From Halioglobus sp. (GTDB lineage Bacteria; Pseudomonadota; Gammaproteobacteria; Pseudomonadales; Halieaceae): a stretch of DNA of 64,000 nucleotides. Each line of letters starts with the position of its first letter. Positions within the stretch are counted from its first letter, which is position 1. Below are positions 1 through 64,000 of the stretch, one piece after another. Under the pieces are notes generated by a model that saw nothing but the letters and a program-made list of their open reading frames with translations, did not search any database and was not told the origin of the DNA. Made by a program: the position numbers and the translations under genes. The stretch is from the NCBI GenBank assembly GCA_047650635.1, contig JBLHNQ010000005.1:18942-82941 (forward strand). Direction: 5' to 3'.

Positions 1-309
1 GAGAAAAACTGTATTATTCTGGATCCAGGGTTTGGTTTTGGTAAAACGGTGAAGCATAATCTGCAACTACTTCAGGGGCTGCCGCATTTGTCTGAACTCG
101 GTTTTCCCCTGCTGGTTGGTTTTTCGCGCAAGTCGATGATTGAGAAGTTAATTGGACGCAGCGTTGATAAGCGTTTGCCGGCATCTCTCGCCCTAGCGGT
201 ACTTGCTGTAGAGCGAGGCGCGGGGATCATTAGAACACACGATGTTGCGGCCACAGTGGATGCAGTGGCTATGGCAGTCGCTTTAGCGAATGAGGAGCAC
301 TATGAGTAA
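1..309 (+). CDS. folP: dihydropteroate synthase, C-terminal fragment (5' end outside window)
   Basis: Frame 1 is open from base 1: [37 protein letters not shown], conserved DHPS C-terminal motifs. It is followed by glmM, as in folP-glmM of other gammaproteobacteria. Confidence 0.9.
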
Positions 310-1651
310 GCGTTACTTTGGCACTGATGGTATTCGCGGCACCGTGGGAGAGGGGCCGATTACACCTGACTTCATGCTCAAGCTGGGTTGGGCCTGCGGT
401 AGGGTGTTTGCCCGTAATGCAAAGACAGACGGGCATTGCACTGTCATTATAGGCAAGGATACACGGGTCTCTGGCTATATGTTTGAGTCTGCGCTTGAGG
501 CGGGACTGGTCGCCGCGGGAGTGGATGTCAAATTGCTGGGCCCCATGCCCACGCCCGCAGTTGCTTTGATGACACGCAGCCATGCCGCCGAGGCCGGTAT
601 TGTGATTAGCGCCTCGCACAACCCCTTTCAAGACAATGGCATTAAGTTTTTCTCCGCCGAGGGTACCAAGCTTGACGACGATGTTGAGCACGCCATTGAA
701 GCAGAAATAGATAAGCCGCTGATCACGGTAAGCTCTGCCGACATAGGCAAGGTTTTGCGCGTGAAGGACGCGGCTGGCCGCTATATTGAATACTGCAAAT
801 CAACGGTCCCCCGAAAATTCAGCCTGCGCGGGCTGCGCATCGCGGTCGATTGTGCCCATGGCGCTACCTACCATATCGCTCCGGCGGTGTTGGGGGAGCT
901 GGGGGCTGAGGTCATTGCCATGGGTGTGGAGCCCGATGGATTTAATATTAACGAGGGAGTGGGCTCTACCGATATATCCGCACTGTCCCGTTTGGTTGTT
1001 GAGCGTAAAGCCGACGTAGGCATCGCTTATGACGGTGATGGAGACAGGGTCCTGTTCGTTGACCACAATGGTGAGATGGTCGATGGTGATGAATTGATTT
1101 ACGTTATTGCTTGCGACAGATTGCGCCGGGGTCAAAGTGATGCCGGAGTGGTAGGCACGCAGATGTCCAACCTGGGGCTGGAGCGGGCCCTGATTGATGA
1201 AGGATTGCAGTTCGTGCGGGCCCAGGTGGGTGACCGCTACGTCAAAGAACTGATGGAGAAAAACGGCTGGAGTTTGGGCGGCGAAGCTTCGGGACATATT
1301 ATCTGTTCGGATGTCACTACCACGGGCGATGGCATTGTTGCCTCATTGCAAGTGCTCGCTGCCATGCGCAGTGCCGGCATTGACTTAGCCAGTCTTCGCG
1401 GCGGAATGAAGAAATACCCGCAGACTATGCTAAACGTGCGGGTTTCAGGCAAAGTGATTTTGTCCCAGCACCCCGATCTTGAGCCGGCAGTGCAGGTGAT
1501 TGAAAAGCAAATGGGCTCGCGGGGTCGAGTGTTGCTGCGCCCTTCGGGGACGGAGCCTCTGGTGCGAGTCATGATAGAGGGTGAAGACGCTAATGAGGTT
1601 GAATCGCTGTGCAAAAATCTGGCTGCACAGGTCGAGAAGATTTTGTCCTGA
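302..1651 (+). CDS. glmM: phosphoglucosamine mutase
   Basis: GTDGIRG, phosphoserine loop [15 protein letters not shown] and GDGDR. The ORF was trimmed to the ATG at 302 ([13 protein letters not shown]). Confidence 0.95.
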
Positions 1652-1725
1652 GCCAACGCAGTATTCACCTTGTAAGTCGAGCCTATCTTGGGTAAGATTG
1701 CGGCCGTTTTCGCTGGGAGGATTCC

Positions 1726-2487
1726 ATGCGTCGATCCTTAGTTGTTGGTAACTGGAAGATGAATGGCTCTAAAGCCTTTGTCGAACAATTGATGAGCAGC
1801 ATGATGGCTGGATTGTCCAATCAGCAGGTAGATATTGCCGTTTGCCCTACGTATGTGCACATACCACAGGCCTTAACTGCCTGTGCTGGCTCTCCCATAA
1901 GCGTAGGAGCGCAGGATTGTAGTCATATGTCGTCAGGCGCCTACACCGGTGAGGTTTCAGCGCTAATTTTGCGTGATCAGGGCTGTCGGTGGGTTATATT
2001 GGGCCACTCTGAGCGGCGTCAATATCACGGCGAGCAAAACGCGCTGGTTGGCGGGAAGTTAACCGCCGCGGTAGAGTCTGGCTTGTTGCCAATACTCTGC
2101 GTAGGGGAGACACTGGAACAGCGTGAAAGCGGCGATGCAAAAGCTGTCGTTGCAAGTCAGCTTGAAGGTTCTTTGCGCGGGCAGGCTAGCCTTGCCGGGT
2201 TGGTGGTAGCATACGAGCCCATTTGGGCGATAGGTACGGGTTTAACGGCATCTCCCGAGCAAGCGCAGGAGATGCATGCTTTTATCAGGACGAGTCTGGA
2301 AAATATTCCCGGGCTTGATGCTGCTGCGACTCGCTTGCTCTACGGTGGCAGCGTGAAAGGCGCAAATGCGGGAGAGTTGTTTTCCCAAATAGATATAGAC
2401 GGAGCCCTGGTGGGCGGTGCAGCATTGGATGCCAGCGAATTTTTAGCCATTATTAATGCGGCTTGTGGGTTTTTGAATCAGAATTAA
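1726..2487 (+). CDS. tpiA: triosephosphate isomerase
   Basis: NWKMNG, ILGHSERR, AYEPIWAIGTG and YGGSV motifs; 253 aa. Confidence 0.95.
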   Translation: MRRSLVVGNWKMNGSKAFVEQLMSSMMAGLSNQQVDIAVCPTYVHIPQALTACAGSPISVGAQDCSHMSSGAYTGEVSALILRDQGCRWVILGHSERRQYHGEQNALVGGKLTAAVESGLLPILCVGETLEQRESGDAKAVVASQLEGSLRGQASLAGLVVAYEPIWAIGTGLTASPEQAQEMHAFIRTSLENIPGLDAAATRLLYGGSVKGANAGELFSQIDIDGALVGGAALDASEFLAIINAACGFLNQN

Positions 2488-2515
2488 AGGTGCCCTGTAG
2501 TAGGGCGACAGATAT

Positions 2516-2911
2516 ATGGAACAAATTGTTTTAGTAGTTCACTTGTTGGTAGCCTTGTCTATCATCGGCCTCATTATGCTGCAACAGGGTAAGGGGGCAG
2601 ATATGGGCGCCTCCTTCGGGGCAGGTGCATCACAAACCCTTCTTGGCAGTGATGGTAGTGGCAATGCCCTAACTCGCTCCACTTCATGGTTAGTGGTTAT
2701 CTTTTTTGCCACCAGTTTTGGTCTGGCTATTATCGCCAACACCAAATCAGTTGATGCGAATGACCTGAATTTGGATATTCCAGCTGCAGCGTTAGAGTCA
2801 AAAGCTTCGGCAGGCGAGTCGGAGCTCCCCGTGGTTGAGTCAGAGGTTCCAGTGCTGGAATCGGTAGCGCCAGAATTCGAAAGAACTGAACAGGATGTCC
2901 CAGAGCTTTAA
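2516..2911 (+). CDS. secG: preprotein translocase subunit SecG (with acidic C-terminal extension)
   Basis: N-terminal TM plus QQGKGADMGASFGAGASQTLLGS signature. It follows tpiA and precedes tRNA-Leu, as in E. coli secG-leuU. Confidence 0.9.
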   Translation: MEQIVLVVHLLVALSIIGLIMLQQGKGADMGASFGAGASQTLLGSDGSGNALTRSTSWLVVIFFATSFGLAIIANTKSVDANDLNLDIPAAALESKASAGESELPVVESEVPVLESVAPEFERTEQDVPEL

Positions 2912-2928
2912 GAGTAAGAAAAAAACAC

Positions 2929-3014
2929 GCCGAAGTGGTGGAATTGGTAGACACGCCATCTTGAGGGGGTGGTGAGCTATGCTCGTGCGGGTTCAAGTCC
3001 CGCCTTCGGCACCA
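2929..3014 (+). tRNA. leuU: tRNA-Leu (anticodon GAG), long variable arm, encoded CCA
   Basis: Hand-folded cloverleaf: acceptor GCCGAAG/CTTCGGC; anticodon stem CCATC/GGTGG with loop TTGAGGG (GAG); T-arm GCGGG TTCAAGT CCCGC; 86 nt. It closely resembles E. coli leuU. Confidence 0.9.
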
Positions 3015-3015
3015 T
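2999..3015 (+). repeat. direct repeat copy 1 (3' end of tRNA-Leu, cccgccttcggcaccat)
   Basis: The 17 nt are identical to 3400..3416. With one indel the match extends to aag(t)ccc upstream. Confidence 0.85.
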
Positions 3016-3399
3016 TTATAACTTTGGCCCCTGTATTCGCTGGGGCTAAGGGTTGAATTAGATAGATATATAGACGGTTTTACGACAAAGCGGAAGCCAC
3101 GGTAGCTTCATTAATATAGCCCGGGGCTACTGATTGCAGCCAAGGCTCATCGCGGCTCACCACAGTCAGTATTTCCATTTCCAATCCATCCCAGTCTGGA
3201 CGGGTTCACCCCTACGCTGTCAACTATCAACACTGGCCGTTCCGGTTACTGAATCGATGAGCTTGAGAATACCCCGACTGCTGCGGCAACTTCTGTGCTC
3301 TTAGCCCCTCTTTGGTTGCTAGGTATCATGGCGGGTTTACTGTCGCTGCTGGGTATTAGCAGGTTGCGTAAGGCTGGAGCCGTATCGTGCATATCTAAG

Positions 3400-3416
3400 C
3401 CCGCCTTCGGCACCAT
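3400..3416 (+). repeat. direct repeat copy 2 (orphan copy of the tRNA-Leu 3' end; att-like)
   Basis: cccgccttcggcaccat recurs 401 bp downstream of the tRNA copy. No other part of the tRNA is duplicated. Confidence 0.85.
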
Positions 3417-3418
3417 AC

Positions 3419-3451
3419 AAATGAGATCACTGCTTCGCGGTGATCTCATTT
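3419..3451 (+). other. perfect 12-bp stem hairpin directly after the orphan tRNA-end repeat
   Basis: aaatgagatcac-tgcttcgcg-gtgatctcattt, with no U-tract. It may be the original post-tRNA hairpin displaced by an insertion. Confidence 0.5.
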
Positions 3452-3537
3452 GGGCAAACTGGCTGTGTTATTTAGCCGGGACGTTGCGCAAAAAAGAAAT
3501 ACAGTGAAATTAAAGCGTTTTTAGACCCCTATTTAGG

Positions 3538-3566
3538 TTGACCGCAATAGGGTCGGTACCTATAAT
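3538..3566 (+). promoter_or_regulatory. sigma-70 promoter of the metY-rimP-nusA-infB operon
   Basis: TTGACC - 17 nt spacer - TATAAT, about 90 nt upstream of tRNA-fMet. Confidence 0.75.
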
Positions 3567-3653
3567 GCACAGCCTCGAATTTGGGTCGGAAAGACGAGAA
3601 CGATCCAAGGTAAAGTGCCATAAGGGGCCTTTACAGCGAGAGTAAGTTTTTGA

Positions 3654-3730
<77 letters not shown>

Positions 3731-3750
3731 ACTTTAGTGTGTTACGAAAG

Positions 3751-3772
3751 AGCCCCTTTTTAGGGGCTTTTT
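3751..3772 (+). terminator. intrinsic terminator/attenuator between metY and rimP
   Basis: Stem agcccct/aggggct with a 4-nt loop, followed by ttttt. Confidence 0.7.
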
Positions 3773-3788
3773 CGTACATGGAGATAAA

Positions 3789-4244
3789 GTGGCAGTAAAA
3801 GAACAGCAGCTGCAGGACATGTTGGAACCCTCAGTCAAAGCTATGGGCTTCGAGTTGTGGGGTATTGAATACCTGTCCCAGGGAAGGCATAGCGTGCTGT
3901 GTGTCTACATTGAGTCCGACAAGGGGATCACTGCTGACGATTGCGCTAGCGTGAGTCATCAGGTGAGCAGTGTGCTGGACGTTGAAGATACTATTAGCGG
4001 CGAGTATACGCTGGAAGTGTCCTCTCCGGGCATGGATAGATTGTTGTTTAATCTAGCGCAGTATCCCGCTTATGTAGGCGAAGAAATTGAATTACGTTTG
4101 CGTAGCCCTTTTGAAGGGCGGCGCAAATTTAAAGGTGTTTTAAAGGGTATCGAGGGCGAAGATATCGTGGTTCATGTAGACGATCACGAATATCTATTGC
4201 CCTACAGCGCAGTAGAAAAGGCGCGTATTCAATCCCGCGCTTAG
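3789..4244 (+). CDS. rimP: ribosome maturation factor RimP
   Basis: GTG start; FELWGIEY...EVSSPGMDRLL motifs; position upstream of nusA. Confidence 0.9.
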   Translation: MAVKEQQLQDMLEPSVKAMGFELWGIEYLSQGRHSVLCVYIESDKGITADDCASVSHQVSSVLDVEDTISGEYTLEVSSPGMDRLLFNLAQYPAYVGEEIELRLRSPFEGRRKFKGVLKGIEGEDIVVHVDDHEYLLPYSAVEKARIQSRA

Positions 4245-4284
4245 CGCGGGTACGTATTAGACAGGCGAATTGGCGAGGCGTGAA

Positions 4285-5778
4285 ATGACAAAGGAAATTC
4301 TGTTAGTCGCAGAGGCGGTATCGAACGAGAAAGGTGTGCCCCAGAGCATTATCTTCGAGGCGATTGAGCTGGCTTTGGCTACGGCCACTAAAAAACGGTA
4401 TGACGAAGATGCCGATATAGAAGTGACCATCGACAGGGAAACCGGTGACTATATTACTGTCCGCCGTTGGCTGGTCGTGCCCGATGACGAGATGGCACTG
4501 CTAGGCACACAATTTACGACAGAAGAAGGACTGGAAGTGAGTCCGGACTTAAAGCCGGGTGATATCCATGAAGAGACCATAGAGAATGTTGGTTTTGGTC
4601 GTATTGCTGCACAAACCGCGAAGCAGGTTATTGTGCAGCGCGTGCGCGAAGCTGAGCGCGAGCAGGTTGTAGAACAATACGTCGATCGTCTTGGTGAGCT
4701 GATTGCTGGCACTGTGAAGAAAGTAACCCGTGACAATGTCATTGTCGATTTGGGTAATAACGCCGAGGGTCTTCTGTCTCGAGACCAGCTGGTAGGACGT
4801 GAAACATTTCGAATCAATGACAGAGTGCGGGCTATTCTGCAGGCTATCTCTGAAGAGCCTCGTGGGCCACAGCTTATACTGAGCCGCTCCTGTCCAGAAA
4901 TGTTGATTGAATTGTTTAAAATTGAAGTGCCAGAAATAGCCGAGGAAGTTATACAAATTCGAGCGGCTGCTCGAGATCCCGGGTCTCGCGCAAAAATCGC
5001 CGTTAAAACAAACGACCAGCGAATCGACCCGGTAGGGGCCTGCGTTGGTATGAGGGGCTCGCGAGTTCAGGCCGTGTCCAATGAATTGGATAACGAGCGC
5101 GTGGATATTGTCCTGTGGGATGACAACCCCGCCCAATTAGTAATTAACGCCATGGCGCCGGCAGAGGTTGAGTCTATTGTTGTGGATGAAGACAACGAGA
5201 CCATGGATGTTGCCGTCTCTGAAGACAATCTGGCCCAGGCCATTGGTCGTGGTGGTCAAAACGTACGCTTGGCTGGTGAGCTGACGGGTTGGACTATCAA
5301 TGTCATGAGTACTAATGAGGCTGCAGAGAAGCACGAAGCGGAAGACGGTAAGGTTATTCAGGTGTTTATCGACGGTCTGGATATCAGCGACGAAATTGCA
5401 GAAATTCTTGTAGAGGAAGGTTTTACCACTATTGAAGAAGTCGCCTATGTGCCGCTTGAAGAGATGATGGCTATAGAAGGGTTTGACGAAGAGATTTCTG
5501 AAGAGCTGCGATCTCGGGCCAAAGATTCCCTGCTGACCCAAGCTATAGCCTCCGAGGAAGTATTGGGTGAGAACGAGCCTGCGGCCGACCTTCTGGAAAT
5601 GGAAGGAATGGACAAGCATCTGGCCTTCATTCTGTCCAGTCGCGAGATTATTACGATGGAAGATCTTGCGGAACAGGCGGTTGAAGACCTGATGGATATT
5701 CCGGATATGACAGAAGAACGTGCGGGCGAGTTAATTATGACCGCTCGAGCACCCTGGTTTGCCGAGGAAGGTGCATAG
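4285..5778 (+). CDS. nusA: transcription termination/antitermination factor NusA
   Basis: [19 protein letters not shown]-terminus aligns with E. coli NusA; S1, KH and acidic C-terminal repeats. Start moved to the ATG at 4285. Confidence 0.95.
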
Positions 5779-5833
5779 CACCTTTATTAGTAGGAACACA
5801 GGCGATCAAACAGGGTACCAAGGAGAATATTGA

Positions 5834-8545
5834 ATGGCGGAAGTGACAGTACAGCAACTCGCAGAAGTGGTGGGTGCAACTGCTGATCGTTTGTTAACGC
5901 AGATGAAAGAGGCGGGCTTGCCCCATACTGAGGCAGTCCAGGCTGTGTCCAATGAAGACAAGCAAACACTGCTCGCATTCCTCAAGCGTAGCCATGGTGA
6001 GGCCGAGGCCAGCAGTGCACCCAAGCGTATTACCTTGAAGCGCAAGACGCTCAGTACCCTTAAGACACCAAGTTCGCAGGGTAGAAAAACAGTTAACGTT
6101 GAGGTTCGCAAAAAGCGTACTTACGTCAAGCGTGATCCAGCCGAGTTATTGGCCGAAGCGAAGAGTGCAGAGGAGGCGGGCGACACAGTAGAGCTTATCG
6201 AATCGCCACTGGAAGAAGCGGCTCCATCTGAGGCTGTTGCACCGGAAACGATAGAGACTGAGGTTGTGGCTGAGGTTGAGGCAGTGCCCGAAGCTGCTCC
6301 TGTGGTGGAGGAACCCGAAGAAGTCTTTGTTGAAGAAGAAGAGCCTGATGAAGATCCAGCCAATATGGATCCTGAAGTGCTTCGCCAGCGCGCGATACGA
6401 CGCAGACTGCGCAAAGAAGACGAAGAAGCAGTAGCGAGAAAAGAGGCCGCTGAGGCGCGAGCGGCAGAAGAGGCGGCTAAAAAAGCCCAGTTAGAAGCAA
6501 AAGAGAAAGAAGCGGTCGAAAACGCCAAGCCGACAGAGAAAGTATCCAGGCCTAAGCGTCTGCATGCGACACCGGACACAGCAGATGAGCAAAAGCGCAA
6601 AACGACACGAGGACGTCTCGATCGCAACGCAGCCCCGGGGCGTGGCAAGAAGCGTCGTGGACACAATCTGTCTCTATCCGATCTGGAAACCTCCGATGGA
6701 GGGGGTGGACGCAGACGCAGTCGCAAGAAAGCAAATCGCGTTCATGAGGAACATTCAAAACACGGGTTTGAAATGCCAACAGCAAGAATAGTGCATGAAG
6801 TAGAGCTGGCTGACATGATTTCAGTGGCTGGCTTGGCACAGCAAATGTCGGTGAAAACCGGCGAAGTTATCAAGCAGCTGATGAAGCTGGGTGTAATGGC
6901 CACTATCAATCAGATGATAGACCAGGATACCGCCATCTTGTTGGTTGAGGAGCTGGGGCATGGCTATAAGCTGGTGAGTGCCGATGCCATCGAAGATAAG
7001 CTGGAAGAGACTTTGGCGCTGCATGAAGGTGCTATGGAATCGCGTGCACCTGTAGTAACAGTGATGGGGCACGTTGATCACGGTAAAACATCTTTGCTGG
7101 ATTATATCCGCAAGAGCAAGGTTGCCTCAGGCGAGGCAGGTGGTATCACCCAGCATATCGGTGCTTACCATGTAACAACCGATCACGGCATGATTACTTT
7201 TCTCGATACACCAGGGCACGCGGCATTTACATCCATGCGCGCGCGCGGAGCCAAGAGTACCGATATAGTGATTTTGGTGGTTGCGGCCGATGATGGGGTT
7301 ATGCCGCAAACGGTAGAAGCTGTTCAGCACGCCAAAGCAGCGGGAGTACCGTTGATTATTGCTGTGAACAAAATGGACAAAGAGGGCGCTGACCCCGATC
7401 GGGTGAAGAACGAGCTCGCTGCCAAAGATGTAATTCCTGAAGATTGGGGCGGCGACACACAGTTTGTCAACGTATCTGCTATCACAGGAGATGGCGTTGA
7501 TGCGTTGCTGGATGCTGTGTTGCTGCAGTCGGAGTTGCTGGAGCTGAGTGCACCCGCAGATGTGCCCGCTCAAGGTGTGGTGATTGAGTCGCGCTTGGAT
7601 AAAGGTCGAGGGTCTATCGCCTCGGTTCTTATTCAGAGAGGAACATTGCGCAAAGGTGACACGGTTTTAGCCGGCCTGCACTACGGCAAGGTTCGCGCCA
7701 TGCTGGATGAAAACGGTAAGCCTATTGATGAGGCGGGCCCGAGTATTCCTGTTGAAATTCTTGGCCTGGACGGCACTCCCGATGCAGGAGATCAATTTGC
7801 AGCCGTTGAAAACGAGAAGCGTGCGCGTGAAATCGTTGTCAACCGACAGGAAAGAAGCCGCGAAGCCAAAATGCAGAGTCAGCAAGCGGCCAAGCTAGAC
7901 AATATGTTTGAAAGCATGACGGCAGGCGAGAAGAAAACGCTTAACGTGATAGTTAAAGCTGACGTACGTGGTTCTCTCGAGGCGATTCAGTCTTCCTTGG
8001 TAGAGCTTGGGAATGACGAAGTACAGGTTAATATCGTATCAGGTGGCGTAGGTGGAATTGCTGAATCTGATGTGACACTGGCTATGACTTCCGGCGCGGT
8101 TATGTTCGGCTTTAATGTGCGGGCCGATAGCTCGGCGCGACGCCTGGTTGAAAGCGAATCGGTAGATCTGCGTTATTACAACGTGATTTACAACCTGATA
8201 GATGATGTCAAAGCCGCCTTGTCGGGAATGCTGGCACCGGAATTACGCGAAGAAATTGTAGGAATCGCGGAAGTTCGAGACGTGTTCAGCTCGCCCAAAT
8301 TTGGTCAGATTGCTGGCTGTATGGTTGTGGAAGGCACGGTTTATCGCTCTAAGCCGATCCGGGTATTGCGCGATAACGTGGTTATCTATGAGGGTGAGTT
8401 GGAATCTCTGCGTCGATTTAAAGACGATGCCAATGAAGTGCGCAATGGCACCGAGTGTGGAATTGGTGTGAAGAATTACACCGATGTGAAACCAGGTGAT
8501 TCTATCGAAGTCTATGAAGTGAAGGAGATAGCCCGCACTCTGTAA
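5834..8545 (+). CDS. infB: translation initiation factor IF-2
   Basis: [17 protein letters not shown] and NKMD G-domain motifs; charged low-complexity N-terminal region; 903 aa. Confidence 0.97.
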
Positions 8546-8566
8546 TCAGAGCGGGTTTTTGTTGCT

Positions 8567-8986
8567 ATGGCCAGAGAGTTTACACGCAGCCAACGAGTGT
8601 CAGACTACTTGCAACGTGAGTTGGCGTCTCTTATTCAACGCGAGATTCGCGACCCCCGTGTTGGCATGGTCAGCGTCACTGGTGTTGACGTGAGCCGGGA
8701 TATTGGCCACGCCAAAATTCACTATACGGTTTTGGGCGCAGACAACACCGAAGACGCGAAAGAGTCAACCGAGGTGCTGAATAAGGCCGCTGGTTTTTTG
8801 CGTAGTCAGCTGTCACGCGAGAGCAAAATGCGCAGCGTGCCTCAATTGCGCTTTTATTTTGACAGCAGCGTGGGGCAGGGGCGACATATGGAAGACCTTA
8901 TCCACCGTGCCGCCAAGGCTGACCGAGGGTTGGTCGACGGTGAAGCGCCTGATGTAGGTTCCGAGTCCTCCGGCGAAAGCGAATAA
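8567..8986 (+). CDS. rbfA: ribosome-binding factor A
   Basis: RSQRVSDYLQRELASLIQREIRDPR signature; position after infB. Confidence 0.9.
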   Translation: MAREFTRSQRVSDYLQRELASLIQREIRDPRVGMVSVTGVDVSRDIGHAKIHYTVLGADNTEDAKESTEVLNKAAGFLRSQLSRESKMRSVPQLRFYFDSSVGQGRHMEDLIHRAAKADRGLVDGEAPDVGSESSGESE

Positions 8987-8991
8987 CTGCA

Positions 8992-9918
8992 GTGGCTCGA
9001 CGTAAACGCGGTCGCTCGATAAACGGAATATTATTGTTGGACAAACCCCTGGGGGAGAGTTCCAATCGTTCGTTACAACGGGCTAAACGCCTATTCGACG
9101 CAGCGAAGGCCGGCCACACAGGCAGCCTTGACCCTTTAGCTACGGGTGTTTTGCCTCTATGTTTCGGCGAAGCCACCAAATTTTCCCAGTATTTGTTAGA
9201 CGCAGATAAGGCCTATAAGAGCACTTTTGTCTTGGGTGTTAGCACGCAAACAGGTGACGCTGAGGGCGCAGTGATTCAATCCTGCGACGCCAGCGCTATC
9301 AGTCAGAACGATGTGGAAACGGCCCTGGAAAGTTTTAGAGGTGAGATTGACCAGGTGCCGTCTATGTATTCGGCCATAAAGCATCAAGGTCAACCACTCT
9401 ACAAACTGGCGCGAAAAGGCCAGGAAGTTGAACGTAAGTCGCGTCAGGTTGTCATAAAACGATTGGACTTATACGAGTTCAGGACTGGAGAGCATCCCGA
9501 AGTCGATGTGTATATAGAGTGTACCAAGGGCACCTATGTGCGTTCACTGGCTGAAGATTTGGGTGCCCAGCTGGGCTGTGGCGGTCATGTTAGTGCCCTG
9601 CGGCGCACCAAAGCGGGGCCATTTGATATTGATAGTTGTATCACAATGACTGCACTGGAAGACTTACAAGCCAGCGATGACTTGCCGGCAATGGATGCAT
9701 TGTTGCTCCCGGCTGACGCTGCTATAGACACTATGCCACTGGTGAAACTTACTGAATCGGCGGGCTTTTATCTACGTCAGGGACAGCCCGTATTAGTGTC
9801 AAATGCGCCTCATAGTGGTATGGTGCGCGTCGCGCTTGATGACGGTGAGTTCTTGGGTGTAGGAGAAATATTGGATGACGGGCGAATTGCGCCCCGTCGA
9901 CTGATTGTCACCAACTGA
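8992..9918 (+). CDS. truB: tRNA pseudouridine-55 synthase
   Basis: GILLLDKPLGESSN and GHTGSLDPLATGVLPLCFGEATK (catalytic Asp motif). Confidence 0.95.
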   Translation: MARRKRGRSINGILLLDKPLGESSNRSLQRAKRLFDAAKAGHTGSLDPLATGVLPLCFGEATKFSQYLLDADKAYKSTFVLGVSTQTGDAEGAVIQSCDASAISQNDVETALESFRGEIDQVPSMYSAIKHQGQPLYKLARKGQEVERKSRQVVIKRLDLYEFRTGEHPEVDVYIECTKGTYVRSLAEDLGAQLGCGGHVSALRRTKAGPFDIDSCITMTALEDLQASDDLPAMDALLLPADAAIDTMPLVKLTESAGFYLRQGQPVLVSNAPHSGMVRVALDDGEFLGVGEILDDGRIAPRRLIVTN

Positions 9919-9955
9919 TTGTCACTTATTGTCAGTCAATAAAAGGTGACATGAA

Positions 9956-9991
9956 CCTGTCTGTAAATCTGCACGGACAGGCTCTTTTTTT
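9956..9991 (+). terminator. intrinsic terminator after truB
   Basis: cctgtc...gacagg stem followed by ctcttttttt. Confidence 0.7.
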
Positions 9992-10041
9992 AACGAAGGG
10001 CGAAAATCGCCTGAGGCAGATTTAACTAAAGGAAAATTATC

Positions 10042-10311
10042 ATGGCACTAAATGCACAAACCAAATCAGAAATCGTAAAAGATTATCAAACCGCTGAAGG
10101 CGACACCGGTTCCCCGGAAGTACAGGTAGCACTACTGAGTGCAAATATTCAGGAGCTACAGGGGCACTTTAAGGAGCATAAGCACGATCACCACTCCCGC
10201 CGCGGTCTTATCCGCATGGTAAACCAGCGACGTAAACTGCTGGACTACCTGAAGCGCAAAAATGTAGAGCGCTACACAAACCTGATTAAACGTCTGGGTC
10301 TGCGTCGATAA
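10042..10311 (+). CDS. rpsO: 30S ribosomal protein S15
   Basis: 89 aa; [29 protein letters not shown] signature. Confidence 0.97.
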
Positions 10312-10330
10312 GCGACATCAATGATTTCGG

Positions 10331-10356
10331 GGCCTGGTCTATAAAGTGATCAGGTC
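10331..10356 (+). promoter_or_regulatory. hairpin in the rpsO-pnp spacer (candidate rpsO terminator / pnp-leader processing hairpin)
   Basis: 9-bp stem ggcctggtc/gatcaggtc (2 G-U pairs) with an 8-nt loop. By analogy, the E. coli pnp leader has an RNase III-cleaved hairpin. Confidence 0.4.
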
Positions 10357-10388
10357 TCGTTATATCTAAAAAGAATTGGAGAATAAAT

Positions 10389-12515
10389 GTGAATCCAGTA
10401 ACTAAAACATTCCAGTACGGTGGACAAACCGTAACGTTGGAGACCGGACGAATCGCCAGGCAGGCGACCGGTTCGGTTCTTATCACTGTGGAAAATACAT
10501 CGGTACTGTGTACGGTTGTAGCAGAGAAATCGGCGCGTGCGGGCCGTGACTTTTTCCCACTTGCCGTGCACTACATTGAAAAAACCTATTCAGTCGGCAA
10601 GATACCCGGTGGTTTCTTCAAGCGAGAAGCGCGTCCCAGTGAAAAAGAGACACTAACTTCTCGTCTCATCGACCGTCCTATCCGCCCCCTGTTTCCCAAC
10701 GGTTTCATGAATGAAGTACAGGTTATCTGTACCGTTATGTCTGCCGACAAGCATATTGATCCCGATATTATTGCAATGATTGGTACCTCCGCTGCTCTGG
10801 CTATTTCCGGTGCGCCGTTTAATGGTCCTATCGGTGGCGCTCGAGTCGGCTTTAATGAGAAAGACGGTTACATGCTGAACCCTACTTACGCGCAGTTGCA
10901 AGATAGCAAGCTGAACATGGTTGTAGCGGGTACTGAAGCGGCTGTGCTTATGGTTGAGTCTGAAGCTCAGGAGCTGAGCGAAGACCAGATGTTGGGTGCT
11001 GTTTTATTTGCCCATCAGGAAATGCAAGTCGTGATACAGGCAATTAACGAGCTGGTTAAAGAAGCTGGCAAGCCCTCTTGGAATTGGGAAGCTGACGCCG
11101 TTAATGAAGAGTTGGTTGCGGCCGTTGAAGCTCAGGCTAAGGCTGATCTGGGAGAAGCTTACCGTATTACCGAAAAAGCAGATCGCTATGAGCGGGTTGG
11201 CGAAATTCGCAATGCTTGCGTAGAAGCCCTGGCTGTTGAAGGCGGCCCTTCTGCCGACGAAGTGAAAGACGTTTTCAAAAGCGTTGAGAAAAATCTGGTT
11301 CGTAAACGTATTCTTGCGGGCGAGCCTCGCATAGACGGCCGTGATGGTCGGACTGTTCGTGCTGTTGCCTGTGAAGTTGACATTTTGGCCAAAGCTCACG
11401 GTTCCGCCCTGTTTACCCGCGGTGAAACTCAGGCTATCGGTGCCGTAACTCTGGGTTCTTCAAGAGATTCCCAGATTATCGATGCACTGGAAGGCGAGCG
11501 TCGCGATCCCTTTATGCTGCATTACAACTTCCCTCCTTACTCTGTGGGTGAGGCGGGCCGTGTTGGCTTTACCAGCCGTCGCGAAGTTGGTCACGGTCGC
11601 CTGGCCAAACGCGCACTGTTGGCTGTTATGCCTTCCCTGGAAGACTTCCCTTACACAGTGCGTATTGTCTCTGAAATCACAGAATCCAATGGCTCCAGTT
11701 CCATGGCATCGGTTTGCGCCGGCTCTCTGGGCATGATGGCTGCCGGCGTACCTTTGAAGGCTCCTGTTGCCGGTATCGCTATGGGTCTGGTGAAGGACGG
11801 CAACCAGTTTGCCATTCTCACAGATATCCTGGGTGATGAAGATCACCTCGGCGATATGGATTTTAAAGTTGCCGGTACTGCTGAGGGCGTTACTGCTTTG
11901 CAAATGGATATCAAGATTGAAGGTATCAACGAGCAGATTATGGAGACTGCTTTGAGCCAGGCTCTGCAAGCTCGTTTGCACATCCTGGGTCAGATGAATG
12001 AAGTGCTGTCCGAAGGTCGCAAGGTGACTTCAGATAATGCGCCCAGCATGCTTATCCTGAAAGTCGATGCTGACAAGATTCGTGACATCATTGGTAAGGG
12101 CGGTGCAATGATCCGTTCTATTACTGAAGAGTCTGGTGCCACAGTTGACATCGATGACGACGGCACAGTGCGTGTCTTCGGTCAGGACAAGGCATCTCGC
12201 GACGCTGCGGTGAATATGATTGAAACCATTACCGCTGATGCGGAAATTGGCGCGACGTATACCGGTACTGTTGCACGCATCGTAGACTTTGGCGCGTTCA
12301 TCAATATTTTGCCCGGCAAAGATGGTCTGGTTCACATCTCTCAAATCGCCAATGAGCGTGTTGAGAATGTGACTGACTACCTGAGCGAAGGTCAGGAAGT
12401 GCAGGTGAAAGTAATGGACGTCGATCAACGTGGTCGTATCAAGCTCTCTATCAAGGAGTTGCTGGAAGATAAGGCGCCTGCGGAGCAAGCTGCTGAAGAG
12501 TCTACGACTGAATAA
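10389..12515 (+). CDS. pnp: polyribonucleotide nucleotidyltransferase (PNPase)
   Basis: GTG start preceded by GGAG; two RNase PH domains, then KH and S1 domains; 708 aa. Confidence 0.97.
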
Positions 12516-12553
12516 GCTTTTAGTACCCACGGGTTCTTAGAGCCCGAACAAGA

Positions 12554-12584
12554 GGGATACACCGCAGGGTGTATCCCTTTTTTT
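12554..12584. terminator. intrinsic terminator after pnp (convergent with nagA)
   Basis: gggatacacc-gcag-ggtgtatccc followed by ttttttt. Confidence 0.8.
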
Positions 12585-12645
12585 AGGCCAGAGAACTGTG
12601 AGAATTTAACTCAGACCGCTGTTTAGCAGGCATCGAGTAAAGGCG

Positions 12646-13788
12646 CTAATACGCTTCATGCTGCCCGGCGACCCAGCTGTCCAGCACAGTATAATTGTCA
12701 TCGAAACACACCAGGTCAGCACGAAAGCCTTCTTTGATTCGCCCCAGGTTTGTGCTTTTTTGCAAAAACTCCGCCGGGTAGAGTGAAGCCATACACAAAC
12801 TCTCTTCCAGCGAGATGCCCACTAACTCAGTGCTGATGCGGACTGCGTCTATCATGCCGATAGCGCTACCGGCGAGTACGCCCTTAGAATTAACCAGCCG
12901 GCCCTCTTCTTCTTCAATTTTTTCGCCATAGATTTCAAAAAATGACTCAGACCCACCTACGCTTGCCATAGCGTCGGACACCAGAAGGGTTTTCCCCCGG
13001 GGTTTTGCTTTATGCGCAATACGTATGTTGGCCGGGTGTACATGGTGACCATCGGCGATAATTCCAACCCAGGTGGTGTCACTGTCCAGTGCTGCACCGA
13101 CGACCCCTGGTTCACGTCCGGTCTGGGGTCTCATCGCGTTGTATAAATGGGTAAAACCACGCAGGCCTTCGGCGATGGCGACTGACAGTTCCTTGTAGCG
13201 GGCGTTGGTGTGCCCGGCACAGACGAAAATACCGCAGTCTGTTAGCTGACGAATTTGACCCGCCTGCGTGTGTTCCGGGGCCAGCGTCACAATAATGGCG
13301 GGCATTTGCAGGGAACACAGCCAGTCCATGTCGGTGTCCTGAATTTGGCGAATGGTACCAGCCTTGTGAATGCCACGTTTATCGAGGTCGAGAAAGGGGC
13401 CTTCCAGATGCACGCCTAAAATACTTTGGTTGCCGCCGGAGAGCGCGGCTTGAACAGCCTCAATACAGGCCTTCTGCTTCAGGGCCGTGTCGCTGACGAT
13501 AGTGGGCATCATGGCAGTTGTGCCATAGCGACGATGTGCTGAAACCATAGTGTCGACCGCTGCGCGTTCGGGAGTATTGTTCAGCAGAACACCACCACCA
13601 CCATTAACCTGCAAGTCGATAAAACCAGGGGCGAGTATTCCTCCCTCCCTCTTTATTTGACTGATTCCTGTGGGTAAATTAACAGTCTCGACTACGCCTG
13701 CGATGCGTTCACCTTCCACGATAACGGCATGCTCATGCAGTATTTCCTCACCGTTGAAAATACGTGTTCCGCAGATGGCGTAGTTCAT
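12646..13788 (-). CDS. nagA: N-acetylglucosamine-6-phosphate deacetylase
   Basis: PGFIDLQVNGGGG, HLEGPF, AGHTNA, THLYNAM, GIIADGHHV and LVSDAM align with E. coli NagA. ATG at 13788 is preferred over TTG at 13800. Confidence 0.92.
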   Translation of the reverse strand: MNYAICGTRIFNGEEILHEHAVIVEGERIAGVVETVNLPTGISQIKREGGILAPGFIDLQVNGGGGVLLNNTPERAAVDTMVSAHRRYGTTAMMPTIVSDTALKQKACIEAVQAALSGGNQSILGVHLEGPFLDLDKRGIHKAGTIRQIQDTDMDWLCSLQMPAIIVTLAPEHTQAGQIRQLTDCGIFVCAGHTNARYKELSVAIAEGLRGFTHLYNAMRPQTGREPGVVGAALDSDTTWVGIIADGHHVHPANIRIAHKAKPRGKTLLVSDAMASVGGSESFFEIYGEKIEEEEGRLVNSKGVLAGSAIGMIDAVRISTELVGISLEESLCMASLYPAEFLQKSTNLGRIKEGFRADLVCFDDNYTVLDSWVAGQHEAY

Positions 13789-13803
13789 AGGGTTTTCCAA
13801 GCG

Positions 13804-15735
13804 CTAGCCCTGACGATTCGCAATCAAGTGCTCTACCACAGAGGGGTCTGCCAGAGTGCTCAAGTCACCGAGGTTATCCAGTTCATTCTCTGCAATCTTG
13901 CGCAGAATACGTCGCATTATTTTTCCTGAGCGTGTCTTGGGTAGGCCCGGGGCCCACTGAATAACATCGGGCTTGGCGATTGCGCCGATTTCCACGGTGC
14001 ACAGTGCAAGTAATTCGGCACGCAGTTCGTCGCTGGGTTCCACGCCATTCATGAGGGTCACATAGGCATAAATACCCTGACCCTTGATATCGTGCGGGAA
14101 GCCAACTACCGCAGCTTCAGCAATGTGCTCGTGCAGGTCCAGCGCATTTTCGACTTCGGCTGTGCCCATGCGATGGCCGGAGACATTCAGTACATCATCG
14201 ACACGGCCTGTAATCCAGTAATAGCCATCGGCGTCTCGTTTTGCGCCGTCACCGGTGAAGTAGTATCCGGGGTATTGACTGAAGTAAGTCTCTATCATGC
14301 GCTGGTGGTCGCCGTAGATCGTGCGTATCTGGCTGGGCCAGGAAGATTTAATAGCCAGGTAACCAGAACCCTCTCCCTCGACTTCAGTGCCATCTTCGTT
14401 GAGCAGTGCGAGGTTTACACCGAATAAAGGGAAGGAGGCGGAGCCCGGCTTCATGGCGTGTGCACCGGGGAGAGGGGTAATCATCTGGCTACCGGTCTCG
14501 GTTTGCCACCAGGTGTCGACGATAGGGCAACGCGAATCCCCCACTGTTTTGTAATACCATTCCCAGGCTTCGGAGTTAATGGGCTCGCCCACGCTACCCA
14601 GCAGTCTCAGGCTTGCTCTTGAGCTACGTGTTACCGGTTCGTCTCCCACAGCGTGTAGCGCCCGGATGGCTGTTGGCGCAGTATAGAAAATATTCACCTG
14701 GTGTTTGTCGACCACTTCCCAGCAGCGCCCTGCATCGGGATAGGTTGGCACGCCTTCAAACATAAGTGAGGTTGCACCATTAGCCAGAGGGCCGTAGACA
14801 ATATAGCTGTGCCCGGTCACCCAGCCCACATCGGCCGTACACCAAAACACTTCCCCGTCGCGGTAATCGAAGGTGTATTTGAAGGTGCTGGCTGCCTGTA
14901 ACAGATAGCCACCAGTGCTGTGTACTACGCCTTTTGGTTTGCCGGTGGAGCCTGAGGTGTAAAGGATGAAAAGTGGGTCTTCGGCGTCCATAGATTCTGG
15001 CACACATTCGCTGTCGGCTTGGTCCGTCGCTACGTGGTACCACAGGTCTCGCTCTTCAACCCAGGAAATATCTCCGGCGGTGCGTTTTACCACCAAACAA
15101 GTGTGCACATTGGGACAGAAGGCTAGGGCCTTGTCGGCATTGCTTTTTAGCGGAACGAATTTTCCACTGCGTACGCCTTCATCAGCGGTAATGAGAGTTT
15201 GGCAGTCAGAGTCCAGAATGCGGTCTTTCAATGCCTCGGGAGAGAATCCACCAAATACCACTGAGTGCACGGCACCAATGCGCGTACAGGCGAGCATTGC
15301 GAACACTGCTTCGGGAATCATAGGCATATAAATACAGACGCGATCGCCTTTTTTGACGCCTCTCGCCTTGAGAGCATTGGCAAGCTTACACACCTGCAAC
15401 TTTAACTCAGCGTAAGTAATTTTTTTGCTCTCGCTGGGACTGTCGCCCTCCCAGATTAATGCGCTCTGCTCGGCTTTTTCGGGTAGGTGGCGGTCGATAC
15501 AGTTATAGCTGACATTGAGCTTTCCGCCGGCAAACCATTCGGCTTTACCCGTTTTCAGGTCGCAGTTGCTAACCGTATGCCAGGGCTCGTCCCAGGACAA
15601 AAATTTTGTTGCCTGTTCACTCCAGTAGCCGTCTGGATCTTCGATAGAGCGTTGGTACATGGCCTTGTATTGCTCGGCGTTAATGATGGCGTCTTTAAAG
15701 CTGGGGGGCACGGGGTGCGCTGGAAAATCTGACAT
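13804..15735 (-). CDS. acs: acetyl-CoA synthetase (AMP-forming)
   Basis: [15 protein letters not shown]-binding motif, C-terminal [11 protein letters not shown], 643 aa. Confidence 0.97.
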
Positions 15736-15803
15736 GGGGTTACTCGCTTTTATTTTAATGAAGTGAAGATAATACGCAGGCTGTAACAGTTCGCAAGTGG
15801 ACT

Positions 15804-15853
15804 AAGGTCTAATGATCATAATATGCATTATGACCTTTCTAGACCATGGTCTA
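15804..15853. promoter_or_regulatory. nested palindromes in the divergent acs / symporter promoter region (candidate operator)
   Basis: AAGGTC-N22-GACCTT (15804..15837) and the perfect 14-bp palindrome TAGACCATGGTCTA (15840..15853). The GGTCTA hexamer occurs three times. Confidence 0.4.
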
Positions 15854-15925
15854 AGAGATCGTTACAAGCGACAGGTGATATAGTCTGACGCAATTAAACA
15901 ATAACAACACCCATGGAGGTGTGAA

Positions 15926-16192
15926 ATGTCTAAAATGACGGAACAACAAGCAAAAGAGTATTGGCGGCGCAACCTCTCGTTGATGTTCAAGTTACTGGTG
16001 ATTTGGTTTGTGGTCAGTTTTGGCGCCGGCATCATATTTGTAGATACTCTTAACCAAATTCAAATAGGCGGTTACAAACTAGGCTTTTGGTTTGCCCAAC
16101 AGGGGGCGATTTATTGTTTCGTTGCCCTTACTTTCTACTACGCCAGAAAGATGGCTCAGTTGGACCGCGAGTTCAACGTAGACGAGGATTAG
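15926..16192 (+). CDS. small subunit of solute:sodium symporter (DUF4212 family)
   Basis: 88 aa with two TM helices, directly upstream of an SSS permease. Architecture matches the DUF4212 / VC_2705-type two-component symporters. Confidence 0.8.
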   Translation: MSKMTEQQAKEYWRRNLSLMFKLLVIWFVVSFGAGIIFVDTLNQIQIGGYKLGFWFAQQGAIYCFVALTFYYARKMAQLDREFNVDED

Positions 16193-16201
16193 GGGCATAT
16201 C

Positions 16202-17932
16202 ATGGAATTACAAACACTGACCTATTTATTTGTTGGCGCGACCTTCGCGGTCTATATAGGTATCGCGATATGGGCTAGGGCAGGCTCCACCAAAGACTTT
16301 TATGTTGCCGGCGGCGGGGTGCACCCCATTGCCAACGGTATGGCCACAGCGGCTGACTGGATGTCAGCAGCCTCTTTTATATCCATGGCGGGGCTCATTG
16401 CCTTTATGGGATATGGCGGCTCGGTATTCTTGATGGGTTGGACTGGTGGCTTTGTGCTGTTGGCAATGTTGCTAGCTCCCTACCTGAGAAAGTACGGAAA
16501 ATTCACCGTGCCGGAGTTTATTGGTGATCGCTACTACTCCAAGACCGCGCGTACAGTCGCGGTCGTGTGCCTTATTATCTGTTCGGTGACCTATGTTATC
16601 GGCCAGATGAAGGGCATTGGTGTGGCATTCTCCCGCTTCCTGGAAGTAGATTACGACACAGGTCTGTTGATAGGCATGTGCATCGTGTTCTTTTACTCGG
16701 TGCTCGGTGGAATGAAGGGTATTACCTACACTCAGATCGCACAGTTTGTTGTACTCATTCTTGCCTATACCATTCCCGCTATTTTTATTAGTCTGCAATT
16801 GACCGGCAATCCACTCCCTCAGCTGGGCTTGGGTAGTACGATGACCGGCAGCGAAACCTATCTTCTGGACAGGCTGGACCAGGTGGTTACCGAACTTGGC
16901 TTTGACCAGTACAGTACCAGTGTGCGTCTTAGTGGACTGAATATGTTCGCCTATACCATGTCATTGATGATTGGTACGGCGGGCCTGCCTCATGTGATTA
17001 TCCGCTTCTTCACGGTACCCACAGTGCGCGATGCGCGGCGGTCGGCAGGCTGGGCTCTTATCTTTATTTCTATTTTGTATACAACAGCCCCTGCTGTTGC
17101 CGCCATGGCCAGGCTAAATCTCATCACTACTATTGAACCGGTAGCGGGTGAAAATCTGGTCTACGAAGAGCGCCCCCAGTGGTTCAAAAACTGGGAGGCT
17201 ACCGGCCTGCTGAAGTTTGAAGACAAAAATGGTGATGGTCGTATTCAGTACACCGCGGACAAATCAGTCAACGAAATGGTGAAAATTGATAATGACATTA
17301 TGGTGCTGGCTAACCCGGAGATAGCCAAGTTACCGAACTGGGTTATCGCTCTGGTAGCAGCCGGTGGTCTCGCCGCGGCGCTGTCAACGGCGGCCGGTTT
17401 GTTGTTGGCTATTGCCTCGGCAATCTCACACGACTTGATCAAGGGAATGATTAAGCCGGATATCAGCGAAAAGCAGGAACTGCGTGCTAGCCGTATAGCG
17501 ATGGCTGCAGCGATTGCAGGGGCTGGATATCTGGGCTTTAACCCGCCAGACTTCGCGGCGGGAACGGTGGCACTGGCCTTTGGTCTTGCGGCTTCCTCCA
17601 TTTTTCCGGCACTGATGATGGGTATCTTCTCCAAGCGGGTGAACCGTGAAGGTGCAATCGCTGGAATGATCGCGGGTATCGGCATCACCCTGTTCTATGT
17701 GTTCCAGCACAAGGGTATTATGTTTATTGCCTCTACCGCCTTCCTGGGTGATATGTCGCCCAACTGGTTCTTGGGCATTGAACCCAATGCCTTTGGTGTA
17801 GTGGGTGCGATTGTGAACTTTGCTGTGGCCATGGCGGTATCGCGTGTCACCGCAGCGCCACCAGTGCACGTGCAGGAATTGGTCGAGTACATCCGGATTC
17901 CGGCCGGGGTTGCTGCGGCTCACGATCACTAG
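16202..17932 (+). CDS. sodium:solute symporter, large subunit (SSF, VC_2705-type; probable acetate/monocarboxylate permease)
   Basis: 576 aa, polytopic, SSF-like sequence; paired with DUF4212 and divergent from acs. Confidence 0.85.
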   Translation: MELQTLTYLFVGATFAVYIGIAIWARAGSTKDFYVAGGGVHPIANGMATAADWMSAASFISMAGLIAFMGYGGSVFLMGWTGGFVLLAMLLAPYLRKYGKFTVPEFIGDRYYSKTARTVAVVCLIICSVTYVIGQMKGIGVAFSRFLEVDYDTGLLIGMCIVFFYSVLGGMKGITYTQIAQFVVLILAYTIPAIFISLQLTGNPLPQLGLGSTMTGSETYLLDRLDQVVTELGFDQYSTSVRLSGLNMFAYTMSLMIGTAGLPHVIIRFFTVPTVRDARRSAGWALIFISILYTTAPAVAAMARLNLITTIEPVAGENLVYEERPQWFKNWEATGLLKFEDKNGDGRIQYTADKSVNEMVKIDNDIMVLANPEIAKLPNWVIALVAAGGLAAALSTAAGLLLAIASAISHDLIKGMIKPDISEKQELRASRIAMAAAIAGAGYLGFNPPDFAAGTVALAFGLAASSIFPALMMGIFSKRVNREGAIAGMIAGIGITLFYVFQHKGIMFIASTAFLGDMSPNWFLGIEPNAFGVVGAIVNFAVAMAVSRVTAAPPVHVQELVEYIRIPAGVAAAHDH

Positions 17933-17977
17933 AAACAAGGGTCCCACCGCAGGAGCGGCGCCTAAGAGGTACAGAAA

Positions 17978-18442
17978 GTGTTCACAAATAAACATGTTGT
18001 CATCGCGCTTATAGTCGGCCCAATTCTTGCGATTCTGGCGTGGATTGGCGTTGGCCAAATAGCCGGAGAAGAGGCTGCGGCCGCAGTTTCCGGTAAATCG
18101 TATCCACTGGTGGAGAAAAGCGACTGTCGCTATGAGAGCGGCCATTGCAAGCTGGAAAACGAAGATTTCAAGCTGATTTTACGCTTGGAACAGCGGGATA
18201 TAGGTGCGGTATTGGTGTTGAAGTCTGTGCATCCTCTGGAAGGTGTAATGATGTCTGTGGCCGAGTCGGGCGGTGAAACAAGTCCCTCCGCCATGCGTGC
18301 CAGGGATGCACAGAATATGGAATGGGTTATTCCGATAAAAGAGCTGCCGACGCCGGCGCAACGACTTTATCTGGTTGCCAGCAGCAGGGGTGTGCAGTAT
18401 TTTGGAGACGTGGCAACACTGTTCATCAAGCGACAAAAGTAG
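17978..18442 (+). CDS. hypothetical membrane-anchored protein
   Basis: GTG start; one N-terminal TM (VVIALIVGPILAILAWIGVG) plus a soluble domain of about 120 aa with a CRYESGHC pair. No family recognised. Confidence 0.5.
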   Translation: MFTNKHVVIALIVGPILAILAWIGVGQIAGEEAAAAVSGKSYPLVEKSDCRYESGHCKLENEDFKLILRLEQRDIGAVLVLKSVHPLEGVMMSVAESGGETSPSAMRARDAQNMEWVIPIKELPTPAQRLYLVASSRGVQYFGDVATLFIKRQK

Positions 18443-18453
18443 GTAGTACTTAT

Positions 18454-20325
18454 ATGGAAATGGAATCTTCCGACCTGCAATCCGCTTCGCCGGAGCTGCT
18501 GATGATCGCAGAATTCATGCAACAATCACTACCGTTCAACGAACTGTCGAATCATTCTTTGCAGTGGGCCGTGGGAAAAACCCTTATACACTATCATTGT
18601 CGCGGAGACCGCTTCAGTAAAGACACGATTGATATGGGCCTGCGTATCGTGCGCAGCGGGGCGGTGGAGATTCGCGACGACAACAACAAGCTGCTTGATA
18701 GACTGGGCGAGGGGGAGAGTTTTCATATTGGCGGCCTCAGCGCCGAGAATGGAAATGTACAGGCTCTCGTCATTGAAGATGCCCTGCTGTACCTTCTGCC
18801 CGATGAGCATTACCGCAGATTGCGTCAGGAAAATCGCAACTTTGACCGCTACTTCAGCGGTCAGCGCAGTCGAAGGTTACGCCGCGCTGCACGTTATGAA
18901 CCCGTGCCAAATTCCATGATGCGGAAAGTCAGTTCCCTTATGAGCACAGATCTGCTCACCGTCGATCCTGCCCTGGAGGTGAAGGCAGTCGCCGGCGCCA
19001 TGGCCCGGCGGCGAGTGTCGTCCGCTTTTGTAGTAGAGGACGAGGAACTGGTGGGCATTGTTACCGATCGGGACTTACGGGTAAGGTTTGCCGCCGAGGG
19101 CCTGCCGCCCGATACGGCGGTACGAGACATTATGACTAAAAACCCCGAGTCTATCGAAGGCTTCCATACCGTGTTTGCCACGACCTTGTTAATGACCCAG
19201 CGTGGTTACCACCATATCCCGGTTATGTGTGAGGGTGAATTGCGCGGCGTTGTCACCACTTCAGATTTGATCTTGGCAAAACAGGACGATCCGGTTTACC
19301 TGGTTCAGCACATCTCCAGGGCGACCGATGTGCAGGGGCTGGTTGATGTCATTTCCGGGGTGCCCAGTCTACTGGTACAGTGGGTGTCATCCGACATACG
19401 GGCTCAACAGATAAGCCAGATACTCACCGCTATCAGTGACGCCATTACCATCCGCCTTATCCAATTGGCCGAGCAACAATTAGGACCCGCGCCGGTGGCT
19501 TATTGTTGGACAGGATTTGGTTCACAGGCCAGAGCGGAGCAGTTGTTAGGAGCAGACCAGGACAACGGTCTGATAATTTCTGACGACATGAAGAGCGAGC
19601 ACCGACCCTGGTTTTCAGCGATGGCGAATTTTGTCTGTGATGGCCTCAATGCCTGTGGCTATGTCTACTGTCCCGGGGGCATCATGGCTACGACACGGCA
19701 GTGGTGTCAGCCATTGGCGCAATGGCAGACCACCGTGCGCCGCTGGACCCAGAGTCCTACTCCGGACGCGGTTATGCGGGTGAGTATATTTTTTGATCTC
19801 CGTGCCATACACGGCGATGCCAATTTGGCAAAGCAATTGCAGTATGAGATGCTGGAACAGGCGTCTGCCAACACGATTTTTCTTGCAGCTCTCGCTGCTA
19901 ACGCTTTGGACTCGAAGCCTCCCCTGGGTATTTTTAGGCGTTTCGTTGTCGATCGCGATGGCGAGCATCGCGACAGTGTGGACTTGAAAAAACGCGGGGT
20001 ATTGCCGATCACTGAGATAGTCCGCCTGCGCGCCGTGACGAATAAGATCGAAGCTGTTAACACCGATGAGCGCCTGCGTGCCCTGGCCACAGAGGGGTAC
20101 ATGACCATCACCGACAGCCGCAACCTTGCGGATGCCCTGCACTTTATTCAGCGCCAACGCATTGGACATCAGGCGGAGCAAATTTCCAGAGATGAAGCCG
20201 TTAGTAATTTCCTCAATCCCAAAAGTCTTTCGAAGATGGCAAAAGAGCAATTGCGCGACGCGTTCACCATCATCGACGAATCGCAGTCTTCTGTTAAGGC
20301 AACGTTTCGAGGGGGCATGGGTTAG
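18454..20325 (+). CDS. cyclic-nucleotide-binding / tandem CBS / DUF294 nucleotidyltransferase domain protein
   Basis: cNMP-like segment (LRIVRSGAVEIRD..LGEGESF), two CBS motifs (..VGIVTDRDL.., ..RGVVTTSDL..) and NTase motif GFGSQARAEQLLGADQDNG. Start set at the ATG at 18454, after the stop of the preceding gene. Confidence 0.85.
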   Translation: MEMESSDLQSASPELLMIAEFMQQSLPFNELSNHSLQWAVGKTLIHYHCRGDRFSKDTIDMGLRIVRSGAVEIRDDNNKLLDRLGEGESFHIGGLSAENGNVQALVIEDALLYLLPDEHYRRLRQENRNFDRYFSGQRSRRLRRAARYEPVPNSMMRKVSSLMSTDLLTVDPALEVKAVAGAMARRRVSSAFVVEDEELVGIVTDRDLRVRFAAEGLPPDTAVRDIMTKNPESIEGFHTVFATTLLMTQRGYHHIPVMCEGELRGVVTTSDLILAKQDDPVYLVQHISRATDVQGLVDVISGVPSLLVQWVSSDIRAQQISQILTAISDAITIRLIQLAEQQLGPAPVAYCWTGFGSQARAEQLLGADQDNGLIISDDMKSEHRPWFSAMANFVCDGLNACGYVYCPGGIMATTRQWCQPLAQWQTTVRRWTQSPTPDAVMRVSIFFDLRAIHGDANLAKQLQYEMLEQASANTIFLAALAANALDSKPPLGIFRRFVVDRDGEHRDSVDLKKRGVLPITEIVRLRAVTNKIEAVNTDERLRALATEGYMTITDSRNLADALHFIQRQRIGHQAEQISRDEAVSNFLNPKSLSKMAKEQLRDAFTIIDESQSSVKATFRGGMG

Positions 20326-20993
20326 TGTTGGGGCAACGGCTGCGGCGAATGTGGTATGCCAAAAAGGTTGCTGGAACGACTCTGCACAATACCTGGCGTT
20401 GCCACACCCCTGGGTTGGGTGACGATTGGCGGGACGTTTCCTTCCTGGTGTGTGACGGGGAGATGTCATCCCTGGACGCGAATCAAGGTGAGTTGCTTAG
20501 TTTGGGTTGGGTTGTTATCGAGCGAGGCGCGATAGTGCTTGAGTCGGCCAGGCACTATCTGGTGAAGGCCAAGCAGAGCGTGGGTCAAAGTGCGGCTATC
20601 CATCAACTGCGCGATTGTGAGCTGGAGGAGGGTAGGCCGGCAGCACAATTGCTGGAATTATTCTTAGCTGCTGCTGCTGGCCGAGTCCTGGTGTTTCACA
20701 ATGCTACATTGGATACCGCATTTCTTGATCGCCTGACCTGTCGGGAGTATGGCGCACCACTGTTAATGCCCACCGTCGATACAATGCTGATGGAAGAGGT
20801 CGTTCTTCGACGCAGCGACAGGGTTATTAAAACGGGTGATTTACGCTTGCACGCGTGTAGGCAGCGTTACAATTTACCAAGATACTCGAGTCATAATGCC
20901 TTGGTTGATGCTCTGGCGACTGCTGAATTACTGCTTGCCCAGACGCAACGCTGCGGTGGTAGCAACAACGTTCCTCTTCGGTATTTCCTATAG
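20325..20993 (+). CDS. DEDDh 3'-5' exonuclease (DnaQ/PolIII-epsilon-like)
   Basis: ExoI CDGEMSSLD, ExoII HNATLDTAFL, ExoIII HNALVDALATAEL. The GTG start overlaps the upstream TAG by 1 nt (TAGTG). Confidence 0.8.
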   Translation: MLGQRLRRMWYAKKVAGTTLHNTWRCHTPGLGDDWRDVSFLVCDGEMSSLDANQGELLSLGWVVIERGAIVLESARHYLVKAKQSVGQSAAIHQLRDCELEEGRPAAQLLELFLAAAAGRVLVFHNATLDTAFLDRLTCREYGAPLLMPTVDTMLMEEVVLRRSDRVIKTGDLRLHACRQRYNLPRYSSHNALVDALATAELLLAQTQRCGGSNNVPLRYFL

Positions 20994-21021
20994 GCTTTCG
21001 GGCAGTTTTGTTGGTGCAGAT

Positions 21022-21906
21022 TTAGTGGGCTGCGAGCATGCCCCAGTCGCCGGCGGGGTTGAGTGTAATGTGCACATTGTCTATGAGACGCGTAGAGCCT
21101 AGACGGGCGGCAGCGAGGATAGCAATTTCCTCGGTGTCTTCGGTAACAGCGAGTAGCGTGCAGGCGTCGCGGATGGCGAAATAGTCGGGTTCAAACCCGG
21201 CCTGCAGCAACTTCATTCGCGCATGCGACTCTAGTTGTAAGAAGTTGTCAAAGTCACAGGCAATGGCCTCCCTGCACGTTAACAGGGTCTGGTGAAGAAT
21301 AGGCGCGATATGGCGTTGCTCATTAGATAAAAAACCATTGCGGGAGCTTTTTGCCAGCCCGTCACCGTCTCTTGCGGTGGGGGTTCCTACTACCCTTATA
21401 GGCATGCACAGGTCTCGCACCATTTTTTGGATTATAGACAGCTGTTGAAAGTCTTTTTCGCCAAATACAGCTACGTCGGGTTGCACGATGTTAAACAGTT
21501 TGGACACCACCGTTGTGACCCCGTCGAAGTGCCCGGGCCTGCTGCTCCCACAAAGGGTTTCGGATAAGCCGGGCACCCTGACCAGAGTTTGGGCGGCCAT
21601 GCCCTCGGGGTATATTTCCTCTACACCGGGGGTATACAGAATATCCACACTTTCTTTGAACAGTTTTTCTTTATCGGTGACCAGCGTTCGAGGATAGCTG
21701 TCCAGGTCTTCGCCGGCACCAAACTGCAGGGGGTTGACGAAAATGCTGACAACCACCAGGTCGCACAGGGTGTGGGCTTTGCGCACGAGGTCCAGATGCC
21801 CCTCGTGTAGGTTGCCCATAGTGGGCACGAAGGCTATGGTCTGTCCGCGCTGGCGGGCCTTTCTCAGCGTGTTTTGCAGTGGAGTATTGGTTGAGTATGT
21901 CTGCAT
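21022..21906 (-). CDS. panC: pantoate--beta-alanine ligase
   Basis: PTMGNLHEGHL signature; 294 aa; follows panB. Confidence 0.95.
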   Translation of the reverse strand: MQTYSTNTPLQNTLRKARQRGQTIAFVPTMGNLHEGHLDLVRKAHTLCDLVVVSIFVNPLQFGAGEDLDSYPRTLVTDKEKLFKESVDILYTPGVEEIYPEGMAAQTLVRVPGLSETLCGSSRPGHFDGVTTVVSKLFNIVQPDVAVFGEKDFQQLSIIQKMVRDLCMPIRVVGTPTARDGDGLAKSSRNGFLSNEQRHIAPILHQTLLTCREAIACDFDNFLQLESHARMKLLQAGFEPDYFAIRDACTLLAVTEDTEEIAILAAARLGSTRLIDNVHITLNPAGDWGMLAAH

Positions 21907-21918
21907 AAATACCTGCCG

Positions 21919-22710
21919 CTAACGATAACTGTGCTCGTCGCTAGGATACTCGCCTGATTTCACTGCATCAACGAAGGCCTTGAGCCCACCCTGAATAGTA
22001 TTTTGGCCTTCCATGAAGTTATGTACAAATCTGACGCCGTGACCGGTAAGTCCGAGTAGGTCGTGCATAACCAGCACCTGGGCGTCGGTACCTGCCCCTG
22101 CCCCTATACCAATGACAGGGATGTCCAGCTTGGCGCTGATATTGGCAGCGAGGGATGAGGGGATGCATTCCAGTACCAGCAGGCTGGCGCCGGCATCCTG
22201 AATCTCCACGGCACTGGAAAGTATAGATTTTGCTTCTTTTGGCGTACGACCCTGCACCTTGAAGCCACCGAAGGTGTTTACCGATTGCGGGGTCAGGCCC
22301 AGGTGGGCACAAACGGGTATACCGCGCTCTACCAGATTACTGATGGTTTCACTCAGCCAGGTACCACCCTCCATTTTTACCATTTGAGCGCCGGCTTGCA
22401 TCAATGCGGTGGCATTGTCCATGGCCTGGTCAGCTGTGGCGTAAGTCATAAAGGGCATGTCGGCGATAACCAGTGACTTTGGGTTGCCTCGTAAAACACA
22501 CTCAGTGTGATAGGCCATATCGTCGATGCTTACAGGAATGGTGCTGTCGTGGCCTTGTAAGACCATGCCCAGCGAGTCGCCTACGAGGATTGTTTCGGCC
22601 CCCGCCTCACTGACAAGGCGAGCAAAAGTGGCATCATAGGCGGTTATACAGACAAATTTATCACCTTCGGCCTTCATGTTTTTCAGGGTGCTGAGGGTAA
22701 TCTTGCTCAT
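21919..22710 (-). CDS. panB: 3-methyl-2-oxobutanoate hydroxymethyltransferase
   Basis: [15 protein letters not shown] and [10 protein letters not shown] motifs; 263 aa. Confidence 0.95.
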
Positions 22711-22718
22711 GCGCGAAA

Positions 22719-23399
22719 CTATCCGAAAAACGTTGGGTTAAAGTAATGGCGGCCGCTGCGGATATCAAGCATATAGTCCACCAAGTGTTTGTAATCTGCC
22801 TCGCTGTTGACCAGATCAATCTCACTGGCATTCACTATAAGCAGAGGAGCGCCATCGTAATATAGAAAGAACTCACTGTACACTTCGTTTAAGCGTTCAA
22901 GGTAGTCGCGCGCCATGCCCTGTTCATAGGAGATTCCGCGATTTTCGATGCGCGAAATGAGTACATCGGTGGAAGCCTGCAGATAAATGACCAGATCGGG
23001 GCGTGGTGCATCGATGGTCATCTGCTGGTAGACCTTGTCATAGAGCTGATATTCGTTGCTGTCCAGAGTGATTCTGGCAAATAAGGGGTCTTTTTCAATC
23101 AAAAAATCAGAGACTCGCACCGGCTCAAAAATATCTGCCTGACGCATATCCTGAATTTTTTGGCTGCGCTGGAAGAGGAAGAATAGCTGAGTGGCCAGCG
23201 CTGATTGTTTGCCATTTTTGTAGAAATTCTCCAAAAAGGGGTTGTCCCCGGCATCTTCCAGCAAGGTCTGGTAGTTGAAGCTGGTGGCCAGTTTTTTTGC
23301 CAGAGTGGTTTTGCCCACACCGATGGGACCTTCAATCGCGATAAAAGGTGGCGGGGTTCGCCCTCTCAAATCTACGTTAATGGCAGGATTGTCTGACAT
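22719..23399 (-). CDS. deoxynucleoside kinase family protein
   Basis: P-loop [19 protein letters not shown], dNK-like ERS/RGI segments, 226 aa. Confidence 0.75.
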
Positions 23400-23414
23400 T
23401 GAGGCTGTGGCTCC

Positions 23415-23927
23415 CTACTTGGAATCTGCGACGTCACGCAATGACACGTTTGTTTTTACCAGGTCGCCCCGGGGACATTGTGCTAATAATGACCCAAGAC
23501 CCCCTAGGCTGGGAAGCTCCATTTTCTTATCGGCGATTTCAGCCAGGGGATAGAGAACAAAATTACGCACAGCCATACGCGGGTGAGGTACCTGCAGCGT
23601 CGCGGCATCAATGACTTCGTCTCCGAATAAGAGAATGTCTATGTCCAGAGTGCGAGCTGCCCAACGTTCACCTCTGACACGGCCGCAATTCATTTCGATG
23701 GCCTGCGTTGCGTTGAGTAGTTCCAGAGCCCCCAATGAAGTGGTCAGCTTAAGTACGGCGTTGAGGTAGTCGGCTTGCTTGCCAGGACCAACCGCTGCGC
23801 TGCTATAGGCACTGGAGACGGCGTCTATACGGCAGTGGGGGAGGGCTGCAATTTCCATTAATGCTGCGCGAAGTTGGCTGGGCGGGTCGTTGAGATTGCT
23901 GCCCAGAGCGAGATAGGCTGGTGTCAT
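23415..23927 (-). CDS. folK: 2-amino-4-hydroxy-6-hydroxymethyldihydropteridine diphosphokinase
   Basis: AYLALGSNL...RTLDIDILLFG...HPR motifs; 4-nt overlap with pcnB. Confidence 0.92.
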   Translation of the reverse strand: MTPAYLALGSNLNDPPSQLRAALMEIAALPHCRIDAVSSAYSSAAVGPGKQADYLNAVLKLTTSLGALELLNATQAIEMNCGRVRGERWAARTLDIDILLFGDEVIDAATLQVPHPRMAVRNFVLYPLAEIADKKMELPSLGGLGSLLAQCPRGDLVKTNVSLRDVADSK

Positions 23928-25183
23928 GTCTGTTTTGGCTTACGCACCCGCCCGTTTGGCTGCGCCTGACTCAGACGCTCTTCGAAAGGCAGAGTTTGAA
24001 AATGAGTCCACCAATCACCAAGTCCATGAGTTTCCTCGCCGGCCTGTTCGCGAAGTAGCAGGAAGTCGTAGGCGGCACGAAAGCGACGATGGTCAACAAG
24101 TTCTGCGGCTTTGCGGCCCTGTTTGCGTTGCAGGCGTAGCTGGAATTCCCATATTTCGCGCATGGGCTGACTGAATCGCTTGGGGATCGAAATTCTTTGA
24201 ACAGCTTGTGAGACAGCCTGCTGTCCGCTTTTGTGCATGGCGACCATAGGCGGATCTCCACGTTCCTGCATCTTACTGGACAGTGATGACACAACCGGCC
24301 AGAGTATGGCTGCCAGAATAAAAGCTGGCGTCACATGCTTGCCCTCGCTAATTCGCTTGTCGGTGTTTGCCATGGCGGCTTGTAGCAGCACGCGGTTCTC
24401 GGGTTTGTCGTCCAGGTGACGGCAGGTATCGGGAAACAGGCTCTGTAGCAGGCCGTATTTCAGTAGCATGTCCAGGGTACTCTCGGCGTAACCTGCGAGA
24501 AACAGTTTAAGAAATTCATCGAACAAGCGTGCGGCGGGAATATCGTGTAACAGGGTGGCGCACTGTGGAATCGCCGCCGCTGTAGTGGGTTCAATATCAA
24601 ATTTTAATTTAGCAGCAAAACGCAAAACTCGCAGCATTCTGACCGGGTCTTCGCTGAAGCGCACTGCGGGATCGCCAATAATGCGAATGTTGCGTGCTTG
24701 CAGGTCCTGCAGGCCACCAACTTGGTCAAACACTTCAAAATTTCCCGAATCGTAATATAGAGCGTTGACAGTCAGGTCCCGGCGCACTGCGTCTTCTTCA
24801 AGGGTGCCGTAAACATTGTCTCTTAACAACAGGCCACTTTCGGCTTGATGTGAATGCGAGCCTGCTTTGCCTTTATCGCCGCTGTCGTGGTGTCCTCTAA
24901 ATGTGGTGACTTCTATGATCTCTCGGCCAAAGCGCACATGCACGATGCGAAAACGTCTGCCTATGATTCGGGAGTTACGAAACAGCTCATGTACCGCCTC
25001 AGGTGTCGCATCGGTTGCAATATCGAAGTCTTTTGGGTGGTTGCCCAACATCAGGTCGCGAACGGCCCCGCCAACGAGGTAGCTCTGATAGCCACTGCTG
25101 CGTAACCGCGACATGACTTTCAATGCACCGTCGCTAATATTTTTGCGGGAAATACAGTGCTGATCGCGTGGGATTACCTTCAA
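23924..25183 (-). CDS. pcnB: poly(A) polymerase I
   Basis: VIPRDQHCISRKNIS..ALKVM..LVGGAVRDLMLG..PKDFD aligns with E. coli PcnB. The conserved N-terminus forces a non-ATG (TTG) start at 25183; E. coli pcnB is also known to use a non-canonical start. Confidence 0.93.
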   Translation of the reverse strand: MKVIPRDQHCISRKNISDGALKVMSRLRSSGYQSYLVGGAVRDLMLGNHPKDFDIATDATPEAVHELFRNSRIIGRRFRIVHVRFGREIIEVTTFRGHHDSGDKGKAGSHSHQAESGLLLRDNVYGTLEEDAVRRDLTVNALYYDSGNFEVFDQVGGLQDLQARNIRIIGDPAVRFSEDPVRMLRVLRFAAKLKFDIEPTTAAAIPQCATLLHDIPAARLFDEFLKLFLAGYAESTLDMLLKYGLLQSLFPDTCRHLDDKPENRVLLQAAMANTDKRISEGKHVTPAFILAAILWPVVSSLSSKMQERGDPPMVAMHKSGQQAVSQAVQRISIPKRFSQPMREIWEFQLRLQRKQGRKAAELVDHRRFRAAYDFLLLREQAGEETHGLGDWWTHFQTLPFEERLSQAQPNGRVRKPKQT

Positions 25184-25274
25184 GCCGAGCCTGCCTATGG
25201 GGTAGATTTAAGAGCGATGAAGCTTATCACAGAAGTTCTGCTAAAGCCTGAAAGGGTGAGGGCACAAGATAGGT

Positions 25275-25457
25275 AATGGGGAGAACAGTGCTCCCCCAAT
25301 TCAGCCTTTACGGTCTATTAGTTTTATTGTTAGCGTTTGTTGTTTTTATACTTATACAAGAGCTGGAAATCGAGGGGGAAAGCTTCTTCCCCATCCAGGT
25401 CCGTTATCGGAGTTATTATTTTTATTACGGCGGAACTTATTATTATTTTTGCTGCCG
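25275..25457 (-). ncRNA. crcZ: candidate CrcZ-like sRNA (Hfq/Crc-titrating, CbrB/sigma-54 dependent); ends approximate
   Basis: Lies downstream of a near-consensus -24/-12 promoter. Four exact AAnAAnAA motifs on the minus strand (about 25450-25437, 25428-25412, 25349-25334, 25331-25316). Internal hairpin GGGGAA/TTCCCC and 3' hairpin GGGGAG-cactgtt-CTCCCC (25297-25278). Same cbrB-pcnB position as crcZ in Pseudomonas. Confidence 0.6.
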
Positions 25458-25467
25458 CTGGATATAA

Positions 25468-25483
25468 AGCAGATAACGTGCCA
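25468..25483 (-). promoter_or_regulatory. sigma-54 (-24/-12) promoter
   Basis: Minus strand reads TGGCAC-GTTAT-CTGCT versus consensus TGGCAC-N5-TTGCW, one mismatch. Confidence 0.75.
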
Positions 25484-25558
25484 GAAAATATAATTATAAT
25501 ATAAATCAGTAGGTTACATTATATTGACACCATGAGGAGGCAGTAATGTAGAGCCCTG

Positions 25559-25588
25559 TGTTACCGATATACTCTCTATTATGTAACA
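25559..25588. promoter_or_regulatory. enhancer-like palindrome TGTTAC-N18-GTAACA (candidate CbrB binding site)
   Basis: Perfect hexamer inverted repeat 76-105 bp upstream of the -24 element, with an AT-rich (bendable) tract between. The half-sites equal those of the CbrB palindrome reported in P. aeruginosa (TGTTAC-N14-GTAACA), but the spacer here is 18. Confidence 0.6.
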
Positions 25589-25594
25589 GCCTGA

Positions 25595-27025
25595 TCAGGC
25601 GGTAACGCTACTGGCGTTGCCATCGCCGCTGGTAGTGGTGTTATTTTTACGTCTTGGTATGCCAAATCGTTGCCTGCGTTCCCATAGGCATTTGCGGCTC
25701 ACGCCCAGTTTTTGGGCGAGTTTGGTCTCACTCATTGTGTCCTGGTGCTCAAGAACAAAACGCTGGAAATAATCTTCTAAAGAGAGGTCTTCATGGGGCT
25801 CGGTGGAGGGTGGCCTGTTGCCATTTGCCGGGCTTCGAATACGGCTCTCACTGCAAAGCTCGAGATCTATACCCAACGCATCGTTGTCAATTTCATCTCC
25901 ATCGCTGAGGATCACCGCTCGCTCGATGGCATGCTGTAGTTCGCGCACGTTGCCCGGCCACTGATAGGTGGTTATGGCCTGTATGGCCAGTGGGGAGAGG
26001 TGTTTTGTGTTTTTATTTAGTGCTGCAGTGTGGTGGGCCAAGAGCCATTCGGCGAGGTGCAGTATATCTTTGCCTCGCGCGCGCAGGGGAGGCAGTGAAA
26101 GGCGTAAGACGTTGATGCGATAAAATAAATCTTGTCGAAATTGGCTTTCGGCCGCTAGTGTTTGCAGGTCGCGATGGGTCGCGCAGATAAGTCTGACATC
26201 TACCTTGCGCGAGTGAACCGAACCAATGCGGCGAATTTCCCCCTCCTGTATAAACCGCAGTAGCCGCGCCTGTGCCTCCATGGGTAACTCGCCAATTTCA
26301 TCGAGAAATAAAGTGCCTCCGTCGGCCGCTTCAATAAGGCCCATGCGACTGGCATTAGCGCCAGTGAACGCACCCTTTTCATAACCGAACAGCTCCGACT
26401 CAATAAGCGTGTCTGGAATTGCCGCACAATTTATCGAAATCAGCGTGTTAGCAGAGCGCCGGCTGTGCTCGTGCACACTTTTTGCCACCAATTCTTTACC
26501 CGTACCTGTTTCGCCCAGAACCAGCACTGTAGCATCGGTGGGGGCGATTTTTTCGATGTGGCCAAAAAGGGACAACATGGCTGGGCAATTACCTATAATA
26601 CCTACTGCCTTGCCCGATTTATTCTCTTTTCCTGATTTGCCCAGAGCTTGCTCGCGGGACGATTGTTCGGTGGGGTGGTCGGTAATAATGCGTTGCACGG
26701 CTCGAATCAAATCGCTGTGGTCAAAGGGTTTGGCAATATAGTCGACCGCCCCCATACGCATGGAATCGACTGCAGAGCGCAGGCTGGCATAGCTGGTCAT
26801 GATTAAAACCGGGACGTCGCCCGCTTTGCGGATTAGGTCTGTGCCCGGGGCGCCGGGAAGGCGCAGGTCGCTAATGATGAGATGAAAGCGTGTCAGCACG
26901 TGTCTGGACTCTGCCTCTTGCACCGAGCCTGCTTCTTCTACCAGATAGTTGTTACGTTCGAGCAAGCGACGCAGTGCCGATCGGATAACCGATTCATCTT
27001 CGACAATGAGAATCTTCTGCATCAA
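25595..27025 (-). CDS. cbrB: sigma-54-dependent response regulator (NtrC family), CbrB
   Basis: REC domain, AAA+ Walker [15 protein letters not shown] motif ([15 protein letters not shown]), C-terminal HTH. Lies downstream of an SSS-domain histidine kinase. Confidence 0.88.
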
Positions 27026-27133
27026 TTGTTACCTTTTGTGTATATTCGACACAACATACTCCTTCACGAGCCAAGATTCCAGTATGCGATAGTGTCAACG
27101 CTGTCACGGTTGTCGAGGGGTTGAGCCGATGGC

Positions 27134-30100
27134 CTAGACCAGAAATGCCGCAGTGTAAGTGCTGCTGGGCAATTGCAGGCTAACCCGGGTTCCAGGAAAT
27201 TCACCTTCGCTAAGCGGGCTTTTTAAATGAACGCTGCCGTTCATGTCTTCCATTATGCTGTAGACCAAGGCCAGCCCAAGTCCGGTGCCTTCTCCGGGAT
27301 CTTTTGTGGTGAAGAAGGGTTCGAATACCTGGGTCAGGAGGTGCGGTGGCACGCCACAGCCATTGTCTTCAATGTCGGTGGTAATCAGGTCTCCATCGCG
27401 ACTTGCAACAATTGAAACATGTCCTTCATCCTGACAGGCATGCCGTGCATTGCCCAGTAAGTTGATAAACACTTGTAGTAATCGTTGGCTGTCTGCAAGT
27501 ACCACGAGCTCTCTGTCACAATGGTTGTTAAACCTTACCGGCTTGGCCTGATGGTCCAGTTGCAGCAAGTTAATGGCTTCATCAACACAGTCCGCAAGAT
27601 TTGAGGGGCTCAGCCTGGTTTCGCCTGATTTGGAGCCTGTGTGTGAGAAGTTGACGAGTGATTCCACGATACGACTGACACGGTCGGTTTGAGCGAGGAT
27701 GTCGTGGGCCATGTGGCGAATTTCGGCGGGCTCAGTTTCATACTCCAGATTTTGAGCTAAACAGGCAATGCCGGTGACCGGGTTGCCGATTTCGTGGGCG
27801 ACACCAGCCGCGAGACGGCCGATAGATGCCAGTCTTTCGCTGTGTATTAATTCTTCTTCCAGCAATTCCGAATGACTAATGTCTTCTACCAGAATAACGC
27901 GATCTTCGTTGTATTCGGTATCGGAACCAGAGTCCCTGTTGGCGCTCGCAGCGATGGCGGCACGGTGAAGACTGACCCACAACCCTCGCTTTTTGTCATC
28001 GGAGTTACTCAGGCCTACCTGATGCTTCATTACTGAGTCTGCTTCACCTGCTGCGAAATTGGTAAGAATGTCGCACCAGGGCTGAGGGAGTGAGTCGAGA
28101 AGTGAGCCAAGCACCGCCTGGGAGGAAATCCCCGTAATGTTTTCCATGGCGCGGTTCCACATTAGCAGCTCGCCATAGCTGCCCAGAGAGCACACCCCTA
28201 TGGGCAGTTTATTCAAGGTCTGTCGATAGTGTCGGCGCAGGTTATCGAGATCGGCAGCCATTCCGGTAAATTGCATCTGCGCCCGGTCCAAATTTCGTTC
28301 AATCAAATTGATGTCTTCGGTGCCCTCATACAGTTCAGGGCGAAAGGGGATGCAGCGGGTGAGTATGCTGTGGGCCACCGCGGGGCCGAGCAGCCCGGAC
28401 AAATTGGCTTCAATGCGATTGCGCAAGCGGCGCAGTGCATAAGGTCTGGATTCATCAGAATTAAACTGCAGATCAGCCAACGCCCGGCGGATTTCGTCGT
28501 TAGCAGCTTTTTCGCCCAGCGCGTTAGCCAGCTGCTCGGCAAATTCGCTGGGGCTGTGTAGTGACAGCAATTGTCGGGTAGGCCGATTGAGGTCATCCAT
28601 TGAGCAAATGTCTGCCGCGATCACTTCCTCTGCATGCGCTGGTGTAAGAAGTGAAACCACTGCAAATAAAACCGTATTGATTGCCAGAGACACCATCGTT
28701 GCAGCGGTCCAGATACTCTCGATGTCACCCATCCATGTGGGATAGAAATAGTCGAGAAAATTTGGTTCAAAGTTGCTGAATACAGGCAGCAGCATACTGA
28801 GAAACCATACTGTCAGACCCGCGCCAAGGCCGGTTAACAGCCCTTTTCGGTTGGCTGCAGGCCAGTACAGCGTGGCTACAACGCCTGGGAGAAATTGCAA
28901 TGTGCCTATAAAGGCCACCAGGGCGAGTTGACTTAGGCTCTCCTTGCCACTAATCACAAGATGGAATACATAGCCGCCTAGAATCAGTAAGGTAATAAAT
29001 GAGCGGCGCATCCATTTCAGCTGCGTGTACAGGTTTTTGGTGGGGTCAATTTGTAAGTTATGCAGCGGCAGAACCAAATGGTTTACACACATGTTGGCCA
29101 GTGCCAGAGTCGTAACGATGATGGTGGCGCTCGCGGCGGACAACCCGGCCACAAATGCCGCCACACTCACGTGGGTTGACTCCAGGATGAGGCCGATGGC
29201 AAGCCCGGTGTATTCCAACGGCAGCGATTGTTCCAGTTTTATTCCCGCCCAGGTCACGGGCAAAATTGGCAGGCTCAGCAGCATCAGGTATAGGGGGAGC
29301 CCCCACGCCGAGGTGTGCAGGTCACGGCTGTCGGTATTTTCTGCGAAGGTCATGTGAAAGATGTGCGGCATGCAGACGGCGCCGGCAAAAAAGATCAGTA
29401 GCAGGCTGCGGGCTGTGTCGCCGCGCATGGGCCTGTCCAGGATATTATGGATGGCGGGTCTTTGTGCCAGCCAATCCTCCAACCCGCTAAAGCCACCGAA
29501 AACACCGTATATTGAGGCAAAAAATAAAATAAACAGCGCGGCCAGTTTTACCAATGATTCGAAAGCGATCGCCGTGACCAGGCCGGTATTGCGATATTGG
29601 GATGAGACATGGCGTGTGCCAAAAAGGATGGAGAACACAATGATGATGATACAAAAAAGTAGAGCCAGACCATCCTGACGTTGACCTGTAGATTCGCCAA
29701 AATTTGTGCCTCCAGCCAGAATATTGATGCTGTTGGCAACAACCTGAATTTGCAGGGCGAGTAGAGGCAGCAGAGTGAGGCACATGGCAATGGTGATTGC
29801 CGCCCCTACTCGTTGGCTGCGAAATCGAAAAGTGAGAACATCCGCCAGTGAGCTCAGCTGGTAGATTCGGCAAAGCCTTAGCAGTGGCATGAGCAGCACG
29901 GTTGCCATCACAAACATCATCACCGCACCCAGATAGTAAAGGAGAAAGCTATAACCATAGTTGTAGGCAAGCGCTATTGTGCCATTAGTGGCCATTGCAC
30001 CAGCGAAGACACCAAGAGACAGTACGTACACAGCGGGGTGGTGGGTTATCTTTTTGGGGATGGTGCCGCGGTCTGCAAGATAGGCGACACCGAATAACAC

Positions 30101-30151
30101 CGTGAGGTAGGCCACGATAAACAGTACGATTTGGGTCAGGCTATAACTCAT
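27134..30151 (-). CDS. cbrA: sensor histidine kinase with N-terminal SLC5/SSS transporter-like domain, CbrA
   Basis: About 500 aa polytopic SSS-like N-terminus, a PAS-like segment, H-box AAGVAHEIGNPVTGI and an HATPase (DNGCGV..GTGLGL). Start set to the ATG at 30151 (MSYSLTQIV), which overlaps the stop of the upstream small ORF. Confidence 0.88.
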   Translation of the reverse strand: MSYSLTQIVLFIVAYLTVLFGVAYLADRGTIPKKITHHPAVYVLSLGVFAGAMATNGTIALAYNYGYSFLLYYLGAVMMFVMATVLLMPLLRLCRIYQLSSLADVLTFRFRSQRVGAAITIAMCLTLLPLLALQIQVVANSINILAGGTNFGESTGQRQDGLALLFCIIIIVFSILFGTRHVSSQYRNTGLVTAIAFESLVKLAALFILFFASIYGVFGGFSGLEDWLAQRPAIHNILDRPMRGDTARSLLLIFFAGAVCMPHIFHMTFAENTDSRDLHTSAWGLPLYLMLLSLPILPVTWAGIKLEQSLPLEYTGLAIGLILESTHVSVAAFVAGLSAASATIIVTTLALANMCVNHLVLPLHNLQIDPTKNLYTQLKWMRRSFITLLILGGYVFHLVISGKESLSQLALVAFIGTLQFLPGVVATLYWPAANRKGLLTGLGAGLTVWFLSMLLPVFSNFEPNFLDYFYPTWMGDIESIWTAATMVSLAINTVLFAVVSLLTPAHAEEVIAADICSMDDLNRPTRQLLSLHSPSEFAEQLANALGEKAANDEIRRALADLQFNSDESRPYALRRLRNRIEANLSGLLGPAVAHSILTRCIPFRPELYEGTEDINLIERNLDRAQMQFTGMAADLDNLRRHYRQTLNKLPIGVCSLGSYGELLMWNRAMENITGISSQAVLGSLLDSLPQPWCDILTNFAAGEADSVMKHQVGLSNSDDKKRGLWVSLHRAAIAASANRDSGSDTEYNEDRVILVEDISHSELLEEELIHSERLASIGRLAAGVAHEIGNPVTGIACLAQNLEYETEPAEIRHMAHDILAQTDRVSRIVESLVNFSHTGSKSGETRLSPSNLADCVDEAINLLQLDHQAKPVRFNNHCDRELVVLADSQRLLQVFINLLGNARHACQDEGHVSIVASRDGDLITTDIEDNGCGVPPHLLTQVFEPFFTTKDPGEGTGLGLALVYSIMEDMNGSVHLKSPLSEGEFPGTRVSLQLPSSTYTAAFLV

Positions 30152-30317
30152 CGGAAGGCCTGGAGCGCTGGTTCCAATAGGCGGCAATAATGATTAAAAG
30201 CCATACCTGATAGGGGCGATACCATTGTGATCCACTGTGGCTGATCCACTGTTCTATCATGGGGAATAAAATAAAAGTGATGCCCACAATCAGTAGCAGC
30301 GCGCGATTAATATACAT
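30141..30317 (-). CDS. cbrX: small membrane protein, cbrX-like (58 codons; below the ORF-track cutoff)
   Basis: Hand translation: MYINRALLLIVGITFILFPMIEQWISHSGSQWYRPYQVWLLIIIAAYWNQRSRPSDEL*. It has two hydrophobic segments, and its stop overlaps the cbrA start (GATGAGTTATAG). Confidence 0.6.
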   Translation of the reverse strand: MYINRALLLIVGITFILFPMIEQWISHSGSQWYRPYQVWLLIIIAAYWNQRSRPSDEL

Positions 30318-30380
30318 GCAGAACTGGCCCCTTCGATAAGTGGCATCTGATACTACTGAAGGCAGTACCTATGGTAAAGC

Positions 30381-31295
30381 TCAAAGTCTCTCTGCGTCGG
30401 GAGCTGCTTGTATCGACATTACTCTGGGTATAAGGGCTGCGGACCAGTGATCAACGGAAAACTCGACGATCTCTTCAGCGTTTGTCAGTTTTGAGGGAGG
30501 CCGAGTTTGCCTCAGAAACTCAAGAGCGGCCCGAAGGTTGGCTGCTGCCAATTCGTTGTTCAGCGCCGGAGCTTGGTTTTGTTTACTGAATTTTTGTCCC
30601 TGTGCATTGCTGATAACCGGGATGTGGCAATAAGCCGGGGTAGTGTGTCCCAACCTTTGTTGTAAATACACTTGCTTTGGTGTTGTGTCGAGCAAGTCAG
30701 AGCCCCGAATAATATGGGTGATCCCCTGATAGGCATCGTCCACCACCACCGCTAGCTGGTAGGCGTAAAGGCCGTCTTTCCGGTGAATCAGGAAGTTGCC
30801 TGTATCGGGCGGCAGTGTTTGTCTACCCTGCAGTTGGTCGTGAAATTCGACACTCGCATTGAGGGAGACCTCAATGCGAGTGGCAGCCGGTCGTGTTACG
30901 CCGTGCCGATGTTCGGCGCAAGATCGCTGGCAACTGCCCATTGGTCCCAGCATAGCCCGGCTGCAGTTGCACAGGAATGTCTCACCTGCACGGTGCAATT
31001 GCGCCAGTACCTCTTTGTAGGCTGGACCTCGTTCGCTCTGCCATAGTATGTCCTCATCGGCATGTAAGCCATGGCGTTGAAGGCTTTCGAGAATGCTGGT
31101 GGCAGCGCCGGGCACTTCCCGTGGTGGGTCCAGGTCATCAATGCGCACCAGCCAGGTGCCCGAGTTTTTCCTCGCATCCAGATAGCTGGCAAGGGCGGCG
31201 ATCAACGAACCTAAATGCAATCGCCCGGTGGGGGAAGGTGCAAAGCGCCCACGATATGGGCGTTTTGAGGAAAAACGGCTGCTCGAACCAGGCAC
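30381..31295 (-). CDS. gluQ: glutamyl-Q tRNA(Asp) synthetase
   Basis: Truncated GluRS catalytic domain (RFAPSPTGRLHLGS) of 304 aa with no anticodon-binding domain; follows dksA as in E. coli. Confidence 0.88.
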   Translation of the reverse strand: MPGSSSRFSSKRPYRGRFAPSPTGRLHLGSLIAALASYLDARKNSGTWLVRIDDLDPPREVPGAATSILESLQRHGLHADEDILWQSERGPAYKEVLAQLHRAGETFLCNCSRAMLGPMGSCQRSCAEHRHGVTRPAATRIEVSLNASVEFHDQLQGRQTLPPDTGNFLIHRKDGLYAYQLAVVVDDAYQGITHIIRGSDLLDTTPKQVYLQQRLGHTTPAYCHIPVISNAQGQKFSKQNQAPALNNELAAANLRAALEFLRQTRPPSKLTNAEEIVEFSVDHWSAALIPRVMSIQAAPDAERL

Positions 31296-31322
31296 TGGGG
31301 TTGCTGATTCGGGCGGCTGGGC

Positions 31323-31766
31323 TTAGCCCATTACCTGGCGTTCCTTGATTTCGGCCAGCGTCTTGCAATCGATACACAAGGTGGCTGTCGGGCGCGCTTC
31401 AAGACGCTTGATACCGATATCTACCCCGCAGGCGTCGCAAAAGCCGTAGTCGCCCTGTTTGATGCGCTCTACCATGCTGTCAATTTTCTTGATCAGCTTG
31501 CGTTCACGATCACGTGTACGAAGTTCCAAGCTGAACTCTTCTTCCTGAGTGGCGCGGTCAGCCGGGTCTGGGAAGTTGGATGCCTCGTCTTTCATGTGAC
31601 TGACGGTACGATCCACTTCCTCCATCAGCTCACTCCTCCAGTTCTGAAGGATGCTCTTGAAGTGTTCAGATTGATTTCCATTCATATACTCTTCGCCACG
31701 CTTAGCTTTGTATGGCTCGAAGTTTTTGAACTCTGTTGTAGCTGCTTTTTTGGCTGCTCTTGGCAT
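31323..31766 (-). CDS. dksA: RNA polymerase-binding transcription factor DksA
   Basis: Coiled-coil region plus C4 zinc finger CDACG..CIDCK; 147 aa. Confidence 0.95.
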   Translation of the reverse strand: MPRAAKKAATTEFKNFEPYKAKRGEEYMNGNQSEHFKSILQNWRSELMEEVDRTVSHMKDEASNFPDPADRATQEEEFSLELRTRDRERKLIKKIDSMVERIKQGDYGFCDACGVDIGIKRLEARPTATLCIDCKTLAEIKERQVMG

Positions 31767-31955
31767 GGCTATATTTCCATACTAATTGACAATACTCACA
31801 GTGATTCTCAGGTCTTAAAATCCCCCTGAGAGCGAGGGCGGAGAAACTACCAGATTATAGTGGGGCGCGCCACTATTAAAGTGAATATTTATCGATGTCT
31901 GACAAGTGGTCAGTGCAGTTGCTAAGATGGTCACTTGCGGAATCAGGGTAGAGCA

Positions 31956-32702
31956 ATGAAATTTGGTGAATTAACGCAAGCAGTGCTGGTGAGGCGATAT
32001 AAACGGTTTTTGGCGGATGTGGAATTACCCGGTGGTGAAGTCATTACAGTTCACTGTCCTAATACCGGTGCAATGACGGGCTGTGCAGAGCCTGGTTCCA
32101 GGGTCTGGCTGTCGCGCAGTGCGGTTAAAACGCGGAAATACCCCCATACCTGGGAGTTGGTTGAAACCGCTGTGGGAATGGCCTGCATACATTCGGCCAA
32201 GGCCAATCAGGTGGTGCGTGAAGCCTTTGAGTCAGGATTGATACCCGGCTTTGAGGCTTACCCCAATGTTCGCTCAGAGGTAAAGTACGGAGAGAGCAGT
32301 CGCGCTGATTTACTGTTGGAGGGCGAGTCAGGCCGCGTATTTGTCGAAGTAAAGTCGGTTACTTTGTTGCGGGAGGCCGCCCAGGGGGCGTTTCCAGATG
32401 CTGTCAGTGAGCGCGGGCGTAAACATCTGGACGAATTGCTGGCCATCTGCGACAAAACCACACGCGCAGTTATGTTTTTCTGCGTTTTTCATGAGGGTAT
32501 CCAGTCAGTCAGTGCCGCGGGCGATATCGATCCGCGTTATCGAGAGGCGCTGCTGCGAGCCATGACCGGCGGCGTAGAGGTAGTGGCCTGGCGAGCGCGC
32601 ATTACCTCCTCTGAAATTCGGCTCACAAAGGAGCTGCCGTTCTCTGTGGACCGGGTCTGTGCACAAAGGGTAGATGGCAACGTGGGAGTGCAAGCCCCGT
32701 GA
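31956..32702 (+). CDS. sfsA: sugar fermentation stimulation protein SfsA
   Basis: RYKRFLADV...HCPNTGAM...VEVKSVTL motifs. ATG at 31956 preferred. Confidence 0.88.
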   Translation: MKFGELTQAVLVRRYKRFLADVELPGGEVITVHCPNTGAMTGCAEPGSRVWLSRSAVKTRKYPHTWELVETAVGMACIHSAKANQVVREAFESGLIPGFEAYPNVRSEVKYGESSRADLLLEGESGRVFVEVKSVTLLREAAQGAFPDAVSERGRKHLDELLAICDKTTRAVMFFCVFHEGIQSVSAAGDIDPRYREALLRAMTGGVEVVAWRARITSSEIRLTKELPFSVDRVCAQRVDGNVGVQAP

Positions 32703-33436
32703 CGCAATTATCGGCTTCCCGGTTGACCGCTGAACAGTTGACCGGTCGCAGCGAATCTCATCTGAGCCGCATGAATTGCGGGCATAGCATGCAGGCTGAG
32801 GCTGCCTGGGCTTTTGCGCAACTGCAAGGCGACGCGCGAGAGGCGGGTTTTGATTTAGCTATTGTGAGTGCGTTTCGCTCTTTCGAGCGTCAGCTTGCTA
32901 TCTGGAATGGCAAGGCCAGCGGCCAGAGGCCTATTCACGATGACTCTGGGAGCCCGCTTAACATCAGCGAATGGTCAGCGGATGAATTAGTGCACGCCAT
33001 TATGCGTTTTTCTGCATTGCCGGGTACATCGCGGCATCATTGGGGAAGCGATGTCGATGTGTACGATCAGGCGGCAGTAAGTGAAGATTATGCGGTGCAA
33101 CTGGTGCCCATTGAAGTTGCAGCCGGGGGTGTTTTTGACGCAATGCACTGTTGGTTGGATGAGCGCATTGTTATGGATGAGTCGCACGGTTTCTTTCGTC
33201 CCTATGCCAGTGATAACGGCGGCGTTGCGGTTGAGCGCTGGCATCTCAGTTATGCGCCGTTGTCACTCGGGTGTGCACAGCAATTAACAGCGGCGCTTGT
33301 AAGTGAGTGCTGGAACAGTTGCGAGGAGACGCTTCTGCTGCGAAAGGAATTGGATGCGCAATTGCCGAGTATTATAGAGCGCTACCTTGCAGTTGAAGAG
33401 AGTTGGTGTCCCGCCAGATATAACGCAGATAAATGA
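32699..33436 (+). CDS. M15-family zinc D,D-/L,D-carboxypeptidase (VanY/LAS-like)
   Basis: SRHHWGSDVD matches SxHxxGxAxD; a later ERWH provides the distal His. GTG start overlaps the sfsA stop by 4 nt. Confidence 0.7.
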   Translation: MTQLSASRLTAEQLTGRSESHLSRMNCGHSMQAEAAWAFAQLQGDAREAGFDLAIVSAFRSFERQLAIWNGKASGQRPIHDDSGSPLNISEWSADELVHAIMRFSALPGTSRHHWGSDVDVYDQAAVSEDYAVQLVPIEVAAGGVFDAMHCWLDERIVMDESHGFFRPYASDNGGVAVERWHLSYAPLSLGCAQQLTAALVSECWNSCEETLLLRKELDAQLPSIIERYLAVEESWCPARYNADK

Positions 33437-33474
33437 CCGAGGTGGAGTGCTTACGCGCAACCTGGATGTAAAAA

Positions 33475-33512
33475 GAAGCCGTCACCCGCGTTAGCGGATG
33501 ACGGCTTCTTTA
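33475..33512. terminator. bidirectional hairpin terminator between the M15 peptidase gene and ppa
   Basis: gaagccgtca-N14-tgacggcttc, flanked by A-run and T-run. Confidence 0.7.
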
Positions 33513-33550
33513 ATACAAGAGAGCTGTTAACAGAGCTAAACTGTCAGCTT

Positions 33551-34090
33551 TTAGCGCGCTTCCTTGTTTTCAAACAGTTTAACTGAGTCGATAATGGCTT
33601 TACGCGCATCTGCCGCAGTGCCCCATCCATCCACTTTTACCCATTTTCCGTCTTCAAGGTCTTTGTAGTGCTCGAAGAAATGCGTGATCTGTTGAATTAA
33701 CAGCGGTGGCAGGTCAGTTGCTTCTTTTACGTCTTTGTATAGCGGGCTGAGTTGGTTCACGGGTACTGCAATAAGTTTGGCATCTTCGCCAGCTTCATCA
33801 CTCATTTGCAAAATGCCCACCGGGCGGCAGCGAATAACACAGCCGCTGACAACGGTGTGTGGTGTGTGGACCAGTACGTCCAGTGGGTCACCATCATCGG
33901 CCAAGGTGTTTGGGATATAGCCGTAGTTGCAAGGGTAGAACATTGCGGCAGACATAAACCGGTCGACCATGATGGCGCCGCTTTCGTGATCGACTTCATA
34001 TTTGACTGGGTCGGAGTGAGCGGGTACTTCAATGATGACGTTAATGTCGTCCGGTAAATTTTTACCGGCGATGACAGAATTCAAACTCAT
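33551..34090 (-). CDS. ppa: inorganic pyrophosphatase (family I)
   Basis: [18 protein letters not shown] and other family I PPase motifs; 179 aa. Confidence 0.95.
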
Positions 34091-34182
34091 AGTTTTGCCT
34101 GTTTACAGTGTTGGTGGATTTTTGGGGTGCGCAGTATACCAGCTACCGGCAGTAGATGTTATAGCCTCTTGGCGGTCAGTAC

Positions 34183-35445
34183 TTATACAACGAAGCTGTT
34201 CTTCAGTTTTTTTGGTACGGCCACATTTTTCAGGCGAACATATTGGGGTAGTCCCTTACTGTAGGGCGGGTAGGCTTCTCCGGCAATGAGTGGCTGCAGG
34301 TACGCCCTGGCCTCTTCTGTGATGCCAAAACCGTCCCGTGAAATATAGCTACGCGGCATCATTTTTTCTTCATTCGCCACTTTTTCCAGAGGAGCCTCAC
34401 CGATGGACCAACTGTAGCGCTTACCTTTGCCGCGTACGATGGCTGGCATTATGGCGTTTTTGCCCTCCAGGGCTAATTTGACTGCGGCTGCGCCCACGGC
34501 ATAAGCCTGCTCGACATCGGTAGTGGAGGCGATATGTCTTGCCGAGCGCTGTAGGTAGTCTGCGACTGCCCAGTGGTATTTGAACCCCAACTCCGATTTG
34601 ATCATATCGGCGAGGGTGGGAGCGAGCCCGCCCAATTGATGGTGGCCAAAGGCGTCTTTGTGGCTGGAGCCTGCCAGTAATGTACCGTCTTTATATTTTG
34701 CACCCTCTGAGGCGACAATGACGCAAAAACCGTGTTGCTTAACGCAGCGTTTTACCTTGGCCACAAATTTCTTCGGGTTAAAGGCGATTTCGGGAAAGAG
34801 AATGATGTGCGGTGCGTCGCCCTCATGTTCGGCTGCCAGGCCTCCGGCTGCAGCAATCCATCCTGCATGGCGCCCCATCACTTCGAGAATAAAAACCTTG
34901 GTGGAAGTTTCGCACATGGAGGCCACATCCATAGCGGCTTCGCGTGTTGAAATAGCGATATATTTGGCCACCGAACCAAAGCCGGGGCAGTTATCGGTGA
35001 GGGGCAGGTCGTTGTCTATGGTCTTGGGAATGTGGATAGCCTGCAGGGGGTAGCCCATGGTTTTGCTAAGCTGCGAGACCTTCAGGCAGGTGTCGGCAGA
35101 ATCGCCGCCGCCATTGTAAAAAAAATAGCCAATGTTGTGCGCTTTGAAGACCTCGATAAGCCGTTCATATTCAGCGCGGTTTTCTTCCAGGCTTTTCAAC
35201 TTGTGACGACAGGAGCCAAACGCCCCCGACGGTGTGTTGCGCAATTGGGCAATGGCCGATTTGCTCTCTTTGCTGGTGTCAATCAGGTCTTCGCGCAGTG
35301 CGCCGATAATACCGTTGCGCCCCGCGTAGACCTTGCCAATGGCTTGTTTGTTGTCGCGGGCAGTTTCTATAACGCCTGCAGCGGAGGCGTTAATGACGGC
35401 GGTTACGCCACCAGACTGGGCGTAAAATGCGTTTCTTTTTGGCAT
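34183..35445 (-). CDS. 6-phosphofructokinase, about 420-aa PfkA-family form (possibly PPi-dependent)
   Basis: SGGVTAVINASAAG, NGGGDSAD and PKTIDNDL motifs. ATG at 35445 (MPKRNAFYAQSGG) preferred over the longer ORF. Phosphoryl-donor specificity cannot be read from the sequence with confidence. Confidence 0.75.
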   Translation of the reverse strand: MPKRNAFYAQSGGVTAVINASAAGVIETARDNKQAIGKVYAGRNGIIGALREDLIDTSKESKSAIAQLRNTPSGAFGSCRHKLKSLEENRAEYERLIEVFKAHNIGYFFYNGGGDSADTCLKVSQLSKTMGYPLQAIHIPKTIDNDLPLTDNCPGFGSVAKYIAISTREAAMDVASMCETSTKVFILEVMGRHAGWIAAAGGLAAEHEGDAPHIILFPEIAFNPKKFVAKVKRCVKQHGFCVIVASEGAKYKDGTLLAGSSHKDAFGHHQLGGLAPTLADMIKSELGFKYHWAVADYLQRSARHIASTTDVEQAYAVGAAAVKLALEGKNAIMPAIVRGKGKRYSWSIGEAPLEKVANEEKMMPRSYISRDGFGITEEARAYLQPLIAGEAYPPYSKGLPQYVRLKNVAVPKKLKNSFVV

Positions 35446-35646
35446 ATGAATGTGATCCGTGGCGAGGCCTGATGGCCTGCTCCCATCGTTGAATGTTGTA
35501 GTGGGGTGACGTTGGTAGATGATACGGCAATAAGGTGGGTGTGTGGACATTACAGAACGGTAATTTGGCCAACGGCTCTACATTTGGGTACATGGATTTG
35601 ATGCTGTGCGTGATATCATGTGGCGCATAATTTTTAGGGGTGAGAT

Positions 35647-37035
35647 TTGAAAGGTCATATTCATATTCTGGGCATCTGTGGCACCTTTATGGGTGGCATT
35701 GCTCTGCTGGCACGTGAGCTGGGTTATACGGTGACCGGCTCAGATGCCAACGTGTATCCCCCCATGAGCACCCAGCTGGAAGCTGCGGGCATTGCATTGA
35801 TGGAGGGCTATAGCCCCCACCACCTGCAACCCGCACCCGATTGTGTCATAGTAGGCAATGCTATGACCCGCGGTAATCCCGCAGTGGAGTATGTCCTCAA
35901 TTCTGGCATGGCCTATACATCAGGGCCCCAATGGCTGGCTGAAAACCTGTTGCGTGAAAAATGGGTTTTGGCCGTGTCCGGCACTCACGGCAAAACGACT
36001 ACCAGCAGTATGCTGGCCTGGATACTGGAATATGCAGGCATGTCTCCCGGCTTTTTGATTGGCGGCGTGCCGGCCAATTTTGGCCTCTCTGCAAGAGGTG
36101 GGGAGTCCGATTTCTTCGTGGTCGAGGCGGACGAGTACGATACGGCCTTTTTTGACAAGCGAAGCAAGTTTTTACACTATCGCCCCCGCACACTTACAAT
36201 CAACAATCTCGAGTTTGATCACGCTGACATCTTCGACAACCTGGCCGCTATTCAACGGCAATTTCACCACCTGCTGCGCTGTGTTCCTGGAGAGGGGCTT
36301 GTGGTGTATCCCGAGGGCGTGACGGCGATTGAGCAAATGCTGGACATGGGATGCTGGAGTGCCAAGTCGTCTTTTACCGTTGGCAACGTCAACGAACAAG
36401 GTGTAGAGGCGCCGCAATGGCGCGCCGATCTTCTGGCTGACGATGGTTCCAAATTTCTTATTTATTGTGGCAATGACGCCCCCGTTGAAATTTCCTGGCT
36501 TTACTGTGGTCTACATAACGTGGAAAACGCATTGGCAGCTGTTGCTGCAGCGCGGCACGTCGGTGTGCCACTAAAAGTGGCAGCACAGGCATTGACGGAA
36601 TTTAAAGGTGTTAAACGCCGCCTGGAATTACTGGGGTGCGTGAGGGATATTTCGGTTTACGATGATTTTGCCCACCACCCTACAGCGATCGAAATGACCC
36701 TGCAGGGTTTGCGAGCTCGCGGCGGGGGTGGCCGTTTAATTGCCATGATAGAGCCTCGCTCCAACACCATGCGCATGGGTGAGCATAGGAAAAAGCTGGC
36801 TGCTGCGACTGCCGCGGCAGATGAAGTTTTCTGGTTTCAACCTCCGGGCATGGATTGGCCTATGGAAAGTATTATTGAGTCCAGCAGCGTGCCCACAACC
36901 TTGTGTAATGAAGTGGATGAGCTTGTGCAGCAGGTAGCTGCCAGTGCCAGACCCGGCGATCAGGTGGTTATAATGAGTAATGGCAGCTTCAGCGGTGTTC
37001 ACCAAAAACTACTCGCCCAATTGCGCTTGAGCTAA
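35647..37035 (+). CDS. mpl: UDP-N-acetylmuramate:L-alanyl-gamma-D-glutamyl-meso-DAP ligase
   Basis: HILGICGTFMGG and GTHGKTTTS Mur-ligase motifs; 462 aa; TTG start. Confidence 0.88.
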   Translation: MKGHIHILGICGTFMGGIALLARELGYTVTGSDANVYPPMSTQLEAAGIALMEGYSPHHLQPAPDCVIVGNAMTRGNPAVEYVLNSGMAYTSGPQWLAENLLREKWVLAVSGTHGKTTTSSMLAWILEYAGMSPGFLIGGVPANFGLSARGGESDFFVVEADEYDTAFFDKRSKFLHYRPRTLTINNLEFDHADIFDNLAAIQRQFHHLLRCVPGEGLVVYPEGVTAIEQMLDMGCWSAKSSFTVGNVNEQGVEAPQWRADLLADDGSKFLIYCGNDAPVEISWLYCGLHNVENALAAVAAARHVGVPLKVAAQALTEFKGVKRRLELLGCVRDISVYDDFAHHPTAIEMTLQGLRARGGGGRLIAMIEPRSNTMRMGEHRKKLAAATAAADEVFWFQPPGMDWPMESIIESSSVPTTLCNEVDELVQQVAASARPGDQVVIMSNGSFSGVHQKLLAQLRLS

Positions 37036-37042
37036 GCTGACT

Positions 37043-39640
37043 ATGTCTATTCCCTTGCTTCCGACTTACGATCGAATTGTGCTGGGCAACCCCGTTATTT
37101 CACTGTTGATAATGTTGCTTATTGTGATGGGCTTTGCTACTCAGTTGGGGAAAATAACCCTCGATGCGTCAGCTGATTCGCTGCTGCTGCAGGGCGACCC
37201 ATCACTGGAATATTTTCGCGAAATAAGCCGCGAGTACAATTCTGAAGATTTCGTGCTGATAACCTGGCAACCGAAGTCAGGTCTGCTCGAACCAGAATCT
37301 CTCGAGCCAATGGGGATGTTGGCTGAGGAGTTACGGCAGTTGCCAGGCGTGTCTTCTGTGGTGACTGTGTTGGATGTCCCTCTACTTGAAAGCCCGCGTG
37401 TGAGCCTGTCGGATATTACTTCCGGTGCGCCTCTTGCGACCTTGAGCGACCCCGACACAGACCGGGTTCTGGCGTTTAAAGAGCTGACTACCAGCCCTAT
37501 CTATGCCGACCTGCTGGCCAGCAGGGATGGCACAGTGAGTGCCGTGCAGGTCAATTTGGAGCGTAATGAGTACCACAATGATTTGCTCTACCAGCGTCAG
37601 GATCTGCGTAAAAAGCGTGATGAGCAGGGTCTCTCCAGCTCTGAGGAGAAGGTTTTGGCTGAAGTGGAAACCGCCTATAAGCTCGAGACCGCAGTGGCGT
37701 TAGCGCGGGGCGAGGCATTCGTGGCCAGCGTGCGCAGTATTGCCGCGCAATATGGCCAGTATGCGGATCTCTTTGTCGGCGGTCTTCCAATGATAACTGC
37801 CGATATGGTCAGCTTTGTGCGCAGCGATCTTAAATTATTTGGCACATCCATCCTGGGTATCATGGCTGCGGTACTCGTGGTTATTTTTCGCCGTCTCCGC
37901 TGGGTAGTGATTCCTCTGGTCACTTGCTTGAGCAGTCTGGTCATTATGCTTGGTCTTTTAGGTGCTTTGGACTGGCGCATGACGGTAATCTCTTCAAACT
38001 TTGTTGCGGTGTTGTTGATTATTGCCATGTCGCTGGCGATTCATCTGGTGGTTCGCTACCGCGAATTTGACGGTCAGAACCCTGAGGGAGATTTGCACGA
38101 GCGCGTGTTGGCGACTGTGCAGACAATGATTGTGCCCTGTACTTTTACCGCTGCCACAACCATCGTAGCGTTTGCTTCGCTGGTTGTGTCGGGACTTCAG
38201 CCCGTCATCGATTTCGGTTGGATGATGACAGTGGGTATTGCGGTGGTGCTACCCGTGTCTTTTGTTCTGGTGCCCTGTTTGATTTTGGCTTGGCCAAAAG
38301 GTCGGCCTTTTAAGCGTTTGCATACCCGCGAGCCCCTCACCATACATTTTGCCCGAATAACCGATCATCATGGCGGTTTGGTGCTGGCCGTCAGTGGCTT
38401 GCTGGTATTGTTAACGGTTTACGGAATATCAAAGCTGGTTGTAGAGAACCGCTTTATCGATTACTTCCACGAGTCCACAGAAATTTACCAGGGAATGAAA
38501 CTGCTGGATGAAAAGCTGGGCGGCACCATACCGCTGGATATTGTAATTACTGCGCCAAACTTTGATGACTTGCCCGTAGTTGCTGTACCCCCTGTGCCAA
38601 CAAAGCTCGGTGCGCAATCGATGGCTGTGGCAGAAGACAATTCGTTTGCAGAGGATGACGGGTTTTCTGATGACGACTGGGGCGATAATGGTTTTGACGT
38701 TGGCTTCAACAGTGGCACAGAAGAATCCTTCACTCCCAGTTATTGGTTCAGCCTGGCAGGTATGCGCGAACTGGATGCAGTACACAACTATATCGACTCC
38801 CTACCAGAGACCGGGAAGGTGCTTTCACTTTTTACCATCTTTGAGGTGGTAAAGACCTTGATCGGTGACGATATAGGCGGTGTGGAGTTGGCTCTGGTGG
38901 AGAAAAGTCTGCCCGAGGACATCAAGGGCATGATGGTTGACCCTTATTTTTCAAAAGCGCGTGAGGAGGCACGCATAACCGTGCGCATCATGGAGACCAG
39001 CAAAAGTCTGCATCGCGATGAGTTCTTGACCAAGGTGCGTGCACATCTTGTCGATGAGATCGGTTTTGCACCGGAGCAGGTTCATTTGACGGGCATGTTG
39101 GTCATGTACAACAATGTACTGCAGAGCCTTTTTCGCTCGCAAATACTCACTCTGGGGGCTGTTTTTGTCGCTATCTTGTTGATGTTTATGCTTTTATTCC
39201 GGTCTTTCTGGTTGGCACTGATTACTCTGGCACCCAATTTATTAGCCGCGGGTATGGTGCTGGGTGTAATGGGGCTTGTGGGCATCCCTCTGGATATCAT
39301 GACCATCACCATAGCGGCCATTGTTCTGGGTATTGGCGTGGATGACTGTATCCACTATGTACATCGCTTTGGAAAAGAGTTCGCAGCGGACAGAAACTAT
39401 AGAGCCACCATGTATCGTTGCCATCATAGTATTGGGCGCGCACTTTATTACACTACAGTGACTGTGGTCGTTGGTTTTTCTGTGCTCACCTTGTCTAACT
39501 TTAAACCTAGTATTTACTTCGGTCTGCTCACGGTGTTGGCCATGGTCACCGCTGTGATCGGCGCGCTCATGTTGTTGCCGCAGCTGATTATAGCGTTTAA
39601 GCCGTTGGGCCCCGAGGCGGAGTTGCACGCAGATGAGTAG
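37043..39640 (+). CDS. RND-superfamily exporter (MMPL/SSD-type, COG1033-like)
   Basis: 865 aa with two blocks of about 6 TM helices, each preceded by a large periplasmic loop. Confidence 0.75.
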   Translation: MSIPLLPTYDRIVLGNPVISLLIMLLIVMGFATQLGKITLDASADSLLLQGDPSLEYFREISREYNSEDFVLITWQPKSGLLEPESLEPMGMLAEELRQLPGVSSVVTVLDVPLLESPRVSLSDITSGAPLATLSDPDTDRVLAFKELTTSPIYADLLASRDGTVSAVQVNLERNEYHNDLLYQRQDLRKKRDEQGLSSSEEKVLAEVETAYKLETAVALARGEAFVASVRSIAAQYGQYADLFVGGLPMITADMVSFVRSDLKLFGTSILGIMAAVLVVIFRRLRWVVIPLVTCLSSLVIMLGLLGALDWRMTVISSNFVAVLLIIAMSLAIHLVVRYREFDGQNPEGDLHERVLATVQTMIVPCTFTAATTIVAFASLVVSGLQPVIDFGWMMTVGIAVVLPVSFVLVPCLILAWPKGRPFKRLHTREPLTIHFARITDHHGGLVLAVSGLLVLLTVYGISKLVVENRFIDYFHESTEIYQGMKLLDEKLGGTIPLDIVITAPNFDDLPVVAVPPVPTKLGAQSMAVAEDNSFAEDDGFSDDDWGDNGFDVGFNSGTEESFTPSYWFSLAGMRELDAVHNYIDSLPETGKVLSLFTIFEVVKTLIGDDIGGVELALVEKSLPEDIKGMMVDPYFSKAREEARITVRIMETSKSLHRDEFLTKVRAHLVDEIGFAPEQVHLTGMLVMYNNVLQSLFRSQILTLGAVFVAILLMFMLLFRSFWLALITLAPNLLAAGMVLGVMGLVGIPLDIMTITIAAIVLGIGVDDCIHYVHRFGKEFAADRNYRATMYRCHHSIGRALYYTTVTVVVGFSVLTLSNFKPSIYFGLLTVLAMVTAVIGALMLLPQLIIAFKPLGPEAELHADE

Positions 39641-40238
39641 TGAGCCCGATAGAGAAATACCCTTGTTCCCACTGTCGTCGGTTCTGTTGCCATACGGCAA
39701 GTTGTCCTTAAAGATATTTGAGCAGCGTTATCTCGACCTGGTACGCAGTTGCATGAAATCTGACAGCGGTTTTGGCGTTGTCTGGATACGCCAGGGGAGT
39801 GAGGTTGTGGGTACAACCGGCTCCAAATTGGAGCTGGGTAAACATGGTACCTACGCCAAAATTATCGATTGGGACCAGCTTCCCAACGGTTTACTGGGGG
39901 TTACCATAGAAGGGCAGCATACTTTTTCTGTTATCCAAACGCGCACGTCGGCATCCAGTGCGATATTTGCCCAGGCAAGTTTTTGCGATGCCCCCGTGAA
40001 GGTGCCGCTGTTACCGCAATGGAATTCGCTGGCAGGTGTGTTGCGGGGTCTGCAAACGCATCCACACGTCCAGCGCATGAATCTGAACATTGATTATGAT
40101 AATGCCTGGGAGGTTGGCTACAATTTGATACAACTGCTGCCTCTGGAAGAGCAGCTTAAGTATGAGTTACAGGGGGCTGGCTCGCTGGAGACTATGATGG
40201 GTGGTCTGGACGTAACCTTAAACGAAATCAGCGGCTAG
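39633..40238 (+). CDS. Lon N-terminal (LON substrate-binding) domain-only protein
   Basis: [29 protein letters not shown] is the typical Lon-N start; 201 aa; 8-nt overlap with the exporter gene (ATGAGTAG). Confidence 0.75.
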
Positions 40239-40870
40239 TCAAAAGACGGTATCCACCCGCCACATTCCTTCCAACGGTTCACAATATCGCAAAATAACTC
40301 AGCCGTTCTCTCGGCATCGTAGGCAGCACTGTGCGCCTCCGCATTATCGAAATTGATGCCGGCTTCCGCGCAGGCCTTGGCGAGCACCGTCTGCCCAAAG
40401 GCGAGGCCACCCAGCGTGGCTGTATCAAAGAAGGAAAAAGGGTGAAACGGATTGCGTTTGATGCCGCATCGCTCGACTGCAGCATTAACAAAGCCGGCAT
40501 CGAAGTGGGCATTATGGCCAACCAAGACGGCGCGGCTGCAATTCTGATCTTTCATTTCTTTGCGTATTACTTTGAACAATTCGGTGAGAGCTTCGTGCTC
40601 GTCTACCGCCTCGCGAAAGGGGTGGTAGGGGTCAATGCCGGTGAAGTCGAGAGAAGCCTGCTCGATGTTGGCACCCTCGAAGGGCTTTACCAGAAAGTTG
40701 TAGGTGCGATGAACTGAGAGTTGGCCGTCTTCGTCCATGCGTATGATGGTGCCGGCAATTTCGAGCATTGCATCGGTGCTGGCGTTGAACCCACCTGTTT
40801 CTATATCGACAATAACGGGCAAAAAGCCGCGAAAGCGGTTGCAAATTTGTTGGTCGGAAGAAAAGTTCAA
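40235..40870 (-). CDS. rnt: ribonuclease T
   Basis: [17 protein letters not shown] and [14 protein letters not shown] DEDDh motifs; 211 aa. Confidence 0.92.
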
Positions 40871-41955
40871 GCCAACGTACTCCCCTGATCGACTACTCGC
40901 CAGGCGACTGTCTCGCCCGCTCGCAGTGGCGTGAGACTGTCGTTTCCAAGCGGCAGCTGTGCGGGCACAGTCCAGCTGTCTTTCTCCAGTATAATGTTGT
41001 CGCTGTTACGTGGCAGATTATAAAAATCGGGACCAAAATGGCTGGAAAATGCCTCCAGTCGATCTAGTGCGTTCAGTTGTTCAAAGACTTCCGCATATAA
41101 CTCGATGGCCGCGTGCCCGGTGTAGATGCCGGCGCAGCCGCAGCTGCTTTCTTTGCTGGCAGTGGTATGGGGGGCGGAATCGGTTCCCAGGAAAAACTTT
41201 GGGTTGCCGGAGATGGCCGCCTCACGCAGAGCGTTTTGATGGGTGCTGCGCTTGAGGATTGGCAGGCAAAAATAATGAGGTTTAATGCCCCCCACCAGCA
41301 TGTCGTTGCGGTTGAGAAGCAAATGGTGAGCGGTGATGGTTGCCGCAACGTTGCTGGGCATAGCGGCGACAAACTCTACAGCGTCACTGGTGGTAATGTG
41401 TTCAAGAACGACCTTCAATTTGGGAAATTTCTGCACTATGGGGGCCAGATGTCGGTCGATGAATACCTTTTCACGGTCAAAAATGTCGATGTCGGTATCG
41501 GTGACTTCGCCGTGAATTAACAGGGGAAGCCCCACGTCCTCCATGGCTGCCAGGGTGGGGTAAAGGCTTTGCAGGTCAGCTACGCCAGCGTCGGAGTTGG
41601 TGGTGGCGCCTGCGGGATACAGCTTTACCGCGTGGACAAAAGGCGACTCGGCGGCTCGTTTTATTTCGTCCGCATGGGTCTGATCGGTGAGGTAGAGCAC
41701 CATCAGCGGCTCAAACTGTCGTGGAAAACCAGACATGGCGTTGAGAATACGTTGGCGATACGCACCAGCTTCTGCCACGGTGGTAGCGGGAGGTGTAAGG
41801 TTAGGCATCACAATAATGCGCTTGAAATAGCGTGCCATATCGGTACAGGTCCGTGCAAGGGCGTCGCCATCACGTAGATGAACGTGCCAGTCATCCGGGC
41901 GGGTAATGCGTAATTGGTTCACGATGAGCCTGTGGTTCGTTGGCGAAGAGTGCAT
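40867..41955 (-). CDS. pyrC: dihydroorotase
   Basis: [10 protein letters not shown] and FLGTDSAPH motifs. Confidence 0.92.
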
Positions 41956-42078
41956 GCTACCGTAAAGGCGTAGGTACGGGAATGGGCAGGGCAGTTTTGT
42001 AGGGTTTCAAGGCTGGGAATTATGCAGCCCGCAGAGTAGAATATGCGCCTTTAAAATGGTGTGTCGTTGGAGAGAATG

Positions 42079-43305
42079 ATGTCAGATGTAAACAAAGTTG
42101 TATTGGCCTATTCCGGTGGTTTGGATACCTCGGTCATCGTGCGCTGGCTGCAAGATACTTACAACTGCGAAGTGGTTACCTTTACCGCCGATATTGGCCA
42201 GGGTGAGGAAGTGGAACCGGCCCGTGCCAAAGCCGAGGCCATGGGCATCAAGGAAATTTACATCGACGACCTGCGCGAGGAGTTTGTGCGCGATTTTGTT
42301 TTCCCCATGTTTCGCGCCAACACCGTCTACGAGGGTGAATACCTGCTTGGCACATCCATCGCCAGACCCCTAATTGTCAAGCGGCTGATCGAAATTGCCA
42401 ACGAGACCAATGCGGACGCTATTTCCCATGGCGCCACCGGTAAAGGCAATGACCAGGTGCGGTTTGAACTGGGCGCCTATGCACTGAAACCTGGCATACA
42501 AGTAATTGCCCCCTGGCGTGAGTGGGACCTGAGCTCCCGCGAATCGCTTATGGCCTACTGCGCCGAGCGCGATATTCCGGTAGATTTTGCAGCCCAAAGC
42601 AAAAAGTCGCCGTATTCCATGGATGCTAACCTGCTGCACATCTCCTACGAGGGTGACATTTTGGAAGACCCATGGGCTGAACCTGAAGACGATATGTGGC
42701 GTTGGAGTGTGAGCCCTGAAGCGGCACCCGACCAGGCTACTTATATCGAGCTGGAATATACGTGTGGTGACATTGTGGCGATTGACGGTGAGCCTATGAG
42801 CCCGGCCACCGTGCTTGAGTATCTCAATAAGGTAGGTGGTGCGAATGGCATCGGCCGTGACGACATCGTCGAGAACCGCTATGTGGGCATGAAGTCTCGT
42901 GGTTGTTACGAAACCCCCGGTGGCACCATTATGCTGCGCGGACACCGGGCGATGGAGTCGCTCACCCTGGACCGGGAAGTGGCACATTTAAAGGATGAGC
43001 TGATGCCACGTTACGCCCAGATGATCTATAACGGCTACTGGTGGTCACCCGAGCGCAAAATGATGCAGGTGATGATTAATGAGTCGCAGAAAGTTGTCAA
43101 CGGCGTGGTTCGTCTCAAGCTGTATAAAGGCAATGTGTCTGTCGCCGGGCGTAAGTCTGACGACAGTCTGTTTGATGAAAGCATCGCCACCTTCGAAGAT
43201 GATGCCGGTGCTTACAACCAGGCCGATGCAGAAGGCTTTATCAAGCTCAACGCTCTGCGCTTGCGCATTGCTGCCGGCAAAGGCCGCTCTCCGCTGGACC
43301 AATAG
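42079..43305 (+). CDS. argG: argininosuccinate synthase
   Basis: [12 protein letters not shown]-PPase motif; about 408 aa. ATG at 42079 chosen for spacing from the GGAG at 42069 (alternatives 42061 and 42076). Confidence 0.95.
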
Positions 43306-43350
43306 GCCAGACCGGGAGGCGGTTTACCCAGGGTAAGCCGTCGCCCCACA

Positions 43351-46300
43351 TCAGTGAAAATCTCGCGACTGCACCGGCAGGGCCTCCAGCGCACTGCTAT
43401 AATCGATCAAAGCGCCGGCCACAATGTGAATAACATTGTCCTTGGTTTCCAGCGTGCCCTTTACCAGCAAAAGCTTTGCGCTCATCAGGGCCTGACGAAA
43501 GTGCTGCTGGGTCTGTTTCCACACCACTATATTACTGTTTCCGGTTTCATCTTCCAACGTTAAAAACAGCACCCCTGATGCGCTGCCAGGGCGCTGTCGG
43601 CAGGTGACCAAGCCCGCAATACGGACGAAGCGCTTGTTGCTCACGCCGGGTAGGTCAATGTGGCGTTTGCAACGGTTAAAAGGAGGCCGATTACGCAGCA
43701 GGGCCATGGGGTGGGCGCGCAGGGTGAGACCGGTGGATTGATAGTCGGCGAGTACCTCCTCGGCCACAGCGGGGGCAGGCAAAGTCACGTTATCGTTAAA
43801 ATAATCTGACCGTTGCCGGCATTCATCTTGCAACAGTGGTTTGGGTGTTTCCAGCGCCATAATTTGCCATTGGGATTGGAAGCGGTGACCACTGAGTGAC
43901 GCCAGGGCGTCGGCAGCGGCCAGTGCTTCCATATCGCGTTTGTCCAGATTGGCCCGGTGGCGCAGGTCACTAATTTGCCGGTAAGGCGTGTGCCGTTGTT
44001 CAATAATGCGCTGCGCGCCATTTCTGCTCAGACTTTTTATCAGCCGAAAACCCAGGCGGATGGAGGGCTGGGTTTGTGTGTTGGGCTTGCCCAGTAGCTG
44101 ATGATCCCACAGACTGAGATTGACGTCGGCAGGCAGAACAGTAACCCGGTGGCGCCTGGCATCCTGTACAAGCTGCGAGGGTGAGTAAAACCCCATAGGC
44201 AGACTGTTGAGCAGGCCGACAAAAAAAGCTGCGGGGTGATGTCGTTTCAGCCAGGCAGAGAAATAAGCCAGCAGCGCAAAGCTGGCGGAGTGAGACTCGG
44301 GAAAACCATAGCCGCCAAAACCTTTTATCTGCTCGAACAGGCGCCGGGCAAACGCTTCATCGTAGCCCCGCCGCAGCATGCCCTGAATCAACTTATTTTC
44401 AAAGTTAAGCAGCTTGTTGTTTTTACCCCAGCTGGTAATGGCCCGCCGCAACTGGTCAGCCTCGCCGCCACTGAAACCGGCGGCGACCATGGCCAGCTTA
44501 ATGACCTGCTCTTGAAAGATGGGTACGCCCAGCGTGCGCGCCAGCACTTCTTTTATTGCATCGCTGGGGTAGGTGACTGTTTCGAGCCCCTGCCGGCGCC
44601 GTAAATAGGGGTGCACCATGTCGCCCTGTATGGGCCCCGGACGAACAATGGCAACCTGAATGACCAGGTCATAAAAGCTTTTGGGCTTTAAGCGCGGCAA
44701 CATGGACATTTGGGCGCGTGACTCAATCTGGAACACGCCGATGGTATCGGCGGCCTGCAACATGCGGTAAGTGGCGGCATCTTCTTTGGGGATGTCGCTA
44801 ATGGACTTTATCGCGGGGCAGTAGCGGTGCACCAGTTGCAGGCTTTTGCGAATGGCCGACAGCATACCCAGAGCCAAAATGTCTACTTTGAGTAGGCCCA
44901 GTGATTCAATGTCTTCTTTGTCCCATTGGATAACCGTGCGATCTGCCATACTGGCATTTTCGACCGGCACCAGCGTGGAAATGGGGCTGCGGGTAATGAC
45001 AAAGCCGCCCACATGTTGCGACAGATGCCGCGGGAAGCCGAGTATCTGCTGCACTAGCTGGTAGAATAATTCGGCTTGCTGGCTGTGCCCGGCGATGCCC
45101 TGCTCCTCGAAGCGCTTGGCAAGATCCTGACTGCGATCCCACCAGGCCAGTGACTTGGCCAGGTCATCTACAAATACCGCATCCAGGCCGAGAGCTTTTC
45201 CCACATCGCGCACAGCACTGCGAGAGCGGTAGGTGATGACAGTCGCTGCCAGAGCGGCTCGTTTGCGACTGTATTTTTGATAAATGTATTGGATAACTTC
45301 TTCGCGCCGTTCGTGTTCAAAGTCGACATCGATATCGGGGGGCTCGTTTCGCTCTTTGGATATAAAACGTTCGAATAACAGCGACACCTGCTGAGGTGAG
45401 ACCTCGGTAATAAACAGGCAATAGCACACCACTGAATTGGCCGCAGAGCCGCGGCCCTGGCAGAGTATCTGGCGCTCCTTGGCAAAGCGCACAATGTCGT
45501 ACACGGTGAGGAAGTAATACTCATAGTTGAGCTCTTTTATAAGCTGCAACTCTTTTTCTATGCGCGCGGCAATATCCACGGGTACACCAGCTGGCCAGCG
45601 CAGTGTTTCACCGCTGCGCACCAGCTCACGCAGGTAAGTGTTGGCTGTGTGGTGTTTTGGCACGACTTCTTCAGGGTATTCATAACGCAGTTGGTCGAGT
45701 GAGAAATTACACAGGCTGGCAATGTGTACGCTTTCTTGCAGCAACGCAGAAGGGTATAGCTGCTGTAGGTTTTCTATAGAGCGTAAGTGTTGTTGGCTAT
45801 TAGCCAGCCGTTTTGTTCCCAGTTGATGGATGCTGCTGTTGTGGCGCAGAGCAGTAAACACATCGTGCAGGGGCTTGCGATTGGCGCTGTGCATTTGTAC
45901 GTTGCCACAGGCCACCATGGGTATGCCCAGTTCGCTGGCCAGCTTATATGAAGACATATAGTTGTTACTTTCGTTATTGCCCAGTAAATGGCACACGCCC
46001 AGCCATACACGGCCTTTGCATAAGCGCTTTAGCTGTTGTCCATAGGCGCGTGTGGGTTCGTCGTCTGCTTCGGGCAGCCATATCAGCAGGCAGCGTTTGA
46101 GGTGAAAAATGACATCGCGCAGGGAGGCGCGATATTCCCCTTTGGGGCTGCGTCGCCTGGCCATGCTGATTAAACCCGACAGCTCACTGTAAGCCGCACG
46201 AGAGGGAACCAATGCAAGCAGCTTTATGCCTTCTTCCAGATTTAACTCGCTGCCTATAATTAATGGTATGCCTACCTCCTTTGCTGCAACGTGGGCTTTT

Positions 46301-46443
46301 ACCACGCCCGCGAAAGAGCACTCGTCGGTAATGGCGATAGCCGCGTAGTCACGCTTTGCGGCTCGCGCTACCAGCTCGTGAGGGTGGGAGGCGCTGCGCA
46401 AAAAGCTGAAGCTGCTGAGGCAGTGGAGTTCGGCGTAAGACAT
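43351..46443 (-). CDS. dnaE2: error-prone DNA polymerase III alpha-like subunit DnaE2 (ImuC)
   Basis: 1030 aa; N-terminus YAELHCLSSFSFLRSASHPHELV is typical of DnaE2 rather than DnaE1; PHP and polymerase core present; LexA box upstream. Confidence 0.88.
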   Translation of the reverse strand: MSYAELHCLSSFSFLRSASHPHELVARAAKRDYAAIAITDECSFAGVVKAHVAAKEVGIPLIIGSELNLEEGIKLLALVPSRAAYSELSGLISMARRRSPKGEYRASLRDVIFHLKRCLLIWLPEADDEPTRAYGQQLKRLCKGRVWLGVCHLLGNNESNNYMSSYKLASELGIPMVACGNVQMHSANRKPLHDVFTALRHNSSIHQLGTKRLANSQQHLRSIENLQQLYPSALLQESVHIASLCNFSLDQLRYEYPEEVVPKHHTANTYLRELVRSGETLRWPAGVPVDIAARIEKELQLIKELNYEYYFLTVYDIVRFAKERQILCQGRGSAANSVVCYCLFITEVSPQQVSLLFERFISKERNEPPDIDVDFEHERREEVIQYIYQKYSRKRAALAATVITYRSRSAVRDVGKALGLDAVFVDDLAKSLAWWDRSQDLAKRFEEQGIAGHSQQAELFYQLVQQILGFPRHLSQHVGGFVITRSPISTLVPVENASMADRTVIQWDKEDIESLGLLKVDILALGMLSAIRKSLQLVHRYCPAIKSISDIPKEDAATYRMLQAADTIGVFQIESRAQMSMLPRLKPKSFYDLVIQVAIVRPGPIQGDMVHPYLRRRQGLETVTYPSDAIKEVLARTLGVPIFQEQVIKLAMVAAGFSGGEADQLRRAITSWGKNNKLLNFENKLIQGMLRRGYDEAFARRLFEQIKGFGGYGFPESHSASFALLAYFSAWLKRHHPAAFFVGLLNSLPMGFYSPSQLVQDARRHRVTVLPADVNLSLWDHQLLGKPNTQTQPSIRLGFRLIKSLSRNGAQRIIEQRHTPYRQISDLRHRANLDKRDMEALAAADALASLSGHRFQSQWQIMALETPKPLLQDECRQRSDYFNDNVTLPAPAVAEEVLADYQSTGLTLRAHPMALLRNRPPFNRCKRHIDLPGVSNKRFVRIAGLVTCRQRPGSASGVLFLTLEDETGNSNIVVWKQTQQHFRQALMSAKLLLVKGTLETKDNVIHIVAGALIDYSSALEALPVQSRDFH

Positions 46444-46576
46444 GATGGGCTTAGGGTTAATTGTCGAGTGGGCTTATAACGCGCAGGTCAAGGCGAGCAG
46501 TGTGAGTGAATCGGTTTGATTCACTTCCAATAGCATGAGGTATATCATTCATAGAGTGTGCCTGAAAATCAATTAA

Positions 46577-46592
46577 CTGTATATATATACAG
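46577..46592. promoter_or_regulatory. LexA (SOS) box
   Basis: CTGTATATATATACAG, with extended aACTGTATATATATACAGTA matching 19 of 20 positions of the gammaproteobacterial consensus TACTGTATATATATACAGTA. It lies 134 bp upstream of the dnaE2 ATG. Confidence 0.85.
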
Positions 46593-46783
46593 TAGTACGG
46601 TTTTGGAGAAATACAAACTTTTTTTACGGCGCGCAACTGGGCGAGGCTAGCGACGTTCTCGATCCGCTTCAATACCAGACCGATAGTGCCCCGTTCCGGC
46701 GCATCAAATGCACCAAAGTAGAATCCTGCGGGGTGCTTCGAGTCAGACGCCGAATTGAATCCCACTCAAATTTCCTCGCCAGA

Positions 46784-46798
46784 GTTAATCGTATTAAC
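46784..46798. promoter_or_regulatory. palindrome GTTAAT-cgt-ATTAAC upstream of the glnN sigma-54 promoter (candidate enhancer)
   Basis: Perfect 6-bp arms about 100-115 bp upstream of the -24 element, with an A/T tract in between. Confidence 0.3.
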
Positions 46799-46899
46799 GC
46801 GGCAAACCTCAGATTCCTCGTGCTTTAACAGGGTGAGGGTGTTCAATCTTGCTATTAGACAAAACAAAAATATAAATTTTTTCTCCGTATGCCATCAGT

Positions 46900-46915
46900 T
46901 GGCTTACATATTGCT
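46900..46915 (+). promoter_or_regulatory. sigma-54 (-24/-12) promoter for the type III glutamine synthetase gene
   Basis: TGGCTT-ACATA-TTGCT, with GG and GC at the canonical spacing; 52 bp upstream of the ATG. Confidence 0.6.
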
Positions 46916-46966
46916 ATGACTTATTGGAGACATGAGCCAAATTGACTTGAAAGAAGGGAGCTGCAA

Positions 46967-49141
46967 ATGAACGGAAATACAAGCCGAAGGCAGGCGATAC
47001 AAAATATTGTTAATCGTACTGAGGCCGATGTATCTGAAGCAGAACCGCTCTCCAAGATATGGGCTTGCGATGTTTTTTCACTGGCAACGATGGAAGAATC
47101 GCTGTCTAAGAATGCCTTCAAGGCGATGAAGAAAACGGTACAAACCGGCGCTCCCCTGGACCCTGCTACCGCCGATATAGTGGCCGCGGCAATGAAGGAT
47201 TGGGCACTGACGAAAGGTGTCAAATTTTTTTCGCATATCTTCTACCCACTGACCAATATTACAGCCGAAAAGCATGATGGATTTATCATAACCAACCCCG
47301 ATGGAGGTGCGATTACCGAGTTCACCGGGAGTCTTCTGATCAAGGGTGAGCCCGATGGGTCTTCATTCCCGAATGGCAGTATTCGCATGACTAACGCCGC
47401 GCGCGGCTATACGGCATGGGACCCGACCAGCCCCGCCTTTGTTAAGCACACTGCCAATGGCTCTACCTTAATGATTCCCAGCGTGTTTATGTCGTGGACC
47501 GGTGAGGCCCTCGATAAGAAAATTCCTCTGCTGCGATCCAATGATGCGATGAACAAATCAGCGCAGAAGGTGCTGTCGCTGATGGGAGAAACCGAGATCG
47601 CACCTATTAACTCAAGTTGCGGTGCCGAACAGGAATACTTCCTGGTGGATGCCAACTTCGCCGCTAGTCGTCCAGACCTTTTGTTAACGGGTCGGTCGTT
47701 GTTTGGAGCGCCGCCAGCCAAAGGTCAACAGTTTGACGACCACTATTTTGGCGCAATACCGGAACGGGTGCAGGTTTTCATGCAGGATTTTGAGGACCAA
47801 CTGTATCGGCTCGGTATTCCGGCCAAAACACATCACAATGAAGTTGCTCCCGGGCAGTTTGAAATCGCACCTTACTTTGAAGCTGCCAATGTGGCAGCCG
47901 ACCATCAACAGTTGTTGATGACCATATTAAAGAGCACCGCAGCAAAGCATGGTTTTGTTGCACTGTTACATGAGAAGCCTTTCGCCGGCATAAATGGCTC
48001 GGGTAAGCATGTGAACTGGTCTGTCGGTAATTCCACCCAGGGAAACCTCCTGGACCCGGGTAGTACGCCACACGATAACCTTAATTTTCTGCTTTTTTGC
48101 GGTGCTGTAATCCGCGGGGTGCATTTGTATGGGCCGTTGCTGCGCGCGGTTATTGCCTCGGCGGCCAACGACCACCGACTTGGGGCAAATGAAGCACCCC
48201 CGGCTATTTTGTCGGTATACCTTGGAGACCAGCTCGAGAAGGTATTTGAAGATATTAAAAAAGGTAACCTCCTCAAGTCGGAAACAGGCGGCGTAATGGA
48301 TCTTGGACTATCCCAGATTCTTAGTTTTGAACGCGATCCGGGTGATCGCAACCGAACCTCGCCTTTCGCCTTTACCGGCAATCGCTTTGAGTTTCGCGCA
48401 GTGGGTTCTTCACAATCTGTTTCTGGTCCACTGGTTGCAATGAATACCATGATGGCCGACTCATTGGACTGGATAGCGGATAAGTTACAGGTACTACTCG
48501 ATGGGGGCGCAACGCAACTGGAAGCGGTTGTAGATGTGCTCAAGGAACTCATGGATCTACATGGTAATGTAGTGTTCGGCGGTGATGGCTATTCATCACA
48601 ATGGCATAAAATGGCTGTGGAAGAGCGTGGCTTGAAAAACATTCCCACCACTGCAGATGCACTTCCCGCACTGCGTGAAGAGTCTGTCAAAAAGTTGTTT
48701 GAACGTACCGGTGTGCTTTCTCCGATAGAACTGGAGAGTCGTTTTGAGGTTTATGCCGAGCAGTATGTATTATCAATCGAGGTCGAGGCCAAACTGGTGA
48801 TTGAAATGGCCAAAACAATGATTTACCCGTCAGCTACACAGTATCTTAGCGATATTGGTCTGTCGAATTCGAGAATGGCCGAGATGAATATCGAGACTGA
48901 TAGCTCGGTTGCACAATCGATCGCGAACAACGTTAACTGCATGATGGCTGCGGTCAAGGAGCTTGGCGTTGCTTTGGAAAAAGAAGAATTCCCAAGCGTT
49001 GAAGATCATCTGCAGTTCTGTGCCAAGGATATCTGTCCATTAATGCTGGCGGTTCGATCGCATGCCGATGCACTTGAGCAGGAGGTTGCCGACGAACAAT
49101 GGCCACTACCCAAGTATCGAGAAATGCTGTTTCTGAAATAG
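46967..49141 (+). CDS. glnN: glutamine synthetase type III
   Basis: 724 aa (GSIII size class); GS catalytic segments such as [10 protein letters not shown] and EVAPGQFE. Confidence 0.88.
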
Positions 49142-49268
49142 TAGATCCCACTAGTGCAGGCCAGCCCACCAGCTGTAGACAACGCTGCACAAATTGTGCG
49201 GTTAATTCCAATCGCTGATATAGTTCTTGGTATAGGCCCAAGTAACGGTGAAGTGCTTAAGTGAAACT

Positions 49269-49284
49269 TGGCACTTACATTGCC
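49269..49284 (+). promoter_or_regulatory. sigma-54-type -24/-12 element upstream of the DUF167-corA pair
   Basis: TGGCAC-TTACA-TTGCC, about 45 bp upstream of the first ATG of the DUF167 gene. Confidence 0.5.
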
Positions 49285-49327
49285 GAATTGATAAAGATAA
49301 GCTCTCTGTCGTACCTCGCGCACAGAG

Positions 49328-49726
49328 ATGGCCGTCATGGCAAAAAAGAGAAAATCGAAACCAGGCACGGATGATTCCCCGGCGATAGAGAAAATAGTTT
49401 CATTTCATCCAAAGGAAATGAAAAGCTTTTACGCATGGGACGATGACGTTTTAGTGCTGAATATTCTGGGAACACCCAGTGCCAAAAAAGATTCTATCGG
49501 CAAGCCTATGGGCAATCAGTTAAAAATAAGCGTAACGGCTACCCCGGTCGGCGGTCGTGCCACTGATTATATGGTGAAGTGGCTGGCTAAAGAGTTTGGC
49601 GTCAATAAAATTGAAATTGAGGTTGTATTCGGCCGCATGAATATTCATAAGCAGCTTAGAATTAAGCGTCCTACCCGATTACCCAAAGTTATCGAGAAAA
49701 CTGAAAATCAGACGAGTAAAGCATAA
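49328..49726 (+). CDS. DUF167 (YggU-like) family protein with Lys-rich N-terminal extension
   Basis: LNILGTPSAKKDSIG...LKISVTATPVGGRATDYMVKWLAKEFGV...IEVVFGRMNIHKQLRI parallels E. coli YggU. Confidence 0.7.
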   Translation: MAVMAKKRKSKPGTDDSPAIEKIVSFHPKEMKSFYAWDDDVLVLNILGTPSAKKDSIGKPMGNQLKISVTATPVGGRATDYMVKWLAKEFGVNKIEIEVVFGRMNIHKQLRIKRPTRLPKVIEKTENQTSKA

Positions 49727-49789
49727 GTGATGGAGTTGACTATGAACCACATCAAAAACCCCAGATATCACGATCTCGAGCAACAATAA

Positions 49790-50857
49790 ATGTTTGATTC
49801 CATGAAAAGAGCTTCAGGAAAAACCGGTTTACCACCCGGTTCACTTATCCATGTGGGCGACGTGCATGACACGGTGACCACTATGTATGTCGTAGATTAC
49901 AGTAAAGAGACTTTGGAAGAAAAAGCAATTGAATCTATTGATGAGATACTGAAATATAAAGACAGTCAAACCGTAACCTGGGTGATTGTTGAAGGCTTGG
50001 GAAACGTCGATGTCGTAGCGCGCATCGGGGCAATATTTGGTATACACCAGCTTGTACTCGAAGATATTTTGAATACCAACCAAAGGCCAAAATTCGAGGA
50101 CTATGACAGCTATCTTTACATTGTTCTCAAGAGTTTACTGTCGGAAAATGAGCGGTTTACGGTTAATTATGAGCAAATAAGTATTTTAGTCTTGAATAAT
50201 TTTGTTTTTATGTTCAAAGAAAAAAAGGACGATCTTTTTGACTCGCTTAAGCAGCGAATCAGGTCTAGTAAAGGCAGGCTAAGAAGTCTCGGTGCAGATT
50301 ATCTTACTTATGCGATTCTTGACTATATTGTCGACCAGAATTTTCTTCTTCTAGACTCATTGGATGAGGTTATAACGCCACTTGAAGATAGTTTGCTGGC
50401 TTCAGAGCCAACGGAAAATTTGCTCTATCAGATCCAGAAGCTTAAGAGAGAGATAATTAGCATCAGAAGATATGTGTCCCCGGTAAGGGAGCTTCTTTCT
50501 GGCATGCTGCGCAGTGAATCTGCGCTGATTAATAAAAGCACAGATATTTATTTAAGGGACGTTTCCGATCACGTAGTACGAGTCGTCGAATCTATAGAGT
50601 CGCACAGGGATATTTTGAATGGTCTGTTAGAGATATACATTTCCCGCGTTAGTAATAAAATGAATGAAGTAATGAAGGTGTTGACGGTTTTCGCCTCAAT
50701 ATTTATTCCTTTGACTTTTATTGCGGGAATATACGGAATGAATTTTGAATATATGCCTGAGTTACAGGTTAAATGGGCGTATCCAGCTCTTTGGATAGCT
50801 TTTATAACGATCCCCGTTGTACTACTTGTCTATTTCAAAAAGAAAAAGTGGCTTTAA
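49790..50857 (+). CDS. corA: magnesium/cobalt transporter CorA
   Basis: YGMNFEYMPEL (GMN motif) between two C-terminal TM helices; 355 aa. Confidence 0.92.
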   Translation: MFDSMKRASGKTGLPPGSLIHVGDVHDTVTTMYVVDYSKETLEEKAIESIDEILKYKDSQTVTWVIVEGLGNVDVVARIGAIFGIHQLVLEDILNTNQRPKFEDYDSYLYIVLKSLLSENERFTVNYEQISILVLNNFVFMFKEKKDDLFDSLKQRIRSSKGRLRSLGADYLTYAILDYIVDQNFLLLDSLDEVITPLEDSLLASEPTENLLYQIQKLKREIISIRRYVSPVRELLSGMLRSESALINKSTDIYLRDVSDHVVRVVESIESHRDILNGLLEIYISRVSNKMNEVMKVLTVFASIFIPLTFIAGIYGMNFEYMPELQVKWAYPALWIAFITIPVVLLVYFKKKKWL

Positions 50858-50932
50858 ATGATAGGCTGGCCAGTCAAAAATTTAAATTCGTGGCCCGAAT
50901 AGCCGAGGGAGCGGAGCGTGAACAGCTCTGGC

Positions 50933-52300
50933 TCAGTCGTACACCACCTTTTTGACAATCTCCAGATGGTCCGTCACGCCGCGCTTGAAGTTGGCGACAT
51001 TGACGCGCTCATCGTTACCGTGAATTCGGCTAAATTCAGACTCCGGTATAATGATTGGGTTGAAGCCATAACTGCTAATGCCCAGGTCGCGAGTGAAATG
51101 GCTATCGGTGAAGCCCGTAGATACTACAGGCCTGACTTTGGAGTTGGGGTAGTGGGAGTTGGTGTAATCGACAATAGCCTCGTAGAGTGGGGTGTCTGTA
51201 CTGGAGACCGCCGGGGTAAAGGCCATCAATACTTCAATTTCTACACCGGTTGCCTTTAAAAGCTCGCGTATTTCGTCCACAAACACAGCACTGGGACGAT
51301 CCGGTAGGATGCGACAGTCGAGCTCAGCCCAGGCTTCCGGTGGCACTACATTAATCTTATTCGAGGCCTGCAGGCGAGTGATCGAGCAGGTATCCCGGGT
51401 CAATGCGTGCAAATGCGGTGAATGCGCCTGTAGGCGTGGCAAAAAATCGGGCTGGGATACGGCTGCGGCAATGTCTGCGTAAGCACCTTGCCACTCGAGT
51501 TCGGCGTCGGTTGCAAGAGATTTAAACATGCGGTCTACCGCGGGAATGATGCGTGGGGCTGACGGATTTTGTCGCAGAATTCCCAGTGCATCAACGATGC
51601 GAGTGACCGAGGATGTCGTATGCGGCGAGGATCCGTGCCCAGGGGTATCCACGGCCTTCAGGTGTAACCATACGGGCACTTTTTGTGTGACTTCCACATT
51701 GAATATCACGCCGTTCGCCGACTGTGTGCCAAAGCCGCCTTCATTGAGCAGCAACCCGGCACCGTTGAATATCTCCGGGTGGTTTTTTACCAGCCAGCCG
51801 GCACCGAATTTCCCGCCAGCTTCTTCGTCTGCAGTGGCAACGAGTATGACGTCCCTATTGAGGGCAATACCTGCGCGCTTCAAGCTGATAAAGGTTGCGA
51901 GTTGGGAAATTCCCGTACCCTTCATATCCAATGCGCCGCGCCCCCACAGGTAGCCATCACGAATCTCGCCGGAAAGCGGGTCGGTGGTCCAGTATTTGGG
52001 GTCGGCGGGCACGACATCTGTATGCTGCAGCAGGATCAGCGCAGGTTTGTCGCCGCCTTTTAATCTGGCCCAGATATTTCCGCGCCCGGGTGCGCTCTCC
52101 GCACTGTGCCATTCGATGTTTTCGGCGTCGAGAATATTTCCTAGAAATTCAACTGCACGGCTTTCATTGCCTGCTGGATTGATGGTGTCGACGCGCAAAA
52201 ATTGTTGCACCCAGTCCAGCGCCTCATCGGAAATATCTCTAGCCTGTGTGGGGGCTGCGAGTAACAGTGTCAGGATGAGGGCTCGGTATATGAGCTGCAT
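50933..52300 (-). CDS. secreted M20-family metallopeptidase
   Basis: Signal peptide MQLIYRALILTLLLAAPTQA; LLQHTDVVP and ATADEEAGG metal-binding motifs. Confidence 0.8.
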   Translation of the reverse strand: MQLIYRALILTLLLAAPTQARDISDEALDWVQQFLRVDTINPAGNESRAVEFLGNILDAENIEWHSAESAPGRGNIWARLKGGDKPALILLQHTDVVPADPKYWTTDPLSGEIRDGYLWGRGALDMKGTGISQLATFISLKRAGIALNRDVILVATADEEAGGKFGAGWLVKNHPEIFNGAGLLLNEGGFGTQSANGVIFNVEVTQKVPVWLHLKAVDTPGHGSSPHTTSSVTRIVDALGILRQNPSAPRIIPAVDRMFKSLATDAELEWQGAYADIAAAVSQPDFLPRLQAHSPHLHALTRDTCSITRLQASNKINVVPPEAWAELDCRILPDRPSAVFVDEIRELLKATGVEIEVLMAFTPAVSSTDTPLYEAIVDYTNSHYPNSKVRPVVSTGFTDSHFTRDLGISSYGFNPIIIPESEFSRIHGNDERVNVANFKRGVTDHLEIVKKVVYD

Positions 52301-52437
52301 TTTGTGACTGTCCTTTAAATTTATTGAGTATAGAGTGTAGACTGAATCACGAATGTAGAGAAGCCTATGTCAATTTCACACTAAAATTATAGCGGTACAG
52401 ATCGTGATTTACCCAACTATTGACTCGAGTAATTAAC

Positions 52438-54111
52438 ATGCCTAATTGTATTTTTAAGCCAGCAGCCCTCCTTTTTGCCTGCATACTGCTTATCACGCCC
52501 GTTCTGCGCGCGGAAACAATCGATGGCGATAAGCTGTCCAATATCGTTAAGGTTCTCGCGTCAGAAGAATTTGAGGGTCGAGCGCCCGGCGGCCCCGGCG
52601 AGGAAAAGACAGTGGCTTGGCTCATTGAGCAGTTTAAGTCGCTGGGCCTTTCACCGGGGGGCAAGAACAATAGTTGGACTCAGGCAGTATCGTTATTACA
52701 TACCCGGATACAACAACCTGAAAGTATCGCCTTTGATGTTGGCAACACGCAGTTAGCGTTGGTGCAGTCTGAGGATATCGCCATCGATACCAGACGTGCT
52801 GCACAGAAACTGTCTATCAAAAACGCACCTCTTGTCTTTGTCGGTTTTGGCGCCAATGCCCCGGAGCGCCAATGGGATGACTACGGCGATATTGACCTGA
52901 CCGGCAAGGTAGCCCTCTTCCTGGTCAACGATCCGGATTTTGCAGCGCAGCCGAATGAGCCGGTAGCAGGGCGTTTTGGCAATAAGCGCATGACTTACTA
53001 CGGTCGTTGGGCCTATAAGTTTGAGGAAGCAGAGCGCCGGGGTGCCCTTGCAGCGCTGGTTATTCATGAGGACAAGGCGGCAGGATATGGATGGACCGTC
53101 GCGTCATCAGGGCCGGGTGAAAACTATTCAATTGCCCGCGCTGAAGGGGCGGCCCCGCCGCTTGCCCTGCAGGGTTGGTTGCACGGCGAAGCGGCTAAGC
53201 GATTGTTTGCCAGTGCTGGCCTTAATTTGGATGAGCAACTTGTACTGGCGCGCAGTCCCGATTTTCACGCGTTCGAACTCAAGGGCGCAACATTTAGCGT
53301 TGAATCTGATGTGACGACGGATATTGTTCAAAGCCAGAACGTGTTGGCCGTATTACCCGGTTCAACGTATCCGCATGAGACCCTGATGGTTTCATCGCAC
53401 TGGGATGCTTATGGTCAAGGCGCTCCCGATGAGCAGGGCCGTACTGTGAGGCCAGGCGCCAACGACGACGCACTGGGTACGGCCGGCGTGCTGGAGTTGG
53501 CTCGAGTTCTTAAAGCTGAGCCGGCGCTGCAGCGCAGTGTTGTATTTGCCGTTTGGACGGCGGAGGAGAGTGGCCTGCTTGGGTCAGCAGCTTATGCTGA
53601 TGACCCTGTTTACCCGCTGGAGAAAACGGTCGCTAATTTTACCCTGGATATCCTGCAAACTGCCGGGCCCGCCAGAGACGTGATTTTAGTCGGTGAAGGT
53701 CAGAGCGATCTTGAACAAGACCTGAAGCGCGCCGCCGCCATGCAGGGCCGCGTCGTGACGCCCGAAAACTTGCCCGAGAACGGATTGTTTTTTCGCGCAG
53801 ATCATTTCTCTCTGGCGCGAAAGGGCGTGCCCGTGTTGTTAATCATGGGTATTGCCGGTGGCTCTGACCTCATCGAGGGTGGTCGGGCCGCAGGCGATGC
53901 ATGGATTGCTCAGTACATCGGTAATTGCTACCACCAGACCTGTGATACCTGGAGTCCGAACTGGGATCTGCGCGGCGCGGTCGAGGACGTGGAGCTGTTC
54001 CACATCATTATCAGGGATCTTGGCGACTCGCGCCGTTGGCCACGTTGGAATGCAAGCTCTGAATTCAGGGCAATTCGCACAGTTAGTGACGCGACTCGAG
54101 GCCAGCAATAG
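52438..54111 (+). CDS. secreted M28-family aminopeptidase with PA domain
   Basis: Signal peptide; SSHWDAYG, GANDDALGTAGVLELAR and VWTAEESGLLGS motifs. ATG at 52438 preferred. Confidence 0.8.
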   Translation: MPNCIFKPAALLFACILLITPVLRAETIDGDKLSNIVKVLASEEFEGRAPGGPGEEKTVAWLIEQFKSLGLSPGGKNNSWTQAVSLLHTRIQQPESIAFDVGNTQLALVQSEDIAIDTRRAAQKLSIKNAPLVFVGFGANAPERQWDDYGDIDLTGKVALFLVNDPDFAAQPNEPVAGRFGNKRMTYYGRWAYKFEEAERRGALAALVIHEDKAAGYGWTVASSGPGENYSIARAEGAAPPLALQGWLHGEAAKRLFASAGLNLDEQLVLARSPDFHAFELKGATFSVESDVTTDIVQSQNVLAVLPGSTYPHETLMVSSHWDAYGQGAPDEQGRTVRPGANDDALGTAGVLELARVLKAEPALQRSVVFAVWTAEESGLLGSAAYADDPVYPLEKTVANFTLDILQTAGPARDVILVGEGQSDLEQDLKRAAAMQGRVVTPENLPENGLFFRADHFSLARKGVPVLLIMGIAGGSDLIEGGRAAGDAWIAQYIGNCYHQTCDTWSPNWDLRGAVEDVELFHIIIRDLGDSRRWPRWNASSEFRAIRTVSDATRGQQ

Positions 54112-54143
54112 GGGAGAGCAGCTTGAATAAAGGATCACTCAAT

Positions 54144-54351
54144 ATGCGCGAGGGGCTGTGGCGTCTCGCCGACCCAAAAATCAGTATCACCTCCGCCGGC
54201 GCAATGATGATAGGTGTACCTAATGGCGCGGGACGCCCAACTGGACTGGGTGTGGCTGCTGGTTACCGCGTTGGCGCTGCTGCTGCTCTTTGGTATCGGT
54301 CGAGACGCGTTGCGGGCGCGAGTAAAAAACATCCTCGACCAATGGTGTTAA
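54144..54351 (+). pseudogene. possible frameshifted remnant of a polytopic membrane protein (UbiA/MenA-like N-terminus?)
   Basis: Coding-like GC in an intergenic gap. Frame A reads MREGLWRLADPKISITSAGAMMIG; a +1 frame continues ..LDWVWLLVTALALLLLFGIGRDAL. Together these resemble the first two TM helices of prenyltransferase-type proteins. Based on recollection only. Confidence 0.25.
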
Positions 54352-54390
54352 GTGCGTAGAATGCGGTGGTTCACTGTGTGGAATCATGTC

Positions 54391-55992
54391 ATGAAAATTA
54401 AATCCATCATGTTGTGCGCGGCCTGTCTTATCCTATACGGTTGCGATTCGCCAGATAATATGGAAGCTCAATCTGCTCTCGATAACCCGGTCGTTCAGAC
54501 TGTGGTGCACAGTGGCCCCATTCATTGGTTTGAAGGCACAGTTGAAGCGGGCTTTGCACAGGCGAAAGCTGAAAATAAGCCCGTATTCCTATACTGGGGT
54601 GCCGTGTGGTGCCCGCCATGTCAGGAAATAAAGCACACCGTATTCAAGAGCAAGCAGTTTATCGCGCAGACCAAATTGTTTGTGCCCATCTATCTCGATG
54701 GCGACACAGATCGCGCTCAGGCCTGGGGCGAAACCTTTGGCGTGAAGGGTTACCCTACGATGATTGTGTTCAATCCCGCAGGTGAAGAGATAACCCGGTT
54801 ACCCGGCGGCATTGATATTTCGCGCTACAACACGGTTCTGGATTTGAGTTTGAATGCCATGCGTCCAACGTCAATGCTGGTGCAATTGGCGCTGCATGAT
54901 CCATCAAAGCTGCAATCCAGTGACTTTGTTCAGTTGGCCTATTACTCCTGGGGTCAGGATTTCGATAGTTTGCCTGAGGGCACACCGGCCACGTTCTTTA
55001 GGGGTCTGTCACAGTTGAGCGATGACCCACAGTCTTCGGCCAGGCTCTATATGCAGTATTTAATTGCGCTGGCTCGCGAGCAAAAAGTACAGGCATCTGA
55101 CAGTGAGGTTACCGAAGCTCCCGCGCGAACTTCAACAGAAGCCTATGCGCGTCTGATGCAAATACTCGATTCCAATGAGTTGATATTGGCCTGCTGGGAA
55201 TACCTGGGATATCACACTGAAGCTATTGTCTCTCTGCCTGTGTTTGGGGAAGATGAACTCGCCCCGCTTCAAGACAAATGGCAGCAGCGAATGTTCGCAC
55301 TTCGTTCACAGCCATCCTTGTCGACAGCCGAAAAATTGTCAGGCTGGCTGCCGCTGTTGAGCTTCCATTTTCTGGCCGATGAGGACGCCCCGTTGCCGCA
55401 GTTGCTTGTTACCCGGCTCAGGGAAGATATTCACAGAGCCGACGCCGACACAACGGATTCCTATGCCCGGCAGAGTGTTGTATCACAAATGGATGATGTG
55501 CTGCAGAGTGCAAAGTTATACGACGATGCGCGAGCATTGTTGCTGGCCGAGCTGGACAAGTCTGCATCGCCGTATTACTTCATGAGTGGCTTGTCCTCTC
55601 TGGAGGAGACGGTAGGAAACATTCCCGAAGCACTGGATTGGCGGCGCAAGGCTTATGAAAATGCGATCGGCGAAGCCACCCGATTTCAATGGGGAGCGAG
55701 TTATGTGCGGGCAGTCATCCGCTTGACGCCCGAAAATCACCAACTTGTCATGTCAGCAGCTATGCAATTGTTTGACGAATTAGACGGAGATCAGACCCCT
55801 TTTACCGGTCGCAACTTTCGGCTATTGCGCTCGGTAAACAAGCAGCTAAACCAGTGGCAGTTAGAGCAGGGAGACGACGCATTAGCGAAATCTTTTGAAA
55901 GTAGAATCAGTGCTCTTTGCCAGCGGCAAGCAGAAGGCTCGTTGGAACTGGAGAACTGCAGAAGTCTTGAGAAAGCTCAGTTGAAGATGTAA
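54391..55992 (+). CDS. thioredoxin-fold lipoprotein with a large helical C-terminal domain
   Basis: Lipobox LILYGC; Trx motif FLYWGAVWCPPCQ; about 370 aa of unrecognised helical sequence follows. Confidence 0.7.
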   Translation: MKIKSIMLCAACLILYGCDSPDNMEAQSALDNPVVQTVVHSGPIHWFEGTVEAGFAQAKAENKPVFLYWGAVWCPPCQEIKHTVFKSKQFIAQTKLFVPIYLDGDTDRAQAWGETFGVKGYPTMIVFNPAGEEITRLPGGIDISRYNTVLDLSLNAMRPTSMLVQLALHDPSKLQSSDFVQLAYYSWGQDFDSLPEGTPATFFRGLSQLSDDPQSSARLYMQYLIALAREQKVQASDSEVTEAPARTSTEAYARLMQILDSNELILACWEYLGYHTEAIVSLPVFGEDELAPLQDKWQQRMFALRSQPSLSTAEKLSGWLPLLSFHFLADEDAPLPQLLVTRLREDIHRADADTTDSYARQSVVSQMDDVLQSAKLYDDARALLLAELDKSASPYYFMSGLSSLEETVGNIPEALDWRRKAYENAIGEATRFQWGASYVRAVIRLTPENHQLVMSAAMQLFDELDGDQTPFTGRNFRLLRSVNKQLNQWQLEQGDDALAKSFESRISALCQRQAEGSLELENCRSLEKAQLKM

Positions 55993-56028
55993 CTTTTTAA
56001 GACCGTGCAGAAACTTAGAGGTTTACGG

Positions 56029-58698
56029 ATGAGAAGAACGTTAGCCGGTTTCAGTTTTTTGGTTTTATTGCTACTGGCTGCATGTGGTGGAGGATCGGGT
56101 TCCGGTCCCGTTACTCCCCCACCACTGCCCGGGCCCGGCCCAGCTCCCGTTAAGCCTCCGGCACCGGCGCCCACTTCCACAAATTTTGTGGCATTTGAGA
56201 GTGGCCAGGTCAGGCCTCTGGCTTGGTCTAGCGATGGTAAGCGCTTATTTGTTACCAACACACCGGCTAATCGCCTGGATATTTTTACTATCGATGAAGA
56301 TGCTCTGGCACTGCAGGCATCCGTTACCGTAGGACTTGAACCGGTCGCGGTTGCGGTGCGAAATAGTAACGAAGTATGGGTGGTTAACCATCTGTCCGAT
56401 TCGGTCAGTATTGTCGATGTCGGGAGTTCTCCGCGGGTAGTCCAAACCCTGTTGGTGGGTGACGAGCCACGAGATATCGTTTTTGCCGGTGACAAAAGTC
56501 AACGCGCGTTTATCACTGCCACTTATCGCGGGCAAAACCATCCATTATTTAGTATTGATGATTTATCGACGCCCGGTCTTGGTCGAGCTGATGTGTGGGC
56601 CTATGACGCCGATGCGCTGGATAAAAGTGACCTGAACGGCGGTCCATTGACCATCGTCAATCTATTCGCTGATTCCCTGCGCGCTCTCGCTGTCTCAGTG
56701 GACGGTTCAAGGGTCTATGCCGCCGCCTTTATGTCCGGTAACCAGACCACAATTATCGATGAATTGCTTGTGAGAGGAAAAAAGGCCGCTCCAGATAGAA
56801 ACGTGGACGGTGTGGCAGCGCCCAATACCGGGCTTATTGTTAAAAAAGAAAATGGGCTCTGGGTGGATGAAGCCGGTACCGACTGGAGCAGTGCGGTGCA
56901 GTTCGACTTGCCCGACTACGACGTGTTTGAAATTGACGCAATGGCGGCAGTTCCTGCTCTGACTCGGCAAGTGTCCGGTGTTGGCACCTCTTTATTTAAT
57001 ATGGCGGTAAATCCGGTGCGGCCCGAACTGTATGTCAGTAATACACAAGCGCTGAACCATGTGCGCTTTGAAGGCCCAGGGCACGACGCCAGTAGTGTGC
57101 GCGGACACATCGCCGAAACCCGCATTGGTGTTTTAACCAACACCAGTGTGCGCAATGTTCGAATGAACGATCACGTCGATTTTTCTCGGCAGGAGGGTGA
57201 AGATGTTCCTTCCAACGAAACAGCGAGGAGTCTGAGTCAGGTTACAGCTATCGCTGTCAGTAACGATGGACGCACACTCTACGCCGCGGCATTTGGCTCC
57301 AATAAGCTGGCTTTTATTCCAACGGACACCTTGACCCAGGCAGGGTATACGGCGGATGCCAGTGAACATCTAGTGATACCCGGAGGAGGCCCCAGTGGGT
57401 TGGCACTGTCACCCGATGGAACTCGCATTGCAGTATATGCTCGTTTTGACAACAGTGTGGTGTTGGTTAATACCGAGAGCCGAATAGTCGTAACAAGCGA
57501 GGCCTTATTCAATCCTGAGCCCGATTACATCGTTGCCGGCCGTCCATTTTTGTATGATGCCACACTCACCTCGGCCAACGGTGTCAACGCCTGCTCCAGC
57601 TGTCATCTTTTTGCCGATAACGACGGTCTGGCTTGGGATCTGGGAAACCCTGAAGTCAGTATGCAGCCAAATCCCAACCCATTTGTAGCCAATAGTCCGA
57701 TTGTCACAACCGAATTTCATCCGATGAAAGGCCCTATGACAACCCAAACTTTCAGGGGTATAAACGACAGTGGCCCACAACATTGGCGCGGAGATCGTAC
57801 GGGCGAAAACCGCGCTATGGTTAACGGTGAAGAAGAAAGTATTGAGGCCGCTGCATTCAAGGAGTTTAACGGAGCCTTCGTGGGTTTGGTGGGTCGCGCT
57901 GAAGAATTAAATCAAGAACAGCTACAGGTCTTCACTGACTTCTCTCTGGCTATAACGCCACCGCCCAATCCTATACGAAGGCTGGACAACGCCTTGAGCG
58001 CATCGCAGAAGGCGGGGCGCGATCTCTATTTTGATATCGATGACATTACCGGTATCGGTTCATGTAACCACTGCCATGCGCTTGACCCTGACAAAAAACA
58101 GTTTGGAACCAACGGCTTGATGACGTTCGAAGGGCCGCGTATTGCCGAAGACTTTAAAATTCCGCATCTGCGTAACGCCTATACAAAAGTGGGCATGTTT
58201 GGCAGCAGTAACCCCAATAGCGATGGTGTCTATATGGGTGACCAGGTGAAGGGCTTTGGCTTTTTGCACGACGGTGCTATTGATACGCTGCAGCATTTTT
58301 TTGCCGATGGTGTGTTTAATTTTCCTGACCCTATGGTAGAAAACCGAGCCAATGTCATCCGCTTTGTTATGGCCATGGACAGCAACCTGGCCCCAATAGT
58401 GGGGCAGCAGATAACGCTCGCTAATGGCAGCACTGCAATTATCGAACGGGTGAATTTGCTGGAACAGCGAGCACAAATTACCCAGCCCAGAGCGGAATGT
58501 GATTTAGTGGTTAACGGCGTTATCGATCAGAGTCCTGTTAGCTTGCTAATGACCGGCGACGGGGTATACGCTAATGCTCAGGGAGAAGATTTCAGTGCAG
58601 CTGATTTGCAGAAGGCAGCACTGATTGCTGGGCAGGAGTTAACCTATACTTGTGTGCCTCCGGGAAACGGTGAACGTATCGCTTTTGGCGGTGTTTGA
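56029..58698 (+). CDS. lipoprotein: YVTN-type beta-propeller fused to a di-haem cytochrome c peroxidase/MauG-like domain
   Basis: Lipobox LLLAAC then a Pro-rich linker; repeated ..LFVTNT..N.L.I, ..VWVVNHLSDSVSIVD and ..LYAAAFGSNKLAFI propeller-type repeats. Two CxxCH motifs, CSSCH (57592..57606) and CNHCH (58063..58077). KIPHLRN and GFLHDGAIDTL resemble the CCP/MauG PSLRN and HDG motifs. Confidence 0.7.
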   Translation: MRRTLAGFSFLVLLLLAACGGGSGSGPVTPPPLPGPGPAPVKPPAPAPTSTNFVAFESGQVRPLAWSSDGKRLFVTNTPANRLDIFTIDEDALALQASVTVGLEPVAVAVRNSNEVWVVNHLSDSVSIVDVGSSPRVVQTLLVGDEPRDIVFAGDKSQRAFITATYRGQNHPLFSIDDLSTPGLGRADVWAYDADALDKSDLNGGPLTIVNLFADSLRALAVSVDGSRVYAAAFMSGNQTTIIDELLVRGKKAAPDRNVDGVAAPNTGLIVKKENGLWVDEAGTDWSSAVQFDLPDYDVFEIDAMAAVPALTRQVSGVGTSLFNMAVNPVRPELYVSNTQALNHVRFEGPGHDASSVRGHIAETRIGVLTNTSVRNVRMNDHVDFSRQEGEDVPSNETARSLSQVTAIAVSNDGRTLYAAAFGSNKLAFIPTDTLTQAGYTADASEHLVIPGGGPSGLALSPDGTRIAVYARFDNSVVLVNTESRIVVTSEALFNPEPDYIVAGRPFLYDATLTSANGVNACSSCHLFADNDGLAWDLGNPEVSMQPNPNPFVANSPIVTTEFHPMKGPMTTQTFRGINDSGPQHWRGDRTGENRAMVNGEEESIEAAAFKEFNGAFVGLVGRAEELNQEQLQVFTDFSLAITPPPNPIRRLDNALSASQKAGRDLYFDIDDITGIGSCNHCHALDPDKKQFGTNGLMTFEGPRIAEDFKIPHLRNAYTKVGMFGSSNPNSDGVYMGDQVKGFGFLHDGAIDTLQHFFADGVFNFPDPMVENRANVIRFVMAMDSNLAPIVGQQITLANGSTAIIERVNLLEQRAQITQPRAECDLVVNGVIDQSPVSLLMTGDGVYANAQGEDFSAADLQKAALIAGQELTYTCVPPGNGERIAFGGV

Positions 58699-58734
58699 AA
58701 CTTAAAAAGTATCAATATAATCAAGGAGTTAGTT

Positions 58735-59151
58735 ATGAGCGAAATATTGGAGTCAGCTAAATTATTCTTTGACGCATGCGAAACCGGCAAAGGCTGGGAT
58801 CTGTGCAAAACCTATTGCCATCCAGATGCGTCTTTTTCAGCACAGGCCGGTGCACTGGCAGGGATTAATACCTTGGAAGGCTACTGCCAATGGATGCAGA
58901 ATTTCTTTACGCCGGTGCCCGATGCGCACTATGAACTGAAGTTCTTCGCCGCCGATGAGAGTCGCAGCGCAGTAACCGCCGTGGCGGTCTTCCACGGTAC
59001 TCAAACTGGCCCAGGTGGTCCGGTTCCACCAACGGGGAAAACTGTGGCTGCCGATTATGCTTACTTCATGGATTTTGATCAGGGGCGCATCAAGCACATG
59101 ACAAAAATCTGGAACGATGGGGTTAGCTTGCAGCAGCTGGGTTGGGCGTAG
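58735..59151 (+). CDS. SnoaL-like (NTF2-fold) ester cyclase family protein
   Basis: 138 aa; the pattern ..F..DA.Y....F.A......V.......GT.TG......PTGK........F..F..GKI resembles predicted ester cyclases. Confidence 0.55.
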   Translation: MSEILESAKLFFDACETGKGWDLCKTYCHPDASFSAQAGALAGINTLEGYCQWMQNFFTPVPDAHYELKFFAADESRSAVTAVAVFHGTQTGPGGPVPPTGKTVAADYAYFMDFDQGRIKHMTKIWNDGVSLQQLGWA

Positions 59152-59161
59152 CGTTTTCTGA

Positions 59162-59503
59162 ATGAAGTTAACGTGCCACTGTGAAAACATAGAAATCGAA
59201 GTGCAGCCGCCTTTGCAATTAACCAGTTGCAATTGCTCTATCTGCAGGCGCTACCAGTCTCTTTGGGGCTACTACTCGCCACAAGATGTGAGTATAAAAA
59301 TCGGGGAGGGTGGTTCGTACGCTTATGTCTGGGGCGACAGGGAGATTGAGTTTATGCATTGCGGGGGTTGTGGCTGTGTTACTCACTACAAAACGGTGGA
59401 AGGCCAGGCCGACGCCAAGGTGGCTATCAATTTTCGAATGGTTCGGGAGCAGGAACTTGTCGATGTGCCCAGGCGATTTTTTGATGGCGAAGCAATGATA
59501 TGA
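59162..59503 (+). CDS. GFA (glutathione-dependent formaldehyde-activating/CENP-V-like) family protein
   Basis: Cys pattern CHC...CNCSICRR...CGGCG; 113 aa. Confidence 0.7.
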   Translation: MKLTCHCENIEIEVQPPLQLTSCNCSICRRYQSLWGYYSPQDVSIKIGEGGSYAYVWGDREIEFMHCGGCGCVTHYKTVEGQADAKVAINFRMVREQELVDVPRRFFDGEAMI

Positions 59504-59572
59504 CAAACTCTGCACCATAATTGTCTTGTAGAGGGCGACAAGATAATCAACATACCCCCAGATGGGTAAATC

Positions 59573-59992
59573 ATGAAATTACGCGCATACCATGAACAGG
59601 AACAGAGTGAGGTCATCGCGCTGTGGACGCGCTGCGGTCTGGTAGTTCCGCAAAACAACCCTGTGAAAGATATACAGCGGAAGTTACAGGTCGATCGCGA
59701 CTTGTTTTTGACTGGTTATACGCCACAGGGCATCGTGGCTACCGTGATGGGCGGGTACGATGGGCATCGCGGCTGGATCAACTACCTTGCAGTTGATCCG
59801 TCACAACAGCGCAAGGGTTATGGCCGAATAATAATGTCTGCAATAGAGGCGCTACTAAAAGCGAAAGGCTGTCCAAAGATTAACTTGCAGGTGCGTTCCA
59901 ACAATTCTGACATCATTGGTTTTTACGCAGCGCTGGGCTACGGTAATGATAATGTCGTCGGCTTGGGGAAACGCCTTGAACACGATACTTAA
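59573..59992 (+). CDS. ypeA: GNAT-family N-acetyltransferase, YpeA-like
   Basis: VIALWTRCGL..PQNNP..DI.RKL, ATVMGGYDGHRG, QRKGYGRIIM and GCPKINLQV closely parallel E. coli YpeA. Confidence 0.7.
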   Translation: MKLRAYHEQEQSEVIALWTRCGLVVPQNNPVKDIQRKLQVDRDLFLTGYTPQGIVATVMGGYDGHRGWINYLAVDPSQQRKGYGRIIMSAIEALLKAKGCPKINLQVRSNNSDIIGFYAALGYGNDNVVGLGKRLEHDT

Positions 59993-60158
59993 GAATGGCC
60001 TGTAACTCTGGCCGGCAGCTTAGCGGTGACCCTTGATCGCCTCATCTAAAGGGAGCTGAACGCCTAATAAATTGAACTGGCTGTAATCCAAAGCGGTGTA
60101 AAATGGCGCCCTTAATGCCTGATACATACAAAGAACTAGCAGCGCGAAGGAAACCTGA

Positions 60159-61067
60159 ATGAATAATAAAGTGAAAGTAGCAATTATCGGGCCGGGGAAT
60201 ATCGGCACCGATCTGTTAATGAAAGCGATGCGCAGTGAATTTGTCGAGCCGGTGTGGATGGTCGGTGTGGACCCAGACTCTCCGGGTTTGTCCCGAGCAC
60301 AAGAGCTGGGGTTGAAGACAAGCTCCAATGGAGTGGATGGAATGCTGCCCACCATGAAGGATGACGGTGTGCAAATTTGTTTCGATGCCACATCCGCTTA
60401 TGTACATGCCGAAAATAGTCGAAAGGTGAACGAGCAGGGCGCAGTGATGATAGACCTCACGCCAGCGGCAATTGGTCCTTTCTGTGTACCGCCGGTAAAT
60501 CTTACAGAAGCAGTGGACGCCAGGGCGATGAACGTCAACATGGTGACCTGTGGTGGCCAGGCGACGATTCCAATGGTAGCGGCCGTGAGTAGGGTGCAGG
60601 CCGTTTCCTATGGCGAGATTGTCGCCACCGTAAGCAGTAAGTCAGCCGGTCCCGGCACGCGTAAAAATATCGATGAGTTTACCCGCACAACGGCCAGCGG
60701 CATTGAGAAGGTAGGCGGTGCTGGAAGTGGTAAAGCTATTATTGTGATTAACCCAGCCGAGCCACCATTAATGATGCGCGATACCGTTCACTGCCTCACT
60801 GTCGACGAGCCCAATCAGGCTGCCATTACAGAATCTGTGCACAAAATGTTAGCTGAGGTTCAAAAGTACGTGCCTGGATATACCTTGAAAAATGGCCCCG
60901 TATTCGATGGTAAACGCGTTTCCATCTACCTGGAAGTAGAAGGCCTGGGTGATTTTTTGCCCAAGTATGCAGGGAACCTCGACATTATGACTGCCGCCGG
61001 TTTGCGTACGGCCGAAATGTACGCCGAAGAAATTCTGTCCGGAAGATTTGTCCCCGGCGCGTCCTGA
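60159..61067 (+). CDS. mhpF: acetaldehyde dehydrogenase (acetylating)
   Basis: [14 protein letters not shown] Rossmann start; catalytic-Cys segment [11 protein letters not shown]; 302 aa. Confidence 0.9.
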
Positions 61068-61095
61068 AACTGCCCCAATTGAAGAGAGAATAAAC

Positions 61096-62127
61096 ATGGA
61101 TTTAAACGGAAGGAAAATCACCCTACACGACATGTGCCTGCGCGATGGCATGCATCCCAAGCGCCATCAAATCACAGTAGAGCAAATGGTGACTATTGCA
61201 AAGGCCATGGATGAGGCGGGCATTCCACTGATTGAAGTTACTCACGGTGACGGACTGGGTGGCGCTTCGGTCAACTATGGTTTTCCCGCCGCAAGCGATG
61301 AAGCGTATCTCACCGCGGTGTGCAAAGAGATGAAAAATACCAAGGTGTCCGCGCTGTTACTGCCAGGTATCGGCACGGTAGACCATTTGAAAATGGCTGT
61401 GGATTGCGGCATCTCAACCATCCGGGTTGCCACTCACTGCACCGAGGCTGACGTATCTGAACAGCATATCACCATGGCAACTCAATACCCCGGCCTGGAT
61501 ACCGTTGGCTTTTTGATGATGGCCCACATGATAGGCCCCGAAGAATTGGTGCAGCAGCTGAAGCTAATGGAAGACTTTGGGGCCAATTGCGTATACATCA
61601 CCGATTCAGCAGGCTATATGCTTCCCGACCATGTGAGCGAGCGCGTTGCACTGGCCAGAGCTGAATTGAAACCTGAAACGGAACTGGGCTTTCACGGCCA
61701 TCATAATATGGCGATGGGTATTGCCAATTCGTTGGCGGCAGTGGAGGCCGGTGCCAACCGCATTGATGGCTCGCTGGCTGGGCTTGGTGCTGGTGCAGGT
61801 AACACACCCCTGGAAGTGTTTGTCGCCGTGTGTGACCGCATGGGCGTTGAGACTGGCGTAGATTTGTTTAAAGCGATGGATATTGCAGAGGATCTGATTG
61901 TGCCCATGATGGATCACATGGTGCGCGTAGACCGGGACTCTCTCACGCTGGGCTGGGCGGGTGTTTACTCCAGCTTTCTATTGTTTGCCAAGCGCAGCGC
62001 GGAAAAGTACGGTTTGTCCAGTCGTGACATTCTGGTCGAGCTGGGGCGGCGCAGAACCGTTGGGGGCCAGGAAGACATGATTGAAGATTTGGCACTGGAT
62101 ATGGCCAGAGAGAAGGGCACCATTTAG
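61096..62127 (+). CDS. mhpE: 4-hydroxy-2-oxovalerate aldolase
   Basis: [19 protein letters not shown] and [16 protein letters not shown] motifs. ATG at 61096 preferred. Confidence 0.9.
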
Positions 62128-62206
62128 TGTCAGTCACAGGTAGATTGCAGGTTTATTATGTTGACGGTAATGTCGGGTATAAAGTGACTGGCCGAGCCGT
62201 GTTGAA

Positions 62207-63142
62207 TTGAATAAATCCGTGCAAATTGTTGCCGACATAGGTGGAACCAACGCCCGGTTTGCTTATGTGTCTGCCGACAGTGATGAGTTATTGGGCGTCG
62301 AAATATTGGCTAGCGCCGATTTTCCGCAGTTCATTGATACTATTCGCCATTACATCGAATGCGCTCAACTTTCCCATATTGATCAAATTTGCTTGGCAGT
62401 TGCAGCGACGGTGTCGCAGGATTGGATTGGCTTTGGTAATAACCATTGGGCGTTTAGCTGTGCTGAATTGCGCGAGGCACTGGGCATTCCCGTTACGGTT
62501 ATCAATGACTTCCACGCGCAGGCGCTCAGTATAGACGGTCTGGCCGATAACGAGTTTATGTGGATTGGCGAGCCCAGGCCAACTAAGGATTCAGTAAAGG
62601 CCGTGATGGGGCCGGGTACCGGTCTGGGGATGTCTGGCCTGTTATCGGGCGGACACATCGTGCCCTCTGAGGGTGGCCATATTGGATTTTCCCCTCTTGA
62701 TGATCACCAGCAAGCCCTGCACAAAATTCTGCGGCAGCGATACGGTCGGGTTTCCACTGAGCGTGTCTTGTCGGGAATGGGTTTGTCCAATTTGTACTGG
62801 GCGAACAGTAAGCTACTGGGCTATGACAGGGAGCTTGGCCCTGCCGAAATTACAGCTAAGGCTCACACAGGCGATCTCTGCAGCGTAAAAACAATAGACG
62901 ATTTTTTTGCAATTTTAGCGGCTGTTGCTGGCGATGTTGCACTGATGATGGGCGCGACGGGTGGCGTCTATATTTCCGGCGGTATTGTGCCCAGGCTGCT
63001 CGAAAATTTTGACGCGAAAACGTTTCGACATCGCTTTGAAGATAAAGGTAGGGCATCTGATTTATGCGTCATCGCTCCACTGGCTATTGTGCTTGCCAAG
63101 CAGCCGGGTTTACGGGGGTGCGTGGCAGTACTGAGGCGGTAA
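62207..63142 (+). CDS. glk: glucokinase
   Basis: IVADIGGTNARFA ATP-binding start; GPGTGLG; 311 aa; TTG start uncertain. Confidence 0.85.
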   Translation: MNKSVQIVADIGGTNARFAYVSADSDELLGVEILASADFPQFIDTIRHYIECAQLSHIDQICLAVAATVSQDWIGFGNNHWAFSCAELREALGIPVTVINDFHAQALSIDGLADNEFMWIGEPRPTKDSVKAVMGPGTGLGMSGLLSGGHIVPSEGGHIGFSPLDDHQQALHKILRQRYGRVSTERVLSGMGLSNLYWANSKLLGYDRELGPAEITAKAHTGDLCSVKTIDDFFAILAAVAGDVALMMGATGGVYISGGIVPRLLENFDAKTFRHRFEDKGRASDLCVIAPLAIVLAKQPGLRGCVAVLRR

Positions 63143-63171
63143 CCTTAGCAAGCGTGTATGGCTTACGACAC

Positions 63172-64000
63172 TCAGCTACCCAGAGCTTGCAAATAAAGCG
63201 CCCGGTCTATATTCCCTCCGCTGAGTACAACGCCCACTTTTTCCCCGCGATTGAGATCCTCTTCTTTGAGTAAGGCAGCCAGCGGTGCCGCCCCCGCCCC
63301 CTCGGCTATGTTGTGTGTGTCACTGAAATAAATACTTACTGCCGACAGTACTTGCTCATCCGTTACTGTGACAATGCGTGCCACATTGTCAGCAATGATA
63401 GTCAGTGCGTCTGCGTTGGGCACACGCACAGCCATGCCATCGGCCAGGGTGTTCGCCGTGGGTGTTTCTATGCAGTGTCCACCGGCTAGCGAGCGCGCAT
63501 AACAATCTGCCTGGTCTGAAACCACCCCAATAATTTCGGTATTAAGGCCCAGCGCATTTCTGGCACAGATCATTCCACAGATACCGGAACCAAGGCCTAT
63601 GGGCACGTACACGCGCTCGAGATTCGGTTGGGCGCGAAAAAATTCCAGAGCATAGCTCGCAACGCCTTCAACCAGATCCATATGGAAGGAGGGCATGCGA
63701 TGCAAGCGACGCTCTTTCGCCAGAACCTCTGTGTAGGGAACGGCTTCATCGAAATCTCGCCCATGGATAATCAACTCAGCCCCCAGCGCCTGCATGGCAA
63801 GGTTTTTCTCAGGGTTATTTCCTTCAGGAACAACAACCACACTGGCTATGCCATGGCGGGACGCTGCAAAGGCAATACTCTGACCATGGTTGCCCCGGGT
63901 GGCTGTTACAACGCCGCTTACTTCGGGCTCTCGGACTTGCAAGTTTTCCAGGTAGACCAATCCTCCCCGCACTTTAAAGGCGCCGGTAGGGTTGTGGTTC
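63172..64000 (-). CDS. PLP-dependent threonine/serine dehydratase family protein (N-terminus outside window)
   Basis: The frame stays open to the window edge: ..NPTGAFKVRGG (PLP-Lys motif), GNHGQS, GLGSGICG. Confidence 0.8.
   Translation of the reverse strand, partial: NHNPTGAFKVRGGLVYLENLQVREPEVSGVVTATRGNHGQSIAFAASRHGIASVVVVPEGNNPEKNLAMQALGAELIIHGRDFDEAVPYTEVLAKERRLHRMPSFHMDLVEGVASYALEFFRAQPNLERVYVPIGLGSGICGMICARNALGLNTEIIGVVSDQADCYARSLAGGHCIETPTANTLADGMAVRVPNADALTIIADNVARIVTVTDEQVLSAVSIYFSDTHNIAEGAGAAPLAALLKEEDLNRGEKVGVVLSGGNIDRALYLQALGS

Follow-up and report, generated by a model that had tools for sequence, protein, structure and literature searches.

A probable CrcZ-family regulatory RNA gene in the cbrB-pcnB spacer of a Halieaceae-like marine gammaproteobacterium

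In Pseudomonas, the position between cbrB and pcnB holds an independent sRNA (PMC8871633). Does the equivalent spacer of a Halieaceae-like genome also carry an sRNA gene, and does that gene belong to the CrcZ family? An earlier note on a 64,000-nt stretch of DNA (the window) had described a compact CrcZ-like sRNA at this site, with a sigma-54 promoter and a CbrB-type enhancer. The sequence features that the note describes in the spacer are confirmed. We put the probability at roughly three in four that this marine, Halieaceae-like gammaproteobacterium has a regulatory RNA gene of the CrcZ family there, positionally homologous to Pseudomonas crcZ, whose product acts as a CbrB-induced Hfq/Crc decoy.

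The spacer measures 411 bp and runs on the minus strand from the cbrB stop (25597..25595) to the start of the pcnB ORF (25183). It is AT-rich, while the whole window has 52% GC. The gene order is sfsA, gluQ, cbrX, cbrA, cbrB, spacer, pcnB, folK, panB and panC, and the genes 3' of pcnB also include one for a dNK-like kinase, between folK and panB. The predicted sRNA gene shares its strand with cbrB and pcnB, which flank it, and this position is kept in relatives. The flanking features are as follows.

30141 to 30317, minus strand: cbrX-like small membrane ORF of 58 aa, matching PDB 10ED chain X (CbrX) end to end (E=2.9e-9)
27134 to 30151, minus strand: cbrA orthologue, with SLC5-like 13-TM transporter domain, STAC, PAS, HisKA and HATPase
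25595 to 27025, minus strand: cbrB orthologue, an NtrC-family sigma-54 enhancer-binding response regulator (Response_reg, Sigma54_activat and AAA_lid)
25221 to 25233, minus strand: probable pcnB promoter, an extended -10-like box TCTGTGATAAGCT (conserved island TGTGMTARRMT)
23924 to 25183, minus strand: pcnB, poly(A) polymerase I (NCBIfam TIGR01942, 509 bits)

Judged by their sequences, cbrX, cbrA and cbrB here are true orthologues of the corresponding Pseudomonas genes. Pfam detects PAS, HisKA and HATPase_c in CbrA, which has about 13 hydrophobic segments. The Pfam SSF model gave no match to the CbrA N-terminus, and the SLC5-like character of this region was settled by comparison with PDB 10ED, identified as the Pseudomonas CbrA/CbrX structure (PMC13488458). 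Residues 1-604 align over their full length with chain A of that structure (Pseudomonas CbrA SLC5-STAC, E=3.3e-173). The stop of the cbrX-like ORF and the ATG of cbrA overlap by 11 nt. CbrB, a sigma-54 activator of the NtrC type, has its gene immediately 3' of cbrA; in all relatives examined this gene is placed between cbrA and pcnB. Its identity to the CbrB of Halioglobus, Parahaliea and Pseudohalioglobus is 77-78%. Across these relatives, the TGTGMTARRMT island recurs some 40-60 nt upstream of pcnB amid otherwise variable sequence, which suggests that pcnB may have a promoter of its own.

Within the spacer, the putative control region of the sRNA gene comprises three elements.

25559 to 25588, minus strand: CbrB-type enhancer TGTTAC-N18-GTAACA (half-sites TGTTAC at 25588..25583 and GTAACA at 25564..25559)
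25504 to 25516, minus strand: IHF-like site TAACCTACTGATT, whose reverse complement AATCAGTAGGTTA has one mismatch to WATCAANNNNTTR
25468 to 25483, minus strand: sigma-54 (-24/-12) promoter TGGCACGTTATCTGCT

The promoter proposed in the earlier note is the sole exact TGGCAC-N5-YTGCW in the window, and TGGCAC-N5-xTGCw is kept in all RNA-carrying relatives. From the usual distance between the -12 element and +1, transcription is predicted to start at about 25458-25456. The palindrome is equally distinctive: it is the single occurrence of TGTTAC-N10-22-GTAACA in 64 kb, and none of 100 shuffles yields any. Measured from TGGC, the enhancer half-sites are at -104 (F) and -81 (the R2 equivalent).

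The experimentally derived scheme for P. putida is TGTTAC-N12-14-GTAACA-N15-19-GTAACA followed by an IHF site and a sigma-54 promoter (PMC8871633, PMC6296734), and the Pseudomonas crcZ promoter is IHF-dependent (PMC6296734). As read from sequence, the layout here is the same, with CbrB half-sites at fixed distances, a -24/-12 element and an IHF-like site between them. Across 21 promoters from 20 loci, the positions relative to TGGC are about -101/-103 for R1 and about -121/-125 for F1, and the R2 half-site is at -79 to -81 in 20 of the 21; the exception, L084, has it at -90, one helical turn further. Of 21 related promoters, 8 have the IHF-like site at the matching distance from TGGC (-32/-33). 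Since half-sites and -24/-12 element are fixed in sequence and spacing while the DNA between them diverges, selection appears to act on the promoter itself.

The unusual enhancer spacing, which the earlier note had read as a spacer longer than in Pseudomonas, is real: the four closest relatives keep it without exception, and it is identical where CbrB identity is 82-93%. It is better described, however, as the probable result of an 18-19-bp deletion that removed R1 and brought F1 beside R2. The half-sites are now 24 bp apart centre to centre, compared with 20-21 bp in Pseudomonas, so that their helical phase differs. A third GTAAC half-site (25517..25513) is common only to the 93% relative and was not counted as an R site.

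Downstream of the promoter, the predicted RNA is built from two copies of one module, in which a pair of A-rich (ARN)n blocks precedes a GGGG/CCCC hairpin.

25365 to 25457, minus strand: sRNA module 1, with A-rich blocks at 25450..25437 and 25426..25413, conserved box GGACCUGGAUGGGG, and a hairpin at 25392..25375 with a weak U-containing tail
25275 to 25353, minus strand: sRNA module 2, with A-rich blocks at 25347..25337 and 25331..25324, and a hairpin at 25297..25278 (GGGGGAGC..CUCCCC)

Each of the four A-rich blocks contains 4-5 ARN triplets. The motif AANAANAA has 69 matches window-wide on both strands, and nine of these fall within 127 nt of the minus strand (25450..25324), where about 0.04 would be expected. 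Module 1 scores E=3e-19 with an nhmmer module profile and is near-invariant in relatives; module 2, which can be aligned with it, scores E=1.2e-9 and is kept in seven relatives (L161-L164, L081, L001 and L002). In the RNAalifold consensus the A-rich blocks stay single-stranded and the two hairpins, GGGGAAG/CUUUCCCC (25392..25375, minus strand) and GGGGGAG/CUCCCC (25297..25278, minus strand), are conserved. Folding of single sequences tells little: it gives z-scores of -1.6 and -0.2, with alternative pairings between both GGGG/CCCC elements. A 5' stem around the first A-rich block did appear in single folds and in alifold. As a candidate element this stem was dropped: across 15 sequences its mean best helix has 3.9 pairs, compared with 3.5 for shuffled flanks.

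The conserved body predicts an RNA of about 185 nt on the minus strand (25457 to ~25275). The length of roughly 180 nt given in the earlier note thus stands as a prediction, and a product of ~95 nt ending at hairpin 1 is a possible alternative. A terminator scan of the minus strand found no canonical terminator, and in the window both hairpins lack a canonical U-tract behind them; the sequence thus does not fix the 3' end. No conserved ORF occurs in the spacer on either strand, in agreement with the note's view that it has no credible one. Two opposite-strand ORFs of 63 aa and 55 aa were rejected as coding because they are not conserved; the former is intact only in the 93% relative and broken in others. 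A search with the module profile found no second copy of the sRNA in the 64 kb. Read directly on the minus strand, all of the features described in the earlier note, including the four A-rich blocks and two hairpins, are present where the note places them and go far beyond chance.

Conservation extends this picture beyond a single genome. Compared across 23 loci (genomes and metagenomes with a cbrB orthologue and enough downstream DNA), as the earlier note had suggested, the spacer retains a sigma-54 promoter and A-rich RNA downstream of cbrB in 21. Where CbrB identity is 82-93%, enhancer, promoter and both modules are near-invariant and the intervening DNA diverges; drift affects the flanks of the RNA but leaves its body conserved. 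Among 161 sequences (1.1 Mb), the module profile matches only cbrB-downstream spacers, and it retrieved L082 (E=2e-9), which lay outside the profile-building set. Relatives carry one module (~90 nt), two modules, at least 10 motifs, or tandem genes, and the number of A-rich blocks ranges between lineages from 2 to more than 10 with their character kept. L004 and L083 have two sRNA genes each, every one with its own enhancer and promoter. Orthologous neighbours, P. putida-like geometry in 21 promoters and a conserved body together support the original identification of a CrcZ-like sRNA.

Known families recognise this RNA only in part, as had been anticipated. At gathering threshold, Rfam gave no sRNA match, whether for the window or for 13 related loci. 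A permissive search of 601 nt gave CrcZ (RF01675) 23.9 bits (E=2e-4) with ~170 model positions deleted; this is far below the 95-bit gathering threshold, and the RNA is therefore missed by standard annotation. CrcZ is the only Rfam family with a meaningful score at the locus, and module 2 aligns to its 3'-terminal module (model positions ~283-368). The same permissive search of seven related loci gave a weak CrcZ match in L081 only, and the larger Cellvibrionaceae forms had no CrcZ match even at this setting. An sRNA of the related locus L010 ends in GGGGAGCUUCGGCUCCCC, identical to the consensus hairpin of Pseudomonas, and aligns to CrcZ model positions 281-367 (25.3 bits, E=6e-5). We would term the locus a positional homologue of CrcZ, and not merely an analogue.

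From the sequence we infer transcription of the gene, its dependence on CbrB and RpoN, the ends of the RNA, its binding of Hfq/Crc and its physiological role. When preferred carbon sources are exhausted, the CbrX/CbrA transporter-kinase would activate CbrB, which would bind TGTTAC-N18-GTAACA some 80-105 bp upstream of the -24 element. With the DNA bent at the IHF-like site, CbrB could then activate sigma-54 RNA polymerase at TGGCAC-N5-CTGCT. The transcript would start at about 25457 and extend ~185 nt through both modules, or only ~95 nt should it end at hairpin 1, displaying four single-stranded (ARN)4-5 blocks spaced by two stable GGGG/CCCC hairpins. Each A-rich block might serve as a ligand for the distal face of one Hfq hexamer, and on this basis the RNA is proposed to act as a decoy. 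It would draw Hfq, together with Crc if the lineage has Crc, off the A-rich ribosome-binding sites of catabolic and uptake mRNAs, and such titration would relieve catabolite repression. The most likely function is therefore that of a CbrB-induced decoy titrating Hfq, with or without Crc.

The partner proteins were sought by tblastn. The exact P. aeruginosa Crc (verified against PDB 4JG3) gave no match in the 64-kb window, and neither did an unverified E. coli Hfq sequence. Searches with Crc, representative proteins and profiles, together with cluster look-ups, showed Crc-like proteins to be spread over many marine genera of Oceanospirillales type; among the best 120 of 4341 matches, no named one is from Halieaceae or Cellvibrionaceae. 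Annotations of these proteins are generic, with CbrB-type proteins named as HydG/NtrC family and Crc-like proteins as exodeoxyribonuclease III.

Could the same features have another explanation? The sigma-54 promoter and A-rich region might form a cis-acting leader of pcnB, driven by CbrB or gated by Hfq, with no free-standing sRNA. We consider this unlikely, although pcnB is always next on the same strand, some read-through into it is conceivable, and the window has no canonical terminator from hairpin 2 to pcnB. Against a leader, the one-module relatives end in a terminal hairpin with a clear U-tract (L084, CCCCAUUUUUAUUU; L086, CCCCAUGUUUCUUUUUG), and the larger Cellvibrionaceae-type forms (L003, L007 and L013) end in CGGGAAAGC..GCUUUCCCGUUUU. 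Between RNA and pcnB lie anywhere from ~90 to more than 400 nt of unconserved sequence, the conserved -10-like box just upstream of pcnB suggests a separate promoter, and the equivalent position in Pseudomonas holds an independent sRNA (PMC8871633). Read-through could also come from the other side, with the RNA arising solely by transcription from cbrB and processing, as a 3'-UTR-derived species, and the sigma-54-like and enhancer-like motifs being non-functional. Read-through from PcbrB does add to CrcZ in Pseudomonas (PMC8871633), and no terminator was detected after cbrB on the minus strand. This reading is nevertheless very improbable, as the -24/-12 element and half-sites are fixed in sequence and exact spacing across 21 promoters with diverging DNA between them, and read-through would add to the sigma-54 promoter rather than replace it as an explanation.

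A different doubt concerns the partner: the RNA might be a conventional base-pairing sRNA, or act on some other protein, in which case the A-rich tracts would not be Hfq/Crc decoy sites. Crc was not found for the lineage, either in the window or among the named matches in the best 120 of 4341. We still think this quite improbable, because the repeated (ARN)n blocks are the only strongly conserved single-stranded elements and the 3' module has its homologue in CrcZ. Lineages differ in the number of ARN blocks, from 2 to more than 10, yet preserve their character, as would suit a multivalent decoy rather than a specific antisense seed. That the motifs are a chance collection is hardly credible. 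The spacer is AT-rich against a window of 52% GC, but each motif class is unique or more than 200-fold enriched locally, and all are position-conserved in independent genomes and metagenomes, a conservation that already refutes chance.

If the gene is indeed a CrcZ-family decoy, what does it imply? In Halieaceae and Cellvibrionaceae, this locus and its relatives carry a complete cbrX-cbrA-cbrB-sRNA cassette in one and the same chromosomal place, and the literature describes the CbrAB-CrcZ system as absent from the Halieaceae-like lineage. Members of these families abound among the heterotrophs and polysaccharide degraders of coastal seas, and reverse catabolite repression by Hfq decoys may therefore shape carbon use in the ocean. 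The locus also exposes an annotation gap, in which the Rfam model misses the RNAs and the proteins are named only generically. Natural minimal versions of CrcZ (~90-185 nt, two to four sites) might be handy for structural and stoichiometric work on Hfq/Crc-RNA complexes. More speculatively, and with the odds against it, a ~90-nt unit of two ARN blocks and a GGGG/CCCC hairpin might be ancestral to all CrcZ-type decoys, its capacity tuned by duplication: one unit in several Halieaceae/Cellvibrionales lineages, two here, six motifs in Pseudomonas, and at least 10 motifs or tandem genes in Cellvibrionaceae. The Halieaceae RNA would then perhaps be a Crc-independent Hfq sponge, and CbrXAB-CrcZ would not be peculiar to Pseudomonas but an ancient circuit that sets carbon hierarchy in abundant marine heterotrophs.

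The closest known system is Pseudomonas CrcZ, which shares the cbrB-pcnB position, the sigma-54 promoter, TGTTAC/GTAACA CbrB half-sites, an IHF site and repeated AAnAAnAA motifs, as well as a 3' module of two A-rich motifs and a GGGGAGC..GCUCCCC hairpin that aligns to the CrcZ model. Pseudomonas CrcZ is ~400 nt long and has five to six A-rich motifs, whereas the predicted RNA here is ~185 (or ~95) nt and has only four blocks. Unlike CrcZ, it has a clear two-fold modular repeat and a last hairpin without a U-tract; its enhancer consists of two half-sites with N18 spacing instead of N12-14, and its host belongs to the Cellvibrionales instead of the Pseudomonadaceae. CrcY and CrcX of Pseudomonas, and CrcZ and CrcY of Azotobacter vinelandii, are CbrB- and sigma-54-dependent paralogous A-rich decoy RNAs, as is proposed for the RNA described here. 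CrcY and CrcX are located elsewhere in the genome than CrcZ. Such paralogues can be likened to the two-gene loci L004 and L083, but they are ~370-400 nt long, while the present locus is one gene with an internal duplication. CsrB, RsmY and RsmZ have no sequence relationship to this RNA and differ in partner protein and promoter type, presenting GGA in hairpin loops to CsrA/RsmA rather than single-stranded ARN repeats to Hfq. They nonetheless follow the same logic, in which a two-component system induces an RNA of repeated protein-binding motifs set between hairpins, and the number of these motifs varies between lineages.

The 411-bp spacer between cbrB and pcnB appears to contain a gene for a small RNA on the minus strand, predicted to run from 25457 to about 25275. 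An earlier note, made from sequence alone, had described a palindrome, a -24/-12 element, A-rich motifs and two hairpins in a spacer with no credible open reading frame. All of these elements are present at the positions it gave, and no conserved open reading frame was found in the spacer. The features are as follows.

30317..30141, minus strand: cbrX, a 58-aa membrane ORF with a stop codon overlapping the cbrA ATG
25595..27025, minus strand: cbrB, an NtrC-type sigma-54 activator (NCBIfam and Pfam)
25597..25595, minus strand: cbrB stop codon TGA (direct read of the window)
25588..25559, minus strand: enhancer palindrome TGTTAC-N18-GTAACA (direct read)
25483..25468, minus strand: sigma-54 promoter element TGGCACGTTATCTGCT, the sole exact TGGCAC-N5-YTGCW match in the window
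25392..25375, minus strand: hairpin 1, as in the earlier note
25297..25278, minus strand: hairpin 2, as in the earlier note
25233..25221, minus strand: extended -10-like box TCTGTGATAAGCT, conserved (TGTGMTARRMT in relatives)
25183, minus strand: start of the pcnB ORF (direct read)

The arrangement TGTTAC-N10-22-GTAACA occurs once in the 64 kb, and none of 100 shuffles produced any. Matches to AANAANAA number 69 across both strands, nine of which lie on the minus strand at 25450..25324, where approximately 0.04 would be expected; these nine form four blocks, each of 4-5 ARN triplets. The 601-nt stretch around the spacer (25100..25700) has a GC content of 44%, against 52% for the window. A CbrB/sigma-54/IHF-type promoter predicted to drive a non-coding RNA with four ARN-repeat blocks is well supported. 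Elsewhere, a one-mismatch sigma-54-like element, TGGCACTTACATTGCC, lies at 49269-49284 (plus strand), in the intergenic space separating a glutamine-synthetase-like gene from corA.

On sequence comparison, the neighbouring genes are true CbrX/CbrA/CbrB orthologues. The cbrA product, 1005 aa long, is a kinase in which NCBIfam and Pfam recognise PAS, HisKA and HATPase domains. Its residues 1-604 align end to end with chain A of PDB 10ED (E=3.3e-173), a cryo-EM structure covering the SLC5-STAC domains of Pseudomonas CbrA (PMC13488458), and CbrX aligns end to end with chain X (E=2.9e-9). At 58 aa, cbrX would escape ORF lists cut at 60 aa. With gluQ and sfsA upstream of cbrX, and pcnB, folK, panB and panC downstream of the spacer (NCBIfam, Pfam), the gene order is gluQ-cbrX-cbrA-cbrB-[RNA]-pcnB-folK-panBC. 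We take this to be the Pseudomonas arrangement, following the P. aeruginosa map PA4724-PA4730. A 226-aa dNK/thymidylate-kinase-like gene (22719-23399, minus strand) lies between folK and panB, as it does in the closest relatives; it is not known to belong to the Pseudomonas or E. coli arrangement. The nearest CbrB relatives in public data are from Halieaceae (Halioglobus, Parahaliea, Pseudohalioglobus; 77-78%) and metagenomic proteins (at most 93%), all with generic annotations and none labelled CbrB.

One CbrB scan each of genomes and metagenomes, together with three close-homologue look-ups, yielded 25 related loci (24 distinct sequences; L-numbers below) with orthologous cbrB, 23 of which had enough downstream DNA to judge. 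Synteny of cbrA-cbrB-spacer-pcnB is kept wherever the contig permits, except in L006 and L010, where no pcnB lies inside the fetched DNA. Alignment of the spacer across relatives, a test set beforehand, shows that 21 of the 23 assessable loci have, 3' of cbrB, a sigma-54 promoter with a cluster of A-rich motifs behind it. No such RNA gene was found downstream of cbrB in L006 (a Cellvibrio MAG) or L012 (an Endozoicomonadaceae MAG), both of which have cbrA-cbrB; it may have been lost or relocated. L012 carries an additional ORF between cbrB and pcnB. Among relatives with 82-93% identical CbrB, the enhancer, promoter, both RNA units and the short pre-pcnB box are near-invariant while the intervening DNA diverges, a signature of selection on each element.

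The predicted geometry of these promoters, counted from the T of TGGC, varies remarkably little; it is the F1-R1-R2 scheme of P. putida crcZ, crcY and PP2810, experimentally defined as TGTTAC-N12-14-GTAACA-N15-19-GTAACA, with R2 the most important subsite at crcZ (PMC8871633, PMC6296734). R2 (GTAACA) lies at -79 to -81 in 20 of 21 promoters, and at -90, one helical turn farther, in L084; R1 (GTAACA) lies at about -101/-103 and F1 (TGTTAC) at about -121/-125. Cellvibrionaceae-like loci retain all three half-sites, L084-L088 retain R1 and R2, and L001, L002 and L020 retain F1 and R2 (N36). The window and its four closest relatives have F at -104 and R2 at -81 (N18). Since the window sequence, aligned against L001, L002 and L020, shows a 19-column gap right behind its TGTTAC, the N18 palindrome is best read as F1 fused to R2 by a deletion that removed an already degenerate R1. 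The enhancer spacer is longer than the N12-14 of Pseudomonas, as previously proposed, and the half-sites are 24 bp apart centre to centre rather than 20-21 bp, with a different helical phase. At -32/-33, 8 of 21 promoters carry an IHF-like sequence, namely WATCAANNNNTTR in reverse complement (in the window with one mismatch), consistent with the reported dependence of Pseudomonas crcZ on IHF.

When all compact forms are aligned, a shared unit of approximately 90 nt emerges: two A-rich blocks (AAnAAnAAnAA, then AAUAAnAAUAA) joined by a GC-rich linker and followed, after 10-14 nt, by the box (G)GACCUGGRUGGGGAAG, then a loop and CUUCCCC. One unit is the entire gene in eight loci (L005, L020, L082, L084-L088), ending in a U-rich tail such as CCCCAUUUUUAUUU. 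Two back-to-back units, together ~185 nt in predicted extent, make up the RNA in the window, L081 and L161-L164, in agreement with the ~180 nt first suggested; in L001 and L002 the two units are ~110 nt apart. Versions of 300-400 nt with at least ten A-rich motifs occur in L003 (5700-6100, Gilvimarinus agarilyticus), L007 and L013, and their terminator, CGGGAAAGC..GCUUUCCCGUUUU, differs from that of the compact forms. In L004 (5382-6467) and L083 (3870-4942), the cbrB-pcnB interval contains a tandem pair of A-rich sRNA genes, both with an F1-R1-R2 enhancer and a sigma-54 promoter of their own, an in situ duplication of the CrcZ/CrcY kind. A profile of the unit matched only these cbrB-downstream spacers among 161 sequences (1.1 Mb), recovered L082 from outside its training set (E=2e-9), and found no second unit-bearing gene copy in the window. 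The consensus fold leaves the A-rich blocks unpaired and retains both GGGG/CCCC hairpins. Covariation is limited overall, with pairing-preserving variants GGGGAGA/UCUCCCC (L005) and GGGGAAAA/UUUUCCCC (L001 unit 2); a 5' stem around block 1 was not supported.

The RNA had been expected to escape covariance-model annotation, and Rfam indeed returned no sRNA match at curated thresholds for the window and 13 related loci. In a permissive search, CrcZ alone among the families reached a meaningful E-value (23.9 bits, E=2e-4); window unit 2 aligned with the final module of the Pseudomonas model, a pair of A-rich motifs and then the GGGGAGCUUCGGCUCCCC hairpin. In L010 (7310-7440), the sRNA lies behind a sigma-54 promoter, has A-rich blocks, ends in a GGGGAGCTTCGGCTCCCC hairpin with exactly the sequence of the Pseudomonas CrcZ consensus, and matches model positions 281-367 (25.3 bits, E=6e-5). 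Its gene lies 1.9 kb 3' of cbrB, at the contig end, and in this lineage is displaced from cbrB. The large L003, L007 and L013 versions gave no CrcZ match even at E<=1. Taken together, the model alignments, gene position and promoter argue for homology; the relationship to CrcZ thus stands, and the earlier label of a functional analogue understates it. The window RNA falls below the RF01675 criterion and is not a family member by that standard; it is a divergent, miniaturised CrcZ relative.

In Pseudomonas, such A-rich motifs are bound by Hfq in complexes that Crc stabilises, and CrcZ relieves catabolite repression by sequestering Hfq/Crc (PMC10832556). By analogy, the window RNA would offer up to four predicted Hfq distal-face sites. 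Neither crc (query confirmed identical to PDB 4JG3) nor hfq (query an unconfirmed E. coli sequence) was found in the 64-kb window. Crc-like proteins (P0241-P0253, P0420-P0534) occur across many marine genera of Oceanospirillales type, among them Parendozoicomonas, Litorivicinus, Neptuniibacter, Marinobacterium, Neptunomonas, Kistimonas, Motiliproteus and Hahellaceae. Almost all are annotated as exodeoxyribonuclease III; aligned representatives have the Crc basic patch, KRRKRRE, and D/N/Q in place of the nuclease catalytic Glu. This family contradicts the claim that Crc is restricted to Pseudomonas and its close relatives (Azotobacter). As no named Halieaceae Crc appeared among the matches listed (best 120 of 4341), a Crc-independent Hfq sponge is possible there. 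At 15897-15910 (plus strand), A-rich AAACAATAACAACA lies ~6 nt 5' of a GGAGG Shine-Dalgarno sequence. The latter belongs to a small membrane ORF, presumably DUF4212-like, which is followed by a VC_2705-family Na+/solute symporter gene and oriented divergently from acs. The A-rich tract resembles an Hfq/Crc-type target site, but ~0.5 such coincidences per window are expected by chance.

Because hairpin 1 in the window is followed by a weak U-containing tail (CCCCCUCGAUUUCC; L163 and L164 have a stronger one, CCCCUUCAAUUUCUUUGUC) and no U-tract follows hairpin 2, two species of ~95 nt and ~185 nt could be produced, possibly with some read-through toward pcnB. The extended -10-like box lies ~40-60 nt 5' of pcnB amid otherwise variable sequence, and its conservation suggests that it is probably pcnB's own promoter.

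The literature searched did not link CrcZ, CbrAB or Crc to Cellvibrionales, and reviews describe the CbrAB-CrcZ system as exclusive to Pseudomonadaceae (PMC8871633, PMC6296734, PMC10832556). NCBI taxonomy places Halieaceae under Cellvibrionales, not Pseudomonadales. The result is less surprising under the genome-based GTDB taxonomy, where Halieaceae and Cellvibrionaceae share an order with Pseudomonadaceae. We conclude that a known regulatory circuit genuinely extends, hitherto without annotation, to sister families of Pseudomonadaceae, with an RNA of distinct modular and miniaturised form.
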